From: Promethearchaeota archaeon
GTDB taxonomy: Archaea; Asgardarchaeota; Lokiarchaeia; Sigyniarchaeales; SOKP01
Length of the DNA stretch: 64,000 nucleotides
Direction: 5' to 3'
NCBI GenBank assembly: GCA_016839585.1
Contig: JAEOTZ010000042.1
Coordinates: 3,859 to 67,858, forward strand
Shown here: positions 1 to 64,000 of the stretch, one piece after another
Layout of the letters: every line of letters begins with the position of its first letter
Position numbering within the stretch: the first letter of the stretch is position 1
Translations under genes and position numbers: made by a program
Notes under the pieces: model-generated
Told to the model about the DNA's origin: nothing
The model's database searches: none
What the model saw: only the letters and a program-made list of their open reading frames with translations

Positions 1-2
1 TC

Positions 3-1466
3 GATCTAAATTCTTTTTTAGTTACATGGCAGGATAAAGATCCTCCAATTTTTTGCCATACTTCTGGAACAACAGATAATAAATTATCCAATTTAAAATG
101 GTTTCATATGTCTAGAGATATTATTGAAAGGCAATGGGCTCCAGGAATGCAAGCTATTTTTGAATCAAGTGGTTTGGATACTAAGTCATCAGCAATTATT
201 TTTATACCATCTAGATTGGAATTTGATGGAATTAGGAGAAGTGAAGATACTACCCATATTTCATTATATTCTTCAGAATTTTCTCAGAGAATTATGCTTT
301 CTGTTGTTAAACCTTATTCATATACATTCTATGAATATAGAAATTCAAAGAATTTAGAAATTATATCTAAGATTTTACTTATGGAAAATATTGCAGTTAT
401 TTCTGCTCCTGCTATAACAATTCTGGGTTGGGCTGATATAAATAGATTACAAACTGGCTTAAAGAAATCTCTCAATTCAATAGATTCGGTTAATAATTCA
501 ATCTTAGAGAGTTTTTTAAATAAAATTAAAAAAAAAGGCTTGAGTTCTGTAGCAAGAGAAATTCAAGAAAAATTGTCAGAAAAATTATCTAAGGCTACAT
601 TGATTTTTAGTATTAGTTCTCTTTCTAAATCAGACTGGGAATTAATTCGTACATTGATGAAATGGGAGACAGGTAAAGAAAAATTCACAAATCTCTATGT
701 ATCCTCTGAGATCGGACCTTTTGCGGCAAGTATCAATAAAGGAAATTTTGAAATTTCACGTTTAAATAGAATGTATGTTTTTCCTTTAACATTGCCTGTT
801 ATTGAGAGTAAAGGTAAGAAGGAATTAATATCTAGAAGTAAAAATAAACTTGGTAAGCTTCTTGTATCTAGATTGAATAATTCAAGAGTTCTAATCAATA
901 TTGATACAGGAGATATTATCTCTGTTAAGAACAAAGAAGCAATTCCTCAAATTGATGGGAAAATTTTAAGATCACAATTCCAATTAAAATATCCTATTAA
1001 GATATCAAATCAAATTAAAATTAACTCAAACTATACTATCTACGCCGGAGATTACTTTTCGTTAACTGATTTTGAAATAGTTGAACCGCGTGTTCTATTA
1101 AATCGTTTGAAAGAACAATGTAATTTTACAAGTGATTCCTTAATATTAATTAAATTTATTGAAAAAGAGAAAATTAAGTGGAAACTAATCATACCTTCAA
1201 GTAAAAATACAATTTGCTCAGATGAACGCAGTGTGAGAAAATTTATCTTAAAATATCCAGAATTTGATGAAATACATCAAGCAATTAAAGACCAAATTAT
1301 CCATTTTCAGTTAATCAATGGTAATCCCGTAGATTTTCTAGCCCACCGCGATGAGATGTTAATGAGAGTTAGAAATGGCAAAATTCCAAAGGGAATTCTT
1401 AAAAAATGGTCTTTATATGTTATTAAACCTGAACAACCCCAATTAATTAAAAAAGAAAAAATTTGA
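3..1466 (+). CDS. Adenylate-forming enzyme family protein (ANL / F390-synthetase / GH3-like); N-terminus lies outside the window
   Basis: The frame of ORF 108..1466 stays open back to base 3. The upstream translation ...PPIFCHTSGTTDNKLSNLKW carries a (T/S)SGTTxxxK-type AMP-binding P-loop. I could not name a motif in the rest of the protein. Confidence 0.4.
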   Translation, partial: DLNSFLVTWQDKDPPIFCHTSGTTDNKLSNLKWFHMSRDIIERQWAPGMQAIFESSGLDTKSSAIIFIPSRLEFDGIRRSEDTTHISLYSSEFSQRIMLSVVKPYSYTFYEYRNSKNLEIISKILLMENIAVISAPAITILGWADINRLQTGLKKSLNSIDSVNNSILESFLNKIKKKGLSSVAREIQEKLSEKLSKATLIFSISSLSKSDWELIRTLMKWETGKEKFTNLYVSSEIGPFAASINKGNFEISRLNRMYVFPLTLPVIESKGKKELISRSKNKLGKLLVSRLNNSRVLINIDTGDIISVKNKEAIPQIDGKILRSQFQLKYPIKISNQIKINSNYTIYAGDYFSLTDFEIVEPRVLLNRLKEQCNFTSDSLILIKFIEKEKIKWKLIIPSSKNTICSDERSVRKFILKYPEFDEIHQAIKDQIIHFQLINGNPVDFLAHRDEMLMRVRNGKIPKGILKKWSLYVIKPEQPQLIKKEKI

Positions 1467-1476
1467 TATTTTAAAT

Positions 1477-1878
1477 TTATTTCCAAATTACTAAAATACT
1501 TCCCGCAATTAAAAATGCAATAAGATAAACGATATATTCTAAAAGAAATAGTTTCATACCTCTATCGTTAAAATTCGACTGATTTATACCTATAGTTGCG
1601 ACAAATCCAATCCAAAGCAATAAACTGAGTAATAAAGCGGGACCAATCTCTGATAATCCTATTAAGATCATAACAACATCAATTACAAGTACTGTAATAA
1701 AACTTAATGGAATCATAATTATTGTTTCTTTTATAATTTTAGATTTGGGCTCACCTTCTTTACCAACTAATTTAAGCCAGAGATTTCCGAATGCAGAAGG
1801 AAAATACCAAAAAAAATGTATGGCAAAATAAATCAGAGCGACAATAGTAACTGCTAACCAATTAATTTCAATAGCCAT
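1477..1878 (-). CDS. DUF1761-like small integral membrane protein, copy A
   Basis: The ORF has 4 predicted TM segments. The N-terminus MAIEINWLAV..YFAIHFFWYFP..FGNLWLKLVGKE looks like the DUF1761 family. It is paralogous to 2673..3074. I preferred the ATG at 1878 over the TTG at 1890. Confidence 0.6.
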   Translation of the reverse strand: MAIEINWLAVTIVALIYFAIHFFWYFPSAFGNLWLKLVGKEGEPKSKIIKETIIMIPLSFITVLVIDVVMILIGLSEIGPALLLSLLLWIGFVATIGINQSNFNDRGMKLFLLEYIVYLIAFLIAGSILVIWK

Positions 1879-1985
1879 TTTAAACCACAATTTATCATTT
1901 TAATATATTTTAATAGGAATATAATTAAGCAATATTTATTTCTTATTTATTTAAATTATAACTAAAATACCTAAGTGAACTCTAA

Positions 1986-2459
1986 GTGAAAGATAAATTT
2001 AATTTAGTAGAAAAAAAAATCAAGGAATTTTCCCTGTCAAATTCTAGAGGCGAAACTAGAAATATCCGTGAATTTGAGGGTGAAAAAAATGTAGTGATTG
2101 TGCTATTCAGGAGTAAAAGTTGACCCTATGCTAAGGCTCATTCAGAAAAATTAGGAAATGATTATGAAAAATTTAGAGAACTTAATGCTGAACTATATGC
2201 AATCTTACCAGATGACCTTGAAAATGCGAAAATTTTTGAATCGAATTTTGCAAAAGAGTATGCTATATTTTATGATGATAAAAAAAAGGTAAATAAAATG
2301 TTAAAGCAAGAAGTAAAGCCTTTAAAATTGGGGAGAATGCCAGCGCTCCTTATTATAGATAAACAAGGGATTATAAGATATGCATATTATAGTGATTCTA
2401 TGGCTGATATCCCGGAGAATGAAGATTTATTTGAAGTGCTTGAGAGCTTGAATAATTAA
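1986..2459 (+). CDS. Predicted selenoprotein: PRXL2/SelU-like thioredoxin-fold redoxin (AhpC/TSA superfamily), copy A; codon 46 TGA (2121..2123) read as Sec
   Basis: GTG start at 1986, directly after an in-frame TAA. Translation: KDKFNLVEKKIKEFSLSNSRGETRNIREFEGEKNVVIVLFRSKS-U-PYAKAHSEKL...GRMPALLIIDKQGIIRYAYYSDSMADIPENEDLFEVLESLNN. It is conserved with copy B on both sides of the TGA. The TGA falls where this fold has its redox Cys (strand, then C/U-x-x-C, then helix). A conserved hairpin follows the stop. Confidence 0.65.
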
Positions 2460-2462
2460 AAC

Positions 2463-2533
2463 GATTTGGTATGAATAAAATAGAATAAATTTTTGAATTT
2501 TATTCATAAAAGTTAGCCACACTTGACCAAATC
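2463..2533 (+). promoter_or_regulatory. SECIS-like 3'-UTR hairpin, copy A
   Basis: Starts 4 nt after the stop. Lower stem 2463-2470/2526-2533 (8 bp), upper stem 2471-2481/2497-2507 (11 bp), 15-nt apical loop, and an 18-nt 3'-side bulge (2508-2525). The bulge contains AAAGTTAGCCACACT, which is identical in copy B. Confidence 0.55.
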
Positions 2534-2672
2534 ATATTTATAATTTCATGAAAAGATTTGTCCACATCTTATAAGAGTATTATAAAATAACTAGAGTTCA
2601 ATTAAGAAAATCTTATATGTTTTCGAACCTTAACACTTAAAATTAATTAAAAAAAAAATTGAAATTTTTAAT

Positions 2673-3074
2673 TTATTTCCAGACTACCAAAATACTTCCA
2701 GCAACCAAAAATCCAATAAGATAAAAGATATATTCCAATAGAAACAGTTTTAAACCTCTATCATTAAAATTAGTTTGATTTAGTCCTATCGTGGCTACAA
2801 AACCTATCCAAAGTAATAAATTTAGCAACAGTGCAGGACCAATCTCGGTTATACCTGCTAAAATCATCACTACATCTATAATTAATACGGTAATGAAACT
2901 TGTTGGAATCATTATAATTGTATCTCTTATAATCTTTGATTTAGGTTCGCTTTCTTTTCCTACTAATTTTAACCATAAATTACCGAATGCGAATGGAAAA
3001 TACCAAAAAAAATGTATTGCAAAATATATTAATGCGACTACAATAACTGCTATCCAATTAATTTCAAAAGCCAT
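2673..3074 (-). CDS. DUF1761-like small integral membrane protein, copy B
   Basis: Paralogue of 1477..1878, near-collinear with high identity by eye. I preferred the ATG at 3074 over the GTG at 3080. Confidence 0.6.
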   Translation of the reverse strand: MAFEINWIAVIVVALIYFAIHFFWYFPFAFGNLWLKLVGKESEPKSKIIRDTIIMIPTSFITVLIIDVVMILAGITEIGPALLLNLLLWIGFVATIGLNQTNFNDRGLKLFLLEYIFYLIGFLVAGSILVVWK

Positions 3075-3191
3075 TTCCACACCAAAAAATAAATTTTTAT
3101 TTTAAATTTATAATTTTTAAGGATTATATAATTAAGCTGTATTTATTTCTTCTTTATTTAAAATATAAATAAAAATTAAAATGAAGTCAAA

Positions 3192-3668
3192 ATGAAAGAT
3201 AAATTTAATTTAGTAGGCACTAAAATCTATGAGTTTAGTTTACCAAATTCTAGAGGTGAAACGATCAACATTAGAGATTTCGAAAACAAAAAAAATGTAA
3301 TAATTGTATTATTTAGAGATATCAATTGACCTTTTTGTCGATGGCATGCTGCTAGATTAAGAAGAGACCTTGAAAAATTTGAAAAATTGGATGGATTTTT
3401 GTATCCAATTTTAGTTGATAATGAAAAAAATGCTAAAAAAATGGAACAGAAATATGCAAAAAAGTACGCTGTCTTTTATGATGAATCAAAAAAAGTTGCT
3501 ACGCTGTTAAAACAAGAAAAAAGGTGGATTAAACTTGGTCGTATGCCGGGATTATTAGTAATTGACAAGAAAGGGATCATTCAATACGCCTATTATGGGA
3601 AAAGTATGCATGATATCCCAGAAAACAATGAAATATTGCAAGTTCTTGAAAAAATAAATAAAAAATAA
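3192..3668 (+). CDS. Predicted selenoprotein: PRXL2/SelU-like thioredoxin-fold redoxin, copy B; codon 46 TGA (3327..3329) read as Sec within a U-P-F-C motif
   Basis: The ATG at 3192 is in frame with track ORF 3387..3668. Translation: MKDKFNLVGTKIYEFSLPNSRGETINIRDFENKKNVIIVLFRDIN-U-PFCRWHAARLRRDLEKFEKLDGF..., which resembles the R-x-G-C-x-x-CR..A..L motif of PRXL2/SelU-type redoxins. The TGA is at the same codon as in copy A, and a conserved hairpin follows the stop. Confidence 0.75.
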
Positions 3669-3669
3669 T

Positions 3670-3738
3670 GATTTGGTAAGAATAAAATAAAAAAAAATGA
3701 GATTTTATTCTTTAAAGTTAGCCACACTTTACCAAATC
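3670..3738 (+). promoter_or_regulatory. SECIS-like 3'-UTR hairpin, copy B
   Basis: Starts 2 nt after the stop. Lower stem 3670-3679/3729-3738 (10 bp, perfect), upper stem 3680-3688/3702-3710 (9 bp, perfect), 13-nt A-rich loop, and an 18-nt 3' bulge (3711-3728) with the same AAAGTTAGCCACACT core as copy A. The stem sequences differ between copies but pairing is kept. Confidence 0.6.
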
Positions 3739-3802
3739 AAATTACAATTTATAAATATATCAAAAAGAGATATTCTCATAGGAGCATTATAAAATTAAAT
3801 CC

Positions 3803-4282
3803 TTATCTTTCTTCAAAGGATTTGAGTCCAACTAATTTTCCGACTACTTCAAATTTATAGATAATTTGATCTTCAGTTTTGAAATTATCCCATCCTCCTT
3901 TTTTTTTGAATCCATGAGCCGAAAGAAAATTGGTAGAAAAATTCTCTCTAGCAATTTGTACCATCTTATTCATAACTTTGTGTTTTAACGCTTTATCTTT
4001 GATAATCTTTAAAACCCCTTGCATCGAAACAAAATAATAACTGCTTAAATCAGGTTCAAAATTTTCGATTGAAACACATACATTGGGATTTTTTGAGAGT
4101 AGCTCTTTCTTTTTGCCATAATCGGTAAAATGAAAGTATAAAGTGTTATCAATGCAAACATATTGGAAAGGAGAGATATAAGGAAAATCATCATCAATGA
4201 ATGCAATTCTACATAAATTATGAGAATAAATTGCTTCTCTTATTTCCTTTTCACTCATTTTTGGTAGTTTAATTGTTTTCAT
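3803..4282 (-). CDS. Pyridoxamine 5'-phosphate oxidase-like (split-barrel flavin-binding) family protein
   Basis: 159 aa. The N-terminal pattern M..EI.E.I....LCRIAFIDDDFPYISPF.YV..D..LYFH is typical of the Pyridox_ox_2/NimA-like family. Confidence 0.5.
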   Translation of the reverse strand: MKTIKLPKMSEKEIREAIYSHNLCRIAFIDDDFPYISPFQYVCIDNTLYFHFTDYGKKKELLSKNPNVCVSIENFEPDLSSYYFVSMQGVLKIIKDKALKHKVMNKMVQIARENFSTNFLSAHGFKKKGGWDNFKTEDQIIYKFEVVGKLVGLKSFEER

Positions 4283-4389
4283 TTATCTAACCAACATTTC
4301 TAATCTTTTGAGATTTTGCTGTAACTAAAAAAAAATTTCCTCAAATTTATATTTGTTTACAAATATTTCTTAATTTTAATGAGATCTAA

Positions 4390-5286
4390 TTAATTTTGAA
4401 GAAATCTAGCGTCATTAGAAATTATTTCTAATGCTTTCAATGCACTAATTTCTTTATCTTTTATTTCCAGCATAAGGTCAAAGTCAAAATCTCTTGTGAG
4501 GTAAATAAAATTTTTAAAATGAATTAGATCTATGGTATCAGCATGACTAGGTCTTTTTTTAATAGGATGTTCAGAACTATAATGAATGATTGGGATTCCA
4601 TCTTTTTCTTTCCATGTATCTGAAACTCTTTTAAAAGCTTCCTTGATCTGCTCTCCTAAATTATTACATTGATGGTGATAGACATCGAAGATAATTGGTA
4701 TGCTTGCTTTTTCGTTTATTTTTAAGCAATCGCTAAGGGTATAATTCTTATCATCATTTTCAATAACTAAACGATTTTTTATCTTATTATCAAGTCTAAA
4801 ATATCTATTGATAAAACGCTCCATGCTCGCTTTTTTATCTCCATAAACTCCTCCTACATGGATTTGAATTTTAGCAGAATAATCGAGATTAATTAAGTCT
4901 AATACGTCCACGTGATAAAATAATTCTTTTAGACTACTTTCATAAACTTTTTCATTGATTGAATTTAAGACCGTATATTGACCTGGATGCATAGTAATTC
5001 TCATTTTATTTTTTCTTATAAAAGCGCCTAAATCTTCAAAAGCAGTTTTAAAATGCTTTTTCCATTCAAAATCTAAAATAGGATGAGAAGCAAACGGAAT
5101 TAAATCAGAAGTAATTCGAAAGAATAAAATTTTGTTATCTTTATTAAATTCTAAAATCTTTTGTAGGCAATTTAAATTTGCTTCTATTGTGCTTTCAAGT
5201 CTTTCTTTTGAGTAATTTTTTAATCTGAACGTATGGTTACTCCGACAATCTAAAGTTAGATTAATGCAAGGATACCCTATTTTCAT
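4390..5286 (-). CDS. uvsE: UV damage endonuclease (UvdE/UvsE family)
   Basis: 298 aa. It has MKIGYPCINLTL...TFRL at the N-terminus, then RITSDLIPFASHP, HPGQYTVLNS, IQIHVGG, ENDD..YT and DVYHH. This is the TIM-barrel UvdE motif series. Confidence 0.75.
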   Translation of the reverse strand: MKIGYPCINLTLDCRSNHTFRLKNYSKERLESTIEANLNCLQKILEFNKDNKILFFRITSDLIPFASHPILDFEWKKHFKTAFEDLGAFIRKNKMRITMHPGQYTVLNSINEKVYESSLKELFYHVDVLDLINLDYSAKIQIHVGGVYGDKKASMERFINRYFRLDNKIKNRLVIENDDKNYTLSDCLKINEKASIPIIFDVYHHQCNNLGEQIKEAFKRVSDTWKEKDGIPIIHYSSEHPIKKRPSHADTIDLIHFKNFIYLTRDFDFDLMLEIKDKEISALKALEIISNDARFLQN

Positions 5287-5503
5287 TTTTTAATGCTAAA
5301 AGATTCATTTTTTCCTAATTCTTATTAAATTTCTAAATTGTAAATTAAAAAACTTAGTTTTAATAAATTATAACTAGAGTTTAACAATAAAATACAGAAT
5401 TCAATTAAAAAAATATTATAAACGATAAGCAAAATCATTTTAAAGATTTCTTTATTTATCGAGGTTAAGTTTGAATCATAATTATTGATTAAGATGAGAA
5501 ATT

Positions 5504-6034
5504 TTGAGTAAAGAAATTTATAAGTGGGAAATAATCGGAATGGTTTTTATTATTCTAGTCGGTTCATTTTTTCATTTTATTTTTGAATTATCTGGTGAAA
5601 ATTTAATTATCGCTGGAATCGCACCTGTAAATGAAAGTGTTTGGGAGCATTTAAAGTTAGGTTATTGGCCTTTAGTATTTTTTTCTCTAATTGAATATCG
5701 ATTTATAAAAGATGAGGCTAAAAATTTAGGAATAGCTAAATTATTGGCAGCTCTAACTATTATAGCGACAATTATCGTAATATTTTATTCCTATACTGCT
5801 ATTATTGGGGAAGAAATTTTATTTATTGATATTCTAAGTTTTATCTTAGGAGTTATTTTTGGACAAATTGTAAGCTATAAATTAATGAGTAGCTCAAAAT
5901 TACCACAATGGACTAATATGCTTTCTTGGATACTTTTTGTAGGGTTAGGATTTCTTTTTATATTATTCACGTTTTACCCACCAAAATTACCAATTTTCAA
6001 AGATGGTGTTACTGGTGGATATGGAATAGTATAA
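5504..6034 (+). CDS. Integral membrane protein, unknown function
   Basis: 176 aa with about 5 hydrophobic helices. The start is uncertain (TTG at 5504, or an internal ATG). Confidence 0.45.
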   Translation: MSKEIYKWEIIGMVFIILVGSFFHFIFELSGENLIIAGIAPVNESVWEHLKLGYWPLVFFSLIEYRFIKDEAKNLGIAKLLAALTIIATIIVIFYSYTAIIGEEILFIDILSFILGVIFGQIVSYKLMSSSKLPQWTNMLSWILFVGLGFLFILFTFYPPKLPIFKDGVTGGYGIV

Positions 6035-6051
6035 ATTAAGAGTAATTCCAT

Positions 6052-6837
6052 TTACCTTAAGTAAAATTCCTTTCTTCTATCATTAATAATATCATTGAAT
6101 TTATTCAGTTTCTTATCTCTAGCTTTTTCTATATCAATTTCTACAAGATCCACAGATACTTTATCTAAGGGGGCTGATGATAAGACCTTTCCGTCATATG
6201 AAGTAATTTGACTCTCCCCTGTGAAATTAAAATTATCCTCGCCCCTTATCTCTCGTCCAATTCGGTTAGCTGTTAAACCATAAACTCTATTTTCCAAACA
6301 TCGTGTAGTCATTGCTTTTTGGCAATATGGAAGTACTAAATTTGCTGGATGAGCAATGATATCGGTCCCAAGAAGAGTTAGAGATCGAGCAGTTTCAGGA
6401 AAGAACCAATCAAAGCATATCATTATGCCTATGTTGACTCCATTAATTTCATATACTTTTAATGGTCTGTTACCGGGAGCAAACCATAATTTTTCTTTAT
6501 AATATAAGTGAAGTTTTCGATACACTCCCAACAACTCTGAATCAGATATTATCATAGCAGAATTATATAAATCCTCTTTTTCTTTTTCTATAAACCCTCC
6601 AACTATAGTAGCCGATGTTTTTTTAGATAGACTCTTTAAAAATTCAGCAGTCTGTCCGTCTAATCCTTCCGATAATGATTCCGCTTCCTTTTTAGAAATA
6701 AATGTATAACCTGTAGCAAACAATTCAGGTAAAACTAGTAAATCTGCTTTTACTTTGAAAGTGAGTTCTGTAACTTGATCAAAATTTATTTCTTTTTCAC
6801 CAAAAATGGGAGATGTTTGAATATATCCAACTTTCAT
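6052..6837 (-). CDS. Carbon-nitrogen hydrolase (nitrilase superfamily amidohydrolase)
   Basis: 261 aa. It shows the family E-K-C triad context: LVLPELFATGY (Glu), YRKLHLY (Lys) and IGIMICFDWFFPE (Cys). Confidence 0.85.
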   Translation of the reverse strand: MKVGYIQTSPIFGEKEINFDQVTELTFKVKADLLVLPELFATGYTFISKKEAESLSEGLDGQTAEFLKSLSKKTSATIVGGFIEKEKEDLYNSAMIISDSELLGVYRKLHLYYKEKLWFAPGNRPLKVYEINGVNIGIMICFDWFFPETARSLTLLGTDIIAHPANLVLPYCQKAMTTRCLENRVYGLTANRIGREIRGEDNFNFTGESQITSYDGKVLSSAPLDKVSVDLVEIDIEKARDKKLNKFNDIINDRRKEFYLR

Positions 6838-6887
6838 TTAAATCACAATTATTTGTAATTAGTGAAAAATTAGAAGATATGGTTATA

Positions 6888-7736
6888 TCATTTGATTTTT
6901 GTGTCTTTGTCTTTTCTTACAGTATATAAATCTTCATACTGGGCAGTTGAGATTGCTCGTTCTTTAAACTGCCTTTCAATTATATCTTCTAAACCATCTT
7001 CAAAGAATACATTCTTTTTGAATTTCTTTGCGGGGGCTCCTACATAAATAAAGTTCTCATCTAATACTTGACCTACAGTAGTCATCGAACTCCCTGCTAG
7101 AATAGAATTCTTTTTGATATGGGTTCCTGGCATTACTACACTATGAGCACCGACCATTACATTATCCTCTAAAACGGTTTTTCTTAATATAAATAAATTT
7201 CCGATTATAATTGCTGATTGGATAAGAGCCGATTGGCCAATTGTCACGCTTTTACCAAAATCTATGAATTCTGTATCAATAAAACCCTCAAAGAGAGAAT
7301 TTGAATATTTTGTTTTAATCCCAAATAATTTTAAACATATATTATCCATAAATGGGAAGGGAAATTTGTGAGATAACCATAATGGCCATTTTTTTATAAC
7401 ACTTCTTAAGCACCAATATCGATAATCCTTATCAGAAGGATCTCTAAGAAACACGCCTTCTCGAGGTTTATGAATTACATTAATAATAACCAGAAAGATT
7501 TTAGCAAATATTAATGAGACCGCGATGGATGTTATATACATTACAAAAATCAAAAGTGGTAAAAGAACTAAAAAATGTATAAACCTAGGCTCATAGAGTT
7601 TCCATAGCAACCAAAATTCAAATTGAATTGAAAATATACTAATCCAAATAAGAAATATATAAAAAATTAAGTATCTCTTTTTAACTAAAAGTAATGTTGT
7701 ATGTGGTCCACATTTTAAACTTGCAGGTACTGACAT
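6888..7736 (-). CDS. Membrane-anchored left-handed beta-helix (hexapeptide-repeat, acyltransferase-like) protein, paralogue 1
   Basis: 282 aa. Two or three N-terminal TM helices are followed by HKPREGVF..DYRYW...PFPF. Hexapeptide-like turns come next (GKSVTIGQSALIQSAIIIGN..VLEDNVMVGAHSVVMPGTHIKKNSILAGSS), ending in Y.GAPAKKF. Confidence 0.6.
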   Translation of the reverse strand: MSVPASLKCGPHTTLLLVKKRYLIFYIFLIWISIFSIQFEFWLLWKLYEPRFIHFLVLLPLLIFVMYITSIAVSLIFAKIFLVIINVIHKPREGVFLRDPSDKDYRYWCLRSVIKKWPLWLSHKFPFPFMDNICLKLFGIKTKYSNSLFEGFIDTEFIDFGKSVTIGQSALIQSAIIIGNLFILRKTVLEDNVMVGAHSVVMPGTHIKKNSILAGSSMTTVGQVLDENFIYVGAPAKKFKKNVFFEDGLEDIIERQFKERAISTAQYEDLYTVRKDKDTKIK

Positions 7737-7742
7737 GATATC

Positions 7743-8645
7743 TTATTTCTCCTTATTATTATTATTTAGAAGTTCTTTTTTATCTTCATCAATATTTACT
7801 TCTTGTTTAATTTGATACTTAATTTCTTCATCTACATGCTTTTCATAAATTACTTCACGATTTTGTTCAGCATACTTGTTTGGTTTTAATTTCTTGGCAA
7901 ATTGACCTAAATAAATCCAACCTGCTTCTATCAATTGATTAGGAATAGTCGTGCTGAATGTGCCAATTACAGATTCTTTACCCATTTTCGTACCTGGCGC
8001 TATATTTGAAACACCTCCAACAACTGTATAATCACCAAGGATTACAGTTTTAATTATTAGATACTTTCCAACAACCATTGACCCCATCACAACAGCACCT
8101 TGCCCTACAGTTACATTTCGACCAAATTTAATGAATCCCCCACTCGCCCAGGCATCTTGCATATGACTAGAAAAATCAACATGGATACCCATCCATCTAA
8201 AACCCCACATTACAATCCAGGGTAAAGGTCCATTACTCATAAACCAAAGGGCTAGCTTTTTTAGTTCTACACGTACTCTCCAAAATTCATAATCTAGATC
8301 GCCCTCTTCAGCCCTGAAAACACCTTCTTTAGGTTTATGAACCATATTTATTATTAGAAGGAATGCTTTTGTGAAGATGGCAATACCAAATACAAAAATA
8401 AAATATAATACAAACAACCATACAGGTATAAGAAACATAGTAATTATCCAATTATTAATTAATCTCGAGACATCAAAGAAAACAGTTAATGCCATATATC
8501 CGGAAACCCACATAATAGGGATATATAAAGCAAGGAATTTATAACCCATTTTACTTATAGCACTAGTAGTTACAAAATCAATAATATAATCTGGTTTTTC
8601 ATTATTTTTCTTATTCGAGTCAAATTTTGCTAGTGGGTCATTCAT
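7743..8645 (-). CDS. Membrane-anchored left-handed beta-helix (hexapeptide-repeat) protein, paralogue 2
   Basis: 300 aa with the same layout as paralogue 1: TM hairpin, HKPKEGVF..DYEFW...PLPW, then GRNVTVGQGAVVMGSMVVGK..ILGDYTVVGGVSNIAPGTKMGKESVIG and Y.GQFAKKL. Confidence 0.6.
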   Translation of the reverse strand: MNDPLAKFDSNKKNNEKPDYIIDFVTTSAISKMGYKFLALYIPIMWVSGYMALTVFFDVSRLINNWIITMFLIPVWLFVLYFIFVFGIAIFTKAFLLIINMVHKPKEGVFRAEEGDLDYEFWRVRVELKKLALWFMSNGPLPWIVMWGFRWMGIHVDFSSHMQDAWASGGFIKFGRNVTVGQGAVVMGSMVVGKYLIIKTVILGDYTVVGGVSNIAPGTKMGKESVIGTFSTTIPNQLIEAGWIYLGQFAKKLKPNKYAEQNREVIYEKHVDEEIKYQIKQEVNIDEDKKELLNNNNKEK

Positions 8646-8669
8646 TTTTACTTTCCTTGAAATTTTTTT

Positions 8670-9563
8670 TTATTTTAGCTTCAAATTTTGTTTTAATTCT
8701 TCTGCTCTTTTCAGATCGTTCTCTGTAATTTGTAAATATTCCATAAGCCTTTTCTTAAAGATTTTCCTGAGGGGAGCTCCAAAATAATACGAGTTCCCTT
8801 TTAAGATATTATATTTTGTTGCTCCTGTCATTGGTAACAACCAAGAATTATTTCCGGTGTCCACACCAGGAGCAAAACAATTAAATCCTGCGGCAGTTAC
8901 GTTATTTCCTATTTTCACTTTTGCGAAAGAAATATTTCCAAAAATTCCCTCAACTGCATGTGAACTGATACCTGGATTTGTCCCAATATAGCTATTTTCT
9001 CCAACTTCTACAAATCTATCCCCTGCAAGTTGTTCCTCAATGACAGATCCTTTCCCTATTTTATTAGTCCCTACAAAGTTATACATCCATTTTAACAACC
9101 AGGGAAATGGACCTCGAGAAAAAGCATTTTTGGGATATTTAATAATAAAACTTTTGAAATGGTACAAATCTAAAGTCTTACTAGGTATATTTCGAGGGAT
9201 AATGCCTGATTTGGAAGGAGATTTTTTTTCCGAGTAGTTCCAAAACCAGCGAGTTACTAGAGCTACAATAAACAAATGTATTAAATAGCATATTATAATA
9301 ACAAATGGTATAGTTATGGAGGCAATGAGAGAAGGTAAATTAGTAAAAATAAACATAAAATTTTTTATTTCCAAAAAATAAGGTAAATAAAAAAGCATCA
9401 TGTACGTCATAAAAATTATACTTGGGATTAAAAAAGAGCAAAAATAGATGACATAGAACAGTGGTAACCATAAACGTAAATTTAAACTAATTTCTTCTTT
9501 AATAATCGTATTTCCTGAATTTTCTTTCTGATCTGAACTTTTTGACTCCAACTTTTTTCCCAA
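8670..9563 (-). CDS. Membrane-anchored left-handed beta-helix (hexapeptide-repeat) protein, paralogue 3 (most divergent)
   Basis: 297 aa with a TTG start inferred. It has a TM hairpin, PFPW, GKGSVIEEQLAG..VEVGENSYIGTNPGISSHAVEG..VKIGNNVTAAGFNCFAPGVDTG and Y.GAPLRKIF. Confidence 0.55.
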   Translation of the reverse strand: MGKKLESKSSDQKENSGNTIIKEEISLNLRLWLPLFYVIYFCSFLIPSIIFMTYMMLFYLPYFLEIKNFMFIFTNLPSLIASITIPFVIIICYLIHLFIVALVTRWFWNYSEKKSPSKSGIIPRNIPSKTLDLYHFKSFIIKYPKNAFSRGPFPWLLKWMYNFVGTNKIGKGSVIEEQLAGDRFVEVGENSYIGTNPGISSHAVEGIFGNISFAKVKIGNNVTAAGFNCFAPGVDTGNNSWLLPMTGATKYNILKGNSYYFGAPLRKIFKKRLMEYLQITENDLKRAEELKQNLKLK

Positions 9564-9684
9564 ATAAGTTATATATTTCCTTTTTTAACGCTTTTTTTGT
9601 ATATTTCTTGATTATATACTTTTGAACATTTAAAAATTTTCAGATTCAAAATCATAGGATAAGTGGAAAAAAATATAAAGAAAA

Positions 9685-10521
9685 TTATTTTTTCTTTTTA
9701 GGGAACCAAGGAATAAAAGTGCTGGTTCTTCTTTTATATTCTGCGAATTCATCGTCTCCTTCATGGATTTTGTTTAATAGTCGCACTCCTGATACATTTA
9801 TTATTTGGAACGTGATATAGGCAGGAGCAAAAAAAGTAATAAAGCCCCAGGGTACTCCTAGAGCAATGATAAAAATTCCCCACCACATTGTTGTTTCCCC
9901 GAAGTAATTAGGATGTTGTGTATATTTCCATAAACCTTCATCCATTACTTTTTTCGTTCTGTTAGGATTATTTAAGAATTTATAGAGTTGGTAATCTCCA
10001 ATCGTTTCAAAGTAAAAACCAATAATCCATATTAAAGTACCAATCCATAGTGTTAATCCTGTGAAATCTAATAAATTTTCAACTTGAGGACTTTCAATGA
10101 TATTAATCCATAATACTGAAAAAACAACAATGAAAACGACTAATCCCTGGAATAAATATATCTTAGTTAAACTCTTTAGAGCTACATTTTTACCACTTTC
10201 TTTCCATCGTTTTCTCATTGCGGCATAACGGCGATCTTCTGGTTTTCCTCGATTTCTAATATATACATAAGTACTTAGCCTTATCGCCCATAATAAAACT
10301 AATATTGTTACAATTAACTGGCGAATTAAAAAAGTCTCATTTAATACAAAATAGAAGTACAAGCTTGTAAAGGCAACCACAAAATACGCAGGTCCATAAA
10401 AAATGTCCATTATTGCGTTATTTTTTTTTATTGTACCAACAAGAAAAGCTATTAGAATGTAAATAAAAAGCGCTAACGCCGCATAGCCAACTATTAACAA
10501 CGAATTATTAATAAAAATCAT
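9685..10521 (-). CDS. DUF1295 / steroid 5-alpha-reductase-like polytopic membrane protein
   Basis: 278 aa with multiple TM helices. The motif LWKYTQHPNYFGETTMWWGIFI matches the conserved ...RHPNYFGE..WWG signature of this family. Confidence 0.65.
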   Translation of the reverse strand: MIFINNSLLIVGYAALALFIYILIAFLVGTIKKNNAIMDIFYGPAYFVVAFTSLYFYFVLNETFLIRQLIVTILVLLWAIRLSTYVYIRNRGKPEDRRYAAMRKRWKESGKNVALKSLTKIYLFQGLVVFIVVFSVLWINIIESPQVENLLDFTGLTLWIGTLIWIIGFYFETIGDYQLYKFLNNPNRTKKVMDEGLWKYTQHPNYFGETTMWWGIFIIALGVPWGFITFFAPAYITFQIINVSGVRLLNKIHEGDDEFAEYKRRTSTFIPWFPKKKK

Positions 10522-10976
10522 ATTTATTTCTCTCTAAACTAAAATTTATGTTTTAATTTTATTATAATAATTGATAAACGATTTTCCTCCATTTAAATTT
10601 TTTATTTATTTTTTATTAATTGCATTTGCCACTAATTCCAGCATTTAAAAATTAGTAAACATCTAATCAGTTTTTTCTTTAAATGTATTGAAAATATGTA
10701 TAAAATGTGTCTTAACGACAATATTTCGACAAAAAATAAAGAAACACTTATTCCAAATAAACGTTAAAAATTTATTTTAAAATTAACGTTAATATCATAG
10801 ATTCTAAAAAACATTTAATTAAAGAATTAAAAGAGGTTAATCAATCGATTAATAAAATTCAAACATTAATTTTATATTGTATAATATCATTAAGTAATAG
10901 GTAGGTTAAGGCAATTTAAATTATATTTTAATATATTAAGCCGACAAAATCTAAATTATAAATATTCTCATAATAA

Positions 10977-10982
10977 AGGAGG
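10977..10982 (+). promoter_or_regulatory. Shine-Dalgarno-like site (AGGAGG) for nrdJ
   Basis: AGGAGG lies 6 nt upstream of the ATG at 10989. Confidence 0.5.
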
Positions 10983-10988
10983 AAAATA

Positions 10989-13223
10989 ATGACCAATAAC
11001 TCATTCTCGTTAACAGATCTGTACCCAAAATATGTAATCAATTCAAAAGGCGAAAAGAAAAAATTCGATGAGAACAATATTGCTAAAGTGCTAAACAAAG
11101 AGACAGGCTTGGATATGCACATTGCTGAAAAAGTTGCTGAAGATGTAATAAGAAAAATAATAGGTCTTGGAATAGAGGAGATTACGACTAATTATATTAG
11201 AGAACTAGTTTGTGTGGAATTAACTCAACGCGGCTTGAATAAATATAGAAATCTGTTCGCTCGAGCTATAAATTTGGAGAATATCAGCTTTAAATTAGAT
11301 GAGACTTTTATTGAAAATTATATAGGAAAGCAGCCATCTTTCGGTCCATTAGGTTATATTACATATAAAAGAACATATGCCAGAATAATTGAAAGTGAAA
11401 ACAGAAAAGAAGAATTCTGGGAAACCATTAGAAGAGTGGTTGAGGGTTGTTATTCAATCCAAAAAGAACATTGTATTAAACTTAGTTTACCATGGAGCGA
11501 TGCAAAAGCTCAAAAATCTGCTCAAACCATGTTTAAAAAGATATGGGATTTCAAATTTTTGCCTCCTGGAAGAGGTTTATGGATGATGGGGACAGAATTT
11601 ATAGCACGCCATGGTTCTATGTCTTTAAATAACTGTGGATTCGCCTCTACAGAAGATATTGATCTAAAATATTCAAAAGCCTTTGAATTTGTAATGGATG
11701 CTTTAATGTTGGGGGTTGGAGTAGGTTTTGATACAAAAGGAGCAGGAAAATTTAAAATCAATAAGCCACAAGAAGGTAATTTTGACTATCAAATTCCTGA
11801 TAGTAGAGAGGGTTGGGTTGAGGCTTTAAAATTAATACTTGAAGCTTATTTCTTAGGGAAGCAAGTTCCAACTTATAATTTTAGCCTCATTAGACCGGCA
11901 GGAGAACCAATAAGAGGCTTTGGAGGGATCGCCTCCGGACCAGGTCCTTTAAAAGAAATGCTCGAAGATATTCAAAACATATTGGAAGCCCGAGTTGGGC
12001 AACCGATTACCTCTGTTGATATTGTTGATATAATGAATTACATTGGTAAATGTGTGGTAGCTGGTAACGTTAGAAGGAGCGCAGAAATTGCTTTAGGAGA
12101 TCCAGCTGATTTAAGTTTTGTGACATGTAAACAAGATCAAGAAAAATTATATTCTCATAGATGGGCTAGTAACAATAGTGTTTTTGCTGTAAAGGGCTTG
12201 GATTATTCTTTTATCGCAAATCAAATAGCAGTTAATGGAGAGCCTGGAATTTTTTGGCTAGAAAATGCTAAGACTTATTCAAGAATGGGAGATAAACCAG
12301 ATTTTAAAGATAAGAAAGCTGCAGGAGTAAATCCATGTGGAGAGCAAACTTTAGAATCATTTGAGCTCTGCTGTCTTGTAGAAACTTTTCCATCTAGACA
12401 TGAATCTTATAAGGAATTTCAAGAGACTTTGAAATATGCTTATCTCTATGCCAAATCTGTTACGCTTGTAAATACGCATTGGCAAGAAACTAATGCTGTT
12501 ATGCTTAAAAATCGGAGGATGGGAATTTCCCAAACAGGGATAATAGAAGCTTTTGTGAAATATGGGAGAAGATCTATATTAGAATGGTGTGATAAAGGAT
12601 ATAAATATTTACAGGAACTAGACGAACAATACTCTGGTTGGCTTTGTATACCGAAAAGTATAAAACTCACAACTGTAAAGCCAAGTGGGACCGTAAGTTT
12701 GCTCCCAGGAGTACCACCTGGTATTCATTATCCTCATTCTGAATATTATATTAGAAGGATACGCATTTCAAAGAATTCTGACTTAATTAAACCACTTAAG
12801 AATGCGGGTTATTATATTGAAGAAGATTCATATTCACCAAATACAGTTGTTGTTGAATTCCCTGTCCATGAGAAATACTTCGATCGTTCAAAAAACGATG
12901 TATCTATCTGGGAACAAGCAGAGAATGCTGCTGCATATCAAAAGTATTGGTCTGATAATCAAGTATCAATAACAATTACATTTAAAGAAGAAGAGGCAGA
13001 TCAAATTAAATATGTTCTTGAATGTTACGAAGATAAATTAAAAAGTGCTAGTTTTTTACCAATCAAGGAACATGGGTATAAGCAAGCTCCATATGAAGAA
13101 ATAACAAAAGAAAAATATGAGGATATAATATCAAAAATAAAACCTTTAGATTTAGATACTACTAAAGATCGAGCAATTGGAGAACGGTTTTGTGATACTG
13201 AAGCTTGTGAAGTTCGATTCTAG
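10989..13223 (+). CDS. nrdJ: Adenosylcobalamin-dependent (class II) ribonucleotide reductase with N-terminal ATP-cone
   Basis: 744 aa. The N-terminus is ATP-cone-like (VINSKGEKKKFDENNIAKVL...). The active-site region NPCGEQTLESFELCCL and overall collinearity fit class II RNR. Confidence 0.85.
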   Translation: MTNNSFSLTDLYPKYVINSKGEKKKFDENNIAKVLNKETGLDMHIAEKVAEDVIRKIIGLGIEEITTNYIRELVCVELTQRGLNKYRNLFARAINLENISFKLDETFIENYIGKQPSFGPLGYITYKRTYARIIESENRKEEFWETIRRVVEGCYSIQKEHCIKLSLPWSDAKAQKSAQTMFKKIWDFKFLPPGRGLWMMGTEFIARHGSMSLNNCGFASTEDIDLKYSKAFEFVMDALMLGVGVGFDTKGAGKFKINKPQEGNFDYQIPDSREGWVEALKLILEAYFLGKQVPTYNFSLIRPAGEPIRGFGGIASGPGPLKEMLEDIQNILEARVGQPITSVDIVDIMNYIGKCVVAGNVRRSAEIALGDPADLSFVTCKQDQEKLYSHRWASNNSVFAVKGLDYSFIANQIAVNGEPGIFWLENAKTYSRMGDKPDFKDKKAAGVNPCGEQTLESFELCCLVETFPSRHESYKEFQETLKYAYLYAKSVTLVNTHWQETNAVMLKNRRMGISQTGIIEAFVKYGRRSILEWCDKGYKYLQELDEQYSGWLCIPKSIKLTTVKPSGTVSLLPGVPPGIHYPHSEYYIRRIRISKNSDLIKPLKNAGYYIEEDSYSPNTVVVEFPVHEKYFDRSKNDVSIWEQAENAAAYQKYWSDNQVSITITFKEEEADQIKYVLECYEDKLKSASFLPIKEHGYKQAPYEEITKEKYEDIISKIKPLDLDTTKDRAIGERFCDTEACEVRF

Positions 13224-13224
13224 C

Positions 13225-14343
13225 TTAACTTTTCTCAGCTCGAGCTAATTCCGCTTTTTTATCCATTATGGCTACATAGGTATTATATGAATTTTTTGGT
13301 GGAATAGTTTCTTTCTCCTTTTTATGAAGAGATATTGCTTCCGAGGTACAAGTTGGTACACAAACGCCGCAGCCTATACACCTTGCCTTATTTATATGTG
13401 ATATATTATCTTCTAGCGTTACAGCATCCATATTGCAGCGCTCTTCACAGATGCCACAACCTGTACATAAATCTTCGTCCACTTCAGCATAATAATTAGA
13501 TGCAAATAATTGAGCAGGCTCTGACACTCTTTTTTGATTTACAAGGACTTCACAACAACAACCGCAACATGTACAAATGCTTCGCGGTCTTTGAGAGTTT
13601 GCTGGTTGAATTACTAAGCCATCTTCTTCAGCTTTTTCTAAAATCCTTAGCGCTTCTTCTTTTGAAATTTCTCTACCTAGCCCTCTTTCTATATACATCT
13701 CTGCAGCTGTCCTAAACGAAAAACACGATTCCCGAAGATTTGTTTTCTTACAAGGCTCTCCAATAAGGTCTTTACTCTTTCTACAGACACATTCAGCCAA
13801 GGATATTGGACCACCAATATTCTCAAGTATCACTCTCAAATCATCATAAGTAGAAATAGATTGCTCATATTCAATGCTTTGTTCTATTGGTATGGAACGT
13901 ATTTGTGGAATCCCTGTTTTATTAAATTCTTTATCCCAAAATGCTTCTTCGAAATATTGATATATATCTTTAACAAAATCTTCTGTCAATCGATTTAACT
14001 GATATTCAAACATACCCACTACAATTGGTGCAGAAGCATAATATTTTACTTCTACGTCACCCTCTTTTCTTTTTCCCACATTAATTGCACCTTTTTTATA
14101 CATCACATCTAATTTCTGTTCAAGTTTTTCCATTGAAATACCGCTTTTTTTCATTCTTCTATAAATTGTCTTTAGTGGTTCAGGTTGAAAATTTAAATTT
14201 ATAGCTATTCTTGCCTCTTCTGGAGTAAAAAGATGAGATAAAATTCGTAGTTCTACTCCAGATTCCGTGGCAGGATATCCAACCGGCATCTTATCGAGAT
14301 GTAGTTGCAATTCTCTATATACATCTAAACTTACTTCATTCAT
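13225..14343 (-). CDS. Fe-S cluster-binding protein (Cys-rich CCGCCC motif plus 2x[4Fe-4S] ferredoxin domain)
   Basis: 372 aa. It has ICTCCGCCCEV, then CTGCGICEERC...CIGCGVCVPTC. The physiological role is unknown. Confidence 0.55.
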   Translation of the reverse strand: MNEVSLDVYRELQLHLDKMPVGYPATESGVELRILSHLFTPEEARIAINLNFQPEPLKTIYRRMKKSGISMEKLEQKLDVMYKKGAINVGKRKEGDVEVKYYASAPIVVGMFEYQLNRLTEDFVKDIYQYFEEAFWDKEFNKTGIPQIRSIPIEQSIEYEQSISTYDDLRVILENIGGPISLAECVCRKSKDLIGEPCKKTNLRESCFSFRTAAEMYIERGLGREISKEEALRILEKAEEDGLVIQPANSQRPRSICTCCGCCCEVLVNQKRVSEPAQLFASNYYAEVDEDLCTGCGICEERCNMDAVTLEDNISHINKARCIGCGVCVPTCTSEAISLHKKEKETIPPKNSYNTYVAIMDKKAELARAEKS

Positions 14344-14596
14344 AATAAATACCTATATTTATTCCTAAAAAAAATTAATCGAAATGAATCAAAATTAGTA
14401 GGATAATATTTTATAACTAAAATCCTTATATTTTAGACGAGATAAGAAATTTATAAAATACTACTAATTTTCTTTCCTTTGGAAAGAAAGGGTTAATCAA
14501 TAAAAGATTAAAGTAAAAATTATATAGTATCCAAAAGAAAATTACATTAACAATATAATATTTTAATAATCAAAAAATTGAAAAATGTGATAATTC

Positions 14597-15481
14597 ATGG
14601 CAAAAAAAAAAGAAGAGCCTAAAGCAAAAGAAGAACCTAAACCTAAAAAAGCAAAAGAAGCCAAAGCTAAACCAGCAGAACCACCAAAACCAAAAAAAAT
14701 CGTATATAAAAAAATTAAAGTTAATTTTTGGAGGACACGCTTACATGATGAAGAATTAGGAATTCATCAACAACTTAAATATCAAGCAAAAACGCGCTAT
14801 TTCTCAAAAAATTTTGATATTGAAGGTATTATCGAATATGATAATAAGAAAAAATACATTATTGGCTTTAGCAAGGATTCTTGGGAAGAAAATCCAACTC
14901 TCGAGAAAAGACTTGTTTGCCGTCTCTTTACTATTATGGAAGAATCGATAGATGCTACACCAAAAGGAGGAAACTTTAAAGGAGGTTTAGAGCTAAGTGT
15001 TACCCACTCTTTAATACAAAGTTATGAAATTAAACACCCAGCTCCTGTCTTTTTCATGCAATTACCAGGCACTCTTACATTAGTTCGAGTAGTTAGGGGT
15101 TGGAGACTTGTTGGAACAAGATGGACCTTCCCATTAATTCCAGAAGAAGCAGGGGATAAATTACAAGTGGTAATGGCTAAGGGAATTGTAGGACCTGGGA
15201 GAAATTATTGGATATATCTAGGGGACAAAAAGATCGCAAGGATTGATGGACAAGTTGTGCAAAAGAATTTTGAAATTGAAATTTATGATGAAAAATACGC
15301 AAAAGATAAGTCATTTATAATGTATCTTACATTATTTGGCGCTATTTGCAATTTTATGAAAGGTGCTGAAAAAATGATTAAAGAATTATATAAAAAGATG
15401 AAGAAGACAGCAACTACAAATTTTAAACCACCAAAACAAGAAATAGATCTGTTCAGGAACCCAAGAATGATGAGACGCTAG
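14597..15481 (+). CDS. Hypothetical protein with a Lys/Pro/Glu-rich N-terminal tail; C-terminus weakly scramblase/LURP1 (tubby-like)-like
   Basis: 294 aa. The N-terminus is KKKEEPKAKEEPKPKKAKEAKAKPAEPPKPKK. The C-terminal QKNFEIEIYDEKYAKDKSFIMYLTLFGAICNFM resembles the scramblase C-terminal pattern (F.I.F......K......F.ID.M). This is a weak call. Confidence 0.3.
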   Translation: MAKKKEEPKAKEEPKPKKAKEAKAKPAEPPKPKKIVYKKIKVNFWRTRLHDEELGIHQQLKYQAKTRYFSKNFDIEGIIEYDNKKKYIIGFSKDSWEENPTLEKRLVCRLFTIMEESIDATPKGGNFKGGLELSVTHSLIQSYEIKHPAPVFFMQLPGTLTLVRVVRGWRLVGTRWTFPLIPEEAGDKLQVVMAKGIVGPGRNYWIYLGDKKIARIDGQVVQKNFEIEIYDEKYAKDKSFIMYLTLFGAICNFMKGAEKMIKELYKKMKKTATTNFKPPKQEIDLFRNPRMMRR

Positions 15482-15561
15482 TTTAAAAATCTTTTAAAGC
15501 TACAATTTTAAGAAAAATAACGTAAAAAAAATGTAAAAATTAATTTTTATTTATAATTTTT

Positions 15562-16332
15562 TTATTTAAGTTTTGCTTTCCATTCTTTATATCCACGTGT
15601 TTCCTTACCCCGATAAACTGGTTTTTGTCCAATTTCTTTCTTATAAATGTCTCTTAGAGTTCTTTCATCGGCATTCTTTATAGCATCCTTTTTAATCTGG
15701 TCTTCTATTTCTATTTCTTCTTCAATTTCTTTCACATGTCTAAGAACCCAAAATACTCCATGATTCCAAATCATTAATGCAAGAAAAATAAAAAGGACTG
15801 CTAGTAAAACCATTCCTCCAAACCATAAAATCCACAGTGCCGGATAATCTTTAAAATAATCAACCATTTTTAACCACAGATCTCCTATTGAATTAAAAAA
15901 TACAGTAGGAAGGAGTCCAACGGCAAGTGAAACAAGGGTAATGTATAGACCTAATAAAGCAACACCGACAAGCATTCTAAGTCCATAATAGTCTTCCCAT
16001 TTTTTCGCTAAAAGGCGATCTTTAAACAATATTCTGCAAAATTTCACCATACCTCCACGAAATAGAATATAAAATAGAACTAGTAGAAATAAATGACCTG
16101 TAACTGCCCCTCCAATAATGGCAATTTGATATCCTAAATCAAGGTCTACGAAGAAATCCCATTTACCAGTTTTAATAACCCAATTAAGGATGAGGGCCCA
16201 AACTCCCAACACAAATATAACAGTAGCTAAAATAAATCCATAATAGATAACTTTAGCAATCCTAATATCCCATGTACTATATGCTGCGAGAGCATCTTCT
16301 ATTTCAGGAGCTGATCGTGCTTTTCTTGGCAT
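15562..16332 (-). CDS. Polytopic membrane protein, unknown function
   Basis: 256 aa with about 6 hydrophobic helices and a charged C-terminal tail. Confidence 0.45.
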   Translation of the reverse strand: MPRKARSAPEIEDALAAYSTWDIRIAKVIYYGFILATVIFVLGVWALILNWVIKTGKWDFFVDLDLGYQIAIIGGAVTGHLFLLVLFYILFRGGMVKFCRILFKDRLLAKKWEDYYGLRMLVGVALLGLYITLVSLAVGLLPTVFFNSIGDLWLKMVDYFKDYPALWILWFGGMVLLAVLFIFLALMIWNHGVFWVLRHVKEIEEEIEIEDQIKKDAIKNADERTLRDIYKKEIGQKPVYRGKETRGYKEWKAKLK

Positions 16333-16469
16333 AATTTTCTCATCTTTTAATATTATTTTTTTTTAGGTTTTCAAAATTCTATAATTTAATATTTAGTTAT
16401 ACTATTATTTATTTTTATTAGTTTATTGATATTTAGAAAAAATTTTACATTTAATACACTTTTAAAAAG

Positions 16470-16961
16470 TTAAAATTTTAATGCTGCTTGACAAAATGGG
16501 CAAGTTGGATAATCCTCATCTAATTCTTCTCCACAGAAGGAACAATAATTTTTTTCTTTCTCCTCCTCTTCCTCTTCTTTTTTCTTTTTGGGTTTCTTTT
16601 CAGCAGGTTTCTTTTTTGCCGGTTTTTTCTCAACAGGTTCAATTTTAACGACTTCTTCTTCTGGACCTTTCTCTTCCTCTACTTTTTCAAGTACTCTCTC
16701 TTTTGGGGTCATGGCTTCACGCTTCTTTTTTGGCTTTTCAAAGGGTTTATCAGAATATGTTAATTTAGAAAAGCAATCTGAGCAGAAAATTTTAGGCCTA
16801 TAAGCAAGATAAATTAGATATGCAATTCCTACAATACCAAGTGTAGCAACGGTACATATTATCCATACAGTTTTTGCCATTCTACTCAATGGTTTTCTAC
16901 TTGATTGTTCAACTTCTTTCTTACATACCTCACAATATGCATATTTAACTTTTTTTGGCAT
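16470..16961 (-). CDS. Zinc-ribbon membrane protein with a KE/KP-rich linker
   Basis: 163 aa. CxxC...CxxC pairs flank one TM helix. There is a KKPAKKKPAEKKPKKKKEEEEEE tract and a C-terminal CSFC...CPFC ribbon. Confidence 0.45.
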   Translation of the reverse strand: MPKKVKYAYCEVCKKEVEQSSRKPLSRMAKTVWIICTVATLGIVGIAYLIYLAYRPKIFCSDCFSKLTYSDKPFEKPKKKREAMTPKERVLEKVEEEKGPEEEVVKIEPVEKKPAKKKPAEKKPKKKKEEEEEEKEKNYCSFCGEELDEDYPTCPFCQAALKF

Positions 16962-17087
16962 TTTTCACCATCATTTAACATTTAAAATGTGCTTTTTTAA
17001 GATAGATTATATTAATTAAAAAAAGTTTTTAATACCTAATAATCAAGTTCTTTTAATAAATGTTATATAATTTTATATGAATTAATC

Positions 17088-18401
17088 TTGCAAGAAAACT
17101 CATTTTATATTGAAACGTATGGATGCACATCTAATAAAGCAGACTCTTATATAATTTCTAATGATCTAAAAAAATCAAATTATACACAAAAAAGCTTAGA
17201 AGATGCCCAATTTGTAATAATAAATACATGTGCCGTTAAGGAGCAGACTGAGAATAAAATTAAAGCACGTTTGAAAAATTTATATGAATTATTTTATAAG
17301 AATCCTAATAAACATATTATAATTGCTGGATGTTTACCACATATAGCCCCTCATTATATCGAAGTTATTAAGGACATAATTCCTGCTTTTTCTGCAATTA
17401 TAGATTTAGATAATATCCACGAAATTCCAAGAATATTTCAAGAAATTAAGAAAGGGAAGAAAAATTTAGTTTTTAAATCGGAACATCCAATAGATAAAGC
17501 AGAGTTTTATATTGATCATGAGCCAGGAAAAATTACAGGAATTATTCCAATTTCAGAGGGATGTTTAGGTTCATGTACTTATTGTTGTGTAAAAAATGCT
17601 AGAGGGAAGTTGAATTGCTATAACTCGAAAAAAATAGTTGAAAATATCGAGTATCAATTAAATCAGGGAATTAAACAAATATATTTGACTTCCCAAGATT
17701 GCAGTACATATAGATATAATGGCACTAATTTGTTTGAATTAGTTAGACAAATTGTTGATTTAAACTTTAAGTTTTTTCTGAGAATTGGAATGATAAATCC
17801 AAGCTTTTTAATTGATAATCTTGATCAGTTATTTTCAATTTTTAAATTAAATAAAGTATATCAATTCCTACACATTCCAATTCAATCTGGTAGTAATAAA
17901 ATTCTAAAAATGATGCAAAGAAAATATCTCATCTCTGATATTTTCGATAAAATTGGAATTTTAAGAGACACTTTTCCTAATTTAACTATATCAACTGATA
18001 TTATCTGTGGGTTTCCAGGTGAAACTGAAGATGATTTCGATAGAACGATTGATTTTATAAAATGGTTAAAACCAGAAATTTTGAATATCTCAAAATTTAC
18101 TCCTCGTCCTGGAACAAAAGCGAAAGATATGAAGCAATTAAAGAGTAAAATTATAAAAGAAAGATCTATGAGATTGACAAGAGTCTTCCGTAATAGCTTG
18201 GTTGATATGAATAAAAAATGGAAAGATTGGAAGGGAGAGGTTTTAGTTTTACATGAGGGTACAGAACGAAATCAAGCTTTTGGAAGAAATCTCGCTTACA
18301 AAAATATATTTATAAATAATTATAATAGCGATTTTGGCACATTTGCTAAAGTTAAAATAGAAAAAGTTGATGGGTTTAATCTATTTGGAAAAGTTATTTA
18401 A
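17088..18401 (+). CDS. mtaB: Radical SAM methylthiotransferase, archaeal/eukaryal MtaB (CDKAL1-like) type
   Basis: 437 aa. It has a UPF0004 N-domain (YIETYGCTSNKADS), a radical SAM CxxxCxxC (GCLGSCTYCCV) and a C-terminal TRAM-like domain. The start is TTG at 17088. Confidence 0.85.
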   Translation: MQENSFYIETYGCTSNKADSYIISNDLKKSNYTQKSLEDAQFVIINTCAVKEQTENKIKARLKNLYELFYKNPNKHIIIAGCLPHIAPHYIEVIKDIIPAFSAIIDLDNIHEIPRIFQEIKKGKKNLVFKSEHPIDKAEFYIDHEPGKITGIIPISEGCLGSCTYCCVKNARGKLNCYNSKKIVENIEYQLNQGIKQIYLTSQDCSTYRYNGTNLFELVRQIVDLNFKFFLRIGMINPSFLIDNLDQLFSIFKLNKVYQFLHIPIQSGSNKILKMMQRKYLISDIFDKIGILRDTFPNLTISTDIICGFPGETEDDFDRTIDFIKWLKPEILNISKFTPRPGTKAKDMKQLKSKIIKERSMRLTRVFRNSLVDMNKKWKDWKGEVLVLHEGTERNQAFGRNLAYKNIFINNYNSDFGTFAKVKIEKVDGFNLFGKVI

Positions 18402-18475
18402 TAAAAAAATATGGTGTTATAAGTAGATAATTATTCCTTATCACCAGTAAATATAGAATCTATTTGATAAATCTT

Positions 18476-19648
18476 ATGTCTAAAAAATTATTTTGGGAGA
18501 ATGCATACGACACTAAATTTAGCTCTAAGGTAGTATCAATCAAAGAAAAGGGTATTACACTCGACAAAACTTTGTTTTATCCTGAAAGTGGAAATCAGTT
18601 ATGCGACCATGGGTATTTGGAAATTAATGATCATAGATTTAAAGTTGAAAAAGTGACTAAGGAGGGAGATGATATATTACATCATATTTCTTCTGATTTT
18701 AAAAAGAAAATTAATATTGGAGATAAAGTTGATGGAGAAATTGATTGGAAATTTCGATATGGTTTAATGAAAGCCCATTCTTCTCAACACATTTTATCTG
18801 CAATAATTAAGAATAAATACGATATTGATACTATCCGTGCTAATCTTAATTTTGAAGATGTTAATCTACAATTATCTCAAGAGCTAAGTTATGACCAATT
18901 AAAAGAAGTATTACTGGATGTAAATACAATTTGTACTTCAATTAACCTTAAAATCAATTCGAAAATCGTTTCACGTGAAGACGCTCAAAAATTATCTGAA
19001 AAAATTAGAAGTATAATTCCAAATGAATCTCAGGTACGATTGATGGAAATTGAAGGTTTAGATTTGGTTTGTTGTGGAGGAACTCATGTTAGGAATACTT
19101 CAGAAATTGGAGAAATTTTTATTTATGATTTTAAAAAAGGAAGCGAGATAAAATACTATGTGGGAAATAAAGCTTTATTAGCGAGTTCAATTAATAACAT
19201 TGATATGATAACTCTAGTTAATAATTTAAACACTCCCATTGGAAATATCAAAGGAATCATTGAAAAACGTTTAAAATATATCGAAAATGTTCAAGACCAA
19301 CAAAAATATTTATCAATCAAATTACTAGAGTTGATTTCAAAAACACCTTTAAAAATTATTAACAATATCTCCCTTTTTTATATTGATTTTGATATTGACA
19401 TAAAGCTCCTAAGTAGTATGTTAAATCTTTTTCCACTAGATTCACTCATTATTGTAAGGATAGAATCCAATAAATTAAGAATACTTTCTACAAGTGAGAA
19501 AATAGATGCGAATGAAATCTTAAAAAAGTTGATCATTGAGTACGGCGGAAAAGGAGGAGGTAATCCTAAATCGGCTCAAGCATTTTTAGAAAAAGTTCCG
19601 AAAGATCTCTTATCTAAGATAGAAATAATTATTTCAAACTCTATTTAA
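18476..19648 (+). CDS. alaX: Alanyl-tRNA editing protein AlaX (long form)
   Basis: It has HSSQHIL (HxxxH) and CCGGTHV zinc motifs of the AlaRS editing domain, plus a C-terminal DHHA1-like part (GGKGGGNPKSAQA). I preferred the ATG at 18476 over the TTG at 18464. Confidence 0.85.
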   Translation: MSKKLFWENAYDTKFSSKVVSIKEKGITLDKTLFYPESGNQLCDHGYLEINDHRFKVEKVTKEGDDILHHISSDFKKKINIGDKVDGEIDWKFRYGLMKAHSSQHILSAIIKNKYDIDTIRANLNFEDVNLQLSQELSYDQLKEVLLDVNTICTSINLKINSKIVSREDAQKLSEKIRSIIPNESQVRLMEIEGLDLVCCGGTHVRNTSEIGEIFIYDFKKGSEIKYYVGNKALLASSINNIDMITLVNNLNTPIGNIKGIIEKRLKYIENVQDQQKYLSIKLLELISKTPLKIINNISLFYIDFDIDIKLLSSMLNLFPLDSLIIVRIESNKLRILSTSEKIDANEILKKLIIEYGGKGGGNPKSAQAFLEKVPKDLLSKIEIIISNSI

Positions 19649-19703
19649 AGAAGTAGATTTATTTTATTTGTTAAAAAAATTGAATATTATATTTTAACCG
19701 TTC

Positions 19704-20591
19704 CTACTTTATATTATATTTTTCTAGCAATGCTGTTAATCTAGATCTATGGAACTTTAATCCTAGATCATCTGGATTCTCTCCAAACGCTAAAGCCATT
19801 AGTTCAGTTAGATACAGTATTGGAATATTAAAACTTTTGTTCGACTGAGTCGCTGCTTTCTTTTGATTTGAATCCATTTGTTGAAAGCAAGCTGGACAAA
19901 TAACGACAAATGCTTCAGCCCCAGCTTCTAGAGCACTAGTGAATTTATTGGCTAAGACCTGCATCGATGGTTCTTCTTCTGTGTTTCCTACTCCCGCTCC
20001 ACAACAAAGCATTTCCTCTGCATATTCTATTGGGGTTGCGCCCGTGGCAGCGACTAGCTCTCTTAATTTTACTGGTTCCATTGGATCATCAGTTTGCATA
20101 ATTTCAGAGGGTCTATTATAGTGACAGCCTGTATGGCATGCTATTTTTAATCCTGATAAATCACGAACGATATTTTCCTTGATTTTTTCATCTCCTAACT
20201 CGTGTAAAACTTCGACAAAATGTTTAACATGGATAGTTCCTTTAAATTCTCGACCAACCGTTTTTAAAATTTTATTTATCTTTTCTTTTTCATGATCATT
20301 ATGAGATAATTCATGGTTTACCGCTTTTAGTGTTTGAAAGCAACCATTGCATAAGGATACTATATTTTTTCCTTCTTTTTCGGCAATAGTAAGATTACGT
20401 GCACCCATTGCTAACCAACTAGTATGATCTACAGCATTAAACCCAACTGGGTCTGGACAACAAGCAAACGGAGCATCAGATGTTTTTATTCCTAATTTAT
20501 CAAATACTTTTCTTGCTGAAGCTTCAATAAACGGAATTCTATTTCCAATTGTACACCCTTGGAACATTTTATATTCTTCTGCTTTTGCCAT
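19704..20591 (-). CDS. hdrB: Heterodisulfide reductase subunit B-like protein (two CCG domains)
   Basis: 295 aa. It has PFACCPDP and EMLCCGAG CCG-domain motifs and is collinear with HdrB. No hdrC is adjacent. Confidence 0.8.
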   Translation of the reverse strand: MAKAEEYKMFQGCTIGNRIPFIEASARKVFDKLGIKTSDAPFACCPDPVGFNAVDHTSWLAMGARNLTIAEKEGKNIVSLCNGCFQTLKAVNHELSHNDHEKEKINKILKTVGREFKGTIHVKHFVEVLHELGDEKIKENIVRDLSGLKIACHTGCHYNRPSEIMQTDDPMEPVKLRELVAATGATPIEYAEEMLCCGAGVGNTEEEPSMQVLANKFTSALEAGAEAFVVICPACFQQMDSNQKKAATQSNKSFNIPILYLTELMALAFGENPDDLGLKFHRSRLTALLEKYNIK

Positions 20592-20734
20592 AATTACTCT
20601 CTTCTTTTCTTCTATATTAATTATTTTATTTAATATAGAGTAAATTAAAAAATTTGTTAATTCATATTTGTTTAAGCCTATTTATAAAATAAAAAAAAAA
20701 AGAAAAAGAAAATATTTTTACTCTGATTTTGTTA

Positions 20735-21166
20735 TTAATCTTTCTTTAATTTCATTCGTCCAATAATAGTTAATATAACACCTAAGAAACCATAACTACC
20801 ATGGATAGTTTCAGTAACAATTTGGTCCAGTTCCTCGAGAATTGAGCCTTCAACTATACCTGTGATTAGAAATATTAATAAACTAATCAATCCCATACCA
20901 GCCCCAATTCCAATAATAAATTTACCTAATCTATAATGGTCCATCGCTACGATTATAGATCCTATAATAACAGAAATTCCTCCTCCTATAGCAATGTATG
21001 CTAGAATTTGAATAACAAGGGATACAATCTTAGCAACATCTTCTCCAACGTCAGCCTCTATATAACTAAAAAGCGTTTCAAAAAATGCAACGCTCCCTAT
21101 AACAGAACTGATAATCATTAAAATTCCGCCAATTATACAAAGCAAAATCCATCCAAAATTTTTCAT
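20735..21166 (-). CDS. Small 4-TM membrane protein, paralogue of 22187..22744
   Basis: 143 aa. The N-terminus MKNFGWILLCIIGGILMIISSVIGS.. and ..HYRLGKFIIGIG.. match the paralogue (..QYRLGKFLIGVG..). Confidence 0.5.
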   Translation of the reverse strand: MKNFGWILLCIIGGILMIISSVIGSVAFFETLFSYIEADVGEDVAKIVSLVIQILAYIAIGGGISVIIGSIIVAMDHYRLGKFIIGIGAGMGLISLLIFLITGIVEGSILEELDQIVTETIHGSYGFLGVILTIIGRMKLKKD

Positions 21167-21252
21167 AATATTTTAGACCTTTTTTCAAATTTTTAAATTG
21201 ATTATAGATTAATATTTATATTTCTAATATTTATAAGTTCTAAGTATTTAAT

Positions 21253-22068
21253 TTAGATAATAATTCTAGAAGGGTGAGTATAAATATTCATTCTTGCTCC
21301 CCTTACAAATCCTATCAATGTAATTCCGTAAGCAAAAGCTAACCTAATACCAGATTCTATGGCAGCAGATAGGGATGCCACAATCGGAATCTTTGCCCGT
21401 ATTGCTTTCAATACCGAATCTCCTGTTAATCTGCCTGTTGATACTAATATTAGGTTTTGAAAATTATGCTCTTTTAACAATAAATCCCCTATGACTTTAT
21501 CAATTGCGTTGTGTCTACCAATATCTTCTTTAACACTTATTAAATTGCCTTCCAAATCAAATATAGCTGCACCATGACATCCTCCAGTTTCTCGATATAA
21601 TTTTGTTTTTGTATGCATTTCTTTAATAGCAGAATAGATTATATCTGATTTAATTTTAAGAGTTGATTTTCCCTTAAGAGATTCTTTTACTTTATACTTT
21701 TCTAGACTGTTCTTTATAACATTTCTCCATGGAGATGAAATTCCACAGGTTGTATCAACAACTCTACTAACAGGGTTTATCTCAAGATTTTTTACTCTGA
21801 AGTCTATGGAATCATCTAATTCAATAAACACTTTCTTTTCTAACTCTTTTACATTAACAGATTTTACATCTTTAATTGAGTTGATAATTCCAATAGAGAA
21901 TAAAAATCCAATACTCAATTCTTTAAGATCTTTTGGCAAACAAATAATATTAACTAACGCTTCGGAGTTTACAATTATATCTATAGGACTCTCAATAAGA
22001 ATTAAATCATCTTCCTTGCTTCTTTGATTTTTCTTTATCCGAGTAATATTTACCTTTCGCTGAAACAA
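21253..22068 (-). CDS. fdhD: FdhD-type sulfurtransferase (Mo/W-bisPGD enzyme maturation)
   Basis: 271 aa. It has GGCHGAAIFD and EDIGRHNAIDKVIG signatures. The start codon is uncertain (TTG at 22068). Confidence 0.85.
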   Translation of the reverse strand: MFQRKVNITRIKKNQRSKEDDLILIESPIDIIVNSEALVNIICLPKDLKELSIGFLFSIGIINSIKDVKSVNVKELEKKVFIELDDSIDFRVKNLEINPVSRVVDTTCGISSPWRNVIKNSLEKYKVKESLKGKSTLKIKSDIIYSAIKEMHTKTKLYRETGGCHGAAIFDLEGNLISVKEDIGRHNAIDKVIGDLLLKEHNFQNLILVSTGRLTGDSVLKAIRAKIPIVASLSAAIESGIRLAFAYGITLIGFVRGARMNIYTHPSRIII

Positions 22069-22186
22069 AATTCTTACCTTGGGATGAATTAAATTCCTTT
22101 TTTTAGGATTTCAATATCATTTTTTGTATCAATAATATTTTATTAAAATAATAAGTGAAAAAATAAATTCTAAAATTAAATTTCAA

Positions 22187-22744
22187 CTAAGTTTCTTCGC
22201 TTTCTTCAAAAATTTCTTCTTTTTCTTCCAGCTTTACTTCTTGTTTTACTTTTTTAGGTTTTTTAGGTTCCTTTGGTTCTTTAGGTACCTTAGGCTTTTT
22301 AATAAACGCTCTTCCAATTATTGCAACTATTACTCCTGTAAATGCTAACCCCGTATTATAAGAAAAAAAATCTTCTAGTCTATCTAGATAAGCTACAATT
22401 TCTGGATCAGTAACTATTTCAAATTCATGTACAACTTCAGAAGTAATCCAAATAATAAGAGCTAGCGACCCAAATGTTAATCCAACACCTATTAAGAATT
22501 TTCCTAATCTATATTGATTTACCAAAAAAAGGAGTGTTCCAACAATGACTGCAATACCACCAGTATCTGCTATAATTCTTAAAACTATTATAGCAATTTT
22601 CCCTAATGGTACAAAGTCTGGAGGAATTTCTTCAGATACATATCCCCAAAGAAATTCATAAATACCTATCGACCCGATTGCGGAACTAATAATCATACAT
22701 ATTCCGCCAATAAACAACAAAATTATTCCTGTCTTATGTTTCAT
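22187..22744 (-). CDS. Small 4-TM membrane protein with a KP/KE-rich C-terminal tail, paralogue of 20735..21166
   Basis: 185 aa. It is collinear with the 143-aa paralogue and has an added tail KKPKVPKEPKEPKKPKKVKQEVKLEEKEE. Confidence 0.5.
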   Translation of the reverse strand: MKHKTGIILLFIGGICMIISSAIGSIGIYEFLWGYVSEEIPPDFVPLGKIAIIVLRIIADTGGIAVIVGTLLFLVNQYRLGKFLIGVGLTFGSLALIIWITSEVVHEFEIVTDPEIVAYLDRLEDFFSYNTGLAFTGVIVAIIGRAFIKKPKVPKEPKEPKKPKKVKQEVKLEEKEEIFEESEET

Positions 22745-22799
22745 TTAAACACCATTATAAATTTGAAATTTTTAAATAATACTATAAAAAATTATAATT

Positions 22800-23609
22800 T
22801 TATGCGGCAATATATAGTTTACCAGTTGATTCTTTACTTACAGAATGATCTCCACTATACTCAATAAACTTGCCTGTGATTTTTTCTCCATTCGGTAAAT
22901 CAATTTCTTTAACTTCACCTATTCTTTTAAAAGAAGGGAGTTTTCTTGAAACTTTACCCTTAATAACAATGATGCCTCGTGCTTGATCAGCGCCTGCACA
23001 CCTATCGCAATCTCCTTCTACAACAATAGTACCACCATGATTATGAGTCCCAAGAAATGGTCCTGCACTTCCACAATACAACATTGGCCATCTATTAGCT
23101 GGTTTTGAACTTCTTGCCCAAAGCATGGATTCATTACCGACTTTACCTTTTACCTTTATTACTCCATTTTTCATACCCTGCCAGTTACCTCTATACGCTG
23201 CCCCGACATAATGACCAGCATCTCCAATTATCTCTAATTCACCCCCTTGCAGCATGGCTCCTGCCCAATCATCAGCATTTCCATTCACTAAAATTTTTCC
23301 GCCTGACATATTATTACCCACATGCATTCCAACATTACCATTTATAATTATTTCACCACCACTCATTTGCTCTCCAATTCTTTTCACGTTTGATAGATCT
23401 CCATCAATAACTATTTTAGTATTATTCACATTACCAGATTTTCCAGAAACACTAAAATAATCTCCTATTACAGTATTTTCGTTTCCATGGTACAAAGGTA
23501 ACTTTTTAATTGCATCAAGAGTTTTTCCAGCAAAATTATCTGGAGTTATACTTTCGGCTTCTAAAGGGAATTTTGGTAGTTTTTTTAATTTCAACTTTAT
23601 CTCAGTCAT
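22800..23609 (-). CDS. fwdC: Formylmethanofuran dehydrogenase subunit C
   Basis: 269 aa. It has repeated G-x-x-G-x-x-G beta-helix units (GNVGMHVGNNMSGGKILVNGNADDWAGAMLQGGELEIIGDAG), as in FwdC and the GltB C-terminal domain. Confidence 0.85.
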   Translation of the reverse strand: MTEIKLKLKKLPKFPLEAESITPDNFAGKTLDAIKKLPLYHGNENTVIGDYFSVSGKSGNVNNTKIVIDGDLSNVKRIGEQMSGGEIIINGNVGMHVGNNMSGGKILVNGNADDWAGAMLQGGELEIIGDAGHYVGAAYRGNWQGMKNGVIKVKGKVGNESMLWARSSKPANRWPMLYCGSAGPFLGTHNHGGTIVVEGDCDRCAGADQARGIIVIKGKVSRKLPSFKRIGEVKEIDLPNGEKITGKFIEYSGDHSVSKESTGKLYIAA

Positions 23610-23612
23610 TAC

Positions 23613-24941
23613 TTACTCTCCTTTTTTTTCCTTTATTTTCTCAATTAATTTTTCTAATATTTCTTTATCAGATAAACACTTACCAGGAGCATCTTTCACT
23701 TTTCTTAATCTTATAGGAACACTATCCATGCGGTAAGCTGTTCCTTCACATTCAATCCCTGCAATTGCTGCTGGGAAATTAATATCAGCATTCGCAGAAG
23801 TTGGTGTTTCATGCGGTTCAATAGAAATTAAAGGATGCTTAAATAAATTTTTCACGGAAGCTGCTGGAAAATTACTGGCAGGATCAGATGCAACTATCAA
23901 GGAGGCATCAATTTCATCTCTCATTAAAAGATCTACTGATGAAAATTCTCCCGGATTATATCGGGGATATCCTTTTGAGAAATCAATTGAATAAGCATAA
24001 CCCGTATTCCAAGCAAAAACAATATTAGCTCCTGTTACGTTATAATGACCCCGCATAGGCATTAGTAGAAATTTAGTATGATCATTTAATTCTCTAACTA
24101 AGGAAATGGCCGCATCAATGTTCCTATGGTGAGCTAAAGATTGAGTTAACCCCATACCAAAAAATATAACTCCAAAGTTACAAGTTTTCAAAATATTGAC
24201 TAATTCTTTGATCTTTTCCATTGGAACGCCTGAGATTTCCTTTTCATCTAATTCTACTCCTCTTACCATTGCTCTAATAGCATTTAATAATTCATAATCT
24301 TCGCTAGGTTTTATTTGAATAAATAGATCTGCTATTTGGGCAGTATGAGTATTCCTTGGATCAACAACAACAATAAATCTGTCATTTCTACCATCTTTTC
24401 TAAAATACCCCCTTACAAACTCGCTATATCTCCCAAGATGCCTTGGATGAGCATGGACGGGATTGGATCCCCAAAATATAACAAGATCTGCCCTATTTTT
24501 AAAATCTCCTAATGTTGCCATAGGTGCTCCCACATCTTGGATAGCCAATAAACTAGGACCATGACAGACTGAAGCGGTGTTATCTAAAATTCCACCTAAC
24601 AACTCTGCTAACTCAACACCTTTACTTTGAGCTTCACATTCTGTGCTAGAAAAACCATAAAGTAAAGGTCTTTTAGCACTAATTAATATTTCTGCGGCTT
24701 TATCAAAAGCTTCATCCCAAGATACTTCTTTAAATGAATCATTTTCTTTGATCCGAGGTTTGGTATATCTATGTCCACTTGGATTTGATGAAAAGAATTT
24801 TTTTGTGCCAATTTGACAACCATTCCTTATTTCTACAATCGTTTCTTCTTTAATATCTACATCAACTTCAAGATCATCACAAAGTGTGCCACAAAAAGGG
24901 CAAATAACATCAGAGATTGTTCTTAATTTCCTTTCCACCAT
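23613..24941 (-). CDS. fwdB: Formylmethanofuran dehydrogenase subunit B (Mo/W-bisPGD catalytic subunit), Cys form
   Basis: 442 aa. It has an N-terminal Cys cluster (CPFCGTLCDD) and molybdopterin oxidoreductase collinearity. The active-site region is NTASVCHGPS, with Cys and no TGA. Confidence 0.85.
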   Translation of the reverse strand: MVERKLRTISDVICPFCGTLCDDLEVDVDIKEETIVEIRNGCQIGTKKFFSSNPSGHRYTKPRIKENDSFKEVSWDEAFDKAAEILISAKRPLLYGFSSTECEAQSKGVELAELLGGILDNTASVCHGPSLLAIQDVGAPMATLGDFKNRADLVIFWGSNPVHAHPRHLGRYSEFVRGYFRKDGRNDRFIVVVDPRNTHTAQIADLFIQIKPSEDYELLNAIRAMVRGVELDEKEISGVPMEKIKELVNILKTCNFGVIFFGMGLTQSLAHHRNIDAAISLVRELNDHTKFLLMPMRGHYNVTGANIVFAWNTGYAYSIDFSKGYPRYNPGEFSSVDLLMRDEIDASLIVASDPASNFPAASVKNLFKHPLISIEPHETPTSANADINFPAAIAGIECEGTAYRMDSVPIRLRKVKDAPGKCLSDKEILEKLIEKIKEKKGE

Positions 24942-24943
24942 TA

Positions 24944-25339
24944 TTATGCCACCTTTAACGTTTTTATTAAATCAAGAGCATCTAAAACATTACCATTTTT
25001 AACTACTTCTACTTTTGCTTTCATCCCTTTATAAGTCGGTGTACCACAGGATTGAGTATCGGGATTTACAACTTGGTTAGCCCAAGGTCCCAGAGGTATA
25101 AATATTATACCCTTATGGGGACCTTCTTCAGAAATAGTAGAGTAAACCATTACTTCTCCATAATCAGTAATAACTTTAACAGGAGTTCCTACAAGGCAGT
25201 CTAACTTCTTGAAATCTTCTTTATCAAATGTACATATGGCAGCAGCTCTCACATTTTCTTTTGTTGTTTTACCACCTTCGAGTGCAACTCCCTGATTAAT
25301 TGTTCTTCCAGTCAGTAAAATCAAGTTGTTTAAACTCAT
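24944..25339 (-). CDS. fwdD: Formylmethanofuran dehydrogenase subunit D (molybdopterin dinucleotide-binding domain)
   Basis: About 131 aa from MSLNNLILLTGRTINQG. The start at 25339 forms an ATGA overlap with the upstream stop. The longer track ORF (to 25402) overlaps the polyferredoxin gene. Confidence 0.8.
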   Translation of the reverse strand: MSLNNLILLTGRTINQGVALEGGKTTKENVRAAAICTFDKEDFKKLDCLVGTPVKVITDYGEVMVYSTISEEGPHKGIIFIPLGPWANQVVNPDTQSCGTPTYKGMKAKVEVVKNGNVLDALDLIKTLKVA

Positions 25340-26085
25340 TCTTCTTTCTCCTCTTTTTCTCTCTCTCTTAAAGTCTTTAATCTTTCTAATAAAGGTTCCC
25401 AAAACATTTCACTAAATTTTCCAGATGTTTTAACATCTGTAATTTCTAACTTGACTGCACCTGTTGGACATCCATTATCACAAGCTCCACAAAATACGCA
25501 TTTTTCCTCATCCACAACTACATTTGGGACTGTTTCCCAGCCTTTATCAGACTTTTTTGGGACTGTAATTGCACCAGATGGACATACTTCGTAGCATGTT
25601 TGACATCCACCAGGGCACTCCTCATCAACAATACTTATTTTGCCGTCGGTATATTGTTTAACAACCCTCTTAATCGCGTTATAGTTCTCAATCTTTTTAG
25701 CTTCAAATTCCAGTCTGGGTACTACTTTTTCTTTTACAATTTGGATGTCTTCTAACTCAATTACTTCACCATCTTTTTTTAAAGTTAGAGCACTAAAAGG
25801 GCACATGTACACACAAGTTCCACAAAAAACACATTTTTTTGGGTCATATACCTCTGGTATAATATCTTCTAAAGTTGGGAATCGTCGGGAAGTTCCTACA
25901 GGTCCTCTTGAAATTGCCTCTTTAGGACAAACACGAGCACAAGTTCCGCAACCAACACATTTAGTTCTATCTAAAATTAATTCTAAACTTTCAGTTAAAA
26001 ATTGAACTTTTACATGTTCTATTTCTTTACTAATTGTTCTTGATATTTTTGGAAATGACATATTTTTTACCTCATTTACTTTCAA
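25336..26085 (-). CDS. fwdF: Polyferredoxin (FwdF-like, about four [4Fe-4S] motifs)
   Basis: 249 aa with four CxxCxxCxxxCP-type motifs, located within the fwd operon. Confidence 0.7.
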   Translation of the reverse strand: MKVNEVKNMSFPKISRTISKEIEHVKVQFLTESLELILDRTKCVGCGTCARVCPKEAISRGPVGTSRRFPTLEDIIPEVYDPKKCVFCGTCVYMCPFSALTLKKDGEVIELEDIQIVKEKVVPRLEFEAKKIENYNAIKRVVKQYTDGKISIVDEECPGGCQTCYEVCPSGAITVPKKSDKGWETVPNVVVDEEKCVFCGACDNGCPTGAVKLEITDVKTSGKFSEMFWEPLLERLKTLREREKEEKEE

Positions 26086-26329
26086 CTAAATGTAATTCAA
26101 TAGCAGAGACTGGGCAAAATTTAATACAAACACCACATCCATCACAGTTCACATCTCTACCCTCAACATATATATCATAAGCCATTCCATTTTTGACTAA
26201 GACTACTGCATTTTCTTTAGTTAAATAACCCTTTTGTTTTAATTGTTGAAAATTCAAGGGGCAACTTACAACGCAGTCATTACAGCCAATACATGTATTT
26301 TTATTAATTTTCAGTCTGTAAATTTGCAT
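26072..26329 (-). CDS. fwdG: 2x[4Fe-4S] ferredoxin (FwdG-like)
   Basis: 85 aa. It has CIGCNDCVVSCP and CDGCGVCIKFCP. It is the first gene of the fwd operon, with a GAGGG SD-like site upstream. Confidence 0.7.
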   Translation of the reverse strand: MQIYRLKINKNTCIGCNDCVVSCPLNFQQLKQKGYLTKENAVVLVKNGMAYDIYVEGRDVNCDGCGVCIKFCPVSAIELHLVESK

Positions 26330-26612
26330 ATTTTTCCCTCATTGTTAAATGAAACGGTGAAAGGCATTCAAAATAGCGTAGAACATTTATAGATATATAG
26401 ACGTTTTATAATATCCGTCAATATATTAAATTTTATATTTAACTTAAATTGTAGAAAGTATATTTTTTTAAAAAATTTGTTATAGGAATTAGTAAGTCAT
26501 AAATTAATATAAAATTCTAAACTTTTTTGTTAATTTAAATTTATCATATTATTTTATAATATAAATTATCCTTAGTTTAAAAGAAAAAAAGAAATAACCA
26601 TCTTTTAAAAGT

Positions 26613-27128
26613 TCATTCATTATTAGGACGAATTGACTCCAAATATGGAAAATTTTTTATTTCCATCGAAGTACCGGTAGCCTTGATTAATTTTCGGAAA
26701 TCGGGTTCGGGGATTTGTAAAGTTTCGGTATTAACATTTGGATGACAACAAATTTCTTCCGCATTCCATATATTTTCATCTACCATGAAAATCACCTTGT
26801 TATTGGTATCATTAACTAATGAAAGCGGAGATACAGCACCAGCGGTAATACCTAATATCTCAGAAAGATCTTCAGGTTCGGCAAAACGAACTTTTGGAGC
26901 ACCTATCAATTTACGGAATTGGTTTAAGTCCAGACGCTTTTCATGAGGTATGGTAACTAAATAGAATTGCCCGGATTTTTTATTCTTAAGAAACAAATTT
27001 TTGCAATGAGTTCCTGGGATGTGTCCACAATGCACTCTTGCTTCTGGTACAGTGAACACTGCCGAGTGAGTGTGTAAGACATATCGAATATTATGATCAG
27101 CTAACCATCGCTTTAATGAATCTTCCAT
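26613..27128 (-). CDS. YbaK/ProX-type aminoacyl-tRNA deacylase (trans-editing domain)
   Basis: From MEDSLKRWLADHNIRY it is about 171 aa. It has HCKNLFLKNKKSGQFYLV and GAVSPLSL motifs. The N-terminal 28 aa of the track ORF look like a spurious extension. Confidence 0.7.
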   Translation of the reverse strand: MEDSLKRWLADHNIRYVLHTHSAVFTVPEARVHCGHIPGTHCKNLFLKNKKSGQFYLVTIPHEKRLDLNQFRKLIGAPKVRFAEPEDLSEILGITAGAVSPLSLVNDTNNKVIFMVDENIWNAEEICCHPNVNTETLQIPEPDFRKLIKATGTSMEIKNFPYLESIRPNNE

Positions 27129-27299
27129 TTTCCTTACATTTAAATAAAAACCTATCTGCGTTATAAGGTTTAAGAATAAAATCAAAAAAAGAACCTTAAA
27201 ATTATAAAACATATGTTTATAAATTCTTTAAAATCATTTCATAATATTAAAAATTAAGATATTTCAAATAAAGAAATCTGAAAAATAGGGATTTATGTT

Positions 27300-28958
27300 A
27301 TGAAAAATGATATATTTACTTTTCTTGTTGGCGGAAAAGCAGGAGAAGGCGTAAAGAAAGCTGGTTCAGTAGCGGCACATATTTTTTCAAGTATGGGACG
27401 TCATCTTTTTCAAATGGATGACTATATGAGCTTAATTAGAGGAGGTCATAATTTCTCAGTTGTTAGTACTTCCCGAAGATGGATCAGTAGTCATTATATG
27501 AAGGCAGATTTAATTGTAAATTTTGATAAAAGAAGCTGCGAAACTCATATTAACGAAGTTGCTGAGGGAGGGATTGTTATTTTTAATTCAGATGAGCAAG
27601 AGGATGTAGAAGGGATTGGAGTACCATTAAGCTCGATAGCTAAAAAATATCCACTTAAAAGCTTAATGTATGGAGTGGGTGCTGTCGCAGTCTTATCTTC
27701 TTTTATAGGTTTCAAGAAAGAAGAAATGAATCACATCATAAAATCTGAGTATCCAAGAGGTATTAAAGATAATATCTCTTTTGCTAGTGAGATATATGAT
27801 ATTGTAAATCCTGAATGTGGAAGTAAGTTTCCTTTAGAAAGAGGTGACTATAAGAGACCAATCATAACAGGCAACGAAGCAATAAGTTTGGGTGCGATTG
27901 CAGGTGGATTAGACACTTATTATGGATATCCAATGACTCCAGCCTCATCAATTTTGCATTTTTTAGCTGAACAAGCAGAAAATTTTGGTTTAGCAGTTGT
28001 TCATGCTGAAAGTGAAATTGCTGTAATAAATATGGCTATTGGTTCTGCATTTACAGGTGCAAGATCTATGGTTGGAACAAGTGGAGGGGGCTTTTCTCTT
28101 ATGACAGAAGGTTTTTCTTTGGCAGGTATGACAGAAACTCCCATATTAGTGATATTTTCTCAAAGACCTGGACCTGCCACTGGTGTGCCTACTTATACAG
28201 AGCAGGCAGATTTAAATTTTGCTTTATCAGCTAGTCATGGAGATTTCCTGCGAATTGTGGCATCTCCCGGGACCATAGAAGAAGCATATTACTTAACAGC
28301 AGAGATGCTGGACATTGTATGGAAATTTCAAACACCAGGAATTTTACTTACTGAAAAACATTTATCAGAATGTAGTATAACTGTGGATCTTGAGATTAAT
28401 AATGTTAAATGGGCTGAACCTAAGATGCATAAAGGTGGAGAATATAAGAGATATCTTGATACTGAGGATGGAGTCTCTCCCATGTTATTCCCTCCATCTA
28501 AAGAAGTTATAAAGTGGAATAGTTATGAACACGATGAATTTGGAATCACAACTGAAAAAGCTAATCTGATTGAAAAAATGCATGATAAAAGAAAGAAAAA
28601 AATTAAAGTAATTCAAGATTATTTGAAAAACTTAAATACTGTTAATATTTTTGGAAATGGAGAACCAATAATATTCACTTATGGATCTACTACGATGAGT
28701 GTATTAGAAGCACTTAAATGCAGGAATATTGAAGCAACTGTAGTTCAACCAATATTTTTAAAACCCCTTCCTCTTTGGAATCTTAAAAATTATGTGGATA
28801 AAGAAAATATAGTTGTAGAAATGAGTTCAACGGGTCAATTTGCGACTTTACTTAAAGAAAAAGTGGGCATCTCTCCTAAAGCAGAGTTAAGACAATATAA
28901 TGGAAGACCTTTTGATCCTATTGACCTATCAAATAAAATAATGGAGGTGTTAAAATAA
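27300..28958 (+). CDS. korA: 2-oxoacid:ferredoxin oxidoreductase, fused gamma-alpha subunit
   Basis: 552 aa. The N-terminus is the gamma domain (GGKAGEGVKKAGS), followed by the alpha-domain pattern GNEAISLGAIAGG..YPMTPAS. Confidence 0.85.
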   Translation: MKNDIFTFLVGGKAGEGVKKAGSVAAHIFSSMGRHLFQMDDYMSLIRGGHNFSVVSTSRRWISSHYMKADLIVNFDKRSCETHINEVAEGGIVIFNSDEQEDVEGIGVPLSSIAKKYPLKSLMYGVGAVAVLSSFIGFKKEEMNHIIKSEYPRGIKDNISFASEIYDIVNPECGSKFPLERGDYKRPIITGNEAISLGAIAGGLDTYYGYPMTPASSILHFLAEQAENFGLAVVHAESEIAVINMAIGSAFTGARSMVGTSGGGFSLMTEGFSLAGMTETPILVIFSQRPGPATGVPTYTEQADLNFALSASHGDFLRIVASPGTIEEAYYLTAEMLDIVWKFQTPGILLTEKHLSECSITVDLEINNVKWAEPKMHKGGEYKRYLDTEDGVSPMLFPPSKEVIKWNSYEHDEFGITTEKANLIEKMHDKRKKKIKVIQDYLKNLNTVNIFGNGEPIIFTYGSTTMSVLEALKCRNIEATVVQPIFLKPLPLWNLKNYVDKENIVVEMSSTGQFATLLKEKVGISPKAELRQYNGRPFDPIDLSNKIMEVLK

Positions 28959-28959
28959 A

Positions 28960-29799
28960 GTGGAAAATTTAAAAAGTAATGCTGAAATTACTTGGTGTCC
29001 AGGATGTGGTAATTTTGGGATCTTTACTGCCATTCGGAATGCAGTTCCAATATTAGAAGAGAAAGGAATTTCAAGAGAAAGAATTATAATGACTGCTGGG
29101 ATTGGATGTCATGCCAAGATATTTGATTATTTAAACTTAAGTGGTTTTTATGGTTTACATGGAAGGAATACCTCAAATTCTGAAGGAATTAAAATTGCAA
29201 ATCCAGATCTAAAAATAATTAATTTTTCTGGAGATGCTAATGGATTAGCAGAAGGATTGGCACATACCATGTTCGCAGCAAAAAGAAATCAAGATATAAC
29301 ATTTATTTTACATAATAATAGCGTGTATGCTCTTACTACAGGCCAATTCTCTCCATTAGCAGAAAAGGGATGGAAGGGACCTTCTACACCCAGAGGTAGC
29401 TACGAGGAACCGTTTAATCCGATGTCGTTGATGATCGAGGCTGGTGCTACTTTTGTTGCTAGAGGTTTTGCAGGAGATACAAAGCATCTCACCGATCTCA
29501 TAGTACAAGGAGTAGAACACGAAGGCTTTGCTTTCATTGAAATCTTACAACCTGCCGTTCCGTACCATAAGTGGGAAGAATATAGAGATCGTGTTCAATA
29601 TCTTGAAAAAGAACCAGAAACATATTGTGAAAGTATTAAGGCTGCCAAGGAAAAACATAAGTTTACAATTGGAGTATTCTATAGAACTACAAGACCAGTT
29701 TATTGTAAAGAGTTATATGGAGATTATAACCCAATTACAAAAAGCTTATCAAAAGAAGTAAGAATGGAAAGAATAAGAAAAATTCTTGAATCCAAATAA
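28960..29799 (+). CDS. korB: 2-oxoacid:ferredoxin oxidoreductase beta subunit (TPP-binding)
   Basis: 279 aa with a GTG start 2 nt after the korA stop. It has WCPGCGNFGI and GDANG...NN.VYALTTGQ TPP motifs. Confidence 0.85.
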   Translation: MENLKSNAEITWCPGCGNFGIFTAIRNAVPILEEKGISRERIIMTAGIGCHAKIFDYLNLSGFYGLHGRNTSNSEGIKIANPDLKIINFSGDANGLAEGLAHTMFAAKRNQDITFILHNNSVYALTTGQFSPLAEKGWKGPSTPRGSYEEPFNPMSLMIEAGATFVARGFAGDTKHLTDLIVQGVEHEGFAFIEILQPAVPYHKWEEYRDRVQYLEKEPETYCESIKAAKEKHKFTIGVFYRTTRPVYCKELYGDYNPITKSLSKEVRMERIRKILESK

Positions 29800-30033
29800 C
29801 ATTACAATCTTAGATGTAAACCAACAAGGAGATACTAAAAATTTATAACTTTTCCAACAATTAGTTTATTTTACTTTCCCAATTTCATACTATCTCTAAA
29901 CCTATTTAATTATTTTTGAAAAAGACTGTATATATATGAAAATTTAATTAAAAAAAAAGAAAGATTTTTTGTTTTTAATTTCTATTAAATTGAATCTTTT
30001 ATTTTTTAGCTATTAATACTCCGTTACTGATAT

Positions 30034-31236
30034 TCATAAAACGGCATCTAAAATGAAACCTACTAGGGTACCAGACCTATCATCATCAGAAGTAAAGACC
30101 ACAACTATGTTGTCTTCTGGAATAACAATTATCCGTTGACCATAAAGACCAGAAGCTGAATAATAATTAACAGAGGGCCACCATAAATATCCATAATCAA
30201 ACCAACCACCAAAATAGGGATTATAGCGAGTTATTTGAACACTCGTCGATTCTTCTATCCATTCTTTCGAAACAACTTGTCTCCACCACCACCAACTCCG
30301 CCACTTCCCGTCATTTAAGCACATCAATCCAATACGAGCCATTGCTCTATGTGTCATGAAAAGTCCGAAACCTCCATGATTTTTAATTGCAAGATCTCCA
30401 GTTCCCCATGTTGAAGCTCCTTCCCACCAATCCCATTCGCTATCTAGGATTTTAAGTGGTCTAAATAGATATTTTCGAGCAAAATCAGCCATTGTCATCC
30501 CACTCTTATTGGCGATCATCACTGATAACATTTCTGCATTTCCACTTGAATATGTAAATGCATAAGAATGCTCGAATCCAGGTTCGTAAGACATATTCCT
30601 GGTAAGATAATCATCGAGTCTAAAATCATTAAAATACCAAGGCCACCAGTCGCCCAGCTCATTCCATTCAATACCAGCATTTTGTAAGAGCAAATTTTCT
30701 ACAGTTATATCTAATTTTGCATCACCAAAAACGGGATCACCATATATTGTAGGATTCCATCTATCTGGGAAAACTTCGAAGAATGTAGTGTCTAAATCGA
30801 AAAGTCCCTGTTCAATAGCTATTCCAGTAAGCAGAGATACGATGGATTTAGTAACACTCCATAGACAATGCAAATTACCGTTTCGAAGCTGTATAAATGG
30901 ATCGGCTTCAGGCCATTCATAACTCTTTTGCTCCATGCGTTTAGAATCATTAAGGTATTCTTCATTAACTATGTATCCATTGCGAATAATTAAAGCACTA
31001 TGAAGATCAATTTCGTTTGCTTCGACAAAATCATACATTTCCTCTATCTTGCTTGAATTCATGCCTTGTCTTTCGGGACTTGTTTGACTCCACCAAAACC
31101 AACCAGGGAAATAATCTCGCCTTCTAAATCCACCACATGCAACTGTCTGATATGGGAAAAGTCCAAGAAAGATGATGACGGCAAAAGAAATTCCAATAAT
31201 AGTTAATTTTGAACTACGTTTCATAATCATTTTCAC
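30034..31236 (-). CDS. Secreted serine hydrolase, beta-lactamase/transpeptidase-like (class C family)
   Basis: 400 aa. It has an N-terminal signal/TM segment and an S-x-x-K motif in LWSVTKSIVSLL. The sequence is Trp-rich. Confidence 0.7.
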   Translation of the reverse strand: MKMIMKRSSKLTIIGISFAVIIFLGLFPYQTVACGGFRRRDYFPGWFWWSQTSPERQGMNSSKIEEMYDFVEANEIDLHSALIIRNGYIVNEEYLNDSKRMEQKSYEWPEADPFIQLRNGNLHCLWSVTKSIVSLLTGIAIEQGLFDLDTTFFEVFPDRWNPTIYGDPVFGDAKLDITVENLLLQNAGIEWNELGDWWPWYFNDFRLDDYLTRNMSYEPGFEHSYAFTYSSGNAEMLSVMIANKSGMTMADFARKYLFRPLKILDSEWDWWEGASTWGTGDLAIKNHGGFGLFMTHRAMARIGLMCLNDGKWRSWWWWRQVVSKEWIEESTSVQITRYNPYFGGWFDYGYLWWPSVNYYSASGLYGQRIIVIPEDNIVVVFTSDDDRSGTLVGFILDAVL

Positions 31237-31573
31237 TTATTTCTTTGAATTTTTGCGACAAAATTGTCGCATAACATATATTATATTATTGTATTTAAAA
31301 CTACTCATTTACATTTTTGTAAATTAAATCTATCGACAAATAGAGAAAAGAGAAAAGAAAAGTTTGGTAAGATTAAGAAGTATCAATAGAGTAATGATAT
31401 GAAAGAAATGATAAAAAGTAATGCGCAAAATACTTGGATCTAAATGAAGAAATAGTCCTATTTTTAATAATTTTCTGTTTTTATTTTGTTTTTAACAGTA
31501 CACTTATTAATTCTTGCACGAATTTTTAATTAAGTATATATATTGTTATGAAATTTTTAGTTAGAAGATAAGC

Positions 31574-32728
31574 ATGGAAATAACAAGAAGTGAAGATTGT
31601 CTAATATTTAATGGTCTTACACCTGAAATTACTAAGATGGATAGCGTCTATAATGCCCTCGCAGAATTCATGAAAAAAAAACAAGCGAATGATCCATCCG
31701 ATAGATTTAATTTTATAGTGTTTCAAGAAGATGGTCCAAATTATTTAAATAATTTTACTTTATACCCTGAATATATTATAGATACTTTAAAATCGTTAAA
31801 TGCTACAATAACTAGGGCTAATGTAGCGGGAGGAATCTTTGTGGCTGTAACATTCATAATTGATGTATTTAAAAAAATTTCTGATAAATTTTTTCGTTTA
31901 ATTATTCTTGTGGATGAAGGTTCTCGAAAAATTCCGCCTCAATTTATTCCTGTTTTGGAAGACCTAATTGGTAAAGTTAAAGATATGCCTTTTTTCATAG
32001 ATGTTATACGTATTAATGACTATAATTTTCAAGAAGGAGAAAAACTGAATAAATTGGCTAAAACATGTAATGGTAAATTATATCAAATTGATAGAATTCG
32101 AGATCTTTTTCCGTTATTAGACGAACTTTCAGAAAAAAAATATGTAAAAATACCTGAGTTTTATTTTAAACCAAGTGCTCCCTATATTCCAAACGAAAAT
32201 CAGCCATTTTATATTAATCTGGCTGATGCCCCAATAGAAGTAGAGAAAACGTCAACATGTGCTATTTGCTTTCAAAAAGATAATTATAATATTGTACAAT
32301 GCCCATCATGTGAAATTTTAGCTCATAAGACATGTTGGGCTCAATGGGCTAAAACTACTAATATTGGAATTCCACATGTCTTTAGGTGTCATAATTGTTT
32401 TAATATTTTAAAACTTGATAGTGATTTTGTTCATGATGTTCACGCAGGGAAAATACCTACAGCAGAACAATTAAGAGAAATAAAAGTACGGAATATTGTT
32501 GAATATTTACAGGATTTAGAGGCGGAGAAAAAACCAGAAATCATTCATGTTCCAGACCCAATGGCCCTGGAAGGTGTAGCTAACGAATATATTGAAGACG
32601 TTCCTCTAGAGAATAATATAAATGCGAGAAAAAAATCTGATATTAACGTAATAATTTGCCCTAATTGTAGTAAAATTGCTACAAGTATGAAAAAAAAATG
32701 TCCCTATTGTGGATTTCAATTATTTTAA
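31574..32728 (+). CDS. vWA-like domain protein with a C4HC3 (PHD/RING-type) zinc finger and a C-terminal zinc ribbon
   Basis: 384 aa. Residues 229-275 read C-x2-C-x10-C-x2-C-x4-H-x2-C-x17-C-x2-C. The C-terminus is CPNC...CPYC. The N-terminal alpha/beta region (..FNFIVF.., ..LIILVDEGS..) is only weakly vWA-like and has no clear MIDAS. Confidence 0.55.
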   Translation: MEITRSEDCLIFNGLTPEITKMDSVYNALAEFMKKKQANDPSDRFNFIVFQEDGPNYLNNFTLYPEYIIDTLKSLNATITRANVAGGIFVAVTFIIDVFKKISDKFFRLIILVDEGSRKIPPQFIPVLEDLIGKVKDMPFFIDVIRINDYNFQEGEKLNKLAKTCNGKLYQIDRIRDLFPLLDELSEKKYVKIPEFYFKPSAPYIPNENQPFYINLADAPIEVEKTSTCAICFQKDNYNIVQCPSCEILAHKTCWAQWAKTTNIGIPHVFRCHNCFNILKLDSDFVHDVHAGKIPTAEQLREIKVRNIVEYLQDLEAEKKPEIIHVPDPMALEGVANEYIEDVPLENNINARKKSDINVIICPNCSKIATSMKKKCPYCGFQLF

Positions 32729-32959
32729 ATTATTATCTCAAATATTCTAAATTTAATCTATAATTGGTTTATTTCTGAGAGTTATCTCTCTTTTAATTTA
32801 ACAGGGGAGAAATTCCAAATTGTTATATCATGATAGTCATGAAATAAAGAAAAAGTGTGAATATATTTAGCAAGTCTATTTATACTGTGATTGTTTATCT
32901 CTCTATTAATATTTTCAAATTGAATTACAAATAGATAAAAAATTTTATAAATTTGTAAA

Positions 32960-34156
32960 ATGTATTTGTATATCATGAGATGTTTTTTCACCAAAAAAAG
33001 GGCAATATTTTTAATTTGGATGTTTATAATCATATTAATTACAGGATGTTTGGAACTAACTAAGGATAAATCTAAAGCTTCGATAGAATTTAGCACTAAC
33101 ATAGAAAAAAACCTAAAACTACCCTCTTTCTGGAATTTAACGGGAACTTTTATGGAGACATATGTATACCATAATGGAGATATAGTAACTGAAGAACAGT
33201 ACAAAACAGTTGCTGGAATATTAATTGATGAAACATTAGAAAATTTCACTTGGAGTAAAACAGTCGCAACTTATCCTTGGTGCAATGGTTCTGGGACTAA
33301 AGAGGACCCCTATATAATTGAAAAAGTATATATAGATGGGCAATTTGCAGGAACCACATATTTGATCTACTCAAATATTTTAATTAGACATTCTAGAGCA
33401 TATTTCACTATCAGAGACAGTAGTTTACATAAAGCGGGACCAAATGATAATGCTGGGATTTACTTGTATAATACTACAAATGGAGTACTAACAAGAAATA
33501 ATTGTACTTACAATCGCAATGGAATATATCTATTTGAGAGTCATAATAATTCAATTACATATAATAGAATGCTAAGTAATCACAGTCTTATTGTGGGTAC
33601 AGGTAAAGCAATTTTTTTAGATGGATATGGAAATGGAAATGGGAGTTGTAATAACACTGTAGAAGATAATATTATAATAAATCACTACGATGGAATTGGT
33701 GTATGGTTTAGTTTAAATAATAAGATTAATAGGAATTTCTTAAATAATACTTTATTTGGACACTTCCCTGACACAGGACTATATCTTTGCGACTCTAATT
33801 ATAGCTATATAACTTTTAACACATTTGCAGGAGATTACGCTGATTATTCAAATCCCTACGGGGATTCTATAATTAACGAACAAAATTGTGTAGGAAATAC
33901 AATAGAAAATAATTTTGGAGGAAGCGGTACGAGTATTAGTTCTAGTTTGAAAATCCAAAACTCTGAATCTTGGTTTTATTTAGAAAATAGCAATTATAAT
34001 TATATTTATGGAAATAAATTAATAAGAACTCATCCAATCACAAAATCAGTAATCCCTGGGTACATTATCTACATTATAATTATCATTGAAGTAATGAGTG
34101 TAATCGCTATCTCCATACTTTTCAAGAAAAAGTTAACTAATGTAATAGAAAAATAA
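32960..34156 (+). CDS. Cell-surface right-handed parallel beta-helix repeat protein (NosD/pectin-lyase-fold-like) with a lipobox-like signal and a C-terminal TM anchor
   Basis: 398 aa. It has the signal ..IILITGC, repeated N-rich beta-helix turns (NNCTYNRNGIYLFESHNNSITYN..; NTVEDNIIINHYDGIGVWFS) and a C-terminal hydrophobic anchor IIYIIIIIEVMSVIAISILF. Confidence 0.55.
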   Translation: MYLYIMRCFFTKKRAIFLIWMFIIILITGCLELTKDKSKASIEFSTNIEKNLKLPSFWNLTGTFMETYVYHNGDIVTEEQYKTVAGILIDETLENFTWSKTVATYPWCNGSGTKEDPYIIEKVYIDGQFAGTTYLIYSNILIRHSRAYFTIRDSSLHKAGPNDNAGIYLYNTTNGVLTRNNCTYNRNGIYLFESHNNSITYNRMLSNHSLIVGTGKAIFLDGYGNGNGSCNNTVEDNIIINHYDGIGVWFSLNNKINRNFLNNTLFGHFPDTGLYLCDSNYSYITFNTFAGDYADYSNPYGDSIINEQNCVGNTIENNFGGSGTSISSSLKIQNSESWFYLENSNYNYIYGNKLIRTHPITKSVIPGYIIYIIIIIEVMSVIAISILFKKKLTNVIEK

Positions 34157-34220
34157 CTTTTTTCTTTTTTAATTAGTTGTTAAGTTAATAATTAGGAGAA
34201 TAAAATTAATTTCCAATCTG

Positions 34221-35579
34221 TTAAATTAAGTCTATTCGACCTATAGCTCTAAAAGGTAGTTCTATATTGAATTCATCATAGTTATATATTCGTCTACCAT
34301 CTACAAGATTTGGGTTTTTCATCAATTTCTTAAAATCAATGGGATTTAATGTTTTAAACTCTTCCCACTCAGTAATTAGGAAAGCACATTCAGAATCTTT
34401 TAATGCATCTTCTACGGTTCCAGCATATTGAATTTTATCTCCAAATACTTCTCTAGCTGTTTGATTCGCTTTAGGGTCATAACCTATAATATCAGTAACA
34501 TTTCGTTTTAATAATTCATTAACAATCCTAATACTTGCTGCTTCTCTCATATCATCTGTGCCTGGTTTAAATGAAAGACCTAAAAGTGTTACTCTTCTCC
34601 CTGCTAATTTACCAGCTAATTCTTCACCAATATTAACAATTTTAACAGCCTGATCATCATTTATACCCAGAACTGCTTCTAATAATCTAGAATGATATCC
34701 CTTAGCTTTTGCCCAAGCTTTAATAGCATTAACATCTTTATGAAAGCAAGAACCACCAAAACCTACTCCGGCACCCAAGAATCTTGGATTAAGTCTGTAA
34801 TCTAACCCTACACCCTTCATAACTTGGACGACGTCAACATTGGGTACTAGTTGAGCAAAATTAGCAAATTCATTGGCATAACTAATTTTTGTAGAGAGCA
34901 AGCAATTATTTCCATATTTTACTAATTCCGCACTTTCAAGATTCATTCGTAAAATAGGGCAGTTTTGAAGGTGTTCTCCATAGAAATATTCATAAAATTC
35001 TTGAAGCATTGCCCCACTCCTTTCATCAAATTCTCCAATAACGATTCTATCAGGATGTAAAGTATCTTCAATTGACCGACCTTCAGCTAAAAATTCTGGT
35101 TGCATACATAATCCAAAATCTTTCCCTGGTTCTTTTCCTGATATTTCTCTAATTATTTTGCCTACTAAATTTCTCGTCGTTCCGGGAACAACTGTAGATC
35201 TGACAACAACCAAATGATATTTATCTTTTTTCTTTAAGCTTTCACCTATTTCTCTTGCTGTACTCTCAATGAAACTTAGATCAATACTTTTATCTTCTCT
35301 CATTGGAGTTCCTTGAGTAATCATTGAAATGTCTGTTTCCATTACTGCTCTTATAGGATCTGTAAGGCATTGTAAAAGGTGGGGCATTTTTCTCTTAATT
35401 TCATCCATTATTTCTTGTAGGCCTGCTTCAAAAAAAGGAGCTTTACCTTCATTAATCTTCGCTGCCTTTTTTTCATTATGAGTAGAAGCTAATACTTTGA
35501 TATCTTTGTTAGCAAAGCAAGCCGCTGAGCAAAGTCCAATAAATCCAGTCCCTAGGATTGAAACACTATATTTATACAT
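34221..35579 (-). CDS. ugd: Nucleotide-sugar 6-dehydrogenase (UDP-glucose/UDP-ManNAc dehydrogenase family)
   Basis: 452 aa. It has an N-terminal Rossmann fold (ILGTGFIGL) and the catalytic Cys region GFGGSCFHKDV. Substrate specificity cannot be called. Confidence 0.8.
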   Translation of the reverse strand: MYKYSVSILGTGFIGLCSAACFANKDIKVLASTHNEKKAAKINEGKAPFFEAGLQEIMDEIKRKMPHLLQCLTDPIRAVMETDISMITQGTPMREDKSIDLSFIESTAREIGESLKKKDKYHLVVVRSTVVPGTTRNLVGKIIREISGKEPGKDFGLCMQPEFLAEGRSIEDTLHPDRIVIGEFDERSGAMLQEFYEYFYGEHLQNCPILRMNLESAELVKYGNNCLLSTKISYANEFANFAQLVPNVDVVQVMKGVGLDYRLNPRFLGAGVGFGGSCFHKDVNAIKAWAKAKGYHSRLLEAVLGINDDQAVKIVNIGEELAGKLAGRRVTLLGLSFKPGTDDMREAASIRIVNELLKRNVTDIIGYDPKANQTAREVFGDKIQYAGTVEDALKDSECAFLITEWEEFKTLNPIDFKKLMKNPNLVDGRRIYNYDEFNIELPFRAIGRIDLI

Positions 35580-35740
35580 AATAATTAGTTTTTTTTTTTA
35601 ATTATATTAGTTTATAATATTAAAGTTTTAATATTGTTTTCCGCATTAAATTAAATTATTCTGAAAAAGAAATTTCAAAAATCTTAAAATAATAAGAAAA
35701 TAGTATTACATTTATGAAATTTCAAAGGAGATTTTAGAAA

Positions 35741-37027
35741 ATGAAAGAATTAAGAAAAAAACTAAAAATCACAAGTAAAGCGTTAGATACAGTAAATAAA
35801 TTTCTTGTTGATGAAAATAATATTCTAATCAATAATTTATTTGAAATAATCGAAAAATATGGTGGCGTTGATGAAATCAATAAGAAAGCTAAAGAAGCAA
35901 GTGAATTAGATAATCTACTAAGTAAACTAAAAAATAAGAAGCCTGATTATGCGCAGGATATAGAATGGTTAATTGAACAAAGAGATAATAACGCTTTTAT
36001 TAGCATACCTGAATATAGAAAGAAAATCCTGGGAGAAAAATTTTCAGAAATGAGCTTTAATAAGGATTATGCTGTTACTTTAGAGCTTTCAGCTTGCCAG
36101 TACTTTCCATTTTTTATGGATATAGCAAGAGCCGCTATTGAAGATCAGAATTTAATGCCAGGTAGAATAATTCGTGTAAGAAAAATGAAGGAACAAGAAG
36201 TAGATGGGGATCTATTAGCAATGGCGACTGCTATGCAAATTATAGGGGCAACCTATGTCGAAACACTTGATACCAAGGGAACTGCTCCTGGTCCTGATGG
36301 ATTTCCTGTAAATGTCCATTTAGGAGGACCAGAAACTATAACGGGTTATTTTGGTGGAGTGGGGCAACCTAATGATTTTGCTTTAAAGTGGGTTGATGAA
36401 TATCTTTATTATTATACTAATTATGGTATCAAGCAAGTTCTAAATGTTAATCCAGGAACGGTTTTACTAGGATATTTTATTCATAAATTAGGGATTAATA
36501 ACGAATTTAAAATATCAGTATATATGGGAAATGATAATCCATATTCTTGCCTGTGGACTCTTTTAACAGCTAAACTATTCGCCAGAGAAGACGGAACAAG
36601 TCCGTTGATTGGTTTTAATCTTGCTAACTCAGTAAATAATGAAACAATTGAACTCACTGCTCATATTAGAAAAGCATTTGATTTTGAAGATGTTGTCAGA
36701 TTTGAACATCATGTGATTGAAACACAGAAAAGTATTGTACGCCAACCATATGATCGAAGAGAAGATTTATTGGAAGTTGCTATGAAAGTGAAAAATGTCA
36801 GTGCTAAACATGAAGGCGGTGATGTAGAAATAGATAAGAATAGAGAACATCCTTCAGATATTTTAGATTATTTTAGGGATAAGCAAGAGATTATTGATTC
36901 AGGTCATTGGGAATTTATGCGTAGAAATCACCTTGATAGATATATTGCTATTAATACTACGGCTAAAGTATTAACTGAAAACGGTATTGATATTATTGCT
37001 GCCCAAAATCTTCATCAAGTTGATTAA
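35741..37027 (+). CDS. Conserved-looking hypothetical protein (no family recognised), immediately upstream of the DapA-Fae fusion
   Basis: 428 aa with a strong AGGAG SD. It is globular and non-repetitive, and ends 22 nt before the next gene. Confidence 0.4.
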   Translation: MKELRKKLKITSKALDTVNKFLVDENNILINNLFEIIEKYGGVDEINKKAKEASELDNLLSKLKNKKPDYAQDIEWLIEQRDNNAFISIPEYRKKILGEKFSEMSFNKDYAVTLELSACQYFPFFMDIARAAIEDQNLMPGRIIRVRKMKEQEVDGDLLAMATAMQIIGATYVETLDTKGTAPGPDGFPVNVHLGGPETITGYFGGVGQPNDFALKWVDEYLYYYTNYGIKQVLNVNPGTVLLGYFIHKLGINNEFKISVYMGNDNPYSCLWTLLTAKLFAREDGTSPLIGFNLANSVNNETIELTAHIRKAFDFEDVVRFEHHVIETQKSIVRQPYDRREDLLEVAMKVKNVSAKHEGGDVEIDKNREHPSDILDYFRDKQEIIDSGHWEFMRRNHLDRYIAINTTAKVLTENGIDIIAAQNLHQVD

Positions 37028-37049
37028 ATAATAGAGGTTCGAAGAAAAG

Positions 37050-38537
37050 ATGAGTAAGTTTGACTTTAGACCCTCGGGAGTCATGCCAGCAATGGTAACA
37101 CCATTTAATAAAGATGAATCGATAAACGAAGACCAATTAAGAAATTTAGTTAATCATCTTATTGAACAAGGGGTTACAGGATTAGTCCCTGTCGGTACTA
37201 CCGGAGAATTTGTAAATATGACTTTTGAGGAACGTATAAAAGTAATTGAAATTGTAGTGGATGAAACAAATGGTAGAGTTCCGGTTATAGCAGGAACAGG
37301 AGAGACAGGAACTAAGTTAGTAATTGATGCTACTAAGGCCGCAACTGATATTGGTGCTGATGCAGTTTTAATAGTTACACCGTATTATTTAAAGCCAAAG
37401 GCAAAAGGGTTATATGATCATTACTTTACAATTACTGAAAAAACAGACATCCCTATAGTACTATATAATATCCCTGCTTGTACGGGCGTAGAATTGCCTT
37501 GGACTGTTGTGGAAGATCTCGTAGATATCGAAAATATTGTTGCTATTAAAGATTCTAGTGGTGATTATAAATACTTTTCAGCATTATTGGAAAAAGTAAG
37601 TGATAAGATTTCAGTCCTTATTGGATGGGATGAAAATGTTCTAGGAGCTTTAGCTGGAGGTGCTGCTGGCTGTATCTTAGGTTCTGCAAATGTGTTCCCT
37701 AAAATTTGGCTCGAAATTTATAATCATGTAAAAAATAATCGTCTAGAAGAAGCTCAAGTACTTCAAAAGAAGGTCCAAAAAATAGCAAGACTTTTAATAA
37801 ACTCAGGAGCATTAGGAGTTAAATCTTGTTTAAATATAATGAAAGTACCGGTTGGAAAAACTAGACAGCCCATTGTTATAGGAGACGCTCTTTCTTATGA
37901 AATAAAAGATGAATTAAGAGTTGAGCTTGAGAAATTAGGATTGATAGAAAAAATAGAAATCCAATTTGAATTAGGAGAAAAAACACTAACAAGTCGTTTT
38001 TATGCTGTTGGAATTACACCGAGGAAAATCATAAATTTCAAGTTAAAAGTCGGGGAATCTTTAGTAGGAAATCGCGTTGAACTTGCACATATTGATCTTT
38101 TAATTGGTGAAAAAGATGGACCTGTTGGACAAGCTTACGCTCAAGCTTTAACTAGTCCTGAAGAAGGACGTGAAGGACTTCAGGTCATACTTGAGCCTAA
38201 TATGCAAGTAAAACCACCCACAATCATGATTCCTACAGTTCGTCCGGTCTCTCTACGTCACGCAAGTTTAACTTATGGGCCTGCTCAAGCAGCAATAGCT
38301 AAAGCAGTGATGCAATGTGTAGAAGATGGAATTCTTCCAAAAGAATTAGCTGATGACATTGTTTTAATTGTAAATGTTTTTGTTCATCCAAGTGCGAGTG
38401 CAAGAAAAAGAATCTTCATTAACAATTATAAGGCAACTCGTAATGCGATTCGAAAAGCAATGGAAGGCTTACCAACTGTAGAAGATGGTATTGAAAATGC
38501 TGAAAGTGCCAGACATCCATTTAGAAACGATCCTTAA
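37050..38537 (+). CDS. Fusion protein: DapA/DHDPS-family class I (pyruvate-dependent) aldolase plus formaldehyde-activating enzyme (Fae) domain
   Basis: Residues 1-~300 show GTTGE, YNIP and the Schiff-base Lys context AIKDSSG. Residues ~330-495 read VGESLVGNRVELAHIDLLIG...YGPAQAAIAKAV..DGILP..ADD...VNVFVHP.A....I..NY.ATR.AI..A...HPF, which is collinear with Fae. Confidence 0.8.
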   Translation: MSKFDFRPSGVMPAMVTPFNKDESINEDQLRNLVNHLIEQGVTGLVPVGTTGEFVNMTFEERIKVIEIVVDETNGRVPVIAGTGETGTKLVIDATKAATDIGADAVLIVTPYYLKPKAKGLYDHYFTITEKTDIPIVLYNIPACTGVELPWTVVEDLVDIENIVAIKDSSGDYKYFSALLEKVSDKISVLIGWDENVLGALAGGAAGCILGSANVFPKIWLEIYNHVKNNRLEEAQVLQKKVQKIARLLINSGALGVKSCLNIMKVPVGKTRQPIVIGDALSYEIKDELRVELEKLGLIEKIEIQFELGEKTLTSRFYAVGITPRKIINFKLKVGESLVGNRVELAHIDLLIGEKDGPVGQAYAQALTSPEEGREGLQVILEPNMQVKPPTIMIPTVRPVSLRHASLTYGPAQAAIAKAVMQCVEDGILPKELADDIVLIVNVFVHPSASARKRIFINNYKATRNAIRKAMEGLPTVEDGIENAESARHPFRNDP

Positions 38538-38726
38538 AAAGTGAGTACCTTTTTTTCATCTTTTTATATTTTATTAATTTAAATCTTTTAAAATATTAAA
38601 TTAGTAAACTCTTTTTATAGAAATCTAATACATTATAAAGCGTATATTGATAATTTCAAGAATTTATTTATAATTAATATTAATAGTAAATTTAAAAATA
38701 ATTGAATAATAGAGCTGAACTATAAA

Positions 38727-39209
38727 ATGACACAGGTAATCGATTTGGAAGTAGGAAATAAAGCACCTGAATTTACACTCCCAGATAAAGATAATAAAGA
38801 AGTATCTTTAAGAGACTTTAAAGGAAAATATGTTATACTTTATTTTTACCCGAAAGATAATACGCCAGCATGCACAACTGAGGCTATTGGTTTTACAGGA
38901 ATTTTACCAGCATTACAAAAATTAGATGCTGTTGTTATTGGAATTAGTCCTGATACACCTGAATCTCATGCGAAATTCATTGAAAAGAAAAATTTGAATG
39001 TAATTCTCTTAAGTGATGTGGATAAAAAAGTAATTAAAAAATATGGTAAATGGGGAAAGAAAAAATTTAGGGGGAAAGAGTATATAGGGGTTATTCGAAG
39101 TACTTTTTTAATAGATCCAGATGGAAAGATTGCACACATTTGGCCTAAGGTTTCTGTAAAAGGGCATCCAGAAGATGTTGAAAGAGTATTAAAAGAATTA
39201 ATAAAATAA
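38727..39209 (+). CDS. bcp: Peroxiredoxin, Bcp type (thiol peroxidase)
   Basis: 160 aa. It has FYPKDNTPACTTEA peroxidatic Cys context and typical Bcp length. Confidence 0.85.
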   Translation: MTQVIDLEVGNKAPEFTLPDKDNKEVSLRDFKGKYVILYFYPKDNTPACTTEAIGFTGILPALQKLDAVVIGISPDTPESHAKFIEKKNLNVILLSDVDKKVIKKYGKWGKKKFRGKEYIGVIRSTFLIDPDGKIAHIWPKVSVKGHPEDVERVLKELIK

Positions 39210-39276
39210 GTTTCTTTTTTATCTTATATATTCTATGAAATCTATTTAATTAGAAAAATCAAATTAATTTTATATT

Positions 39277-39843
39277 ATGAATGTTATAGATGCTATAAAA
39301 GAAAGGAGAGCCTTCCGGTCTCTTGAATTTGTTGACATCTCAGATGAATTAATTAATGACTTGGCTAGTAAAGCACAAATTGCTCCTTCATGTATGAACA
39401 AGCAACCTTGGAATTTTATTTTTATAAGAGAAAAAGAACAACTAGAAAGATTATTTACAACTCTCTCGACTGGAAATAAATGGGTTGAAAAAGCTTCCAT
39501 GATAATTGCTGTATTAAGTAAACCTGATAATGATTGTATAATTGGAGAACGCCTTTATTACTTATTTGATACAGGATTAGCAACTGCATTTATAATTCTA
39601 CGTGCTACAGAATTGGGTCTAGTTGCGCATCCTATTGCTGGCTTTAAAGAAGAAGAAGCAAAGAAGATTCTGAATATCCCTGAAGACTTTAGGCTTATTA
39701 CCCTAGTCAATATTGGAAAACATTCTGAAACCATTAATCCAGTTCTTTCTGAAGCAATGAAATTAGGAGAGAAACAAAGACCTCCAAGAAAAGATTTAGA
39801 GGAGTTTGTTTTTATAAACAGTTATAAAAGTAACTCTAAATAA
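39277..39843 (+). CDS. Nitroreductase family protein
   Basis: 188 aa. It has the RRAFRS N-terminal motif, APSCMNKQPWNFI and the family length. Confidence 0.75.
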   Translation: MNVIDAIKERRAFRSLEFVDISDELINDLASKAQIAPSCMNKQPWNFIFIREKEQLERLFTTLSTGNKWVEKASMIIAVLSKPDNDCIIGERLYYLFDTGLATAFIILRATELGLVAHPIAGFKEEEAKKILNIPEDFRLITLVNIGKHSETINPVLSEAMKLGEKQRPPRKDLEEFVFINSYKSNSK

Positions 39844-39864
39844 ATATGATACAGATAAGAGTCT

Positions 39865-40467
39865 TTAATTAAATAAGCCTGAAATCCCTTTAATATGATA
39901 TTTTATTAAGAAATCTATATTGGAATCGACCCACTCATCATTTTTATAATGTTTTGCTAATTCAAGTAAGCCCTCTAATAAATTAGTGGCAATGATATGC
40001 ATACCAAATGAATGGTTTAAATTATTATCTTTTGTTTCCTTCTGGTGAACAGTACTCTCTGTAAAATGCGATTCGATTTGCTTAATTAAATTTTCTTTAA
40101 AATTTTCATATTTCGTTCCTTCACTTCTATCCATAAGAATTATTAGTTCTTTTGGGTTCTCTTTAATTATTTCACCGACTGGATGAGCAAGAAGATCTGA
40201 AAACTGTTTGAAAAATTCATCCTCACCTAGATTTCTCTCTGTCTCAAATAATTTAAATAGTAATTTTTTAGTTCTATTATATACAGGATCAATTAGAGAA
40301 GAAAACAAATAATCTTTACTTTTAAAGTAATTGTATATATTGCTAGTACTTACTCGTGCTTTTTTTGCAATATTTCGCATTGAAGTCTTGGTAAAACCAT
40401 ATTCTAGGAAGTCTTCACGAGCTGCATTTTCTATTCTTTTTTTTATCTTTTCTTTTTTTATTTGCAT
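39865..40467 (-). CDS. TetR/AcrR family transcriptional regulator
   Basis: 200 aa with an N-terminal HTH (FLEYGFTKTSMRNIAKKARVSTSNIYNYFKSKD). Confidence 0.85.
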   Translation of the reverse strand: MQIKKEKIKKRIENAAREDFLEYGFTKTSMRNIAKKARVSTSNIYNYFKSKDYLFSSLIDPVYNRTKKLLFKLFETERNLGEDEFFKQFSDLLAHPVGEIIKENPKELIILMDRSEGTKYENFKENLIKQIESHFTESTVHQKETKDNNLNHSFGMHIIATNLLEGLLELAKHYKNDEWVDSNIDFLIKYHIKGISGLFN

Positions 40468-40542
40468 GAAAATTTCCTTTTAATGTTTAAAAAAAAATAG
40501 ATTTAGATATTTTTTATTTTTTAACTTTGTTTTTTAATTTAT

Positions 40543-41454
40543 TTATGAATAAACATATGATTTGGGATTTTCATTACTGACTAATGGACCTCGCCCATTC
40601 ATTGCATTTTCAAGCATATTATTCAATCTTGTCCAATTTGTATTAACATTTATTGCATTAAATTGACATTCAAGAATACATGCTACACAATGGATGCAAA
40701 AAGGCTTATCCAAGAGTATAGGCCCGTCATCTGTCATTTCAATACAATTTACTGGACAAATATCTATACACCGTTCACATTTTTGACATAGATCATGGTT
40801 AAAAATAAGTTTTGGGTACAAATAATTATGCCAGAACTTTTCTCTGAAAATAATCTTTGCTTTCATTCTATTCTTTAATTTCTGATAATTTAATTTCTTT
40901 GTAATATCCTTCGACTTATTAATAACTCCATAATTGAACTGGACTATCTTATCTGCTAATTCCTCTATAGTTGGTAGAGCTTCTTCTCCGGGCATTCCTT
41001 CATTTATTTTAATATTGATCTGTGGTAAAGCAGTCATACAATGGAATGCATTTATCTTCATACTCAAGATTGTGATTCGCCCTGACTTTTTCAAAAGGTT
41101 TGCCGCTTCGTGAAGAGCCACCCCAGAATTTATTGCTCCATAAGTTACAAATGGAACTGCTAACCGTGCCCATCCATTTTCTGGTTTAGGTAAAGCTTTT
41201 ATGATGTTTTTTACATTATAATGTAAATGATGGGCATAAACAGGAGATCCAATACATAAAAGATCGTGTTCCTTAATATTTTCTCTTAAAAAAGATTTCA
41301 TATTGTCATTTCGAAAAATCATATCATTTCCAGTAAAATTATATAATTGAACATCGAAATTTCTGGATATTAATTGTTTTTCTAGCATTTGCCCAACTTT
41401 TAATGTATTTCCAGTTGGGCTAAAAACTATAATTGCTGCTTTCAAGAGTCTCAC
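40543..41454 (-). CDS. Flavodoxin-like domain fused to a 2x[4Fe-4S] ferredoxin domain (EFR1-like)
   Basis: 303 aa with a GTG start. The N-terminus is IIVFSPTGNT. The C-terminus has CQKCERCIDICP and CIHCVACILEC. Confidence 0.65.
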   Translation of the reverse strand: MRLLKAAIIVFSPTGNTLKVGQMLEKQLISRNFDVQLYNFTGNDMIFRNDNMKSFLRENIKEHDLLCIGSPVYAHHLHYNVKNIIKALPKPENGWARLAVPFVTYGAINSGVALHEAANLLKKSGRITILSMKINAFHCMTALPQINIKINEGMPGEEALPTIEELADKIVQFNYGVINKSKDITKKLNYQKLKNRMKAKIIFREKFWHNYLYPKLIFNHDLCQKCERCIDICPVNCIEMTDDGPILLDKPFCIHCVACILECQFNAINVNTNWTRLNNMLENAMNGRGPLVSNENPKSYVYS

Positions 41455-41752
41455 CTCTAAAGATGTTATTTATTATTTAATAACGAACAATCGTTCGCTA
41501 TTTATTAATAAAAAAGAACAAATGTTCTCTTTTAAACTTTATGGTTTAAAAATGCAGAAATCTAAATATTGTCTAAAAAACGTGATAAGTCCTTTATCTT
41601 TACTTTTGGATTAAAATACAAATAATGTACTTCAGAGGTTTCTAATTTATAATTAAGTGAATATCTAAAGTTTATAGATTTAAGACAATTTTAACAAAAA
41701 TTAATAGACTATAACCGAGATTTTGATATTTGAGTTAAGTATTAATAACCAT

Positions 41753-43861
41753 ATGATTACAAAAGAAACAAAAAAAAATCATCTATTCAATGAAAAAAGC
41801 CCTTATTTACTTCAACATGTTGAAAATCCTGTTGATTGGTACCCATGGGGAGAGGAAGCCTTTAAAAAAGCTAAAGAGGAGAATAAGACTATCTTCTTGT
41901 CAATAGGATATTCTACTTGCCACTGGTGCCATGTTATGGCCCATGAATCTTTTGAGGACGACGAAGTAGCAGAATTAATGAATGAAGTATTTGTATCAAT
42001 AAAAGTAGATAGAGAAGAACGTCCAGATATTGATAAGATTTATATGACAGTCTGTCAAATGATGACAGGAAGTGGAGGATGGCCATTAACCATAATGATA
42101 ACACCTGACAAGAAGCCTTTCTTTGCAGGTACCTACTTTCCGAAAGAAAGTCGCTTTGGGCGTATAGGACTTATTGATTTAATTAAAAGAGTAAAAAATC
42201 TCTGGAATAATAATAAAAATGAAATATTAAATTCCGCTGATCAGATTACAATGACTCTACAGAATATTGATCAAGAAGCTCCAGGAGATAATTTCAGTAA
42301 AACAATATTAAATAAAGCTTATAAGCAGCTAAAAAACAATTTTGATGAAAAAAATGGTGGATTTAGCGAACGTCCAAAATTTCCGACACCTCATAATCTT
42401 TTATTCTTACTTCGATACTGGAAGCGAACAGGAGAGAAGGAAGTTTTAGAAATGGTAGAAAAGACACTTCAAGCAATGAGAAGAGGTGGAATTTATGATC
42501 ATATTGGTTTTGGAATCCATCGATATTCAACAGATTCAACTTGGCTTGTTCCTCATTTTGAAAAAATGCTTTATGATCAAGCATTAGTTGCCATGGCATA
42601 TATAGAGGCATATCAAGCTACAAAAAATCCGGAATACAGAAAAACTACTCAAGAAATATTTGAATATGTTTTACGTGATATGACTTCTCCTGAAGGAGGA
42701 TTCTATTCGGCAGAAGATGCTGATAGCGAGGGAGAAGAAGGAAAGTTTTATGTATGGTCAAAAAATGATGTTGATAAGATTCTTGATAAGAATGAATTTG
42801 ATTTAGTTATGAAAGTTTTTAATATTAAAAAATCTGGTAATTATTTAGAAGAATCAATAGGAAGAAAAACTGGGCAAAATATATTACATTTGACTGCTCC
42901 TTTAACAAAAATTTCAAGCGATCTTAGCATTTCGGAAAAAGAATTAGTATCAAAAATTGAAAATATACGTAGAAAGCTGTTTGAAGTACGTGAGAAGAGA
43001 GTTCATCCTCATAAAGATGATAAAATCTTAGTAGATTGGAATGGATTAATGATCGCAGCATTAGCTAAAGGAGCACAAATCTTTAATGAAAGAAAATATC
43101 TGAAAATGGCTATAAAAGCTTCTGAATTTATATTATCATCATTACGTTTACCTAATGGTAGATTACTGCATCGATATAGGGAAGGAGTAGGTGAAATCAA
43201 TGGATACTTATCGGATTACGCTTTCTTAATTTCGGGATTAATTGAATTGTACGAAGCTACTTTTGATATTTATTTTCTTAAAACTGCGCTGGAACTCCAT
43301 GAAATTCAATTAAAACATTTTTGGGACAATAATATTGGTGGTTTTTTTCTCACGGCGGACGATAGTGAAAAGTTATTAACGAGACAAAAAGAAATCTATG
43401 ATGGTGCAATACCATCTGGAAATTCTGTAGCAATGTTAAATTTATTACGTTTAAGTTATCTCACAGGTGATCACAAATTAGAAGAAAAGGCAGATATAAT
43501 AGGTAGAGTATTTACGGAAAAATTAAGTAATACACCTATAGCTTATACACATTTCATGATAGCAGCAGATTTTGCAATAGGACCAACATATTCTTTGGTA
43601 ATTGCTGGAAATACAAATAGTAAAGATACTAATGAGATGATAACAACAATACGAAATGAGTATATTCCTAATAAAGTCCTAATGCAAAGAAAAACAGAAC
43701 AAAATCCACCAGATATAGACGAATTCTCAAACTTTGTTGAATACTTTGATAATCTTGAGGGGAAAGCTACGGCATATGTCTGTGTTAATAAAACATGTAA
43801 ACCTCCAACCCATAATCTGGATCAAATGATTGAATTTCTTAAATCAGATTGGAGCAATTAG
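41753..43861 (+). CDS. Thioredoxin-domain protein of the DUF255/YyaL (SPATA20-like) family with an (alpha/alpha)6-barrel C-terminal domain
   Basis: It reads [47 protein letters not shown] preferred the ATG at 41753 over the TTG at 41723. Confidence 0.8.
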
Positions 43862-44004
43862 TTTGTATGAGCATGACAATGTAATTTATCATTAATAGAA
43901 CAATTTGAACACTCTGAGATATTTTTCCAAATACAAATTCCACGAGTATTGGTGTTTATTTCTTCATCTTCTATATTAGATTTAAAATTATTATTATTTT
44001 TCAT
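43858..44004 (-). CDS. Possible small Cys/His-rich ORF (48 aa)
   Basis: Translation by hand: [48 protein letters not shown]. There is no recognisable family and no clear SD. Its 3' end overlaps the stop of the convergent gene. Confidence 0.15.
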
Positions 44005-44104
44005 CAAATTAACAAATATATTAGTTGAATAATGTAAAATTCATGCTTGCATTAAATTATAGAAATAAAAAAAAATAAATTTTTATAGTTTTTAAAAGTA
44101 GTAT

Positions 44105-44395
44105 TTATTTTTCTCTAAAATCTTCGCCCTCGACAATTTGCATTTCTGCGATGGAATCTATTCCAATCCCCTTCATATTTTCATCCCATACTTTTCGGAT
44201 TGATTCTGCATCTTTCGCATTCCATTCACAATATAACTTTTCATGATCTAGTACTGCCCAAGTTCTTATCCAATAGGCATCAAAATTACAAGCTTTTCTC
44301 ACATTAATAATCATTTTATTTTGTTCTGGGGGAATTTCTGCCATTTGTTCCAACTGTTTTCTTGGTACAGAATGAACTACAATAAATTTTGGCAT
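44105..44395 (-). CDS. Small DUF4242-like (ferredoxin-like fold) protein
   Basis: 96 aa. The MPKFIVVH... beginning and the size resemble DUF4242. This is a weak call. Confidence 0.35.
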   Translation of the reverse strand: MPKFIVVHSVPRKQLEQMAEIPPEQNKMIINVRKACNFDAYWIRTWAVLDHEKLYCEWNAKDAESIRKVWDENMKGIGIDSIAEMQIVEGEDFREK

Positions 44396-44727
44396 TTTTA
44401 AACCTCTCTTTAAATTTTTTTAATATTTAAAATATATTTTTGAATTTCTATAGAAAATTGGTTCTATTATATATTTATGTACAAATATAATATATATTTT
44501 TTTAAAAAATTAAATTAGTAGACTTATTTAAACCTATTTAGAATATCCTTCTTAGAATTTTAATTTTATACTATTAATTTGATTAAAATTGTTATGTTTT
44601 TTATATAAATTAAAAGATTTTTGACAACTAATTATCTTAAATAAATCTAAATTTCTTATTTGAGAAGTGAATTTAAAAAGAAGAATTAACTCTAGATCAT
44701 CGAATAAAATTTAAAAAATGTAAATCA

Positions 44728-45972
44728 ATGCCGAAAGGACAAATTGAAAAAATTGAATTAATAAGTAAGTTCTTAGATAAAGCCAAAGTGATAAACTTTG
44801 ATAAATTAAATACAGTTGATGATATAATCAAATTACCAATTTCAACTTTTAATTTCTTGAGTGATGCTGATGTAGAATTAATTTATGATTTATTCGAAAT
44901 TAGTAGTATAGGACAATTTTCATCTTTGGATTATTTACAACCATTCAAAATTTTATATAAAGACAAAAAAACTAAAAGAAAAATTGAGCATATATTACAA
45001 ACAGATTTAGAAATCGAAGATAAGGTAAAAAAAGCAGTTGCTATAAGCAAAATTATATACCAAATAAAAGAAGAATCAATCTCCTTTTTAACAAAAGAGC
45101 AAAAAGTTATTGTTGTTGGTTTAAGTAATGCGGGAAAAACAACAATATTGAAAAAATTTGGTGGACAAATTGGTATAAAAGATCTAGCTAAATTAAGTCC
45201 AACAAAAGGAGTGGAACGTCATGAAATAATAACTTCAGATTTAGTTTTAATAGTTTGGGATTTTGGTGGTCAGCAAGAATACAGAAAAATGTATCTTCAT
45301 GAACCTGATAAATATTTTTTAAAAGTTGATTTAATAATGTATGTCATAGACCTTCAAGATCCAGAAAAATATGAAGAAAGTATAAAATATTTTAAAGAAT
45401 TAATTGATATTATCGAAAAACTTGAAGAAAATCCTTACATCTTAATTTTTATACATAAATTTGATCCCGATATAAAAGATAATCCGGAAATATTGCTTAA
45501 TATTGAAGTTGTAAAGGATTTAATTAAAAATGTTTTCAGGGATAAAAAGAAATATGATTATGACATATATTTAAGTTCTATATATTCAATATTAGCAAAA
45601 GAACCAAAATTTTCAAGATATCTTAAAGATACTATGGTAAAAACTGCAACATTAACAGATCATAAATTAGAAGGAATGGCATCAATTTTAGAGTCATCCT
45701 TAAATGGAATTATTAGATTATCAGAAACAGTAATGACACAATTTAATGAAATTGATAATCGAATAAGAATACTAGAAGGTGAAGAGCCAATCTCAAATAG
45801 GGCACCTTCTTCAATACCCTCTCCAGAATATTCTTCCATACCTCCATTTGCTTCACATTCAAGTACCAATATTGGAAAAAAAGTCATACCTAATAGAATT
45901 AAAAATGTAAGAGTTGCTGTTCTTGATGAACTAAAAGAATTACTTGAAAAAAGAAATAAAAAATTACTATAA
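44728..45972 (+). CDS. Arf/Sar-like small GTPase domain protein with N- and C-terminal extensions
   Basis: 414 aa. G1 is GLSNAGKT (residues ~131-138), G3 is WDFGGQ (the Arf-family WDxGGQ form), and G4 is the variant HKFD. It carries a ~125-aa N-terminal and a ~120-aa C-terminal extension. Confidence 0.75.
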   Translation: MPKGQIEKIELISKFLDKAKVINFDKLNTVDDIIKLPISTFNFLSDADVELIYDLFEISSIGQFSSLDYLQPFKILYKDKKTKRKIEHILQTDLEIEDKVKKAVAISKIIYQIKEESISFLTKEQKVIVVGLSNAGKTTILKKFGGQIGIKDLAKLSPTKGVERHEIITSDLVLIVWDFGGQQEYRKMYLHEPDKYFLKVDLIMYVIDLQDPEKYEESIKYFKELIDIIEKLEENPYILIFIHKFDPDIKDNPEILLNIEVVKDLIKNVFRDKKKYDYDIYLSSIYSILAKEPKFSRYLKDTMVKTATLTDHKLEGMASILESSLNGIIRLSETVMTQFNEIDNRIRILEGEEPISNRAPSSIPSPEYSSIPPFASHSSTNIGKKVIPNRIKNVRVAVLDELKELLEKRNKKLL

Positions 45973-45990
45973 TATAAATTATTATTCAAT

Positions 45991-46143
45991 ATGGCAAAAA
46001 AAAAAGAGAATCTCTCTGAAGATGAATTGGATGATTTACTCGATCAAACATTTAAAAGACAGGATATAATCCATCATAAATGCCAAATCAGAGACGATCC
46101 GGCAAAAAAGCAAGCAGAATGGAAAAAAAAGTATGAAAAATAA
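45991..46143 (+). CDS. Possible small charged ORF (50 aa)
   Basis: Translation by hand: MAKKKENLSEDELDDLLDQTFKRQDIIHHKCQIRDDPAKKQAEWKKKYEK. It starts 19 nt after the GTPase stop, on the same strand. Confidence 0.25.
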   Translation: MAKKKENLSEDELDDLLDQTFKRQDIIHHKCQIRDDPAKKQAEWKKKYEK

Positions 46144-46223
46144 TTAATTCTTTGCTAATAATTAATCAAGAAAGCCAAATTTTTTTGATCTATCAATATT
46201 TCTCATAATATTGATAATTTTTA

Positions 46224-46715
46224 TTACCATCTGGATTTTTCTCCTAATTTAATATCTAAAACGGGTGTTCCATCTATAGCATCCAAATTTTTAACAAACA
46301 GGGTTGTATTTTCAATCTTAATAAGTTTTACATTTGTAATGCCAATTCGAGATAAACGTATTGGTGTTCTAGAGGCGAATATACCCACACTTTTTCCATC
46401 AAGCCCTCGAGGAAAAACAGAACGAATTTGCCGCTGTTTATGAAAATAATATACAATCGTAATCCATTTTTCATCCTCTAATCTGTAAAGAAAGGATTCT
46501 TGGGATTTAAATAGGTGAATCTTAGAAATATTATCCCGACTTCCTCTAAGCCCAAATTTATGCCCTCGTGTTAGTTGGTTCTCAACAAATCCAATTGGAT
46601 AAATTTTGAATGGTTTATGATTATTATATAAACACGAATGGCAAATGAATTTACCATCAATTTTTTCCATATGAGGTAAATCTTTTTCTTTTTTACATAT
46701 ATTACAAATTGGCAT
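46224..46715 (-). CDS. trmO: TsaA/TrmO-like (YaeB family) tRNA methyltransferase domain with an N-terminal zinc ribbon
   Basis: 163 aa. It has CNIC...CHSC, then IYPIGFVEN and DAIDGTPVLDIK signatures of the TsaA-like domain. Confidence 0.65.
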   Translation of the reverse strand: MPICNICKKEKDLPHMEKIDGKFICHSCLYNNHKPFKIYPIGFVENQLTRGHKFGLRGSRDNISKIHLFKSQESFLYRLEDEKWITIVYYFHKQRQIRSVFPRGLDGKSVGIFASRTPIRLSRIGITNVKLIKIENTTLFVKNLDAIDGTPVLDIKLGEKSRW

Positions 46716-46873
46716 ATAAACTTCAATTATGTTAATATGAAAACATTTTTAGTATTTATTCCAAAAAATCTTTAATTTCACTAGTAATATCAAAATAATA
46801 ATTATATAAAATCTGAAAAATAAACAAATTAAACAATATGTTAAAGAAATTCTTCCACATGGAACATAAAGAT

Positions 46874-47638
46874 TCAATTATTTTGAGTATTAGTAGAATT
46901 CAAATATTTTTTTAATTTCATAAATACTTCTGTTGCTTTTCCTTTTAAAAGAATATCGACAATTGTCTGAGTATATTTGGTTGGTTCAATATTGACTTCA
47001 ATAATTCGTGCACCTTTTTCTCTTGCAACATACGGAATTAAAGAAGCAGGAAATATTTCTCCAGTCGTCCCGACTAATATAAATAGTTCTGCCATTGATG
47101 TATACTTATTAGAAAGAATCTGAGTTTCAGGTGGAATTGGTTCATTAAAAAATACAAAATTAGGTTTTAGCAAACCATCACAATGGGGGCAATGAGGAGG
47201 TAATTTTTCTTTATTTATAAGTTTATTACTATTAACTTTTTGAGCACAATTTAAACAAGTTAAGGTTCTTGATGTTCCATGATATTCAACAATATTTTTA
47301 CTTCCAGCATTTTGATGTAGATTATCTATATTTTGGGTAATTATTGCATTAATTAACCCTTTTTTTTCTAATTCTGCAATTATATAATGAGCGTCATTTG
47401 GATTTGCTTTATTGAAAAAATCATAAAAAATCTTATATATTAATTCCCAGGATTCTTTTGGATGTTCCTTAAAATAGCTCATTAATAAAAAAGATGGATT
47501 ATATTTGCTCCATAGCCCATTTTCACCGCGAAAGGGTGGGATCCCGCTTTCGACGGAAATTCCTGCCCCTGTAAAAAGTACAGTATATTTGGATTCTAAA
47601 ATCCATTCTGCAGCTAATTGATAGTCATCAATTTTCAA
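46874..47638 (-). CDS. cobB: NAD-dependent protein deacylase (Sir2/CobB sirtuin)
   Basis: 254 aa. It has FTGAGISVESGIPPFRG, QNIDNLH and a zinc ribbon (CLNC...CPHC). Confidence 0.9.
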   Translation of the reverse strand: MKIDDYQLAAEWILESKYTVLFTGAGISVESGIPPFRGENGLWSKYNPSFLLMSYFKEHPKESWELIYKIFYDFFNKANPNDAHYIIAELEKKGLINAIITQNIDNLHQNAGSKNIVEYHGTSRTLTCLNCAQKVNSNKLINKEKLPPHCPHCDGLLKPNFVFFNEPIPPETQILSNKYTSMAELFILVGTTGEIFPASLIPYVAREKGARIIEVNIEPTKYTQTIVDILLKGKATEVFMKLKKYLNSTNTQNN

Positions 47639-47676
47639 GCTAAATTCACTTTTTAGACAAAATTAATAGTAATATA

Positions 47677-47919
47677 ATGTATATAAATGATATGGAGAAA
47701 AATTTTTGTCGCTGGTATGATAAAACCTCAGCAATAAAACGAGCTTATGATAAAGGATTAATCAATAAGAAATGGGTTGAAAATTATTGTTGGACTGGTG
47801 GAAAAAATTGTGTTAGAAAAAGAAGATTTGAAAGGGAAGGATATGTATCTCCTAATTATGTTCTTCCAGATGGAACTGAAGATTCTAAGTTAAAAGAATA
47901 TTATTCTAATATTCATTAA
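47677..47919 (+). CDS. Small Cys-containing hypothetical protein
   Basis: 80 aa. The ORF is intact but I recognised no family. Confidence 0.3.
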   Translation: MYINDMEKNFCRWYDKTSAIKRAYDKGLINKKWVENYCWTGGKNCVRKRRFEREGYVSPNYVLPDGTEDSKLKEYYSNIH

Positions 47920-48002
47920 ACCTGTTAAAATTAACCCTATTAATTAAAAAATCATAAGAACTTTTAAAAAAGCTTAAATTTCTCCTTATTTATTTTCGAA
48001 TT

Positions 48003-48578
48003 ATGGCAAAGAAAAAAGAGATTGATCCTAAAAATTATGCACTATGTTTCATTCCCGTACCTGTTTACCTTATTTCTACAATAAGTGAAGATAATATCTT
48101 TAACATTGCTCCTTATGGAATGGTAATGCCTGTTTCTTATAACCCATTAATTATTAGTGTCGGATCTGCGAGAAATAGAGATACTTATAAAAATATTGTG
48201 GATACTCATGAATTTGTATTAAATGTTCCAAGTACTGAACTTTTGAGGAAAGTAAATAGAACTGCCGATCCCATTCCATCGGAGGATGACGAATTTATTC
48301 ATGCCGGACTAACCCCTATCGATTCAAAAACTGTTAAAGCTCCAAGGATTAAAGAATGTAGCGCTCATTTTGAATGTAAAACGATTTGGATAAGGGAAAT
48401 ATCAAAAGAAGCTAAAAATAGGGATATAATAATAGCAAAAGTAGTTGCTTTATCTCTTGACAAAAATCTTTTTTTAAAAAACATATGTAAACAAAAAGGA
48501 CTTATGAGTCCCATATATTATGAGAGAGATTCATATTTTACTCTTGGATCTTATATAGGAAATCGAAGAATGAGATGA
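48003..48578 (+). CDS. Flavin reductase-like FMN-binding domain protein (flavoredoxin-like)
   Basis: 191 aa. The pattern ...ISTISEDNIFNIAPYGMVMPVSYNPLIISVG...HEFVLNVP is typical of the Flavin_Reduct domain. Confidence 0.65.
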   Translation: MAKKKEIDPKNYALCFIPVPVYLISTISEDNIFNIAPYGMVMPVSYNPLIISVGSARNRDTYKNIVDTHEFVLNVPSTELLRKVNRTADPIPSEDDEFIHAGLTPIDSKTVKAPRIKECSAHFECKTIWIREISKEAKNRDIIIAKVVALSLDKNLFLKNICKQKGLMSPIYYERDSYFTLGSYIGNRRMR

Positions 48579-48685
48579 ATAAAATAATATTATGTTAATC
48601 TGTTCCATGAATATTCTTAAACAGGAAGTTATATCATCCATATGAACCGGAATTGATAATATCATAACCTTTGTTTTCTTTAATT

Positions 48686-49327
48686 TTAAATCTCTCCATT
48701 TTCCCTTAAAGTATCGATCCATTTCGTCATTAATTGAAGAAATTGGTGCCTTGCGGTTCTGATATGTTCAGGAAGTTGGCTAACTAGTTTTCTCTTTTCT
48801 TCCATACCGTTGTCTTTGCAGTCCCATATTTTATTAGTCCCACAAAAACAGAGAGGCATATCTGATTTTCCATCCCAGTTCTCTGTAGTGAAAAATCCAA
48901 GTTTTTTAAGTGGTTTATCAATTGTTACATCTATCTGTATCCATTTCCCATTTACTAGAATTTTAATATAGTTATGAAAGTCTATAATTTCATTCTGTTT
49001 TAGCATATATTTTAAATCTTCAGAAAAGTTTACTATTTCATATCTCCCTGTAGGAAACCATATCAAATCCTTCCAACGTTGCATACAGATCATATCTTTT
49101 GTTTTTAATTCGATACCTTTATATAACTCTCTTAATAGGAAATGTTTTCCTGAACATGTACCTTTATTTGATTTATAAATATCCATAGGATTTCTAGAAC
49201 CGATGCTACCAAAGCGAATATCCCTTACTTTTTCAAAAACTTTTACTATTTGATCATCTATGGATAATTCGTAAATATCCCATGTTTTTAGAATTTTAAT
49301 TCTTTCTTTTTGACTTAAAAACTCCAT
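48686..49327 (-). CDS. Transglutaminase-like (papain-fold Cys-His-Asp) domain protein
   Basis: 213 aa. The candidate triad contexts are GTCSGKHFLL (Cys), DFHNY (His) and WIQIDVT (Asp). Confidence 0.45.
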   Translation of the reverse strand: MEFLSQKERIKILKTWDIYELSIDDQIVKVFEKVRDIRFGSIGSRNPMDIYKSNKGTCSGKHFLLRELYKGIELKTKDMICMQRWKDLIWFPTGRYEIVNFSEDLKYMLKQNEIIDFHNYIKILVNGKWIQIDVTIDKPLKKLGFFTTENWDGKSDMPLCFCGTNKIWDCKDNGMEEKRKLVSQLPEHIRTARHQFLQLMTKWIDTLRENGEI

Positions 49328-49377
49328 TTTAAAGAAACCTCCAATTTTTTCTAAACTTAATATAAAAGAAAAAAAAT

Positions 49378-50115
49378 TTAATACAATCTAAGAATCTGAC
49401 CACATGAATATTCCCCTAACCCCGAGAGCCAAAGATTTACTGTCCAAATGATTCTTTTAGGATCATTTTTATAATTAGGTCCAAGAGCTATTCCATTTAC
49501 AGAAACTCCTTGAGGGATAATATCTGCTGCTATTGAAGTCATCATTCCTGTAATTCCACTTGAGCAAGCACTTTCATGGATAGATCCGTTAAGTGTTATG
49601 TCTCCTTCTCCTTCTCCTTCTCCAGTATATCCATTGGTTGTATTAAAAAAAACTACTCTCCCACTTTCTGCTTGGATCATTAAGGGAACAACGGCTTTCA
49701 GCACTAAAAAGTAATTAACTATCCAATCTTGAAATAAGTAATCCCATGTTTCTAAAGATAGATCCTCTGGTTTTATATTACGTTTTACATCATCGATATA
49801 GTAAGAACAAATCAAATAGTTAATATCACCAAAATAGCTATATATTCCTTCAACAGCATCAATTATATTATCTTTATTACCAGATTTTACTATCTTATAA
49901 ATGACTTCATTGTATTTTTTTAAATTATCCACGTCTCCACTGTTTTTATGAGAATCAAGATCAATCAAACCTAGATTAACATTTTTTTGAGCAAGAAACT
50001 TACTGATCGTTTTTCCAACAAAACTATTTGCTCCAAATATAATACAATTCTGTCCTTTATAGAATTGATCCTTGATAATCTTCCACCTCTTTTTAAAGAT
50101 ATGTGATTCCTCCAT
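49378..50115 (-). CDS. Atypical short-chain dehydrogenase/reductase (SDR)-like protein lacking the YxxxK catalytic motif
   Basis: 245 aa. It has a Rossmann-like IIFGANSFVGK. Where YxxxK is expected it reads ACSSGITGMM, and it contains a GEGEGEG insertion. Confidence 0.5.
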   Translation of the reverse strand: MEESHIFKKRWKIIKDQFYKGQNCIIFGANSFVGKTISKFLAQKNVNLGLIDLDSHKNSGDVDNLKKYNEVIYKIVKSGNKDNIIDAVEGIYSYFGDINYLICSYYIDDVKRNIKPEDLSLETWDYLFQDWIVNYFLVLKAVVPLMIQAESGRVVFFNTTNGYTGEGEGEGDITLNGSIHESACSSGITGMMTSIAADIIPQGVSVNGIALGPNYKNDPKRIIWTVNLWLSGLGEYSCGQILRLY

Positions 50116-50884
50116 CCGAAAGGAGTGTCAAACCGTTAATTTTCGGTGATTTAGCTAAAGAAAAGTATACATATATCTCTGCCACCTCTTTTGGAGTTAT
50201 CATTTTACCGGTTCTGGATTTTTTGTTTAATTCTTCGATACCCTTTTCAACATCCACTCCTCTTGCTTTCATAACTCTCCTTATCATTGGAGTATCACAA
50301 TGCCTTAAGACTAAAGTAAACGTTCTAATATCATATTCTTTGTATTTTTTAGAGATGTACTTTGCTAAACCGATAAAACCAGATTTACCAGCAAGATATG
50401 GACAAGGAATTCCAGAAGAAGATAAAGGTGCCCCAGTAAAAAGTATCCTCCCCCATCTATTTTTCTTCATATAGGGAATTGCCATGAGAGTACAATACAT
50501 TGCACCAGAAAGATCAATCTTAATTGTTTTTAGAAACTCATCATAAGAAATTTCAGGAAAATCACCTTTACCGTGAACGGCAGCATTATTGATGAGAATA
50601 TCTACTCCCTCTTTTTCTTTTGATATCTTCTGGTACATATCTTTTACTTTTACTTTGCTTGAAATATCACATGGGACTGACATTGATCTTGGTTCTTCAT
50701 ATTGCTCATTTATATAATTAGCTAGTTCTACAGTACTTTTAATATCACAAATATAAACAAAAGATCCTAATTCTGCAAATCTTTTACAAATTGCTGAACC
50801 GATGCCGCCAGTTGCTCCTGTGACAAGAGTCACTTTCCCTTTTAAAGACTCTTTCTCTTCGTATGATACATTCTTCTTCTTCAT
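50093..50884 (-). CDS. Classical SDR family oxidoreductase
   Basis: 263 aa. It has TGATGGIGSAI, NNAA and YLAGK (YxxxK). It overlaps the downstream SDR-like gene by 23 nt. Confidence 0.8.
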   Translation of the reverse strand: MKKKNVSYEEKESLKGKVTLVTGATGGIGSAICKRFAELGSFVYICDIKSTVELANYINEQYEEPRSMSVPCDISSKVKVKDMYQKISKEKEGVDILINNAAVHGKGDFPEISYDEFLKTIKIDLSGAMYCTLMAIPYMKKNRWGRILFTGAPLSSSGIPCPYLAGKSGFIGLAKYISKKYKEYDIRTFTLVLRHCDTPMIRRVMKARGVDVEKGIEELNKKSRTGKMITPKEVAEIYVYFSLAKSPKINGLTLLSDGGITYL

Positions 50885-51210
50885 TTTAGTAAGTAGTAAA
50901 AAACTTGTTCATTTTTGATTTTTATGATCAGCATCTTTTTATTCCTTTCATTTTTTAATTCTGGTGGAGGTGATTAAAGAAAATGTGAAAGAAAGTAGAA
51001 CTTTTGTAGCTCTTATATTATAAGAAATATTCTTATCTTATAGTTGGAGGGTATATCTATTATCATAAGATTATTTTATCTGATTTTTTATTAGAATTTT
51101 TAGAAGCAAATACTTTATTCATGCTTTTATCAAGTTTTCAGTTAGAATTTTCAATATTTATGTATTTACAAATAAATCTTTAGATATTTATATATACACT
51201 TGGAATGTTA

Positions 51211-51651
51211 TCAATCACTTTTCTTTTTGAACTTCTTAATTGCTCTTCTTAAAGTTCTTACTGCTAATGTTGCACAATGCTTATGATCTTCTGGTAAGCC
51301 ACCCAAAGAAACATCGATATCTTCAGCTGTTAATTTTTCTGTAAATTCTAATGATTTTCCTTCAACAAGTATCGTAGTATGGCTAGCGGTTGCTACAGAA
51401 GCGCCACAGCCGTCTGTGATAAACCAAGCATTCTTTATAGTTTTATCTTTAATATTTAAAAAGAATGTCATTGTATCTCCACAAGGACCAGTATATGATT
51501 CTGTAATAGATACTTTATTATCAGGGGGTTTTCCCCAATTTTTGGGTTTATGAAATAAATCAACGATATATTCGTTATATTCTTCTATTTCCTTTTGTTT
51601 GATTTCTTCTTGAAGCTTTTTTACGAACTTCTCAAAATTGTCATCAACCAT
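51211..51651 (-). CDS. iscU: IscU/NifU N-terminal-like Fe-S cluster scaffold protein
   Basis: 146 aa with three conserved Cys contexts: GPCGD, TDGCGAS and HCATLA. Confidence 0.75.
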   Translation of the reverse strand: MVDDNFEKFVKKLQEEIKQKEIEEYNEYIVDLFHKPKNWGKPPDNKVSITESYTGPCGDTMTFFLNIKDKTIKNAWFITDGCGASVATASHTTILVEGKSLEFTEKLTAEDIDVSLGGLPEDHKHCATLAVRTLRRAIKKFKKKSD

Positions 51652-51828
51652 TTTTTTACCATTCGTATTCTAATATTCTTATTAAAAATATCATTTATAA
51701 TAATCACTCTTTTTAAAACAAAACATAAATTAGAAAAATATAGTAAATTTATCTTATACAGATAAATTAATGAATTTTATTTTAGAAAAATAATAACATC
51801 TAAGGATAGGATTACTAATAATTAGTAG

Positions 51829-53034
51829 GTGAATAACATTTCAGGGGATAAAATAAAAAATATAATTGCTATGGCAAATTATTGTTATAGTTGTAATCGA
51901 TGTGTTAATGTATGTCCACTTTCCCACATAGATGTTTTCTATCCCCAAAAATTGGTAGTAGATTTACTTTTTTCACCATTAAAAGAGGTTTTAGAAAATC
52001 ATAATATATGGGATTGTCTTACGTGTGGTCAATGCACCAATTACTGTCCAATGACTCAAGAAAGAGTTGGTGTGAGATTCCCAGAATTAATATTAGAATT
52101 GAGAAAACTAGCTTTTAATGACATAACTCAATTAGATAAAATCATTCAGTGTGAAACACATGATGAAATATTTCCACTCATTTCAAAAATTATGTCGGAT
52201 GATAACTTACATCCCAATAAATTGGAATTTTTGGAAAAGACCTCTTTAAAGACGATAAATTCAGGTGAAATTGCATATTTTGTTGGATGTTTACCTCTTA
52301 TGGAAACTATTTTTTATAAATCAGATATCAAATATATAAATACACCAAAGACTATAATAGGTCTACTTAATGAAGCAAATATCGTGCCGGTTGTATTGAA
52401 TGAAAAATGCTGTGGACATGATACTTTATGGAGAGGGGATATTAATACCTTTAAAAAGCTCGCCGAATATAATGTTAAACTTTATAGAGATGCTGGGGTT
52501 AAAACAATTATCTTAGGATGTGCTGAAGGATATAGGACTTGGAAGTTTGATTATCCAAAGATTATAAAAGATTATGACTTTAAGATTATACATTTCTCTG
52601 AGTTTTTTCTCAAAGAAAAAATCCTTGATAATGTTAGATTTCCACAAGAAACAAAGATAAAAGTTACATATCACGATGCATGCCGATTAGGACGCTTAGG
52701 AGGAAAATTATATGATGCTCCACGGGAATTACTTAAACAAATTCCTGGAGTTGAACTAATTGAAATGGAAAATATTAGAGATGATGCAAATTGCTGTGGG
52801 GTCTCAGCTTTTATGGGATGTAATGAATCAACTCGTATTTTTAGACAGAACCGCATTAATGAAGCATTGGAAACAGGGGCTGAATATTTACTTGTGCCTT
52901 GTCCAAAGTGTTTAACACATTTCGATTGTTATCTTAATGAACCATCCTTAGAAGATGATAATAAAAATTTAATAAATAAAATTAAAGTTGTAGATTTAGC
53001 AAGCTTTATTGGAGAATTACTTTTCCTTGTTTAG
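51829..53034 (+). CDS. hdrD: HdrD-like protein (2x[4Fe-4S] plus two CCG domains; HdrC-HdrB fusion type)
   Basis: 401 aa. It has CYSCNRCVNVCP and CLTCGQCTNYCP, then CCGHD and NCCGVSAF CCG motifs. The start is uncertain (GTG at 51829 or ATG at 51871). Confidence 0.75.
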   Translation: MNNISGDKIKNIIAMANYCYSCNRCVNVCPLSHIDVFYPQKLVVDLLFSPLKEVLENHNIWDCLTCGQCTNYCPMTQERVGVRFPELILELRKLAFNDITQLDKIIQCETHDEIFPLISKIMSDDNLHPNKLEFLEKTSLKTINSGEIAYFVGCLPLMETIFYKSDIKYINTPKTIIGLLNEANIVPVVLNEKCCGHDTLWRGDINTFKKLAEYNVKLYRDAGVKTIILGCAEGYRTWKFDYPKIIKDYDFKIIHFSEFFLKEKILDNVRFPQETKIKVTYHDACRLGRLGGKLYDAPRELLKQIPGVELIEMENIRDDANCCGVSAFMGCNESTRIFRQNRINEALETGAEYLLVPCPKCLTHFDCYLNEPSLEDDNKNLINKIKVVDLASFIGELLFLV

Positions 53035-53122
53035 AAACGACAAAGTGTATAAAAAATGATATATAACTTTTTTTTAAAAAACCGTATGAACTTAAGGAAT
53101 TTTCAATAATAGAGGGATATAA

Positions 53123-56100
53123 TTGAGCGAAAAAAATAAAGTGGGGTCTGTAATGATTGTTGGAGCAGGGATAGGGGGATGCCAAGCGGCATTAGACTTA
53201 GCAGATTCTGGTATCAAGGTCTATCTTGTTGACAAGGAACCTTCCATCGGAGGAGTTATGGCCCAATTAGATAAAACATTCCCAACAAATGACTGTTCGA
53301 TGTGCATTTTAGCTCCAAAACTCGTAGCTGTAGATAGACATCCTAATATTGAATTGATTACCTATGCAGATGTCCTAAATCTGGAGGGTGAAGCGGGTAA
53401 TTTTAATGCAACGATTAATAAAAAAACAAGATATATTCATGAAGATAAATGTACGGGTTGTGGGGATTGCGTTCAGGAATGCCCTGTTCAAGTTCCTGAT
53501 GAATTCAATCAGAAATTGAATAATAGAAAGGCAATATATCTTCAATTTCCCCAAGCTGTTCCTTTTAAAGTATTAATTGATAAGCAAGGGATTCCTCCTT
53601 GTAAGGATGCGTGTCCTGCTCACGTAAATGCCCAAGGATATATTGCTTTAATTTCTAAAAAAAGTTATCAAGAAGCCTTGAATCTAATTAGAGAAAGATG
53701 TCCCCTACCCTCTGTTATAGGTCGCATTTGTCCTCGATTCTGTGAAATGGTGTGTAATAGAGCTGAATTAGATACTCCTATTAATATCTGCGGTTTAAAA
53801 AGATTTGTAGCTGATTATGTAAGGGATAATCTTGAGGAAGAGATCATATTCTTAGAAGATCAAAAGGAAGAAAAGGTTGCCATTGTTGGCTCAGGTCCAG
53901 CTGGACTTACTGTTGCATATCATCTTGCAAGACGTGGATATTCCGTAACTATTTTTGAAAAAGAAGCTTTTGCTGGTGGAATGCTAAGACTAGGGATTCC
54001 AGATTACAGGTTACCCCCAGATATTTTAGAAAGTGATATTGAACATATTAAGAAATTTGGGGTTGAGATAAAAACTAATACACCAATAGGTTCTGATTTA
54101 ACTTTTGAAGATTTGAAAAAACAGGGTTTTAAAGCTATATTTATAGCTATAGGTCTTCATAATAGTCGTAAAATGGATTTTGAATGTAAAGATATTGAAG
54201 ATGTAATATATGGTGTTGAGTTTCTAAAAGAATTAAATTTATCCAGAAATGTACCTAATCTTAAAGATAAAATTGTAGGAGTAGTGGGCGGAGGAGATGT
54301 TGCAATGGATGCAGCACGATCATCAATAAGATTAGGCGCTAAAAAAGTCATAATTATCTATAGACGATCTGAACAAGAAATGCCCGCTTCAAGGGAAGAA
54401 ATAGAAAGAGCAAGAGAAGAGGGTATTGAATTCAAATTTTTAACAGTTCCTACCAGAGATGCCAGTGGTAAGGGGGGTAAACTTTCTGAAATTGAATGTG
54501 TTGAAATGAAACTTGGTGAACCGGATGAATCTGGAAGGCGAAGACCTATTTCAATTGAAGGTTCTGAATTCAAAATGAAGATAGATACTTTAATCCTTTC
54601 TATAGGACAAGAACCAGATTGCTCTCTAATAGAATCTGCTTCTAAAAAGAAATTAAATATTAATAAATGGGGTTACATTGAATCAGATAAAATATCTTTT
54701 GAAACTAATATCCCTGGCGTGTTTGCTGGTGGAGAGATCGTTGAGGGCGCTGGTTCTGCTATAGAAGCGATAGCAACAGGAAATAAAGCTGCTATAGTGA
54801 TAGAGAAATATCTAAAAGGAGAAGATATTTCCGAATTAAAAGAAACCATTCCAGATTATAAAGTAACGGATATAATTACTAGTGCTGGTATTCAAGATAT
54901 TGAGAGTTTTTCATGTCAAGATAGGAATGAGTTCACAATATGTCTACCAGAGGAACGTATATACAATTTTAATGAAGTCGCTAATGGTATGGATGAAGAA
55001 TCTTCTATTGAAGAAGCATTACGTTGTCTCAATTGCGGATCTTGCTGTGAGTGCTTTGAATGCGTGAGAGCATGTCAAGCTGACGCTGTTGATCATAGCT
55101 TAACTGATGAGACTATTTCTATCAATATTGGGGCTGTGATATTAGCTCTTGGCTCTGATGAATATAGACCAAAAATAGGGAATGTTTATGGATATGGTGA
55201 ATATCCAAATGTTATAACAAGTATAGAATTAGAACGTATACTCAATGCATCTGGTCCATTTAATGGAGAAGTCATTCGTCTTTCAGATAACACACATCCT
55301 AAAAAAATAGCATTTCTGCAATGTATTGGTTCTCGAGATAAAAAAATAGGTCATGAATATTGTTCTTCAATGTGTTGTATGTATACTACAAAAGAGGCTG
55401 TTATAGCTAAAGAGCATTTGAGTACTCTTGAACCCACTATTTTTAGCATGGATATAAGAGCATACGGAAAAGATTTTGACAAATATATTGAACGAGCTAA
55501 AGAAGATTATGGTGTAAGATATATTAGAAGTAGAATAGCTGCTATTAAAGAAATACCGGAATCTAATGATTTAAAAATTAGGTATGAGACTGAAGAAGGA
55601 AAAATTATCGAAGAAATTTTTAACATGGTTGTTCTGTCCGTAGGATTACAACCTAATCCAAATACTGCAGCATTTGCAAAAAAATTAAATATTGAATTAA
55701 ATGAATATGGTTTTTGTAAGACTACCAATTTTAATCCAATTGAGACTTCGCGACCAGGAATATATGTATGCGGAACATTTAAAGAGCCTAAGGATATTCC
55801 AGAAACCGTTATTGAAGCTAGTGCGGCTGCTGGAGCTGTTAATGTTCTATTATCTGATGTTAGAAATACATTAATTGCTGAAAAGAAAGATTATGAAGAA
55901 ATTGACATCAGTGGAGAGCCACCTCGAATTGGAGTCTTTATTTGCCATTGTGGAATTAATATTGGAGGTGTTGTTGATGTTCCTGAAGTAGTTGAATACG
56001 CAAGCAAATTACCAGATGTAGTTTATTCTGAAAGAAATTTATATACTTGCTCAGCTGATACACAAACGATTATTAAAGAAAAAATAAAAGAAAATCATTT

Positions 56101-58069
56101 AAATAGAGTAATCGTTGCTTCTTGTACGCCTAGAACACATGAACCATTATTCCAAGCAACTATTAGAGAAGCAGGTTTAAACAAATATCTTTTTGATTTA
56201 GCAAATATTAGGGATCAATGCTCCTGGGTACATAAGCATGAACCAGAGGAAGCTACAATGAAAGCTAAAGATTTAGTTAGAATGTCTGTTGCTAAAGCTA
56301 GAAATTTAGTTCCTTTAAAAGAACAAAAAGTAGAAGTAATTCATAAAGGAATAGTTATTGGAGGTGGCGTAGCAGGAATGACTGCTGCTTTAAATTTAGC
56401 AGATCAAGGGTATGATATATATCTAATAGAAAAAAATGATAAATTGGGGGGTATCGCAAATTCTATTTATCAAACTTTGGAAAACAATGATGTTCAAAAA
56501 TTAATTGGAAATTTAATAGAAAAAGTAAACAATCATAAATTAATTACCGTTTTTCTCGAAGCTAATATTAATTCTGTAAGTGGATATATAGGAAATTTTA
56601 CCACAGATATAACCTATGGTAAAAAAAAAGAAGAGAAGAAATTTGATCATGGGATTATTATTGTAGCTACAGGAGCAAAAGAATATATACCTAAGGATGA
56701 TGAATTTCTATTTAATCAAGATAAAAGAATTACAACCCAGTCAAACCTAGAAGAAATTCTTTTTACAAACGAAAAAAAGATAAGAGAATTGAAATCAATT
56801 GTAATGATCCAATGTATTGGATCTAGAAACGAAGAACATCCTTATTGCAGCAGGATGTGCTGCGCAGAAGCTATAAAAAATGCGTTAAAAGCAAAAGAGA
56901 TTAACCCAGATATCAATATTATAATTTTATTTCGTGATATTAGGACTTATGGCTTTAAGGAAAAATACTATAATTTAGCCAGAGAAAAAGGAATAATTTT
57001 CATCAGGTTTGATGAAAAAAAGCCACCCGAAGTTGTTAAAGAGGATAATCAATTACAAGTCTTACTAAATAAGCCAGATGTAGGAGAACTTAAAATTAAT
57101 TCTGATTTAATAGTATTAAGTGCAGGAATTGTACCTCCTGAAGGAAATTCAGAGTTAGCTAAAATACTAAAAGTCCCTCTTAATGAGGACAATTTCTTTT
57201 TAGAAGCTCATGTTAAATTGAGACCATCTGATTTTGCAACAGATGGAATCTTTTTATGTGGAACTGCACGAGGAGCGGCCAATATAAGCGAAAGTATAGC
57301 TCAAGCGAATTCTGCCGCTGCTAGAGCAATGACAATATTATCAAAAGAGATTTTGGAAACAGAAGGCATAACTTCCTATGTTAATGAAGATAAATGCATA
57401 GGTTGTGGTCGATGTGCTGAAGTTTGTCCTTATAATGCTATTGAATTGGTTGAGACTACAAAACAAATGGGTTTATATAGTAATGACATAAAAAAAGCTC
57501 AAGTAATTAAAGCTGTTTGTAAAGGCTGTGGAACATGCTTCGCAGAATGTCCTACCTCTGCAATTTCGATGAGTCATTTTGGAAATGCGCAGATTAAGCC
57601 AATGATTGAGGAAGCTGTGAAATCTGATGAGATCGGTTGGGAACCACGAATAATTGCGTTTCTCTGTAATTGGTGTTCTTATGCTGGCGCTGATTTAGCT
57701 GGTGTAAGTCGATATCAGTATCCTCCAAATGTAAGGGTTATAAGAGTAATGTGCTCGGGAGGTATGTCTAAAAGTTTCATTTTACAAGCATTTTTAGAGG
57801 GTGCAGACGGAATATTTATAGCAGGGTGTCATCTAGGGGATTGCCATTACATTAGTGGAAATGAAAATGCCTATCTCCGCTTGGAAAATCTTAAAGAATT
57901 ATTAAAAATGATTGGAATTGAAGAAGAAAGAATTCAAATTAATCAGATTTCCGCGAGTGAGGGAAAACAATTCTCAGAACTTATAACTGAATTTACAGAT
58001 AAGATCAAAGCATTAGGAGAATCGAAGATGCCTAAGAAAATAAGTAAAGCGAAAATTGAATCTAGCTAG
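53123..58069 (+). CDS. Giant multidomain flavo-Fe-S protein: HdrA core with an inserted GltD/NfnB-like NAD(P)H module, a second HdrA module, and a C-terminal MvhD domain (HdrL-like)
   Basis: 1648 aa with a TTG start preceded by AGAGGGA. Residues 1-156 are an HdrA FAD domain (GAGIGGC..DKTFPTNDCSMC). Residues ~157-566 are GltD-like (CPLPSVIGRICPRFCE; IVGSGPAGL; GGGDVAMDAA). The rest of the HdrA core runs from ~630 to 910. Residues ~930-1500 are a second HdrA with its N-terminal Cys domain (ICHCGINIGG). Residues 1505-1648 are MvhD (FLCNWCSYAGADLAG..GCHLGDCHY). Confidence 0.8.
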   Translation: MSEKNKVGSVMIVGAGIGGCQAALDLADSGIKVYLVDKEPSIGGVMAQLDKTFPTNDCSMCILAPKLVAVDRHPNIELITYADVLNLEGEAGNFNATINKKTRYIHEDKCTGCGDCVQECPVQVPDEFNQKLNNRKAIYLQFPQAVPFKVLIDKQGIPPCKDACPAHVNAQGYIALISKKSYQEALNLIRERCPLPSVIGRICPRFCEMVCNRAELDTPINICGLKRFVADYVRDNLEEEIIFLEDQKEEKVAIVGSGPAGLTVAYHLARRGYSVTIFEKEAFAGGMLRLGIPDYRLPPDILESDIEHIKKFGVEIKTNTPIGSDLTFEDLKKQGFKAIFIAIGLHNSRKMDFECKDIEDVIYGVEFLKELNLSRNVPNLKDKIVGVVGGGDVAMDAARSSIRLGAKKVIIIYRRSEQEMPASREEIERAREEGIEFKFLTVPTRDASGKGGKLSEIECVEMKLGEPDESGRRRPISIEGSEFKMKIDTLILSIGQEPDCSLIESASKKKLNINKWGYIESDKISFETNIPGVFAGGEIVEGAGSAIEAIATGNKAAIVIEKYLKGEDISELKETIPDYKVTDIITSAGIQDIESFSCQDRNEFTICLPEERIYNFNEVANGMDEESSIEEALRCLNCGSCCECFECVRACQADAVDHSLTDETISINIGAVILALGSDEYRPKIGNVYGYGEYPNVITSIELERILNASGPFNGEVIRLSDNTHPKKIAFLQCIGSRDKKIGHEYCSSMCCMYTTKEAVIAKEHLSTLEPTIFSMDIRAYGKDFDKYIERAKEDYGVRYIRSRIAAIKEIPESNDLKIRYETEEGKIIEEIFNMVVLSVGLQPNPNTAAFAKKLNIELNEYGFCKTTNFNPIETSRPGIYVCGTFKEPKDIPETVIEASAAAGAVNVLLSDVRNTLIAEKKDYEEIDISGEPPRIGVFICHCGINIGGVVDVPEVVEYASKLPDVVYSERNLYTCSADTQTIIKEKIKENHLNRVIVASCTPRTHEPLFQATIREAGLNKYLFDLANIRDQCSWVHKHEPEEATMKAKDLVRMSVAKARNLVPLKEQKVEVIHKGIVIGGGVAGMTAALNLADQGYDIYLIEKNDKLGGIANSIYQTLENNDVQKLIGNLIEKVNNHKLITVFLEANINSVSGYIGNFTTDITYGKKKEEKKFDHGIIIVATGAKEYIPKDDEFLFNQDKRITTQSNLEEILFTNEKKIRELKSIVMIQCIGSRNEEHPYCSRMCCAEAIKNALKAKEINPDINIIILFRDIRTYGFKEKYYNLAREKGIIFIRFDEKKPPEVVKEDNQLQVLLNKPDVGELKINSDLIVLSAGIVPPEGNSELAKILKVPLNEDNFFLEAHVKLRPSDFATDGIFLCGTARGAANISESIAQANSAAARAMTILSKEILETEGITSYVNEDKCIGCGRCAEVCPYNAIELVETTKQMGLYSNDIKKAQVIKAVCKGCGTCFAECPTSAISMSHFGNAQIKPMIEEAVKSDEIGWEPRIIAFLCNWCSYAGADLAGVSRYQYPPNVRVIRVMCSGGMSKSFILQAFLEGADGIFIAGCHLGDCHYISGNENAYLRLENLKELLKMIGIEEERIQINQISASEGKQFSELITEFTDKIKALGESKMPKKISKAKIESS

Positions 58070-58091
58070 TTAAATAATAAAAAAATTTTAT

Positions 58092-58931
58092 TTAATATTC
58101 ATTAGGTATTTTTTTAAGCTCTGCCAGAGAGAACACTGGGCCATCAATACAGACGAATTTATTACCGATATTACATCTTCCACATTTACCAACCCCGCAC
58201 TTCATTCTCATCTCTAATGAATTTAAAATTTGCTCATCCTTCCAACCTAGATTTACCAATTCAGCCACGGCAGTTCTAATCATTATGGGCGGCCCACAGA
58301 CTACTGCTATAGCGTTATCAGGAGATGGAGCAACCTTCTTAACTACTGCTGCAACAAACCCTACTTCGCGAGTCCATCCTTCCTCTTCGCGATCAATCGT
58401 TAGGACTACGTTAATATCATCTCTTTTTTCCCATTCTTCAAGGATATCTCGATATAATACTTCACCAGAATCACGGTTACCATAAATCACAGTAATATCT
58501 TTATAATTGTTTCTATATCTTTCATCTAAAAAGTATACGACTAGAGATCTTAAGGTTGAAAATGCAAATCCGCCCCCGATGATCACGATATTCTTGCCTT
58601 TCATTTCTTCAATTGGCCAGCCATTACCTAAAGGACCTCTTACCCCTACAGTATCTCCAATTTCAACATTGTGAAATCCTGTAGTTACTGTTCCCATCTT
58701 CTTGATCGTAAATTTAATAGACCCTTCTTCAGTTGGAGATGAGGCAATACCTATTGGGCATTCTCCTTTTCCAATTAGACTAATTTCTGCAAATTGTCCT
58801 GGATTGTAATCAAAACTTTTCAAATCTTCTTCTTTCTTAAATACTAATTCGAGAGTTTTTATATCGTTTACTTTATTTTCTGAAACAACAGTTTTAATTT
58901 TCGTAAGCATGGGAATATACGGATTAGGCAC
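58092..58931 (-). CDS. FAD/NAD(P)-binding oxidoreductase with C-terminal [2Fe-2S] (FlxA / HydG / AsrB / PyrK-like)
   Basis: 279 aa. It has an FNR-like fold (GQFAEISL; RGPLGNGW; IIGGGFAFS) and C-terminal CGVGKCGRCNIG....C. Confidence 0.75.
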   Translation of the reverse strand: MPNPYIPMLTKIKTVVSENKVNDIKTLELVFKKEEDLKSFDYNPGQFAEISLIGKGECPIGIASSPTEEGSIKFTIKKMGTVTTGFHNVEIGDTVGVRGPLGNGWPIEEMKGKNIVIIGGGFAFSTLRSLVVYFLDERYRNNYKDITVIYGNRDSGEVLYRDILEEWEKRDDINVVLTIDREEEGWTREVGFVAAVVKKVAPSPDNAIAVVCGPPIMIRTAVAELVNLGWKDEQILNSLEMRMKCGVGKCGRCNIGNKFVCIDGPVFSLAELKKIPNEY

Positions 58932-59982
58932 TTACTTTCTCCTCCCTTTTTGGTTCAATTTTCTTAATTTTTTCAATTATTGTTCTAAGGTCATTATTAA
59001 CGGGACATAATTGAACACATCGTCCACATCCAACACACCCTAACATGCCGTAATTCTCAGGATAATAACAAAATTTATGTAAAATTCTATTTCTAACCCT
59101 TTGTATACAACTATTACGTGGATTATGACCACTTGTATGTAACGTATAAAGGCAAGATTGGCACGTATCCCATATTCTAATTCTTCTTCCACGATTCTTG
59201 TTTGGAACATTTTCATCAATTACATCAAAACAGGTACATGTTGGACATAGGAATGAACATGTTCCACATCCTATACAAGTTTCACTTACTTCTTTCCATA
59301 TTGGATGATCAAAATTTGGATCTAAAATTTTGTCGATATCCTTTAAATCTAATTTTGTTGTAATTGATTCTTCTGCCTGTTTTTTTAATTCTTGAGCCTT
59401 TTCTATATCCATCTCTTTAGCATCAGCAAGCCACGAAAGCTTTTTAATTAAATCTTTACCTTTATCACTAATTCCCTCAACAAGATATTCATTTTGTAAG
59501 TCAACTAAAAATACATCCATATAATCCTTTTGAAATGGATTTCCTTCTACTGATGTACAGAAACAAGTACTTTTAGGAGTATTGCAACCAATTCCTATTA
59601 AAATTGTATTTTTCCTTCTATTTATAATAATTTCGTCTTTGAAATCTCCTTGAGAGAAAAAGTTTACTAACAAGACAAAACTATGAGCGTCACAGGGTCT
59701 TATCCCAAAAATTATATTTTGTTCATTTAAATTTTTAGGTTCTTCAAGCTCTATCTCATTATCATTAATTTTATATTCAAAAAGAATATCTTTCTCCGGA
59801 AATAGTATTTCTTTCGGTGGAACTTTAGAATTTAGATAGTCCAGCACTATTTCTTCGGGATTTGTTATTTTTCTAAAAACTATATTTCTCTTTTCTTTAA
59901 TTGGAGCAAAAAAATTATAATCTTTTGTTAAATCATTATATAACTTTATGATTTGATCTTTTTTTAGAATTTTGTATTCCAT
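58924..59982 (-). CDS. Fe-S subunit (FlxB / HydB / AsrA-like)
   Basis: 352 aa. It has GIRPCDAHS, CIGCGTCSFLCPTCTCFD and CVGCGRCVQLCP. It overlaps the downstream gene by 8 nt. Confidence 0.7.
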   Translation of the reverse strand: MEYKILKKDQIIKLYNDLTKDYNFFAPIKEKRNIVFRKITNPEEIVLDYLNSKVPPKEILFPEKDILFEYKINDNEIELEEPKNLNEQNIIFGIRPCDAHSFVLLVNFFSQGDFKDEIIINRRKNTILIGIGCNTPKSTCFCTSVEGNPFQKDYMDVFLVDLQNEYLVEGISDKGKDLIKKLSWLADAKEMDIEKAQELKKQAEESITTKLDLKDIDKILDPNFDHPIWKEVSETCIGCGTCSFLCPTCTCFDVIDENVPNKNRGRRIRIWDTCQSCLYTLHTSGHNPRNSCIQRVRNRILHKFCYYPENYGMLGCVGCGRCVQLCPVNNDLRTIIEKIKKIEPKREEKVSA

Positions 59983-59998
59983 TTTTCAAGTCCCCTTT

Positions 59999-61009
59999 TT
60001 AATCTTCCTCCATCATAAATTCTTCTTTATCCTCTATATCATAAGCCATCATAGGAGGCAAGCTTCTTGGATCAATACCGGTTGTAAAATTAAACCTTTC
60101 TTTTGCGATTTTTTCTAAAGATCTGTTTATTAAATTCAAATCAATTCCCATCGGGCACGCACTGCTGCAAGCTCCACAACCTACACATCGACCTGCCATA
60201 TGCATTGCGCGAACTAAATGAAATACAAAAATATCAGAATAACCCGTTGTTTTTCCAAACCAAACAGGTTGGTTTTGATCTACAAAACATAGATTACAAT
60301 AGCACATAGGACATGCTTCTCTGCAAGCATAACATCGAGTACAAGTCTCTAAAAGACTTTTTATATATTCCCATTTTTCTTCAGTAGTTTTTGAATCAAA
60401 TTCAGCAATATCAGAAAAATCATCTTCAATAACAGGATTTTCTAAACATTCACCAACACATATATCTTCTAAAAATGGAGGTGATTTAACTTGGCATACT
60501 TTACATAATTCATTCATATATTCATTAAAAGGAAATACTTTTTCGAAGTCCCTGCCTTTTACTATGATATTATCACCAGATACTGAGATATCAAAGATTT
60601 CTCTTTCTCCTATTTCATCTTCAATTTTCTTCCTATTTATAATTCCATTACAAGGAATTCCAATTATTTTTATGCTTTCAAGATCGAGTTGATGCTCTAC
60701 CGATAAATGAATTAAAGCCCTGCCGACACAACCTTTTGATACAATACCTACTTTCAATTTTTGACCTTCTTCATTCATAAGTGTTGGTATTCGAGGGACC
60801 AAATATTTGGCCAAATTTATATAACATAAATTATTCCAAATTAATTTATCTACATCCTCTGCTTTATCTATCACAATTGGTGATGAACTTAAAGGAACAG
60901 TACCTTCTGTGTATCCAATAATAACATCAACTTGTTTTTCTTCAAGTAGTTTTCCAGCTAAATCTCTTATTAATTGCTCAATTTCTTTATTTTCATTTTC
61001 AATTACCAT
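59999..61009 (-). CDS. Fe-S protein (FlxC / FrhB-FdhB-like)
   Basis: About 336 aa from the ATG at 61009 (MVIENENKE...). It has CTRCYACREACPMCYC and CVGCGACSSACP. It starts 5 nt after the mvhD-like stop. Confidence 0.6.
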   Translation of the reverse strand: MVIENENKEIEQLIRDLAGKLLEEKQVDVIIGYTEGTVPLSSSPIVIDKAEDVDKLIWNNLCYINLAKYLVPRIPTLMNEEGQKLKVGIVSKGCVGRALIHLSVEHQLDLESIKIIGIPCNGIINRKKIEDEIGEREIFDISVSGDNIIVKGRDFEKVFPFNEYMNELCKVCQVKSPPFLEDICVGECLENPVIEDDFSDIAEFDSKTTEEKWEYIKSLLETCTRCYACREACPMCYCNLCFVDQNQPVWFGKTTGYSDIFVFHLVRAMHMAGRCVGCGACSSACPMGIDLNLINRSLEKIAKERFNFTTGIDPRSLPPMMAYDIEDKEEFMMEED

Positions 61010-61014
61010 AAAAA

Positions 61015-61470
61015 TCACCACTCCGTTTCAAATTTTTTGTTTGGTCCAAGTTTCTTTACATTATTTGTTACTTTTTTAATTAAAGTCGCAAATCTATCAC
61101 CTTCTGATGCAGAAGACCACATGAAAGTAACTCTATCAGGATCTATCCCGAAAAGTTTTAATAAATCTTGTAAAATCGCAAAACGTCTTCTTGCAACTAA
61201 ATTTCCACTAATGTAATGGCAATCACCTGGATGACATCCCGAGACAACAACACCATCCCAGCCTCTTAATAAACTTTTAATTATGAAAAAAGGATTTACT
61301 CTTCCTGAACATGGAACCCTTACTATTCTAATATTTGAGGGATATTGGATTCTACTAACACCTGCTAAATCCGCTCCAGCATAAGAACACCAATTACAGA
61401 GAAATGCAATTATTTTTGGCTCCCATTCTTTTTTATCTTCTGATTGTGTTTTTACTTTACTCGTTAAAGT
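61015..61470 (-). CDS. mvhD: MvhD/FlxD homologue ([2Fe-2S] electron-transfer subunit); start undefined, with no ATG/GTG/TTG ahead of the conserved domain
   Basis: Hand translation of the minus strand gives TLTSKVKTQSEDKKEWEPKIIAFLCNWCSYAGADLAGVSRIQYPSNIRIVRVPCSGRVNPFFIIKSLLRGWDGVVVSGCHPGDCHYISGNLVARRRF...ETEW*. The frame is bounded upstream by TGA (61473..61471). The ORF track does not list it. Confidence 0.75.
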   Translation of the reverse strand, partial: TLTSKVKTQSEDKKEWEPKIIAFLCNWCSYAGADLAGVSRIQYPSNIRIVRVPCSGRVNPFFIIKSLLRGWDGVVVSGCHPGDCHYISGNLVARRRFAILQDLLKLFGIDPDRVTFMWSSASEGDRFATLIKKVTNNVKKLGPNKKFETEW

Positions 61471-63464
61471 TCACCCCCCATTATTATTGAAAATATCTGT
61501 TCGCCAGTAAAGCCAATGATATCTATTGCTGAACATCTACAATTACCAGAACAAGCACCACACCCTTTACATAGAGCTTCATTTATTTTAGCTACTGTAC
61601 CAAACCATTTATCCTCAACAAGCTCAATAGCCCCATAAGCACAATTTTCAACGCACATACCACAACCAATACAACGTTCAGGGCGAACGACAGCAAAAAA
61701 TGGTTCTATCTCAACTTCACCCTGAGACATTAACACAGCTGCGCTTGAAGCGGCTCCTTTAGCCTGAGCAACAGCATCAGGAATATCTTTTGGACCTTGC
61801 GCAACACCAGCTATAAAGATACCCTCTGTTAAAGTGTCTACTGGTCGCAATTTTGGATGGGCTTCTAAAAAAAATCCATCTGCTGATCTTTGTATTCTTA
61901 ATAGAGAAGTTATTATATCTGCATCTGCTCGAGGCTCTAAACCACAAGATAAAACAAACAAATTTACTGTTAATTCAATTGGTTGTTGAAGTAAAGTATC
62001 TTCAGCTCTTATGATAATATTGTGATCATCATCTTCGATTACCTCTGCTATTCTTCCTCTCATAAAATTGATTCCGTAATTTTGCCCTGCAGATTCGTAA
62101 AATTCTTCATAACCTTTTCCAAAAGCTCGAATATCCATATAAAAAATATAAATATCTGCATCTGGATGCTTTTCCTTATATTGCCTTGCTTGCTTGGTTG
62201 CATACATACAGCAAACTCTTGAACAATATTGATTTCCTCCTTCTCTGAAATTTCTACTTCCCACACATTGAAGAAAGGCAATGCTATGGGGTTCTTTAAG
62301 ATCCGAAGGTCTAACAGGCTTTCCTATAACTGGTCCAAAAGAACTTAATAAACGCTCCATTTGAAGTCCAGTAATAACATTAGGGTATCTCCCATAGCCA
62401 TATTGTTTGAGTTCAGTAGGATCATATAAATCCCATCCTGTAGCAACGATTATTGTGCCTACCTTAATTTTCAAATATTCTGGTTTATCATCAAAATTAA
62501 TCGCTTCAGGTTCACATACATCTATTCTTGCACATATTCCGCATTTAATACAATTGTCCATATCAATCGTATATTGTCCAGGTATAGCTTGAGGGAATGG
62601 AATGTAAATTGCTTTTCTTGTGGCTAATCCGAGTTCAAATTCGTTTCCAACGACAACAGGACAATAATCAACACATACTCCGCAACCAGTACATTTCTCT
62701 TGATCTACGTAATGTGGTTTTTTTAAAATAGTAACTTCGAAATTTCCTATAAAACCAGAGACTTCTACTACTTCGGAATAGGTTAAAAGTTCAATATTTT
62801 TCTCACGTGAAATCTCAGACATTTTGGGGGTAAGTATACAACTCGAACAATCCATAGTTGGGAACGTTTTATCAAGTTGAGCCATATGACCACCTATTGT
62901 AGGCGTTTTTTCAATTAAATATACTTTATAACCCTCTGTAGCCAGGTCCAATGCAGCATTCATTCCTGCAACTCCTCCTCCTATTATTAAACAAGAGGGT
63001 TCTACTTTCACTTTCTGGACTTCTAGTGGTTTTAACTCCCTTGCTTTTGCTACAGCCATTCTAATATGGTCTTTAGCGATTTCATATGCTCCTTCTGGAT
63101 CTCTCATATGAACCCATGTTGAGTGTTCTCTAATATTTGCCATTTCAAATAAAAATTGGTTCAAACCAGCTTCTTTACAAGTGATTCTAAAAGTAGGTTC
63201 ATGCATCCTTGGAGAACATGCAGCAACAACAACTCTATTTACCAATCCCGCTTCAATATCTTCCTTTATAATCTTCTGCCCTACATCAGAACAAAAGAAT
63301 TTATATTCTTGTGCTACTTCTACGTTTGGAAGTGTTTTTGTATATTCTACCAAATCTGGAACTGAAACAACACCACCAATGTTGACACCGCAATGACATA
63401 TATAAACTCCAATTTTAGGTCTTTCATTACCAGTAACTTTTATTTCTTTTTTAGCTTCTGTCAT
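61464..63464 (-). CDS. hdrA: Heterodisulfide reductase subunit A (FAD, multiple Fe-S), Cys form
   Basis: 666 aa. It has an N-terminal Cys domain (ICHCGVNIGG), GGGVAGMNAA, DKTFPTMDCSSC, inserted and C-terminal ferredoxin motifs, and overall HdrA collinearity. Confidence 0.9.
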   Translation of the reverse strand: MTEAKKEIKVTGNERPKIGVYICHCGVNIGGVVSVPDLVEYTKTLPNVEVAQEYKFFCSDVGQKIIKEDIEAGLVNRVVVAACSPRMHEPTFRITCKEAGLNQFLFEMANIREHSTWVHMRDPEGAYEIAKDHIRMAVAKARELKPLEVQKVKVEPSCLIIGGGVAGMNAALDLATEGYKVYLIEKTPTIGGHMAQLDKTFPTMDCSSCILTPKMSEISREKNIELLTYSEVVEVSGFIGNFEVTILKKPHYVDQEKCTGCGVCVDYCPVVVGNEFELGLATRKAIYIPFPQAIPGQYTIDMDNCIKCGICARIDVCEPEAINFDDKPEYLKIKVGTIIVATGWDLYDPTELKQYGYGRYPNVITGLQMERLLSSFGPVIGKPVRPSDLKEPHSIAFLQCVGSRNFREGGNQYCSRVCCMYATKQARQYKEKHPDADIYIFYMDIRAFGKGYEEFYESAGQNYGINFMRGRIAEVIEDDDHNIIIRAEDTLLQQPIELTVNLFVLSCGLEPRADADIITSLLRIQRSADGFFLEAHPKLRPVDTLTEGIFIAGVAQGPKDIPDAVAQAKGAASSAAVLMSQGEVEIEPFFAVVRPERCIGCGMCVENCAYGAIELVEDKWFGTVAKINEALCKGCGACSGNCRCSAIDIIGFTGEQIFSIIMGGEL

Positions 63465-63474
63465 ATAATTCCTC

Positions 63475-64000
63475 CTAAATTAATTGTTCTTTAACTATAT
63501 TTAAGAACGGATCTATAGAAATAAAAGGAGAAACACCTTGTAACTCATGATTTTTAATTAATCCTAATAAATTAGGATCCATTCCGAAGGCTACTCCCAG
63601 GAGTTGAGTAATATATATTACAGGAATATGAAATGGTTCTCCAATTACATCTCCATAAAAATTATTTACCTCAACCTGCCCTAGGTCCAATTGAAGGTGG
63701 CAGAAAGGACAGCAGTTAATAATAATATCTACGCCTGCATCTCTCATATTCACTAATTTCTCCCGTGTAAAATCGGCTGCAACCTCTTTAACAGCAGTTC
63801 TAACAGCTCCACCAGCCCCACAACACATATATTTATCTTTGTAATCAATACTTTTTGCCCCTGTTATCTCAACAATTTCATCAAGAAATCTAGGAGCCTC
63901 ATATTCACCATTCCAAGGTCTTTTTTCACTTGGTTTTACAATATGGCAACCATAATGTACGGCTACCTTTAAATCTGAGAATTTAAGTTTGATAAAATCC
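63475..64000 (-). CDS. hdrB: HdrB-like CCG-domain protein; N-terminus lies outside the window
   Basis: The frame is open to the window edge. Translation: ..FIKLKFSDLKVAVHYGCHIVKPS...DKYMCCGAGGAVR...INCCPFCHLQL. This is the second CCG domain and C-terminus of HdrB. Confidence 0.75.
   Translation of the reverse strand, partial: DFIKLKFSDLKVAVHYGCHIVKPSEKRPWNGEYEAPRFLDEIVEITGAKSIDYKDKYMCCGAGGAVRTAVKEVAADFTREKLVNMRDAGVDIIINCCPFCHLQLDLGQVEVNNFYGDVIGEPFHIPVIYITQLLGVAFGMDPNLLGLIKNHELQGVSPFISIDPFLNIVKEQLI

Follow-up and report, generated by a model that had tools for sequence, protein, structure and literature searches.

The Prx-like (PrxL; thiol:disulfide oxidoreductase) family goes back to Mariotti et al. 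(2016; PMC4989117), is also treated in a 2026 review and is described in the literature as never experimentally characterized. Asgard PrxL proteins share with the two genes described below an AhpC/TSA fold, Sec as the first residue of the redox box, the lack of Cys outside this box that Mariotti et al. (2016) noted for the family, and RNA structure in the 3' UTR immediately next to the stop codon (Mariotti et al., 2016; Huang et al., 2024; PMC11227280). The thioredoxin fold and a C/U-P-x-C box after strand β1 also characterize the Prx-like selenoproteins (UxxC) of bacteria and eukaryotes, in which U replaces the N-terminal Cys (Zhang and Gladyshev, 2008, as cited), and CxxC relatives such as 3hdc. 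PrxL.1 and PrxL.2 of the 2016 Loki genome (about 175 aa, motif RG[AS]W-U-x-x-C/U) belong to a different subfamily from the KDKF-type proteins studied here, and the two types were lumped together only in 2024.

Two KDKF-type genes lie on the forward strand of the window, i.e., the whole 64-kb stretch of Lokiarchaeon DNA that was analyzed. Copy A (type A, 1986-2459) extends over 157 codons plus stop from a GTG at 1986 to a TAA at 2457-2459, and copy B (type B, 3192-3668) over 158 codons plus stop from an ATG at 3192 to a TAA at 3666-3668. Codon 46 is a TGA in both (2121-2123 in copy A, 3327-3329 in copy B), and translation of the two frames reveals no further in-frame stop. The surrounding box reads S-K-S-U-P-Y-A-K-A-H in copy A, which has one Sec and zero Cys in the whole protein, and D-I-N-U-P-F-C-R-W-H, a U-x-x-C redox box, in copy B; the proteins are 60% identical. 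Coordinates, translations and the sole TGA agree with an earlier sequence-only reading of this DNA. Copies A and B are identical, residue for residue, to the supplementary entries Lokiarchaeia_GCA_016839585_U_2 and Lokiarchaeia_GCA_016839585_U_3, respectively, of Huang et al. (2024; PMC11227280). As predicted selenoproteins, both are thus already known and were catalogued in 2024; novelty appears to be confined to their unusual 3' RNA signal. The earlier statement that the genes were missed by ORF calling is correct for automatic callers, which give fragments or W forms, but not for the selenoprotein literature, which has both. Public protein sets contain only C-terminal pieces of 89-106 aa or, from short contigs, forms that look "full-length" but have W in place of the TGA of the DNA at codon 46, i.e., code-4 translations. 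This is of practical value as a reminder that PrxL genes are still split by standard gene callers or mistranslated with code 4.

The two proteins match the Pfam family AhpC-TSA (PF00578) over residues 8-132 with E-values of 5e-20 (copy A) and 7e-20 (copy B), in both cases across the TGA and over profile positions 1-123 of 124. Redoxin (PF08534) is also matched straight through the TGA. PRXL2/SelU (PF13911, AhpC-TSA_2), to which the sequence-only reading had assigned the genes, likewise combines the thioredoxin fold with Sec/Cys redox motifs, but neither copy matches PF13911 at E ≤ 0.01, and the assignment has to be given up in favor of AhpC-TSA and Redoxin. The U-P-F-C motif of copy B stands as a U-x-x-C redox box but not as one of the PRXL2/SelU type. 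The proposed location of the TGA at the nucleophilic Cys likewise holds in part. Aligned to the CxxC protein 3hdc, U is found opposite the N-terminal Cys of C-P-Y-C, the position also taken by the Sec codon of copy B, and the expected match to a catalytic-box Cys is thereby borne out. Aligned to the BCP structure 3drn, however, U lies opposite the Thr of T-x-x-C, and the residue at +3 falls on the peroxidatic position; the TGA marks the redox-box position and not the peroxidatic Cys. BCP/PrxQ peroxiredoxins (3drn, 2cx3 and the window gene at 38727-39209) have both Pfam matches and the same overall fold, but their site is P-x-x-x-T/S-x-x-C (T-P-A-C in the window BCP), with U replacing Thr in PrxL. 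Since the peroxidatic position, which is Cys in copy B, is Ala in copy A, the latter cannot follow a classical peroxiredoxin mechanism.

The column of codon 46 was followed through 80 orthologues from many Asgard lineages, comprising the two window copies and the genes at 78 loci, and it is TGA in 80/80, far more than chance could give. Lokiarchaeum ossiferum and Promethearchaeum syntrophicum MK-D1 both have the TGA form of the gene with a UxxC box, together with the 3' element described below. Cys forms are rare; the homologues P0065 and P0074 have Cys at the Sec column within C-P-F-C. The +3 residue of the box is encoded by TGT/TGC in 63/80 genes and is Ala, Ser or Thr in 17/80, and no gene of the 80 encodes a Cys outside the redox box. 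At this second box position, copy B has Cys (U-P-F-C) and copy A has Ala (U-P-Y-A); the motifs given for the Prx-like family are UxxC and UxxU and do not include the latter form, U-x-x-A/S/T, although the 2024 data set files copy A in the PrxL family all the same. Copy A represents a conserved, and possibly new, lone-Sec redoxin subtype with U-x-x-A/S/T and zero Cys. Per-site differences at codon positions 1/2/3 are 0.28/0.16/0.53 in the part before the TGA and 0.30/0.18/0.52 in the part after it, and this similar pattern indicates that both halves evolve as coding sequence under purifying selection. Together with the Pfam matches across the TGA, it confirms the earlier claim that the halves are homologous between the copies and selected. 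The prediction of two selenoproteins is strongly supported by the invariant TGA column, the Cys homologues, the even substitution pattern, the ordinary use of TGA as a stop elsewhere in the window and the RNA element described next, and it agrees with the published entries of the same sequences.

Directly 3' of each stop codon lies a SECIS-like RNA element that folds as a three-way junction, at 2463-2533 for copy A (fold z-score -4.35; covariance model R1, 84.8 bits, E = 4e-18) and at 3670-3738 for copy B (z-score -3.83; R1, 89.4 bits, E = 3e-19), both on the forward strand. In copy A, helix I is formed by 2463-2469/2527-2533, helix II by 2473-2481/2497-2505 with an apical loop at 2482-2496, and hairpin 2 by 2510-2513/2521-2524 with the loop UAGCCAC (2514-2520). 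The corresponding parts of copy B are helix I (3670-3676/3732-3738), helix II (3680-3688/3702-3710, apical loop AAAAAAAAAUGAG) and hairpin 2 (3715-3718/3726-3729, loop UAGCCAC at 3719-3725). Helix I starts 4-5 nt past the stop codon in the window copies, and in 11 orthologues a UGA stop codon is located at its base. Helix II (9 bp) consists largely of A and U (GAAUAAAAU/AUUUUAUUC) and has no bulge; the GA at its base is paired with UC. Junction 1 (3 nt) and junction 2 (4 nt) are variable in sequence. The apical loop is 11-17 nt long across the elements, has an A-rich start and ends in UGAG, UGAU or UUGA.

In the alignment of the elements, 96.4% of the cells are paired and 19/20 pairs show compensatory changes, including all 9/9 pairs of helix II, whereas slid controls reach 35-58%; covariation was also computed on a MAFFT-only alignment. 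Between the two loci of the window, the element is the best-conserved segment, with 85.5% identity vs. 62-70% for the CDS. R1 matches the 64-kb window in two places only, the copy A and copy B elements, and over 534 kb of loci it matches only directly 3' of Sec-type PrxL ORFs or PrxL remnants. The conserved structure borders the stop codon of every Sec-type gene and is exclusive to genes of the TGA-containing type and their remnants. No Rfam family matches it at gathering thresholds or, beyond chance, at E ≤ 10. Among the supplementary data of Huang et al. (2024; PMC11227280), no SECIS sequence matches UAGCCA; roughly 15% of the genes there have no eSECIS-like hit, and if copies A and B belong to these, the present element would close that gap. 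The text of the 2016, 2024 and 2026 papers does not describe the apical loop and second hairpin as parts of a three-way junction.

Taken together, copies A and B are very probably thioredoxin-fold PrxL selenoproteins of a Lokiarchaeon in which UGA46 is decoded as Sec under the direction of the 3' UTR element. Other readings of the two frames have to be weighed against this one. Automatic gene callers give only fragments, as expected if each redoxin gene had been killed by a nonsense mutation, and some relatives are truly decaying (a frameshifted type A gene at locus L009 and C-terminal remnants at L017 and L072). However, the same TGA recurs in 80/80 orthologues from many Asgard lineages, the PrxL genes carry no additional stops or frameshifts, divergence is dominated by third positions equally on both sides, the redox box is kept and a dedicated RNA structure accompanies the genes. 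The orthologue codon analysis effectively refutes the pseudogene reading, which retains a negligible probability, and the sequence-only reading had argued to the same effect. A genome-wide reassignment of TGA, which would make codon 46 Trp (code 4) or Gly (code 25), might seem to be favored by the W residues in databases and by an AT-rich genome (30.8% GC). But these W residues are code-4 artefacts of short contigs, some of these translations even running past the true stop into the 3' element, and true homologues have Cys at the column, neither Trp nor Gly. Under the standard code, the window is covered by long ORFs, with 7/42 ending in TGA and no other long gene interrupted, 11/78 PrxL orthologues themselves end in TGA, and no in-frame TGA was seen at conserved Trp/Gly columns of housekeeping genes in the window. 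We regard reassignment as vanishingly improbable.

Termination at UGA46 with reinitiation of a separate C-terminal protein, or near-cognate read-through with Cys or Trp, would dispense with Sec altogether. Copy B does contain an in-frame TTG 20 codons past the TGA, the start of the called ORF 3387-3668, but such a restart codon is not conserved, as the first ATG/GTG/TTG follows the TGA by 7 to 73 codons depending on the orthologue. Moreover, a restarted product would be devoid of strand β1 and the entire redox box, purifying selection acts on the first 45 codons just as on the remainder, and the 3' element, with an apical hairpin close to that of the FrhD lokiSECIS, occurs only with TGA-containing genes. 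This makes the absence of Sec highly unlikely. Somewhat less remote, yet still unlikely, is a role of the 3' structure other than that of a SECIS, be it as an intrinsic terminator, as a small RNA gene or in mRNA stability. It has neither the lokiSECIS AUGA...GA core nor the euryarchaeal GAA_A bulge, belongs to no Rfam family and is often followed by U-rich tracts. On the other hand, a terminator has no need for a three-way junction in which the UAGCCA loop is near-invariant and the junction lengths stay fixed across Asgard lineages. The element follows Sec-type PrxL genes exclusively and was not found by R1 after the Asp-type homologue L077, and its 9-bp helix and A-rich loop ending in UGAG match the FrhD lokiSECIS. 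Furthermore, no bacterial-type hairpin in the CDS after the UGA could act instead: structures in the 65 nt after each UGA are no better than shuffles (z = +0.76 and -0.26), and the two folds are unlike.

Each PrxL gene is divergent from a gene for a DUF1761 membrane protein on the reverse strand, at 1477-1890 next to copy A (Pfam DUF1761, E = 2e-14) and at 2673-3080 next to copy B (E = 1.4e-15). Cassette alignment identifies DUF1761 and PrxL as one duplicated 1.2-kb cassette. The divergent intergenic regions, 1891-1985 in cassette A with the A/T-rich TATA-like stretch TTTATTTAAATTATAA and 3081-3191 in cassette B, are 78% identical and presumably hold a shared promoter. A divergent DUF1761 neighbor about 100-116 nt upstream is found at only 18/80 loci; any functional link between DUF1761 and PrxL is therefore tentative, and DUF1761 was rejected as an obligate partner. 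A scan of the window for in-frame TGA codons joining two ORF pieces gave 6 candidates in total. Four were discarded as antisense to or overlapping real genes, and one at 38703 is intergenic, upstream of the ordinary Cys BCP gene (38727-39209). HdrA and an MvhD-like ORF in the window are both Cys forms and were likewise dismissed as selenoproteins.

According to our model, PrxL copies A and B would act as cytoplasmic thiol/selenol:disulfide oxidoreductases, substrates and catalytic cycle being predicted. UGA46 would be read as selenocysteine by an archaeal/eukaryal-type machinery consisting of tRNA-Sec, PSTK, SepSecS, SelD and EFSec and steered by the structured 3' UTR element. As neither tRNA-Sec nor Sec-machinery genes are encoded within the 64-kb window, the presence of this machinery rests on the published survey of the MAG GCA_016839585, which required at least three machinery genes, tRNA-Sec among them, and also gives Sec-HdrA and Sec-FrhD entries for this MAG (Huang et al., 2024; PMC11227280). 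Sec is predicted to take the N-terminal attacking position of the U-x-x-C box at the start of helix α1. In copy B, the catalytic cycle would involve a selenenylsulfide between Sec and Cys49. Copy A, with U-P-Y-A and no Cys in the protein, must act as a lone-Sec enzyme and would form either a mixed selenenylsulfide or a selenenic acid that is resolved by an external thiol.

The lokiSECIS (eSECIS-like type I) resembles the PrxL element in layout. Both lie directly 3' of the stop codon, which the lokiSECIS may also overlap, and both have an outer helix that encloses a hairpin with a helix of 9 bp. The apical loop of this hairpin, about 11 nt long in the lokiSECIS, has A's first and (U)GAG last (copy B AAAAAAAAAUGAG vs. 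AAAAAAAUGAG in the FrhD controls), and a small second hairpin follows whose loop is U-N-G-C-M; the FrhD side of this comparison comprises nine closely related sequences in which hairpin 2 is invariant. In contrast, the defining AUGA immediately 5' of the helix and GA/AA immediately 3' of it, which make up a non-Watson-Crick quartet, are absent from the PrxL element. The strict AUGA...GA pattern occurs in 0/78 PrxL flanks vs. 8/12 FrhD flanks, and a relaxed GA...[GA]A scan gave 13/80 PrxL hits in which the G is part of helix I. At its base, helix II has a covarying Watson-Crick GA/UC pair instead of a sheared G.A tandem, and R1 fits the FrhD elements only with insertions of 7 nt (ending in AUGA) and 2 nt at the junctions. 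A kink-turn elsewhere in the junction (k-junction, J1 + J3) was considered and rejected, as J3 is GA in only 6/85 elements and the flanking pairs covary in Watson-Crick fashion. An alternative pairing of the loop AUGA-GAUUU with a 3' AAAUC is disfavored by helix I covariation at four loci (L026, L065, L068 and L072), which supports the outer helix. The euryarchaeal SECIS differs by its GAA_A bulge, and the bacterial SECIS is a stable hairpin that starts inside the coding region and lies 16-37 nt past the UGA, whereas the PrxL signal lies in the 3' UTR.

Since the PrxL element is without the AUGA...GA quartet of published lokiSECIS elements, we infer its SECIS role from association and not from motif identity. 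We tentatively propose, as a possibility that is less likely than not, that the KDKF-type PrxL SECIS derives from the lokiSECIS scaffold (outer helix, 9-bp helix with an A-rich loop ending in UGAG, UAGCCA hairpin) without its AUGA...GA kink-turn core. If the element is functional, Asgard Sec insertion would not strictly need the quartet, and the recognition determinants would sit in the apical loop and second hairpin. The AUGA...GA core is the sole feature linking Asgard and eukaryotic SECIS elements and the basis for regarding the Asgard SECIS as an archaeal-eukaryotic bridge in Sec decoding. A large, widespread subfamily that has the scaffold but not the core might hence serve as a natural experiment on which SECIS features are read by the Asgard SECIS-binding factor.

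Copies A and B, two adjacent Prx-like (PrxL) redoxin genes on the plus strand, have exactly the coordinates, starts, stops and lone TGA at codon 46 that the sequence-only reading had stated. Copy A (1986-2459) runs from a GTG at 1986 to a TAA at 2457-2459 with its single in-frame TGA at 2121-2123, and copy B (3192-3668) from an ATG at 3192 to a TAA at 3666-3668 with its single in-frame TGA at 3327-3329. With the TGA read through, both proteins give matches to Pfam AhpC-TSA (profile positions 1-123/124, E ~5e-20) and to Redoxin. Since the AhpC-TSA match runs end to end, the domain extends across the TGA. Both genes are part of a duplicated ~1.2-kb cassette, in which each lies head to head with a minus-strand gene for a DUF1761 membrane protein (Pfam; 1477-1890 and 2673-3080). 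This neighbor is confined to the 18 closest of the 80 loci, and we therefore draw no functional link to PrxL. The divergent intergenic regions (1891-1985 and 3081-3191) are 78% identical, have an A/T-rich block TATTTATTTCTT-TTTATTTAAA-TATAA in common and probably represent a putative bidirectional archaeal promoter.

Searching 5.8 billion proteins turned up two classes of artifact: C-terminal fragments of 89-106 aa on long Lokiarchaeota/Promethearchaeota contigs, and "full-length" proteins that come from short contigs and carry W at codon 46. In the latter, the underlying DNA reads TGA and several of these translations continue beyond the genuine stop into 3' UTR sequence, which identifies them as code-4 mistranslations. 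Genuine Cys forms at this column are the homologs P0065 and P0074, both C-P-F-C. Scanning one genome per GTDB species yielded 80 loci spread over Asgard lineages; the cultured Lokiarchaeum ossiferum and Promethearchaeum syntrophicum MK-D1 are among their hosts. The sequence-only reading had proposed looking for Cys or TGA at the redox column of relatives; TGA is present in 78/80 loci; of the remaining two, L009 is a tandem with a frameshift and L077 has Asp.

When 80 genes are aligned by codon, TGA occupies the column in 80/80, and these genes contain neither an additional in-frame stop nor a Cys outside the redox box. The per-site differences at codon positions 1/2/3 hardly change from upstream (0.28/0.16/0.53) to downstream (0.30/0.18/0.52) of the TGA. 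Hence, both halves are under selection, and the earlier argument against pseudogenes holds: inactivation of the redoxin genes by nonsense mutation is very unlikely. A reassignment of TGA to a sense codon is similarly improbable, because long ORFs tile the window (30.8% GC) under the standard code and TGA ends 7 of the 42 stop-to-stop segments that are 200 codons or longer. TGA is thus a normal terminator, to which the codon-46 TGAs are exceptions, and it is even the true stop of the same mRNA in 11/78 orthologs. Termination at the TGA followed by reinitiation downstream is also very unlikely, as the offset of the restart codon varies from 7 to 73 codons among orthologs and none is conserved.

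Overall, the selenoprotein interpretation is supported, with corrections to family and catalytic position. The PRXL2/SelU assignment is ruled out for both copies by the lack of a PF13911 match; their Pfam matches are AhpC-TSA and Redoxin. The TGA had also been placed at the catalytic Cys. In comparisons with PDB sequences, U46 does line up with the leading Cys of the C-P-Y-C motif in 3hdc, a thioredoxin-family protein, but in 3drn, a BCP peroxiredoxin, its counterpart is the Thr of T-x-x-C, where the +3 residue is the peroxidatic position. This placement agrees with the published definition of Prx-like proteins (Mariotti et al., 2016, PMC4989117), and U46 is thus predicted to be a thioredoxin-type attacking nucleophile. 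Type B proteins (copy B) conserve U-P-[FY]-C-R-[WAG]-H and type A proteins (copy A) S-K-[SN]-U-P-Y-[A/S/T]-K-A-H. In copy B, an intramolecular selenenylsulfide could form. With Ala at +3 and not a single Cys in the protein, copy A can neither make such a bond nor be a classical peroxiredoxin. We infer that type B proteins would act as selenol-based thiol:disulfide oxidoreductases and type A proteins as lone-Sec redox enzymes.

The ~70-nt element directly after each stop (2463-2533 and 3670-3738, plus strand; fold z -4.35 and -3.83 vs. shuffles) shows the highest conservation within the cassette, with 85.5% identity between A and B (CDS 62-70%). Its architecture, from 78-85 examples, is a three-way junction: helix I (GAUUUGG/CCAAAUC), a 3-nt junction, a 9-bp helix II (GAAUAAAAU/AUUUUAUUC) with an A-rich loop of 11-17 nt ending UGAG, UGAU or UUGA, a 4-nt junction, a 4-bp hairpin 2 (loop UAGCCA[C/A/U] in 74/85 examples) and a 2-nt junction. 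Plain MAFFT alignment pairs 92.3% of cells, with double changes at 17/20 pairs; model-based alignment pairs 96.4%, with 19/20 (slid registers, 35-58%). R1, a covariance model of the element, matches the window only at the copy A and B elements (E ~1e-18; next best 0.09), and across 534 kb of loci only directly 3' of Sec-type PrxL ORFs or PrxL remnants. An Rfam search found nothing similar to the element, and no bacterial-type hairpin was found after the UGA of either copy. UGA46 would be decoded as Sec by archaeal/eukaryal-type machinery directed by this element.

In Borrarchaeum (L060/L063), a tandem pair consists of a U-x-x-U form with two TGAs (GLA-U-GH-U-RKH; 2200-2895) followed by a U-x-x-C form (3001-3561), each with its own element. 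C-terminal PrxL pieces of ~45 aa (L017:3700-3951 and L072:5480-5722; L017 and Lokiarchaeum ossiferum) and the frameshifted type A gene at L009:2600-3000 retain well-scoring elements, indicating ongoing paralog turnover. The Helarchaeota homolog with Asp replacing Sec (LMDLFCQ; L077:885-1400) has no R1 match after it. Its 3' flank (GGATTTACCAAAAAGATAATCCAAATT) resembles two helix I arms that have lost what lay between them, and may be a decayed SECIS remaining after Sec loss. Typical PrxL genes with elements also occur on contigs labeled "Odinarchaeota" (L080), "Thorarchaeota" (L019) and "Nanopelagicaceae bacterium" (L061, DATKTW010000112.1); at least the last of these labels, an actinobacterial one, appears to reflect mis-binning of the contig.

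Elsewhere in the window, a BCP/PrxQ-type Cys peroxiredoxin (38727-39209, plus strand; FYPKDNTPACTTE, T-P-A-C; AhpC-TSA E 6e-42) is preceded by an in-frame TGA (38703-38705), which lies in AT-rich intergenic sequence 8 codons upstream of the ATG and is not a Sec codon. A 495-aa plus-strand ORF (37050-38537) joins a DHDPS-family domain (residues 8-293) to a formaldehyde-activating enzyme (Fae) domain (334-491). The plus-strand gene at 44728-45972 encodes 414 aa with an Arf/Gtr1-RagA/Roc-type small-GTPase domain; its product is a typical Asgard eukaryotic-signature protein and fits a Lokiarchaeal origin of the window. A 1648-aa oxidoreductase (53123-58069, plus strand) with three Pyr_redox_2/FAD modules, 4Fe-4S domains and a C-terminal FlpD (MvhD) domain adjoins an HdrA-like cluster (58092-63464). 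There, a Cys-type HdrA (61464-63464, minus strand; VYICHCGVNIGG, MDCSSCILTP) is followed by an MvhD/FlpD-like frame (~61015-61470, minus strand; ...KIIAFLCNWCSYAGADLAG...SGCHPGDCHY...), which opens just within the HdrA end and lacks an in-frame ATG, GTG or TTG ahead of codon position 61122. Such a frame points to a non-canonical start, translational coupling or a misassembly around the G6 run (~61474-61479).

Copies A and B are already known as selenoproteins. PrxL selenoproteins and lokiSECIS, the published Asgard SECIS element, were described in Lokiarchaeota by Mariotti et al. (2016, PMC4989117), and the text of Huang et al. (2024, PMC11227280) reports that 43% of the Asgard genomes that use Sec have Prx-like selenoproteins. 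Entries Lokiarchaeia_GCA_016839585_U_2 and _U_3 in its supplementary FASTA match the two copies exactly, beside Sec-HdrA and Sec-FrhD entries from the same MAG. A 2026 review includes "Prx-like thiol:disulfide oxidoreductase, PF00578, UxxC/UxxU" among high-confidence predictions. Thus, only the SECIS variant and the U-x-x-A subtype might reward follow-up. PrxL.1 and PrxL.2 of the 2016 Loki genome belong to another subfamily (RG[AS]W-U-x-x-C/U) than the KDKF-type genes here; hence, the published lokiSECIS description does not derive from the KDKF type.

The strict lokiSECIS pattern (AUGA / 9 bp / loop / 9 bp / GA-or-AA) occurs in 8 of 12 Sec-FrhD loci used as positive control (loop AAAAAAAUGAG) and in 0/78 PrxL flanks. 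Like the PrxL element, FrhD lokiSECIS can be drawn as a three-way junction (L083-L092, ~20-95 nt past the FrhD stop), with a hairpin inside an outer helix (AUGUGUU/AACACAU) and then a small second hairpin (AUGG-UNGCM-CCAU). This arrangement goes unmentioned in the text of the 2016, 2024 and 2026 papers. The FrhD model pairs 93.8% of cells in nine aligned sequences; covariation is strong in helix II and amounts to two double changes in helix I, and the candidate hairpin 2 is invariant, which is compatible with the model but unproven. R1 places the FrhD elements correctly, if weakly (E 0.08-0.4), with a 7-nt insert (...AUGA) in junction 1 and a 2-nt insert in junction 2; MAFFT leaves a similar gap. 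In contrast to the AUGA...GA of lokiSECIS, the PrxL junctions vary in sequence, and the basal GA/UC of PrxL helix II covaries to GG/CC or AA/UU, excluding a sheared G.A tandem. The SECIS search pattern in the text of Huang et al. (2024, PMC11227280) required GA...[G/A]A. In our reading of these alignments, the KDKF-type PrxL element would be a lokiSECIS scaffold minus the kink-turn core.

Follow-up and report, generated by a model that had tools for sequence, protein, structure and literature searches.

Each of the two PrxL genes in the window (the whole stretch of 64,000 nucleotides that was analysed) is followed by an RNA element that folds into a three-way junction. Comparative sequence evidence makes it likely, with a probability of about 0.8, that each element serves the preceding PrxL mRNA as its 3'-UTR SECIS. 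This reading draws on the fold of the elements, its covariation, its exclusive association with PrxL genes that carry a selenocysteine (Sec) TGA codon, and an architecture like that of the VhuD lokiSECIS. Judged from the sequences, the PrxL elements are a kink-turn-less, gene-family-specific variant of the known Lokiarchaeota SECIS and no lineage-specific invention. The preliminary description of this DNA had proposed a "lineage-specific SECIS form" of unusual geometry. The form proved to be specific to the PrxL family and occurs in MAGs labelled as many Asgard groups, and its geometry is the known Lokiarchaeota SECIS architecture minus the kink-turn module.

Both genes lie on the forward strand. 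PrxL-A (1986-2460) has a GTG start, a TAA stop at 2458-2460, and a translation with the AhpC/TSA-redoxin fold and the redox box U-P-Y-A. The translation of PrxL-B (3192-3668; TAA stop at 3666-3668) contains the redox box U-P-F-C. The Sec codon of PrxL-A is an in-frame TGA at 2121-2123, which aligns with the Cys of CPFC homologues and is located 342 nt upstream of SECIS-A. That of PrxL-B, identified by translation and alignment, is the in-frame TGA at 3327-3329, 343 nt upstream of SECIS-B. The TAA of PrxL-B is followed by a further in-frame TGA (3669-3671), of which G3670 and A3671 are the first bases of helix P1. PF00578/PF08534 are the domains found in PrxL homologues. When these homologues were aligned, the protein sequence downstream of the UGA was conserved family-wide; hence, the UGA appears to be read as sense. 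The two genes belong to a tandem duplication whose unit is DUF1761 plus PrxL, and their coding sequences are 65% identical. PrxL-A orthologues constitute the UPYAK clade, and the PrxL-B homologue in locus L001 shows 94% identity. Both clades are present in many genomes, so the paralogues are old. Selenoprotein PrxL genes, and SECIS elements downstream of them, were reported earlier (PMC4989117, PMC11227280). Gene callers mis-annotate Sec-PrxL genes, either cutting them at the TGA or reading the TGA as Trp and continuing into the SECIS. The window is Asgard DNA of Lokiarchaeia-like type: its PrxL homologues belong to Promethearchaeota and other Asgard MAGs, it also carries genes for HdrA, MvhD, and Fae, and its GC content is ~30%. 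No further selenoprotein genes were found in the window: HdrA (61464-63464) and the downstream MvhD-like ORF are Cys forms, and the other TGA-bridged ORFs look like frame noise.

SECIS-A (2461-2535, + strand) consists of P1 (2463-2470/2526-2533), an 11-bp P2 (2471-2481/2497-2507) with a 15-nt apical loop (2482-2496, AGAAUAAAUUUUUGA), and P3 (2510-2513/2521-2524) with the loop UAGCCAC (2514-2520). The corresponding parts of SECIS-B (3668-3740, + strand) are P1 (3670-3678/3730-3738), a 9-bp P2 (3680-3688/3702-3710) with a 13-nt apical loop (3689-3701, AAAAAAAAAUGAG), and P3 (3715-3718/3726-3729), again with the loop UAGCCAC (3719-3725). The TAA stop is 2 nt (copy A) or 1 nt (copy B) from the element, in agreement with the 3'-UTR position just past the stop that had been described. 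The shared fold of the two 3' UTRs was likewise confirmed. The minimum free energy is -16.7 kcal/mol for copy A (2463-2533; z = -3.5 relative to shuffles) and -15.7 kcal/mol for copy B (3670-3738; z = -4.0), and the 5' side of each element comprises 19-20 consecutive paired bases. P1 is formed by GAUUUGG.../...CCAAAUC. P2 of copy B is GAAUAAAAU/AUUUUAUUC, and copy A extends these 9 bp by two. The apical loop is A-rich and ends in UGAG in copy B and UUGA in copy A; the 3' flank of P2 is UUUA in copy B and AA in copy A. What had been taken as an unstructured "18-nt bulge" is a conserved mini-hairpin, P3 (AAGU-UAGCCAC-ACUU; 4 bp with a 7-nt loop), with compensatory changes in relatives, and the fold is thus a three-way junction. 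The window contains just two copies of the 15-mer AAAGTTAGCCACACT (2509-2523 and 3714-3728), which, as reported before, is identical amid diverged flanks.

The preliminary description also held that the stems differ between the copies with pairing maintained. In fact, the stems are nearly identical: the helices of copies A and B share 92-95% identity, whereas the DNA downstream of the elements shares 38%. The copies differ at the junction only (U2472/A2506/G2525 in A and A3679/U3711/U3730 in B), which shifts 2 bp from the upper helix in A to the lower helix in B. The evidence for covariation therefore comes from 79 distinct homologous elements rather than from copy A versus copy B. These were aligned with MAFFT, blind to structure, and pairs were counted explicitly. 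Paired cells amounted to 87.9%, compared with 56% or less when the partners were slid. Double changes were observed in 21 of 23 pairs, and none of 500 shuffles reached the observed values. All three helices (P1, P2, and P3) covary. In P3, GC<->CG exchanges were found in nine sequences and AU<->GC exchanges in nine. At the base of P2, pair 16-54 is GC in 65 sequences, AU in eight, GU in four, and UA in one, and pair 17-53 is AU in 66, GC in five, and GU in five. On the raw MAFFT alignment, RNAalifold, a check suggested in the preliminary description, recovered P2 but missed P1 and P3, owing to weak, A-U-rich helices and to misalignment of the 3' ends; for this reason, pairs were counted explicitly. 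The covariance model scored 88-90 bits on the + strand and 20-26 bits on the - strand, and G-U pairs are frequent in the alignment of the elements, both of which indicate that the + strand is the functional one.

The element was found downstream of every fetched TGA-containing PrxL homologue (83-84 intact genes), in MAGs labelled as Loki-, Jord-, Frey-, Atabey-, Borr-, Hod-, Hermod-, and Odin-. The TGA occupies the redox-box position in 79/79 Sec-type loci (among 80 genome loci), and the element lies 0-34 nt from the stop. The covariance-model search that had been suggested earlier bore out this location downstream of TGA genes. Model R1, which scored SECIS-A at 87.8 bits and SECIS-B at 90.4 bits, gave 84 + strand matches in 0.53 Mb at E <= 2.5e-4 (all covariance-model E-values are rough, owing to a shortened calibration). 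Eighty-three of them follow intact Sec-PrxL genes, and the remaining match lies past a C-terminal piece of PrxL (L015). Another fragment, in L070, is followed by a weaker match (26.2 bits, E = 0.008). Over the window, R1 and the VhuD-derived model R2 found no elements beyond the two PrxL ones. Non-Sec homologues served as controls (n = 4): with filters off, no match above 12.5 bits was obtained at L075 (DLFC), L081 (CPFC), the second gene of L082 (CPFC), or L083 (DPFC), the last having a short flank. On contig L082, the element is present (70 bits) after the upstream TGA paralogue and missing after the tandem Cys paralogue. Within the PrxL family, the element thus accompanies the Sec-TGA without exception and is missing where a paralogue has Cys or Asp instead, which gives strong comparative support to the candidate SECIS elements of the preliminary description. 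The element was seen next to one gene family only, PrxL, and the controls are four; hence, association with Sec is not fully separable from association with the PrxL subfamily.

The closest known relative is the lokiSECIS, the SECIS of Lokiarchaeota selenoprotein genes (PMC4989117), named "eSECIS-like type I" in PMC11227280. Eighty VhuD loci were used for comparison, and model R2 was built from VhuD clade 1. VhuD elements are arranged as P1, kink-turn, 9-bp P2, loop AAAAAAAUGAG, P3 (AUGG-nnGCa-CCAU), and P1. The kink-turn module consists of AUGA...GA and a 2-bp C-stem, and AUGA and G-A/A-G were present in 41/41 VhuD controls. R2 aligned end to end with window positions 3669-3739, and only the 'CugAUGA' and 3' GA module was deleted. 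In a 2-kb search with filters off, R2 scored SECIS-B at 25.9 bits (E = 1.6e-6) and SECIS-A at 15.1 bits (E = 0.004); with default filters, the window elements went unreported, and held-out VhuD elements scored 74-92 bits. The PrxL elements share with the lokiSECIS a 3'-UTR site that adjoins or overlaps the stop codon of an Asgard selenoprotein gene (79/79 Sec-type loci) and a 9-bp main helix. In the VhuD examples fetched, P1 as closing helix and P3 as a side hairpin with a GC(A/C) loop are common as well. For copy B, the likeness extends to the apical loop, of 11-13 nt with an A-run first and AG last (copy B, AAAAAAAAAUGAG; VhuD, AAAAAAAUGAG). The loop of copy B is 2 nt longer than the ~11 nt of the lokiSECIS with the motif kept, whereas that of copy A is 15 nt and ends in GA, not AG. 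Across the PrxL family, most apical loops end in the tetranucleotide UGAG, UUGA, UGAU, or UGAC. The P3 loop is UAGCCAC in PrxL and nnGCa in VhuD, and primary sequences differ to the extent that the PrxL and VhuD models miss or barely detect one another. The principal difference is that the PrxL form lacks the AUGA 5' and the GA 3' of the main helix, the 2-bp C-stem, and the 3-nt bulge, and thus has no kink-turn; its helix starts directly from the junction, and the first two pairs are Watson-Crick and covarying. A strict scan for AUGA, 9 bp, 11 nt, and GA found every VhuD element and nothing in any PrxL 3' UTR. In the published description, the PrxL lokiSECIS is always flanked by AUGA and GA (PMC4989117), which is at odds with the present elements. 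No mention of the P3 hairpin or the junction was found in the text of the articles consulted. Pattern scans of the 3' UTRs and the window for further canonical lokiSECIS elements gave chance coding-region matches only (e.g., L033 655 and L060 2612).

Other ways of building a kink-turn or a tertiary contact were considered and rejected. A k-junction or kink-turn formed by 'GGU-AUGA' of copy A and the GA beside P1 is missing in copy B and most homologues, and the Watson-Crick covariation of the GA at the foot of P2 also speaks against it. For a reversed kink-turn in the apical loop (NGA at the start, AUGA at the end), the 5' side is unconserved and VhuD shares the 3' motif; the latter is treated here as a loop motif only. 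Kissing of the P3 loop (AGCC/GCCA) with the sequence 12-18 nt past the UGA (GGCU in copy A, UGGC in copy B) was discarded because the complement tracks Trp-His codons and is lost in clades retaining the same P3 loop.

The elements could instead be canonical eSECIS-like type I structures, in which the upper helix stands on a GA/[G/A]A non-Watson-Crick quartet; such structures have been published for Asgard prxL, with type I as the major form (Huang et al., PMC11227280). The loose published pattern does fit over P2 in 51 of 76 loci (e.g., AAGAA...UUAAA in L001), but these matches need shifted registers and two mismatches, and the same pattern is found in 76/76 shuffled sequences. The AUGA at 2471-2474 of copy A, pointed out in the preliminary description, is present, but it does not hold as a kink-turn core. 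AUGA at the base of P2 is limited to copy A and a few copy-A-like elements (L068, L072, and L074), and it is missing in copy B (AAGA) and other clades. Moreover, the GA at the foot of P2 forms covarying Watson-Crick pairs with UC, the kink-turn columns are deleted when R2 is aligned to the window elements, and the strict scan separates every VhuD element from the PrxL 3' UTRs. A canonical type I structure is therefore very unlikely.

It is also unlikely that the structure serves some other purpose specific to PrxL 3' UTRs, such as mRNA stability, transcript end formation, or a site for a redox/selenium regulator, with Sec directed otherwise. Such a role would suit an element that is found after PrxL genes only, has no kink-turn, the feature taken to define the SECIS of Asgard archaea and eukaryotes, and in other loci often has T-runs 3' of it. 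However, the element is missing after Cys/Asp paralogues, even in tandem on one contig; the coding sequence past the UGA and the 3' UTR contain no other conserved structure; helix length, apical-loop motif, and P3 loop are common to the VhuD lokiSECIS; and no intrinsic terminator (G+C-rich hairpin plus T-run) was found at 2461-2535 or 3668-3740. Chance AT-rich hairpins, similar merely through recent tandem duplication, can be given next to no weight. AT-rich DNA folds easily, and the DUF1761-PrxL unit is duplicated in the window, but the helices have stayed 92-95% identical next to coding sequences at 65% and downstream DNA at 38%, the paralogues are old with both clades in many genomes, and the covariation over 79 distinct elements refutes this explanation.

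The PrxL transcript folds into the three-way junction, with P1 closing the element at the stop codon, P2 capped by the A-rich loop, and P3 presenting UAGCCAC. If the elements act like other SECIS in the 3' UTRs of archaea and eukaryotes, the folded RNA may recruit EFSec/aSelB and Sec-tRNA-Sec, directly or via a SECIS-binding protein. The UGA ~342 nt upstream would then be decoded as selenocysteine rather than stop; the stop codons touching P1 would be too close for recoding. The likeliest recognition determinants are the length of P2, the motif in the apical loop, and P3 with its GC(A/C) loop within the junction because these are common to the PrxL and VhuD forms. Tentatively, and at somewhat less than even odds, Asgard SECIS may be modular three-way junctions in which the 9-bp helix, the A-rich...UGAG loop, and the GC(A/C) side hairpin are invariant and the kink-turn is optional.

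In accounts given so far, the kink-turn SECIS of eukaryotes descends from the Asgard SECIS. The PrxL family across Asgard keeps the rest of the SECIS minus the kink-turn, a natural deletion experiment that points to the apical-loop motif and the side hairpin with the GC(A/C) loop as candidate recognition elements. If the modular reading is correct, PrxL across the superphylum would insert selenocysteine without a kink-turn, the archaeal SECIS reader would recognise the loop and P3 and not the kink-turn, and the account of an "AUGA/GA core inherited from Asgard archaea" would cover only some genes. The VhuD-type and PrxL-type elements are a matched RNA pair for binding and reporter tests. In practice, searches demanding AUGA/GA miss or mis-register PrxL elements, and the loose published pattern has zero discrimination in AT-rich DNA.

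Among the remaining SECIS types, the bacterial SECIS is a hairpin inside the coding sequence, ~11 nt downstream of the UGA. No hairpin of this type was found 3' of either UGA (2115-2185, z = +1.2; 3321-3391, z = 0.0). A search of Rfam, including all SECIS models, gave no match at the gathering score or E <= 10. The preliminary description had matched the elements neither to the methanococcal GAA/A nor to the eukaryotic AUGA/GA consensus; both were tested, with the same outcome. The euryarchaeal SECIS (Methanococcales/Methanopyrus) is likewise archaeal and located in the 3' UTR near the stop, but the PrxL elements have neither its GAA/A internal bulge nor its consecutive G-C pairs; in both copies and family-wide, P2 is A-U rich and runs without interruption. 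Like the eukaryotic SECIS (type I; Rfam SECIS_1), they occupy a 3'-UTR site associated with a distant upstream UGA and combine lower and upper helices and a large internal region with an apical loop containing unpaired A's. They differ from it in the absence of the AUGA/GA quartet, in a shorter upper helix, and in the 3' side of the "internal loop", which is a structured hairpin. The kink-turn is considered essential in the eukaryotic SECIS, and an element without it might need an undetected helper feature. No SBP2 is known in Asgard (PMC4989117). The Loki SPS/SelD SECIS (type II-like; PMC4989117) is a precedent for an Asgard selenoprotein family with a SECIS variant of its own, one that escapes the general lokiSECIS model. 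In the SPS form, the AUGA/GA core is retained and an apical mini-stem is added, whereas the PrxL form dispenses with the core and keeps a simple apical loop.

Two tandem units, each pairing a minus-strand gene for a DUF1761 membrane protein (1477-1890 and 2673-3080) with a plus-strand PrxL gene of redoxin fold, were located at 1477-3740 of the window; the arrangement is a duplication. PrxL-A (1986-2460) and PrxL-B (3192-3668) carry an in-frame TGA (2121-2123 and 3327-3329, respectively) as the first codon of the redox box, which reads U-P-Y-A in PrxL-A and U-P-F-C in PrxL-B. PrxL-A falls in the UPYA(K) clade and PrxL-B in the UP[FY]C clade, both old paralogue lineages, and the nearest relatives of the two genes are all from Promethearchaeota/Lokiarchaeota and other Asgard MAGs. 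Because Ala replaces the resolving Cys in PrxL-A, Sec is the sole redox residue of this copy. The UGA must be read through, since the PrxL protein is conserved beyond it. Elsewhere in the window (G+C content of about 30%), TGA is a stop, given that table 11 leaves long ORFs unbroken. Other genes encode HdrA, an MvhD-like protein, a DHDPS-Fae fusion, and a B12-dependent ribonucleotide reductase, among further products. HdrA (666 aa) and the adjoining downstream MvhD/VhuD-like ORF (61015-63464, minus strand) are of the Cys form; they contain no in-frame TGA and have no 3' lokiSECIS, the known Asgard SECIS; thus, PrxL alone uses Sec in this stretch. A molybdopterin-oxidoreductase gene (23613-25402, minus strand) is seemingly split into adjacent ORFs in different frames (24944-25402 and 23613-24941). 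Separate subunits, a frameshift, or an error of assembly could account for this; the site does not resemble one for Sec.

The hairpins noted after both PrxL stop codons in the preliminary description were confirmed by folding. The MFE was -16.7 kcal/mol for SECIS-A (2461-2535; z = -3.5) and -15.7 kcal/mol for SECIS-B (3668-3740; z = -4.0), relative to dinucleotide shuffles. Folding of PrxL-A and PrxL-B revealed no significant structure directly 3' of either Sec UGA. The two elements had no Rfam match, and no terminator-like site was found at either. The identical 15-mer shared by the copies occurs exactly twice. The contrast between a conserved hairpin and a diverged flank also held: identity between the copies was 92-95% in the helices, 65% in the PrxL coding sequences, and 38% in the DNA downstream. 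The 18-nt bulge, previously taken as unstructured, is a small hairpin (AAGU-UAGCCAC-ACUU); hence, the element is a three-way junction. P1 closes the element at the stop codon, P2 is a long A-U helix capped by an A-rich loop, and the side hairpin forms P3. The copies differ at the junction only, where 2 bp shift from P2 to P1.

Protein-guided scanning of a single genome from each species yielded 80 PrxL loci. TGA occupied the redox position in 79 of them, and the same element was found 0-34 nt 3' of the stop in all 79; the sole exception (L075, Helarchaeota, D-L-F-C) had neither. The host MAGs are labeled Promethearchaeota/Promethearchaeia, Hermod-, Thor-, Jord-, Frey-, Atabey-, Borr-, Hod-, and Odin-archaeota, and cultured hosts (P. 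syntrophicum, L080; L. ossiferum, L070) are among them. A set of 79 distinct elements was aligned with MAFFT, which is structure-blind. The three-helix model paired 87.9% of cells, compared with at most 56% when partners were slid by 1-3 columns. Changes on both sides were seen in 21 of 23 pairs, and the observed values were reached by none of 500 shuffles. Compensatory changes in P3 included G-C<->C-G and A-U<->G-C (nine sequences each); L. ossiferum has AGCG/CGCU in this stem, and P. syntrophicum has GGUG/CACC. The G-C and A-U pairs that begin P2 covary to GG/CC, UG/CA, AG/CU, and AA/UU and are therefore ordinary Watson-Crick pairs.

R1, the covariance model built from PrxL elements, was run on both strands of the window and the 80 loci (0.53 Mb, chosen around PrxL genes), with E-values being rough. 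Of the 84 plus-strand matches (E <= 2.5e-4), 83 lay directly 3' of intact PrxL genes, and the other followed a PrxL C-terminal fragment (L015). A weaker match (26.2 bits, E = 0.008) was located after a second fragment in L070. Minus-strand scores were at least 60 bits lower, and the window contained exactly two matches. With filters off, no element was detected after three further non-Sec homologues, a small control set (best score at most 12.5 bits). Contig L082 offers a built-in comparison of adjacent paralogues: the element (1370-1445, 70 bits) lies behind the TGA copy but is missing after the C-P-F-C gene that comes next.

Several further observations were made at these loci. The fragments in L015 (3549-3941) and L070 (about 5400-5710), apparent pseudogene remnants, keep a well-scoring copy of the element. 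A two-Sec paralogue of Borrarchaeum (L058/L061, about 2330-2810; box U-G-H-U) has its own copy; U-G-H-U sequences in the supplement of PMC11227280 end at the second Sec (...KKGLAXGH) and so are truncated there. Public gene calls for the family are systematically wrong (P0001, P0007, P0010, and many others). Some are cut down to 89-106 aa after the TGA; others, on short contigs, have Trp at the Sec position in the style of code 4 and sometimes extend past a UGA stop, so that the SECIS itself is translated (...NKKQWFGGNKIIKMRFYS). In L033 (about 280-400), an AT-rich intergenic region 5' of a cysteinyl-tRNA synthetase gene contains a G+C-rich stretch that resembles a structured RNA gene.

At the level of sequence comparison, these data establish an RNA fold at the mRNA 3' end that is conserved and strand-specific, is linked exclusively to Sec-TGA within the PrxL family, and shares modules with an accepted SECIS. 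The reading of both window elements as SECIS is well supported by this linkage and by the modules in common with lokiSECIS. The suggestion of a lineage-specific SECIS form was not sustained; the element is best described as a PrxL-family variant of the Asgard SECIS, occurring in MAGs of many Asgard groups. By analogy with how archaea and eukaryotes decode Sec, the folded 3' UTR would recruit EFSec and Sec-tRNA-Sec, directly or via some further protein, and the recruited EFSec would recode the UGA about 342 nt upstream. The stop codon embedded in P1 is itself UGA in several homologues; stop codons within P1 have been argued to be too close for recoding (Mariotti et al., PMC4989117).

Mariotti et al. 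(PMC4989117) described lokiSECIS as AUGA, a 9-bp stem, an 11-nt loop (A's first, AG last), and GA, sitting at the stop codon of VhuU, HdrA-VhuD, and PrxL genes. The 'eSECIS-like' types of Huang et al. (PMC11227280) generalize lokiSECIS; a type I structure was reported for 85% of Asgard selenoprotein genes, and the supplement lists this same PrxL family as selenoproteins. The published loose type I pattern, re-implemented without its indels, matched all 76 PrxL 3' regions (630 nt, AT-rich) and likewise 76/76 of their mononucleotide shuffles, so the 85% figure may say little. At 51 loci its match lay over P2, out of register and with two mismatches. The loose pattern cannot separate a kink-turn core from A-U-rich sequence, which could explain the 'eSECIS-like' label for PrxL elements. 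A strict scan for canonical lokiSECIS gave no match in any PrxL 3' UTR.

The canonical element was present, likewise within a three-way junction, in the 3' UTRs of two-Sec VhuD/FrhD genes (80 metagenomic loci, L084-L163), as in L084: AUGUGUU-UA-CU-GAU-GA-[GACUGAGUU-AAAAAAACGAG-AACUCAGUU]-GA-AG-AA-[AUGG-CUGCA-CCAU]-AUA-ACACAU. Across the 41 elements of VhuD clade 1, AUGA and the tandem G-A/A-G are invariant, the 2-bp C-stem is CU/AG throughout, P2 shows covariation, P3 is AUGG/CCAU closing an nnGC(A/C) loop, and the apical loop is AAAAAAAUGAG or a close variant. The second clade follows the same plan with other helices (P1 ACCGA.../...UCGGU; P3 ACC.../...GGU, with loops containing GCA), and its C-stem is switched from CU/AG to AG/CU. 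No mention of the closing helix, the GC(A/C)-loop side hairpin, or the C-stem was found in the text of the papers examined.

Under default filters, R1 missed the VhuD elements, and R2, the model built from VhuD clade 1, missed most PrxL elements, among them the two of the window. Held-out elements from VhuD genes scored 74-92 bits with R2. Once filters were switched off, the model aligned end to end with 3669-3739 (25.9 bits, rough E = 1.6e-6) and 2462-2534 (15.1 bits, rough E = 0.004); the sole large gap against copy B fell on 'CugAUGA' (seven bases) and the 3' segment that partners it. Lokiarchaeal SECIS at PrxL genes (PMC4989117) and the PrxL family as selenoproteins (PMC11227280) are already known. 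The explicit three-way junction, in which P3 is conserved, and the documented lack of a kink-turn in the PrxL family both look new, as judged against the 2016 PrxL elements (PMC4989117) by description only. The PrxL/VhuD comparison suggests that the common determinants may be the loop motif and a P3 held out from the junction, and that the kink-turn may be dispensable or have an extra role, e.g., binding an L7Ae-family protein. The PrxL element resembles the VhuD lokiSECIS in P1, in a P2 of equal length, in P3, whose loop is AGCC, and, for copy B, in the apical-loop consensus (AAAAAAAAAUGAG, 13 nt), the 15-nt loop of copy A ending in GA rather than AG; it differs in lacking AUGA, the 3' GA, the C-stem, and the bulge.

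Follow-up and report, generated by a model that had tools for sequence, protein, structure and literature searches.

The closest described counterpart of the locus considered here is the terminal domain of the Pls/PosA-type synthetases. Elsewhere, this module of ~700 residues is known solely in fused form, as the part of bacterial poly-lysine and poly-ornithine synthetases that makes the polymer, and how it works is poorly understood. In PosA, this domain has been modeled as a six-helix bundle with three packed left-handed beta-helix (LbH) domains that form a pseudo-threefold trimer, each preceded by two helices and a strand (PMC10522769).

The window, a 64,000-nucleotide stretch of DNA from a Promethearchaeota archaeon, contains three tandem genes, designated A, B, and C (Table 1), whose products probably assemble into a single LbH acyltransferase, embedded in the membrane and pseudo-threefold in symmetry: a split version of the Pls/PosA “polymerization” domain that lacks the adenylation and thiolation (A/T) domains. 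Only 24 nt separate A from B and 6 nt separate B from C; a CN-hydrolase gene lies 50 nt downstream of C, and a gene for a DUF1295 membrane protein lies 121 nt upstream of A. All of these coordinates and spacings, as given in an initial sequence-only reading, were reproduced on the minus strand.

Table 1. Coordinates of the triplet, its neighbors, and conserved motifs within the window
Feature	Position	Strand	Description
Subunit A (297 aa)	8670-9563	minus	ORF, TTG start; TM hairpin and LbH domain resembling maltose acetyltransferase (MAT)
Subunit B (300 aa)	7743-8645	minus	ORF; TM hairpin, HKPKEGVF juxtamembrane block, then LbH
Subunit C (282 aa)	6888-7736	minus	ORF; TM hairpin, HKPREGVF block, then LbH
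CN-hydrolase (nitrilase superfamily) gene	6052-6837	minus	Optional partner downstream of C; PF00795
DUF1295 membrane protein (steroid-reductase/ICMT clan)	9685-10521	minus	Optional partner upstream of A; PF06966
Partial divergent ANL-fold enzyme	3-1466	plus	C-terminal 487 residues of a 557-aa protein (full length, P0277)
DUF6512 small membrane protein	5504-6034	plus	Pfam PF20122, 9e-38
S200-S-H202-A-V-E205-G (SSHAVEG) motif, subunit A	8946-8966	minus	Candidate catalytic His/acid pair
HKPKEGVF juxtamembrane block, subunit B	8316-8339	minus	His103, Pro105, Gly108, and Phe110 invariant in 34 orthologs
HKPREGVF juxtamembrane block, subunit C	7449-7472	minus	Sequence conservation
DFSSHMQDAW block, first LbH coil of B	8148-8177	minus	Invariant

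Relationship of the triplet to the Pls/PosA terminal domain

As first proposed, the three proteins are real paralogs, judged by pairwise BLASTP similarities far above chance (B and C, 32% identity, E of 8e-48; A and B, 20%, 7e-12; A and C, 24%, 5e-11). In each, a pair of hydrophobic helices precedes an LbH domain; in more detail, the TM hairpin leads into a short strand, which is followed by two helices and then by the MAT-like LbH domain. A third TM helix, initially considered for some of the proteins, is not borne out for A, in which the positive-inside count and the model of a natural fusion both give two long helices. The N termini and LbH domains are predicted to be cytoplasmic by the positive-inside rule (K/R counts). 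The LbH fold itself is supported by Pfam Hexapep scores of 30.1 bits for C (cutoff, 27), 24.2 bits for B, and 12 bits for A, by many subthreshold NCBIfam LbH matches, and by the AF2 model of a natural fusion, in which every module has regular short strands and the Foldseek matches are LbH enzymes.

In B and C, the juxtamembrane block HKPxEGVF...DYxYW...PxPW is easily recognized and varies hardly at all, but A has a degenerate form of it (SPSKSGII...LDLYHF...GPFPW); the proposed Y-x-G-x-PA/FAKK tail is present in all three proteins. The HKPKEGVF stretch of B aligns with a “G-x-YP-L” block found in Pls after every TM pair.

The similarity to Pls/PosA, suggested at first as an analogy, proved by profile comparison to be true homology from end to end. 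TIGR02353, the family model of this domain, is the top NCBIfam match of both B (1.5e-7, residues 60 to 263) and C (3.6e-7), with the TM region included, and is second among the NCBIfam matches of the natural fusions (1e-9 to 1e-12); the bit scores (30.2 for B, 28.9 for C, and 34 to 45 for the fusions) do not reach the family cutoff of 423. Reciprocally, a profile of A+B+C searched against 1.84 billion sequences finds four confirmed A-T-TIGR02353 proteins, each in three stretches (5e-24 to 2e-21). Direct alignment of that profile with the Pls/PosA domain by hhalign gives a probability of 99.8% and an E value of 1.9e-30 over 652 columns (query 23 to 794, template 24 to 706 of 706), which covers the whole domain. 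Because the TM and juxtamembrane regions align with Pls as well, a similarity limited to generic hexapeptide repeats is argued against. Every subunit family matches every Pls module, at 82 to 98% probability, and comparison of families with modules yields no secure one-to-one mapping of A, B, and C onto Pls C1, C2, and C3; at the level of the three-gene set, the three repeats of a TM pair plus an LbH “C” domain are homologous module by module. The P0122 model shows the order of elements of the PosA terminal-domain model.

Pfam and NCBIfam searches found no adenylation domain (PF00501/TIGR01733) in A, B, or C, whereas the true family members P0242, P0243, and P0264 carry one, and no thiolation (PP-binding) domain was found in the three proteins or their scanned neighbors. 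The A-family HMM gives 570 bits for subunit A. B has 387 homologs, and all of those with a named source among the 120 matches listed come from Asgard MAGs. The triplet appears as a split, A/T-less, archaeal version of the Pls/PosA terminal domain, in an unannotated family expanded in Asgard archaea, for which no published description was found in the literature.

Neighboring genes and a possible source of the donor

The gene downstream of C belongs to the nitrilase superfamily, as originally assigned (PF00795 at 1e-37, 130 bits against a cutoff of 23), and has an intact Glu38/Lys108/Cys141 triad; it scores 282 bits against the archaeal nitrilase equivalog NF040852, below the cutoff of 500. It is co-oriented with the triplet and begins 2 to 66 nt after C in 19 of 32 triplets. 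The DUF1295 assignment of the upstream gene is likewise upheld (PF06966 at 1e-58), and such a gene is found upstream of A in 22/32 triplets, within 200 nt in 14 of those 22. The CN-hydrolase and the DUF1295 protein are optional partners, missing from about a third of the triplets.

The partial gene on the opposite strand has no Pfam (PF00501 included), NCBIfam, or PDB sequence match. Its description as ANL-like nevertheless agrees with an AF2 model of the protein (pLDDT 88.8), whose best 50 Foldseek matches are all ANL enzymes, with PaaK1 first at 4e-13. It is closest in fold to aryl/acyl-CoA ligases and GH3 acyl-acid amido synthetases rather than to amino-acid A domains. The two-domain ANL fold contains P-loop (A3), A5, A8, and A10 Lys motifs; the conserved motifs are HTSGTT, YVASE-GP, GD, and GK-PKG-LKKW, and the invariant residues include S91/G92/T94, E306, D374, and K533/K537/K538. 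The gene lies 0.1 to 4.8 kb from an LbH set in 24/49 loci and is absent near the distant relatives examined. The DUF6512 gene adjoins it on the same strand in 16 loci, usually directly downstream in relatives. An AMP-binding gene also adjoins one of the bacterial three-module homologs. At the level of gene neighborhood, the ANL enzyme is a candidate for activating the donor used by the triplet; it could also be near the triplet by synteny only.

These neighbors invite a reading in which the locus encodes a complete Pls-like synthetase acting in trans: the ANL enzyme would activate a (di)amino acid, A, B, and C would polymerize it through isopeptide or amide bonds and extrude the product through the six-helix bundle, and the CN-hydrolase would trim or recycle the polymer, as does PldII beside pls. 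The end-to-end homology to the polymerization domain, the recurrence of an ANL enzyme with adenylation motifs close to LbH sets, and the intact amidase-type CN-hydrolase directly behind many triplets all speak for it. A donor supplied in trans is conceivable, since Yamanaka et al. are said to have found in 2008 that the acceptor of Pls is free polymer and that only the donor is enzyme bound. However, the locus showed no carrier-protein gene, thiolation domain, or phosphopantetheinyl transferase, the fold relationships of the ANL enzyme point away from amino-acid A domains, and its gene and that of the CN-hydrolase are absent from the surroundings of many triplets and of the distant relatives examined. 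Furthermore, the A/T-less three-module homologs of bacteria are found in operons with SDR, glycosyltransferase, and NDP-sugar genes, a setting more suggestive of lipid or glycolipid chemistry than of polyamino acids. On balance, we regard a complete synthetase of this kind as unlikely.

Probable subunit assembly and candidate active site

The triplet is conserved in related genomes: in 32 triplets from other Asgard genomes the order A-B-C is always kept, with genes that overlap or nearly abut. Modules are also fused naturally, in cyclic permutations of that order (A-B, C-A, and C-A-B), and one such C-A-B fusion has an AlphaFold model (pLDDT 88.5, pTM 0.89) that is, by its pTM, one compact body. 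Together with the homology to the Pls/PosA pseudotrimer, these results make a heterotrimer of A, B, and C probable, an obligate membrane assembly of this kind having been surmised from the tandem arrangement; the pseudotrimer is modeled on a fused paralog. The B modules of 626- to 628-aa A-B fusions retain DFSSHMQDAW. A-B fusions of 606 to 609 aa also occur without an adjoining C gene, at odds with a simple 1:1:1 rule.

Soluble LbH acyltransferases are homotrimers, and A, B, and C might accordingly be three independent membrane-anchored O- or N-acetyltransferases, each a homotrimer with its own substrate, such as surface-glycan sugars or lipid head groups. Homotrimeric members of the wider family probably do exist, because the distant single-module relatives encoded by lone genes keep the candidate catalytic histidine (equivalent to His202 of A) in 29/32 cases. 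B and C do not keep it, however, and the constant company and order of the three types, the repeated fusions among their modules, the single body formed by a three-module fusion in the model, and the single pseudotrimer of the homologous Pls domain all make independent enzymes very unlikely. All three Pls modules are reportedly required, as attributed to Kito et al., 2013.

His202 of A is invariant in 32 orthologs, and the motif that holds the candidate His/acid pair, SSHAVEG, is likewise invariant in A orthologs; in alignments its counterparts are QTHLFED in Pls C3 and LPH/SSHVVD in distant relatives. At the His202 column, B has Ser and C has Ala, and a residue table for this column supports one retained His per assembly; the bacterial proteins P0205, P0210, and P0234 likewise keep the His in one module only. 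Two findings speak against the explanation favored here: among Asgard A-type modules, 45/171 have Asn at this position, and B has a separate invariant SSHxxD block of its own, within DFSSHMQDAW. That only A keeps [S/T]-H-x-x-[D/E], as does one module in Pls (C3) and in the bacterial proteins, suggests that a single main active site lies at an interface to which A contributes.

By Foldseek, the best solved folds over the whole length are CoA-dependent maltose/galactoside O-acetyltransferases. None of the curated families MAT, LacA, WcaF, WbbJ, NeuD/PglD, LpxA, LpxD, DapD/DapH, CysE, Vat, CatB, and YvoF matches above its NCBIfam cutoff: A, B, and C score ≤30 bits and the fusions ≤47 bits, against acetyltransferase-family cutoffs of 150 to 725 bits, which sets the proteins apart from any of these characterized families. 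A noncatalytic or non-acyltransferase assembly, such as a structural module or one like the gamma-carbonic anhydrase (gamma-CA) CA/CAL heterotrimer of plant complex I, is highly improbable: the best PDB sequence matches of B are gamma-CA-like (3r1w, 5.7e-5) and include the complex I heterotrimer (7ar9), and the candidate catalytic His is missing from B and C, but the closest folds are CoA-dependent acetyltransferases over their whole length, A, B, and C each have strongly conserved polar motifs, the homologous Pls/PosA domain is needed for catalysis (PMC10522769), and the zinc ligands of gamma-CA (His plus His-x4-His) are not found in the LbH domains, where B has no His downstream of first-coil His161 and hence no such pair, C has H198/H205 (H-x6-H) only, and A has His202 only.

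In the single split acyltransferase that we favor, the three LbH domains would be packed as one trimer atop a six-helix bundle. The trimer would be functionally asymmetric, its main active site lying at the A-containing interface and B and C serving as partners that have diverged. From the cytoplasm it would accept an acyl or aminoacyl group in activated form, most likely as a CoA-type thioester by analogy with the closest solved folds, and this donor may come from the nearby divergent ANL enzyme. The recipient of the group would be an amine or hydroxyl on an acceptor that is either membrane associated or exported. A broader proposal, speculative and unlikely as a whole, is that Asgard archaea possess an undescribed, expanded class of modular membrane acyl- or aminoacyl-transferases (split, two-module, or three-module, possibly with several sets per genome), representing a free-standing ancestor of the Pls/PosA polymerase, which with a dedicated, highly divergent ANL enzyme and without a carrier protein would assemble or modify a polymer or lipid of the archaeal cell surface through amide or ester linkages.

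Comparison with known systems

The gamma-CA and CAL proteins of plant and protist complex I, which are among the weak PDB matches, set a precedent: they form a membrane-attached LbH trimer of three different paralogs, some of them catalytically degenerate. They differ in having the zinc His triad, in their relation to complex I, and in the manner of membrane attachment.

Maltose and galactoside O-acetyltransferases (MAT/LacA, along with YvoF, NF058585) are the best solved structural match of each soluble module, and the match spans the N-terminal helices and the LbH, essentially the whole MAT chain, at a TM-score of about 0.57. MAT enzymes are trimeric LbH proteins that use a CoA thioester. 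In contrast to the triplet, they are soluble, lack a TM hairpin, and form homotrimers whose three active sites are identical; A, B, C, and the fusions score ≤47 bits against NCBIfam cutoffs of 300 or more for this group. The catalytic ATH-P histidine of MAT is not obviously conserved, and in a weak alignment it falls on Asn196 of A, not on His202.

Stand-alone three-module homologs are also found in bacteria (MBK8576353.1 from an Elusimicrobia MAG, P0205, P0210, P0227, and the SDR fusion P0234), all of them unannotated. Like the triplet, they are A/T-less, and they match TIGR02353 at 1e-46 to 1e-54, below its cutoff. Unlike the triplet, they are single polypeptides, and their operons encode SDR, GT1 glycosyltransferase, GMC oxidoreductase, and NDP-sugar or AMP-binding enzymes; the Asgard triplet has none of these as neighbors.

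The Pls/PosA terminal domain shares with the triplet a threefold succession of TM hairpin, juxtamembrane block, two helices, five-turn LbH, and W/Y-x-G-x-PA tail, as well as the predicted cytoplasmic topology and the retention of [S/T]-H-x-x-[D/E] in one of three modules. Here, however, each module has its own gene (paralogous sets also include two- and three-module fusions), no adenylation or thiolation domain is fused to the modules, and the host is an Asgard archaeon rather than a bacterium or fungus. Its occurrence as separate pieces in such an archaeon offers a new handle on the working and evolution of the Pls/PosA module.

Gene layout and conservation of the triplet

The window is AT-rich (~30% G+C), and five co-oriented ORFs on its minus strand encode a DUF1295 protein, the three paralogs A, B, and C, which each join a TM hairpin to a left-handed beta-helix (LbH) domain, and a CN-hydrolase of the nitrilase superfamily whose Glu38/Lys108/Cys141 triad is intact. 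The gaps between these genes, in that order, are 121, 24, 6, and 50 nt, which reproduces exactly the spacings of the sequence-only reading. The start codons of all three subunit genes have Shine-Dalgarno-like GGA/GGAG elements upstream. A scan for promoters and terminators, made with a bacterial consensus that is inappropriate for an archaeal host, gave counts at the level of shuffled sequence.

Coordinates of the triplet, its flanking genes, and other features of the window
Feature	Position (nt)	Strand	Length	Pfam match
ANL-like ORF (truncated)	3-1466	plus		
DUF1761-type protein, first copy	1477-1890	minus		
DUF1761-type protein, second copy	2673-3080	minus		
ORF antisense to second DUF1761 copy	2791-3105	plus		
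DUF6512	5504-6034	plus		
CN-hydrolase	6052-6837	minus		CN_hydrolase, 1e-37
Subunit C	6888-7736	minus	282 aa	
Subunit B	7743-8645	minus	300 aa	
Subunit A	8670-9563	minus	297 aa	
DUF1295	9685-10521	minus		1e-58
Class II ribonucleotide reductase	10989-13223	plus	744 aa	

The three subunits are genuine paralogs, as had been claimed, with pairwise identities of 32% for B and C (E = 8e-48), 20% for A and B (7e-12), and 24% for A and C (5e-11). In each, a pair of long hydrophobic helices leads into a hexapeptide-repeat domain, and the chain ends in a Y-x-G-x-(P/F)A-x-K tail. Of the juxtamembrane block thought to be common to all three (HKPxEGVF...W), B and C keep a nearly invariant form and A a degenerate one. 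Lysine and arginine residues number 7 to 9 after TM2 versus 1 to 2 in the TM1-TM2 loop, a distribution that predicts a cytoplasmic location for the N-termini and the LbH domains, like that in Pls.

Homologs of B form 387 clusters, and among the best 120 (68 to 89% identity) every one with a named source comes from an Asgard MAG (Promethearchaeota/Lokiarchaeia-type); their database names are “hypothetical” or “isoleucine-patch superfamily.” Scanning species-representative genomes yielded 48 loci, of which all with a lineage in the title are Asgard and a few have just “uncultured archaeon” as their title. The idea of a dedicated triplet had been staked on its conservation in related genomes. When ORFs were called in all loci and classified by comparison with the window proteins, 32 split triplets were found, and the order is A-B-C in 32/32. 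The A-B junction is mostly −8 nt and the B-C junction −20 to +20 nt. Two tandem triplets occur in several genomes (L020, L027, and L046), and the window has only one. A CN-hydrolase gene lies 3′ of C in 19/32 triplets and a DUF1295 gene 5′ of A in 22/32, within 200 nt in only 14. Since both are present at just part of the triplets, they were rejected as obligatory operon members; the robust unit is A-B-C, and both flanking genes are optional.

The loci L003 to L050, which have 70 to 86% identity and the same gene order, carry different submitter “phylum” labels (Promethearchaeota, Hodarchaeota, Hermodarchaeota, Thorarchaeota, and Odinarchaeota) that look inconsistent and should not be taken for broad phyletic spread.

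Homology to the Pls/PosA terminal domain

The terminal domain of the NRPS-like Pls/PosA synthetases makes epsilon-poly-lysine, which is used commercially, and related cationic polymers. The resemblance of the triplet to this domain, to which the sequence-only reading had pointed, proves to be homology. TIGR02353, the NCBIfam model of the domain, is the top NCBIfam match of both B (1.5e-7) and C (3.6e-7), and because the match in B spans residues 60 to 263, TM region included, it is more than mere hexapeptide-repeat likeness. A profile of A, B, and C searched against 1.84 billion representative proteins matched proteins of ~1300 aa in three stretches (5e-24 to 2e-21), and these are bona fide A-T-TIGR02353 proteins (578 to 615 bits; cutoff, 423). 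Profile-profile comparison (hhalign) of the Asgard three-module alignment, a module being a TM pair plus LbH unit, with four synthetase terminal domains gave a probability of 99.8% and an E value of 1.9e-30 over 652 columns, spanning query positions 23 to 794 and positions 24 to 706 of the 706-residue template. The blueprint common to all modules is a TM pair, a G-x-(Y/F)-P...W block, the LbH, and W/Y-x-G-x-PA. Together with the fusions described below, these results show that the triplet is a split homolog of the Pls/PosA terminal domain, without adenylation/thiolation (A/T) domains, that is conserved as a unit and has been fused repeatedly.

Pls has the layout A-T-TM1-TM2-C1-TM3-TM4-C2-TM5-TM6-C3, in which C1 to C3 are related to acetyltransferases (PMC8506220). 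AlphaFold/RoseTTAFold models of the PosA terminal domain place six bent membrane helices beneath three five-turn LbH domains, which are packed with approximate threefold symmetry and are each preceded by two helices and a strand; according to that paper, no structure of the domain has been solved experimentally, nor are its mechanism of catalysis, the residues of its active site, or the route of export known (PMC10522769). The sequence network in that paper was limited to 1100 to 1800 residues, which excluded A/T-less forms (PMC10522769). Neither subunit HMMs nor hhalign gave a clean one-to-one mapping of the subunits onto C1, C2, and C3. The best assignment (subunit C to C1, B to C2, and A to C3) is weak and runs against the cyclic order; the triplication may be either shared or independent.

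Membership in curated acetyltransferase families, which the sequence-only reading had named as the outcome contrary to its proposal, was rejected, with scores far below the cutoffs. PDB sequence searches with A and B returned generic LbH matches only, and a literature search turned up no description of proteins resembling the Pls terminal domain in split or stand-alone form, whether from Asgard archaea or elsewhere. All database names of the family are “hypothetical” or generic.

Stand-alone three-module homologs, including one from an Elusimicrobia MAG, are also present in bacteria (L051:8001-10043, L052:8001-9956, and P0234), and all are unannotated. Their operons encode an SDR, a GT1 glycosyltransferase, a GMC oxidoreductase, and NDP-sugar enzymes, or else a 722-aa AMP-binding enzyme, and one three-module homolog (P0234) is fused to an SDR. 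These neighbors and the fusion hint at lipid or glycolipid acylation in the bacterial A/T-less branch.

Neighboring genes and the ANL enzyme

The truncated ORF that had been called ANL-like is part of the 557-aa protein P0277, whose family (~546 to 557 aa; 306 clusters) has only Asgard MAGs as the source of its named members. Searches with this family against Pfam, NCBIfam, and PDB sequences, including a profile search, gave no match. The top 50 structural matches of an AlphaFold model of P0277 (pLDDT, 88.8) are all ANL enzymes, among them PaaK1 (4e-13), the acyl-CoA ligase BT_0428, GH3 amido synthetases, DltA, and NRPS A domains, with PaaK and GH3 closest, and the family shows conservation of the P-loop and of motifs A5, A8, and A10. 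The call was correct, and the predicted fold is clearly that of an ANL adenylate-forming enzyme.

The ANL gene is 0.1 to 4.8 kb from an LbH set in 24/49 loci, a count bounded by how much flanking sequence was covered. Together with the ANL enzyme, the triplet could form a trans-acting polyamide synthetase, the CN-hydrolase serving as trimmer; this is possible but less likely than the membrane acyltransferase proposed below. The ANL gene was not found beside the distant relatives or the three-module fusion P0397 examined, and the link may be synteny only, of Lokiarchaeia type. L057, a distant relative with a single module, has a 539-aa ORF nearby, which was rejected as an ANL candidate, being unrelated to the family.

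DUF6512 is usually directly 3′ of the ANL gene and is on the same strand in 16 related loci. By comparison, ~4 kb seems to have been inserted between the two in the window, containing two DUF1761 genes, a redoxin-like ORF, a PNPOx-like ORF, and UvdE; the window DUF6512 gene is convergent with that of the CN-hydrolase (17-nt gap). The two small membrane proteins of DUF1761 type share 84% identity (E = 8e-79) and lie ~780 nt apart, and are thus a recent tandem duplication; related loci have a single copy in this neighborhood. The ORF antisense to the second copy is probably spurious. The B12-dependent ribonucleotide reductase that adjoins the cluster has counterparts of 1245 aa (L021:754-4491) and 1092 aa (L025:433-3711) in two related genomes, and their lengths relative to 744 aa in the window suggest intein insertions.

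We also found three LbH-TM sets in a ~20-kb island of a 473-kb contig (L053 = JAHPZE010000001.1 1-18554; also L001): one is a split A-B-C with CN-hydrolase, another an A-B fusion of 609 aa, and the third an A-B fusion of 628 aa accompanied by a C of 316 aa. An ANL/DUF6512 pair lies between the sets, and the island also carries a zinc alcohol dehydrogenase, a CxxCxxCC protein, and a heliorhodopsin.

Assembly, candidate active site, and relation to polymer synthetases

Natural Asgard fusions occur in cyclic permutations: A-B (~605 to 630 aa), C-A (~525 to 540 aa), and C-A-B (P0122, 797 aa; P0397, 805 aa; P0398, 789 aa). An AlphaFold2 model of P0122 from a 72-sequence alignment has a pLDDT of 88.5, with low confidence only at the termini and one linker. 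Its pTM of 0.89, for a chain of three modules, shows that the modules are placed confidently with respect to one another in the prediction. Every module is modeled as a pair of long helices (~27 and ~37 residues) plus a strand, two short helices, and the LbH. In Foldseek searches, the nearest structures to the modules are CoA-dependent maltose/galactoside O-acetyltransferases, over the whole length of these enzymes (TM, ~0.57); the whole model matched nothing alike in the PDB (query-normalized TM, ≤0.16).

The heterotrimer originally proposed is favored by the invariant A-B-C order, the cyclic-permutation fusions, and the P0122 model, and independent homotrimers of A, B, and C are unlikely. 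We infer a 1:1:1 pseudo-threefold membrane LbH acyltransferase, whose catalytic domains would be cytoplasmic, whose donor would be an activated group from the cytoplasm, and which would probably have one principal active site, involving A.

Subunit A has an invariant S-S-H202-A-V-E-G motif. His202 is aligned with the histidines of QTHLFED (Pls C3) and of LPH (module 2 of the bacterial three-module proteins P0205, P0210, and P0234), and 29/32 distant, mostly single-module relatives have a His at this column (SSHVVD and SGHLID); B has Ser there and C has Ala. Such a distribution is consistent with evolution from a homotrimer that had three active sites to a pseudo-trimer that has one. Assignment of the site to His202 is tentative, since the column is Asn in 45/171 Asgard A-type modules, B has its own invariant DFSSHMQD block ~28 residues upstream of the column, and in a weak alignment to maltose acetyltransferase the catalytic ATH-P His falls on Asn196 of A. 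A gamma-carbonic anhydrase-like or structural role is unlikely; identity as such an anhydrase was rejected on account of the missing zinc ligands.

The A-B fusions of 606 to 611 aa (L018:2119-3939, L022, L023, L029 to L031, L033, and L053:7629-9458) keep the His motif in module A and have no C-type gene adjoining; to build a closed three-module ring, they would have to borrow a C subunit encoded by another set or adopt some other stoichiometry.

The Asgard LbH-TM proteins are an abundant, strongly conserved (~70 to 89% identity), and entirely unannotated family of membrane enzymes, and either they or the Asgard-only ANL family could make an envelope component. The splitting into small subunits shows which subunit retains which conserved motif, and the natural two- and three-module fusions are controls for it, so that interfaces, the one His motif that is retained, and what each module does can be tested subunit by subunit. 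Existence of the module without A/T domains in both archaea and bacteria suggests that the NRPS-like polymer synthetases arose by capture of a preexisting membrane LbH acyltransferase. The finding bears on the mechanism and origin of Pls-type polymerases, in which the same module blueprint is repeated three times in one chain, whereas the Asgard triplet consists of three separate genes without A/T domains.

Follow-up and report, generated by a model that had tools for sequence, protein, structure and literature searches.

An aldolase–Fae fusion of Asgard archaea as a putative H4MPT-dependent hydroxymethyltransferase acting on a 2-oxoacid

Fusion of the formaldehyde-activating enzyme (Fae) to a formaldehyde-handling partner has an assayed precedent in archaeal Fae-Hps (NF009833; e.g. 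Mhun1628), in which Fae is joined to a carbon–carbon lyase that releases or fixes formaldehyde, which can be passed to or from H4MPT (PMC5241800). PanB (PF02548), a single metal-dependent domain that uses tetrahydrofolate, catalyses the net exchange of a hydroxymethyl group between the C3 carbon of a 2-oxoacid and a methylene-pterin. In the engineered homoserine cycle, the aldolases RhmA and GarL condense pyruvate with formaldehyde to 4-hydroxy-2-oxobutanoate (HOB), which is transaminated to homoserine (PMC8879981, 10.1101/2025.02.17.638773), and PanB partially rescued the HOB-aldolase step in Pseudomonas putida (10.1101/2025.02.17.638773).

The protein described here shares features with each of these systems. 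As in Fae-Hps, Fae is fused to a predicted carbon–carbon lyase, but the partner is a class I pyruvate-type aldolase N-terminal to Fae, whereas the hexulose-phosphate synthase of Fae-Hps is C-terminal, and the proposed substrate is a 2-oxoacid rather than a sugar phosphate. The protein has no sequence or fold kinship with PanB and would achieve the proposed transfer with two domains, Schiff-base chemistry and, we expect, H4MPT. RhmA and GarL are promiscuous class II enzymes acting on free formaldehyde in engineered bacteria; the fusion would instead be a natural class I enzyme specialised for the reaction and linked to a C1 carrier. The initial annotation of this DNA named Fae-Hps as the familiar Fae fusion and recognised no DapA–Fae counterpart, and we likewise found no paper describing one, including among work on Fae in Asgard archaea.

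The fusion (P0001) lies within a 64,000-nucleotide window of a Promethearchaeota genome, immediately downstream of a gene for a 428-residue protein (P0002). The features of the locus, in window coordinates, are:

34221-35579, minus strand: UDP-glucose dehydrogenase (ugd-like) gene, divergent neighbour of P0002, assigned by profile match
35580..35740, plus strand: AT-rich stretch separating P0002 from the divergent ugd-like gene, with GGAG at 35727-35730 (read from the sequence)
35741..37027, plus strand: gene for P0002, 428 residues; N-terminal helical domain (residues 1-103), then a (beta/alpha)8 barrel
37028..37049, plus strand: 22-nt spacer between P0002 and the fusion, with an AGAGGT ribosome-binding element at 37033-37038
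37050..38537, plus strand: gene for P0001, the aldolase–Fae fusion, 495 residues in a single open frame
37071..37928, plus strand: class I aldolase domain (DHDPS/NAL superfamily), from Pfam and residue alignment
37929..38048, plus strand: interdomain linker (~40 residues) separating the Pfam envelopes, variable in the fusion alignment
38049..38522, plus strand: Fae domain, from Pfam, NCBIfam and alignment to M. extorquens Fae
38545..38565, plus strand: T-rich tract directly 3' of the fusion stop codon (read from the sequence)

The initial annotation had read positions 37050-38537 as one uninterrupted frame fusing a DapA-family domain to Fae. Indeed, the frame encodes 495 residues without an internal stop, both Pfam domains are full-length, and the hallmark motifs that had been listed (GTTGE, YNIP, the Schiff-base lysine in AIKDSSG and those of Fae) were all located; only the start of Fae, placed at about nt 38037, shifts to the Pfam envelope boundary at nt 38049. 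The possibility that the junction is a sequencing or assembly artefact can be excluded, since more than 120 protein clusters (at 90% identity) carry both domains, all with 495-496 residues, and full-length, stop-free matches occur in 89 of 201 sampled Asgard genomes. The short gap and Shine–Dalgarno element reported upstream of the fusion are also present, and of 29 genomes belonging to three Asgard families, 27 place P0002 no more than 40 nt ahead of the fusion, a pairing that persists where fusion identity is only 48%. This conservation favours the earlier suggestion that the upstream gene belongs to the same pathway. From the conserved gene pair, which is observed, we infer a bicistronic operon, with a probable promoter within 35580..35740 and a probable transcript end at the T-rich tract; promoter and terminator functions are both inferred.

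The aldolase domain matches DHDPS (PF00701) over residues 8-293 (E 1e-78, 285 of 289 profile positions), with GTTGE(F) at residues 49-54, YNIP at 139-142 and AIKDSSG at 165-171, which places the Schiff-base lysine at Lys167 (nt 37548-37550). Tyr139, Thr50/51 and Tyr113 are retained, and all 120 aligned homologues keep Lys161, Tyr133, Thr44 and Tyr107 (Escherichia coli numbering). The lining of the aldehyde pocket includes Phe54 and Trp193. The domain thus has the superfamily, fold and catalytic Lys/Tyr/Thr of DapA, and database labels would make it a true DapA of the lysine pathway with a Fae domain attached incidentally: it scores 251.1 bits against TIGR00674, the NCBIfam dapA model (cut-off 206.15), and DapA enzymes are its top matches by sequence in the PDB. 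We nevertheless find this identification scarcely tenable. Cys144 (nt 37479-37481) occupies the position of DapA Arg138, which binds the carboxylate of aspartate semialdehyde; all 120 close homologues aligned have Cys at this position, and the 18 diverse fusions aligned all have Cys, Val or Leu, whereas the arginine is kept in E. coli DapA and in the host genome's own DapA. The lysine allosteric site is lost as well, and there is no dap gene context at the fusion locus. The host's true dapA, of which the fusion is a paralogue with only 30% identity, scores 342.5 bits and sits directly beside dapB (contig C88). Because the arginine is replaced by cysteine, the allosteric site is gone and a true dapA–dapB pair exists elsewhere, we assign the domain, on sequence criteria, to the DHDPS-family class I aldolases and not to DapA. 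The initial annotation had named a genuine DapA in a dap context as a possible refutation, which these observations rule out.

The Fae domain spans residues 334-491 (Pfam E 3.5e-55) and scores 186.8 bits with PF08714 (cut-off 27) and 186.6 bits with TIGR03126 (cut-off 118). Its AHIDL motif (346-350) aligns with AHIDL of PDB 1Y5Y, RHPF is found at 488-491, and His347 and Asp349 align with the catalytic residues His22 and Asp24 of the M. extorquens enzyme. As far as these residues can tell, the domain is intact; condensation of formaldehyde with H4MPT and pentamer formation are inferred. The host also encodes a canonical Fae-Hps (512 bits), with which the Fae domain of the fusion shares 43% identity. 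The fusion itself scores 149.8 bits against NF009833, below the cut-off of 274, the match being confined to its Fae portion (positions 2-161 of the 392-position profile).

P0002 had been described as a protein without a nameable family, and this description holds: it has no Pfam or NCBIfam match even at E 10 (Pfam was equally empty at E 10 for five family members), no match in a profile search of PDB sequences and no hit in a protein-language-model atlas search. Its AF2 model (pLDDT 89.9) retrieves only generic TIM-barrel matches. The top Foldseek matches are class II FBP aldolase, YdjI, SqiA and UxaE (E ~1e-5, TM 0.33-0.47), and VIA-align returns a flat list at Z 11-12, within which the PDB U32 entry 5d88 stands at Z 11.3. 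U32-like barrels of the ESM Atlas superpose with target-normalized TM scores of 0.70-0.75 (rmsd 2.8-3.0 over ~266 residues). U32 hydroxylases carry an Fe-S cluster with Cys ligands; the P0002 family has no Pfam U32 match at E 10 and no conserved cysteine set in two family alignments. On the strength of the predicted model, we consider P0002 a member of an undescribed enzyme family with a TIM-barrel fold. The family occurs in ~580 GTDB species genomes. Its Asgard and Chloroflexota members are still 60-70% identical, suggesting gene transfer between the domains.

Two specific functions for P0002 were considered and set aside. A role as a homoserine kinase substitute is unsupported, as ThrB is absent from 186 of 201 Asgard genomes with or without P0002 and four f22 genomes hold both P0002 and ThrB. 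A homocysteine-forming role is not needed in the host, which has two HcyBio genes. An ApgM-like gene near the fusion in family f13, considered as a proposed homoserine kinase, fits the ApgM mutase model and not TIGR02535.

The neighbours of the P0002 family in bacteria bear on the reaction type. Among bacterial relatives 68-81% identical to P0241, a bacterial-type homologue, a PanB-family gene lies directly upstream in 57 of 80 loci, and in two Anaerolineae loci tandem DHDPS–Fae fusions take the place of PanB. A PanB paralogue thus holds in bacteria the position that the fusion holds in archaea. As for the carrier, Mch is present in 83 of 89 fusion-bearing Asgard genomes, including the host (348 bits), and families f5 and f22 have neither Mch nor the fusion. 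In representative loci of these two families P0002 is followed by an aminotransferase, homoserine dehydrogenase (HomDH), AOR and a PatB-type lyase, and at least 18 genomes of f5/f22/f24 carry their only HomDH gene 2-8 kb downstream of P0002 and in the same orientation. The co-occurrence supports dependence of the fusion on H4MPT. As related genomes are not independent, Fisher tests on such counts overstate significance.

We propose that the aldolase domain would interconvert a 4-hydroxy-2-oxoacid with a 2-oxoacid and formaldehyde through a Schiff base on Lys167, HOB and pyruvate being the likeliest pair, and that the Fae domain would condense formaldehyde with H4MPT to 5,10-methylene-H4MPT, reversibly. 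The net reaction would be HOB + H4MPT <-> pyruvate + methylene-H4MPT + H2O. The fusion may then be a two-domain, H4MPT-using analogue of PanB-type hydroxymethyltransferases that holds toxic formaldehyde on the enzyme, and P0002 may act on the same C4 keto acid, making or consuming HOB. An H4MPT-dependent hydroxymethyl transfer on a 2-oxoacid is suggested because the PanB-paralogue swap, the co-occurrence with Mch and the complementarity with HomDH described below concur. The initial annotation had speculated on channelling of formaldehyde between a 2-oxoacid aldol reaction and the methylene-H4MPT pool; these observations support the C1 transfer, while channelling, substrates and direction remain inferences. 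In the absence of an enzyme assay, and with the substrate deduced from gene neighbours only, we regard the complete scheme, including the part given to P0002, as probable but far from secure. Several observations weigh against it: the fusion passes the TIGR00674 cut-off, 13 genomes hold both the fusion and HomDH, 22 hold the fusion without P0002, and the scheme leaves unexplained the IlvD/Edd dehydratase and Dak1/Dak2 genes that adjoin one distant P0002 homologue.

The aldolase might instead act on 2-oxobutanoate or, like PanB, 2-oxoisovalerate, or release a larger aldehyde, with Fae serving only as a safety catch or a pentameric scaffold. In favour of this view, the PanB-family counterpart in bacteria still satisfies the panB model, we can offer no interpretation of pocket residues Phe54 and Trp193, and tandem paralogue pairs include one member whose Fae is degenerate, having Gln or Ser instead of His and lacking part of the C-terminus. 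We consider this improbable given that the host already has a strong PanB of its own, that the Fae catalytic residues are kept in the host fusion, that the fusion tracks Mch, and that the associations with HomDH, aminotransferase and ThrC-PadR indicate a C4 skeleton of the homoserine type. In the four genomes tested, moreover, the PanB beside the bacterial P0002 relative is the second, lower-scoring copy, apart from the panB–panC cluster. The narrower idea of an H4MPT-dependent ketopantoate synthase replacing a missing PanB was rejected on the same two grounds, the host's own PanB and the location of panC beside the other bacterial copy; with a PanB already in the host, need is no argument for a pantoate role.

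The fusion and HomDH are largely mutually exclusive: beside the 13 genomes with both, 76 have only the fusion and 61 only HomDH, the two switch between genera inside family f1, and 92 of 103 P0002 carriers hold one or the other. Under an assimilatory direction, which we entertain as a tentative possibility, the fusion would make HOB from pyruvate and methylene-H4MPT, an aminotransferase or an ELFV-CBS dehydrogenase would aminate it to homoserine in place of the HomDH route, and P0002 would turn HOB into a further product. Such a direction agrees with the anticorrelation and its genus-level switches, with families f12 and f13, which carry the fusion and ThrC-like genes and lack both HomDH and P0002, and with the host, whose genome is 99% complete and without HomDH. 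PanB, the analogue, runs biosynthetically, and the engineered homoserine cycle shows feasibility (PMC8879981). The host's need for homoserine is uncertain, however, because it lacks ThrB and has a ThrC-family gene only below threshold; it makes homocysteine through HcyBio from aspartate semialdehyde, so that homoserine demand is unproven, and the role of P0002 is left undefined.

A degradative direction would give P0002 a clear role. It would generate HOB from some precursor, such as methionine-derived 4-methylthio-2-oxobutanoate through elimination and hydration, and the fusion would cleave HOB to pyruvate, passing formaldehyde to H4MPT; lineages without H4MPT would route HOB to aspartate via aminotransferase, HomDH and AOR. 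The f22 cluster holds both AOR and a PatB C–S lyase. Bacterial neighbours of the family include MTHFR and a deaminating-type ELFV dehydrogenase, locus L012 holds transporter, regulator and kinase genes, and a formaldehyde-releasing role has been proposed for Fae-Hps in archaea (PMC5241800). We nonetheless judge this scenario somewhat unlikely as formulated, since the precursor is a guess and the fusion without P0002 in f12/f13 is unexplained; gene order is uninformative about direction, as P0002 precedes the fusion in archaea but follows PanB in bacteria. Overall, we slightly favour HOB formation as a supply of homoserine in HomDH-lacking genomes such as the host, with degradation nearly as likely.

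Hundreds of database entries label the fusion DapA, so that the lysine pathway is called too often in Asgard metabolic reconstructions and a reaction linked to C1 metabolism is concealed. P0002 defines a large unnamed enzyme family common to Asgard archaea and Chloroflexota. If the proposed reaction is right, the fusion would connect pyruvate and the H4MPT one-carbon pool to the C4 homoserine node in a natural system, a connection between HOB and pyruvate plus C1 so far described only as a synthetic methylotrophy design in engineered microbes, and would explain how HomDH can be dispensable in many Asgard genomes. Only speculatively would we extend this to a natural pathway of Asgard archaea and, via the PanB paralogue, of many Chloroflexota and other anaerobes, in which carrier-bound C1 and pyruvate yield HOB through an undescribed TIM-barrel family and replace HomDH as the entry to homoserine. 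Such a pathway, if true, would be the natural counterpart of the engineered homoserine cycle.

The genes for P0002, a 428-aa protein, and P0001, a 495-aa aldolase–Fae fusion, are adjacent in the AT-rich window (31% G+C):

35741-37027, + strand: P0002 gene, ORF of 428 aa
Between the two genes: 22-nt spacer containing AGAGGT
37050-38537, + strand: P0001 gene, ORF of 495 aa

A T-rich tract follows the P0001 stop codon, the next gene (peroxiredoxin) lies 189 nt from that stop, and the 5' neighbor of the P0002 gene is a divergent UDP-glucose dehydrogenase gene. Together with the short spacer, this arrangement gives the pair the appearance of a two-gene operon, as judged from sequence. Downstream of the pair, at 38727-39843, come genes for a bcp-type, thioredoxin-dependent thiol peroxidase and a small nitroreductase-family protein and then, on the opposite strand, one for a TetR regulator; we found no link between these genes and the putative operon.

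Pfam delineates two full-length domains in P0001, DHDPS (aa 8-293) and Fae (aa 334-491). Both recur in more than 120 protein clusters, each of 495-496 aa and 84-95% identity, nearly all of which stem from Asgard metagenome-assembled genomes and are labeled '4-hydroxy-tetrahydrodipicolinate synthase'. A full-length match without stop codons was detected in 89 of 201 sampled Asgard genomes, so the one-frame fusion of a DapA-family protein with Fae proposed in the initial annotation is real. P0001 is, on sequence evidence, a genuine, conserved and mis-annotated bifunctional enzyme of new architecture, its two activities being inferred. Remoter fusions (41-54% identity) occur in other Asgard families. 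Tandem pairs are found in one of these (f7) and in two Anaerolineae bacteria (L017:8008-10919; L041:3372-6488; L053:10270-13171), and each pair includes one copy with a degenerate Fae (AHIDL His replaced by Ser or Gln; shortened C-terminus), which suggests that the paralogues form hetero-oligomers in which one Fae is catalytic and the other structural.

P0001 scores 251 bits against the NCBIfam dapA model (cut-off 206), which explains the database labels. The genome to which the window belongs (G000, 99% complete) encodes another DapA, scoring 342 bits directly beside dapB and only 30% identical to P0001. Upon alignment with E. coli DapA, catalytic Thr44, Tyr107, Tyr133 and Lys161 are retained in 120/120 close homologues, and the position of Arg138, the residue of DapA that binds aspartate semialdehyde, is Cys in all 120. 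Substitutions also affect further DapA-specific positions, namely Ser48 (Phe), Asp187 (Trp) and Asn248 (Gly), as well as the lysine allosteric residues. A comparison of 18 diverse fusions shows only Cys, Val or Leu in place of Arg138 and no variation at Phe54. We rejected an assignment of P0001 as DapA on account of the second, dapB-adjacent copy and these substitutions, which argue against the possibility, raised initially, of a genuine lysine-pathway enzyme. In a third DHDPS-family protein of G000 (692 aa; contig C62, L003:193-2271, - strand), encoded outside the window, Asn takes the place of the Schiff-base Lys and His that of Tyr133, and the domain is joined to a kinase-like one (APH/SrkA-type); this protein may be a pseudo-enzyme or sensor.

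The Fae part of P0001 can be aligned over its whole length with M. extorquens Fae, whose structure is solved, keeps the His and Asp of the AHIDL motif and shares 43% identity with the Fae half of the canonical G000 Fae-Hps. Methenyl-H4MPT cyclohydrolase (Mch) is present in G000 and in 83 of the 89 fusion-bearing Asgard genomes; four of the six lacking it are 74-82% complete and the other two 90% and 98%. The Fae part thus looks functional, with its cofactor predicted to be available.

P0002 has no Pfam (tried to E 10) or NCBIfam match and its family profile matches no PDB sequence, in agreement with the initial failure to name a family. In its AlphaFold model (pLDDT 89.9) a helical domain at the N-terminus precedes a (beta/alpha)8 barrel. 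Foldseek, exhaustive-aligner and ESM Atlas searches returned no clear structural relative. The best Foldseek matches, whether the query was the full model or only its barrel, were weak (class II metal-dependent aldolases, E ~1e-5, TM 0.33-0.47); the exhaustive aligner gave a flat list of TIM barrels (Z 11-12) and ESM Atlas gave U32-like barrels (TM 0.70-0.75). Arg, His, Asp and Glu are conserved at many positions of the family and Lys is invariant at one (Lys257), and its alignments contain no conserved cysteine set. It is best regarded as a new family whose members are probably metal-dependent barrel enzymes; elimination-addition at C4 of a metal-bound 2-oxoacid is our best guess at its chemistry, held with low confidence. 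P0002 is single-copy in 103/201 Asgard genomes. Scanning a single genome for each prokaryote species yielded 581 matching stretches, the best 80 of which are mostly from Chloroflexota, and some from Bipolaricaulota, Zixibacteria, Syntrophobacterales, Armatimonadota and Thermotogae. A 385-aa homologue (49% identity; L010:8001-9158) may be the product of a virus-carried metabolic gene: VirSorter flagged its 41-kb ENA contig, and it is surrounded by small genes of phage-like character (ERCC4, Vsr, clamp-loader-like AAA, ThiF, radical SAM).

Our main argument is the exchange of partners around the P0002 family.

Genomic partners of the P0002 family
Asgard families f1, f2 and f27: aldolase–Fae fusion at most 40 nt downstream, same strand, 27/29 genomes
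Bacteria: PanB-family (ketopantoate hydroxymethyltransferase) gene directly upstream, same strand, 57/80 loci (5 others are truncated by a contig edge)
Two Anaerolineae loci: two tandem DHDPS–Fae fusions alongside
Asgard families f5 and f22, without fusion or Mch: aminotransferase (4-nt overlap), the genome's only homoserine dehydrogenase (HomDH), aldehyde:ferredoxin oxidoreductase (AOR), PatB-type C-S lyase
Asgard family f7: threonine-synthase–PadR fusion, divergent, at least 13 genomes; tandem aldolase–Fae pair elsewhere

PanB is absent from the one Anaerolineae tandem-fusion genome searched. The four bacterial genomes tested all have a second, lower-scoring PanB (332-341 bits) next to the P0002-family gene, and the higher-scoring one (386-404 bits) adjoins panC. 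The family thus has three kinds of partner: where H4MPT exists, a C1 module of the H4MPT type; in bacteria, a hydroxymethyltransferase of the folate type; and, where neither C1 partner is used, homoserine-node enzymes. These pairings are most simply read as the fusion and its PanB-paralogue counterpart catalyzing the same reaction type, with 4-hydroxy-2-oxobutanoate (HOB), the keto acid of homoserine, as the shared metabolite. One distant homologue adjoins an IlvD/Edd dehydratase and a dihydroxyacetone-kinase pair, unexplained by the HOB model. Threonine-synthase-like proteins of 472-492 aa are encoded at L016:5715-7193 (- strand) and on G000 contig C60 (L106:1204-2622, - strand); the f7 one, the divergent neighbor, bears a C-terminal PadR DNA-binding domain and may be a ligand-sensing regulator instead of or besides an enzyme.

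The HomDH Pfam model, positive in 14/14 control genomes, has no match in G000 or in any of the 10 other genomes of its genus. Across the 201 Asgard genomes, HomDH is present in 13 and absent from 76 with the fusion, and present in 61 and absent from 51 without it. Nominal P values overstate this association, as kin genomes are not independent; stronger evidence comes from repeated genus-level switches within f1, where genera g1 and g3 have the fusion without HomDH, g2, g6, g7 and g8 have HomDH without the fusion, g4 is mixed and g5 carries both. Either gene occurs in 92/103 P0002-bearing genomes, the exceptions being mostly incomplete.

This complementarity favors an assimilatory role, in which the fusion forms the C4 acid, as do families f12 and f13, where the fusion accompanies ThrC-like genes in the absence of HomDH and P0002; an engineered homoserine cycle proves feasibility (PMC8879981). 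Cleavage of the C4 acid is supported by the Fae-Hps precedent (PMC5241800), by AOR and the C-S lyase in the f22 cluster, by the occurrence of MTHFR and a dehydrogenase of the deaminating type in bacterial clusters, and by G000 itself, which has no match to ThrB-type homoserine kinase, has a ThrC-family gene only below threshold and would obtain homocysteine via the HcyBio route (two HcyBio genes are present). At 99% estimated completeness, G000 also has no match to HomDH or MetE; dapA-dapB, PanB and Fae-Hps are present. The direction remains undecided; by analogy with PanB, the reaction is probably near equilibrium.

A 621-aa Glu/Leu/Phe/Val-type (ELFV) dehydrogenase with CBS domains follows PanB–P0002 in 8 bacterial loci and could perform an amination or deamination step. 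Among Asgards it is confined to the four f1 genera carrying the operon, and the G000 copy (contig C61, L114:7493-9358, - strand) is 61% identical to the bacterial (Chloroflexota) proteins. This value and the 60-70% identity of the P0002 family across two domains of life point to a putative inter-domain transfer of the gene set. From sequence and genomic context we infer that P0001 very probably acts on a C4 2-oxoacid as an H4MPT-dependent aldolase or hydroxymethyltransferase, and that its working partner is P0002, which belongs to an enzyme family not yet described.
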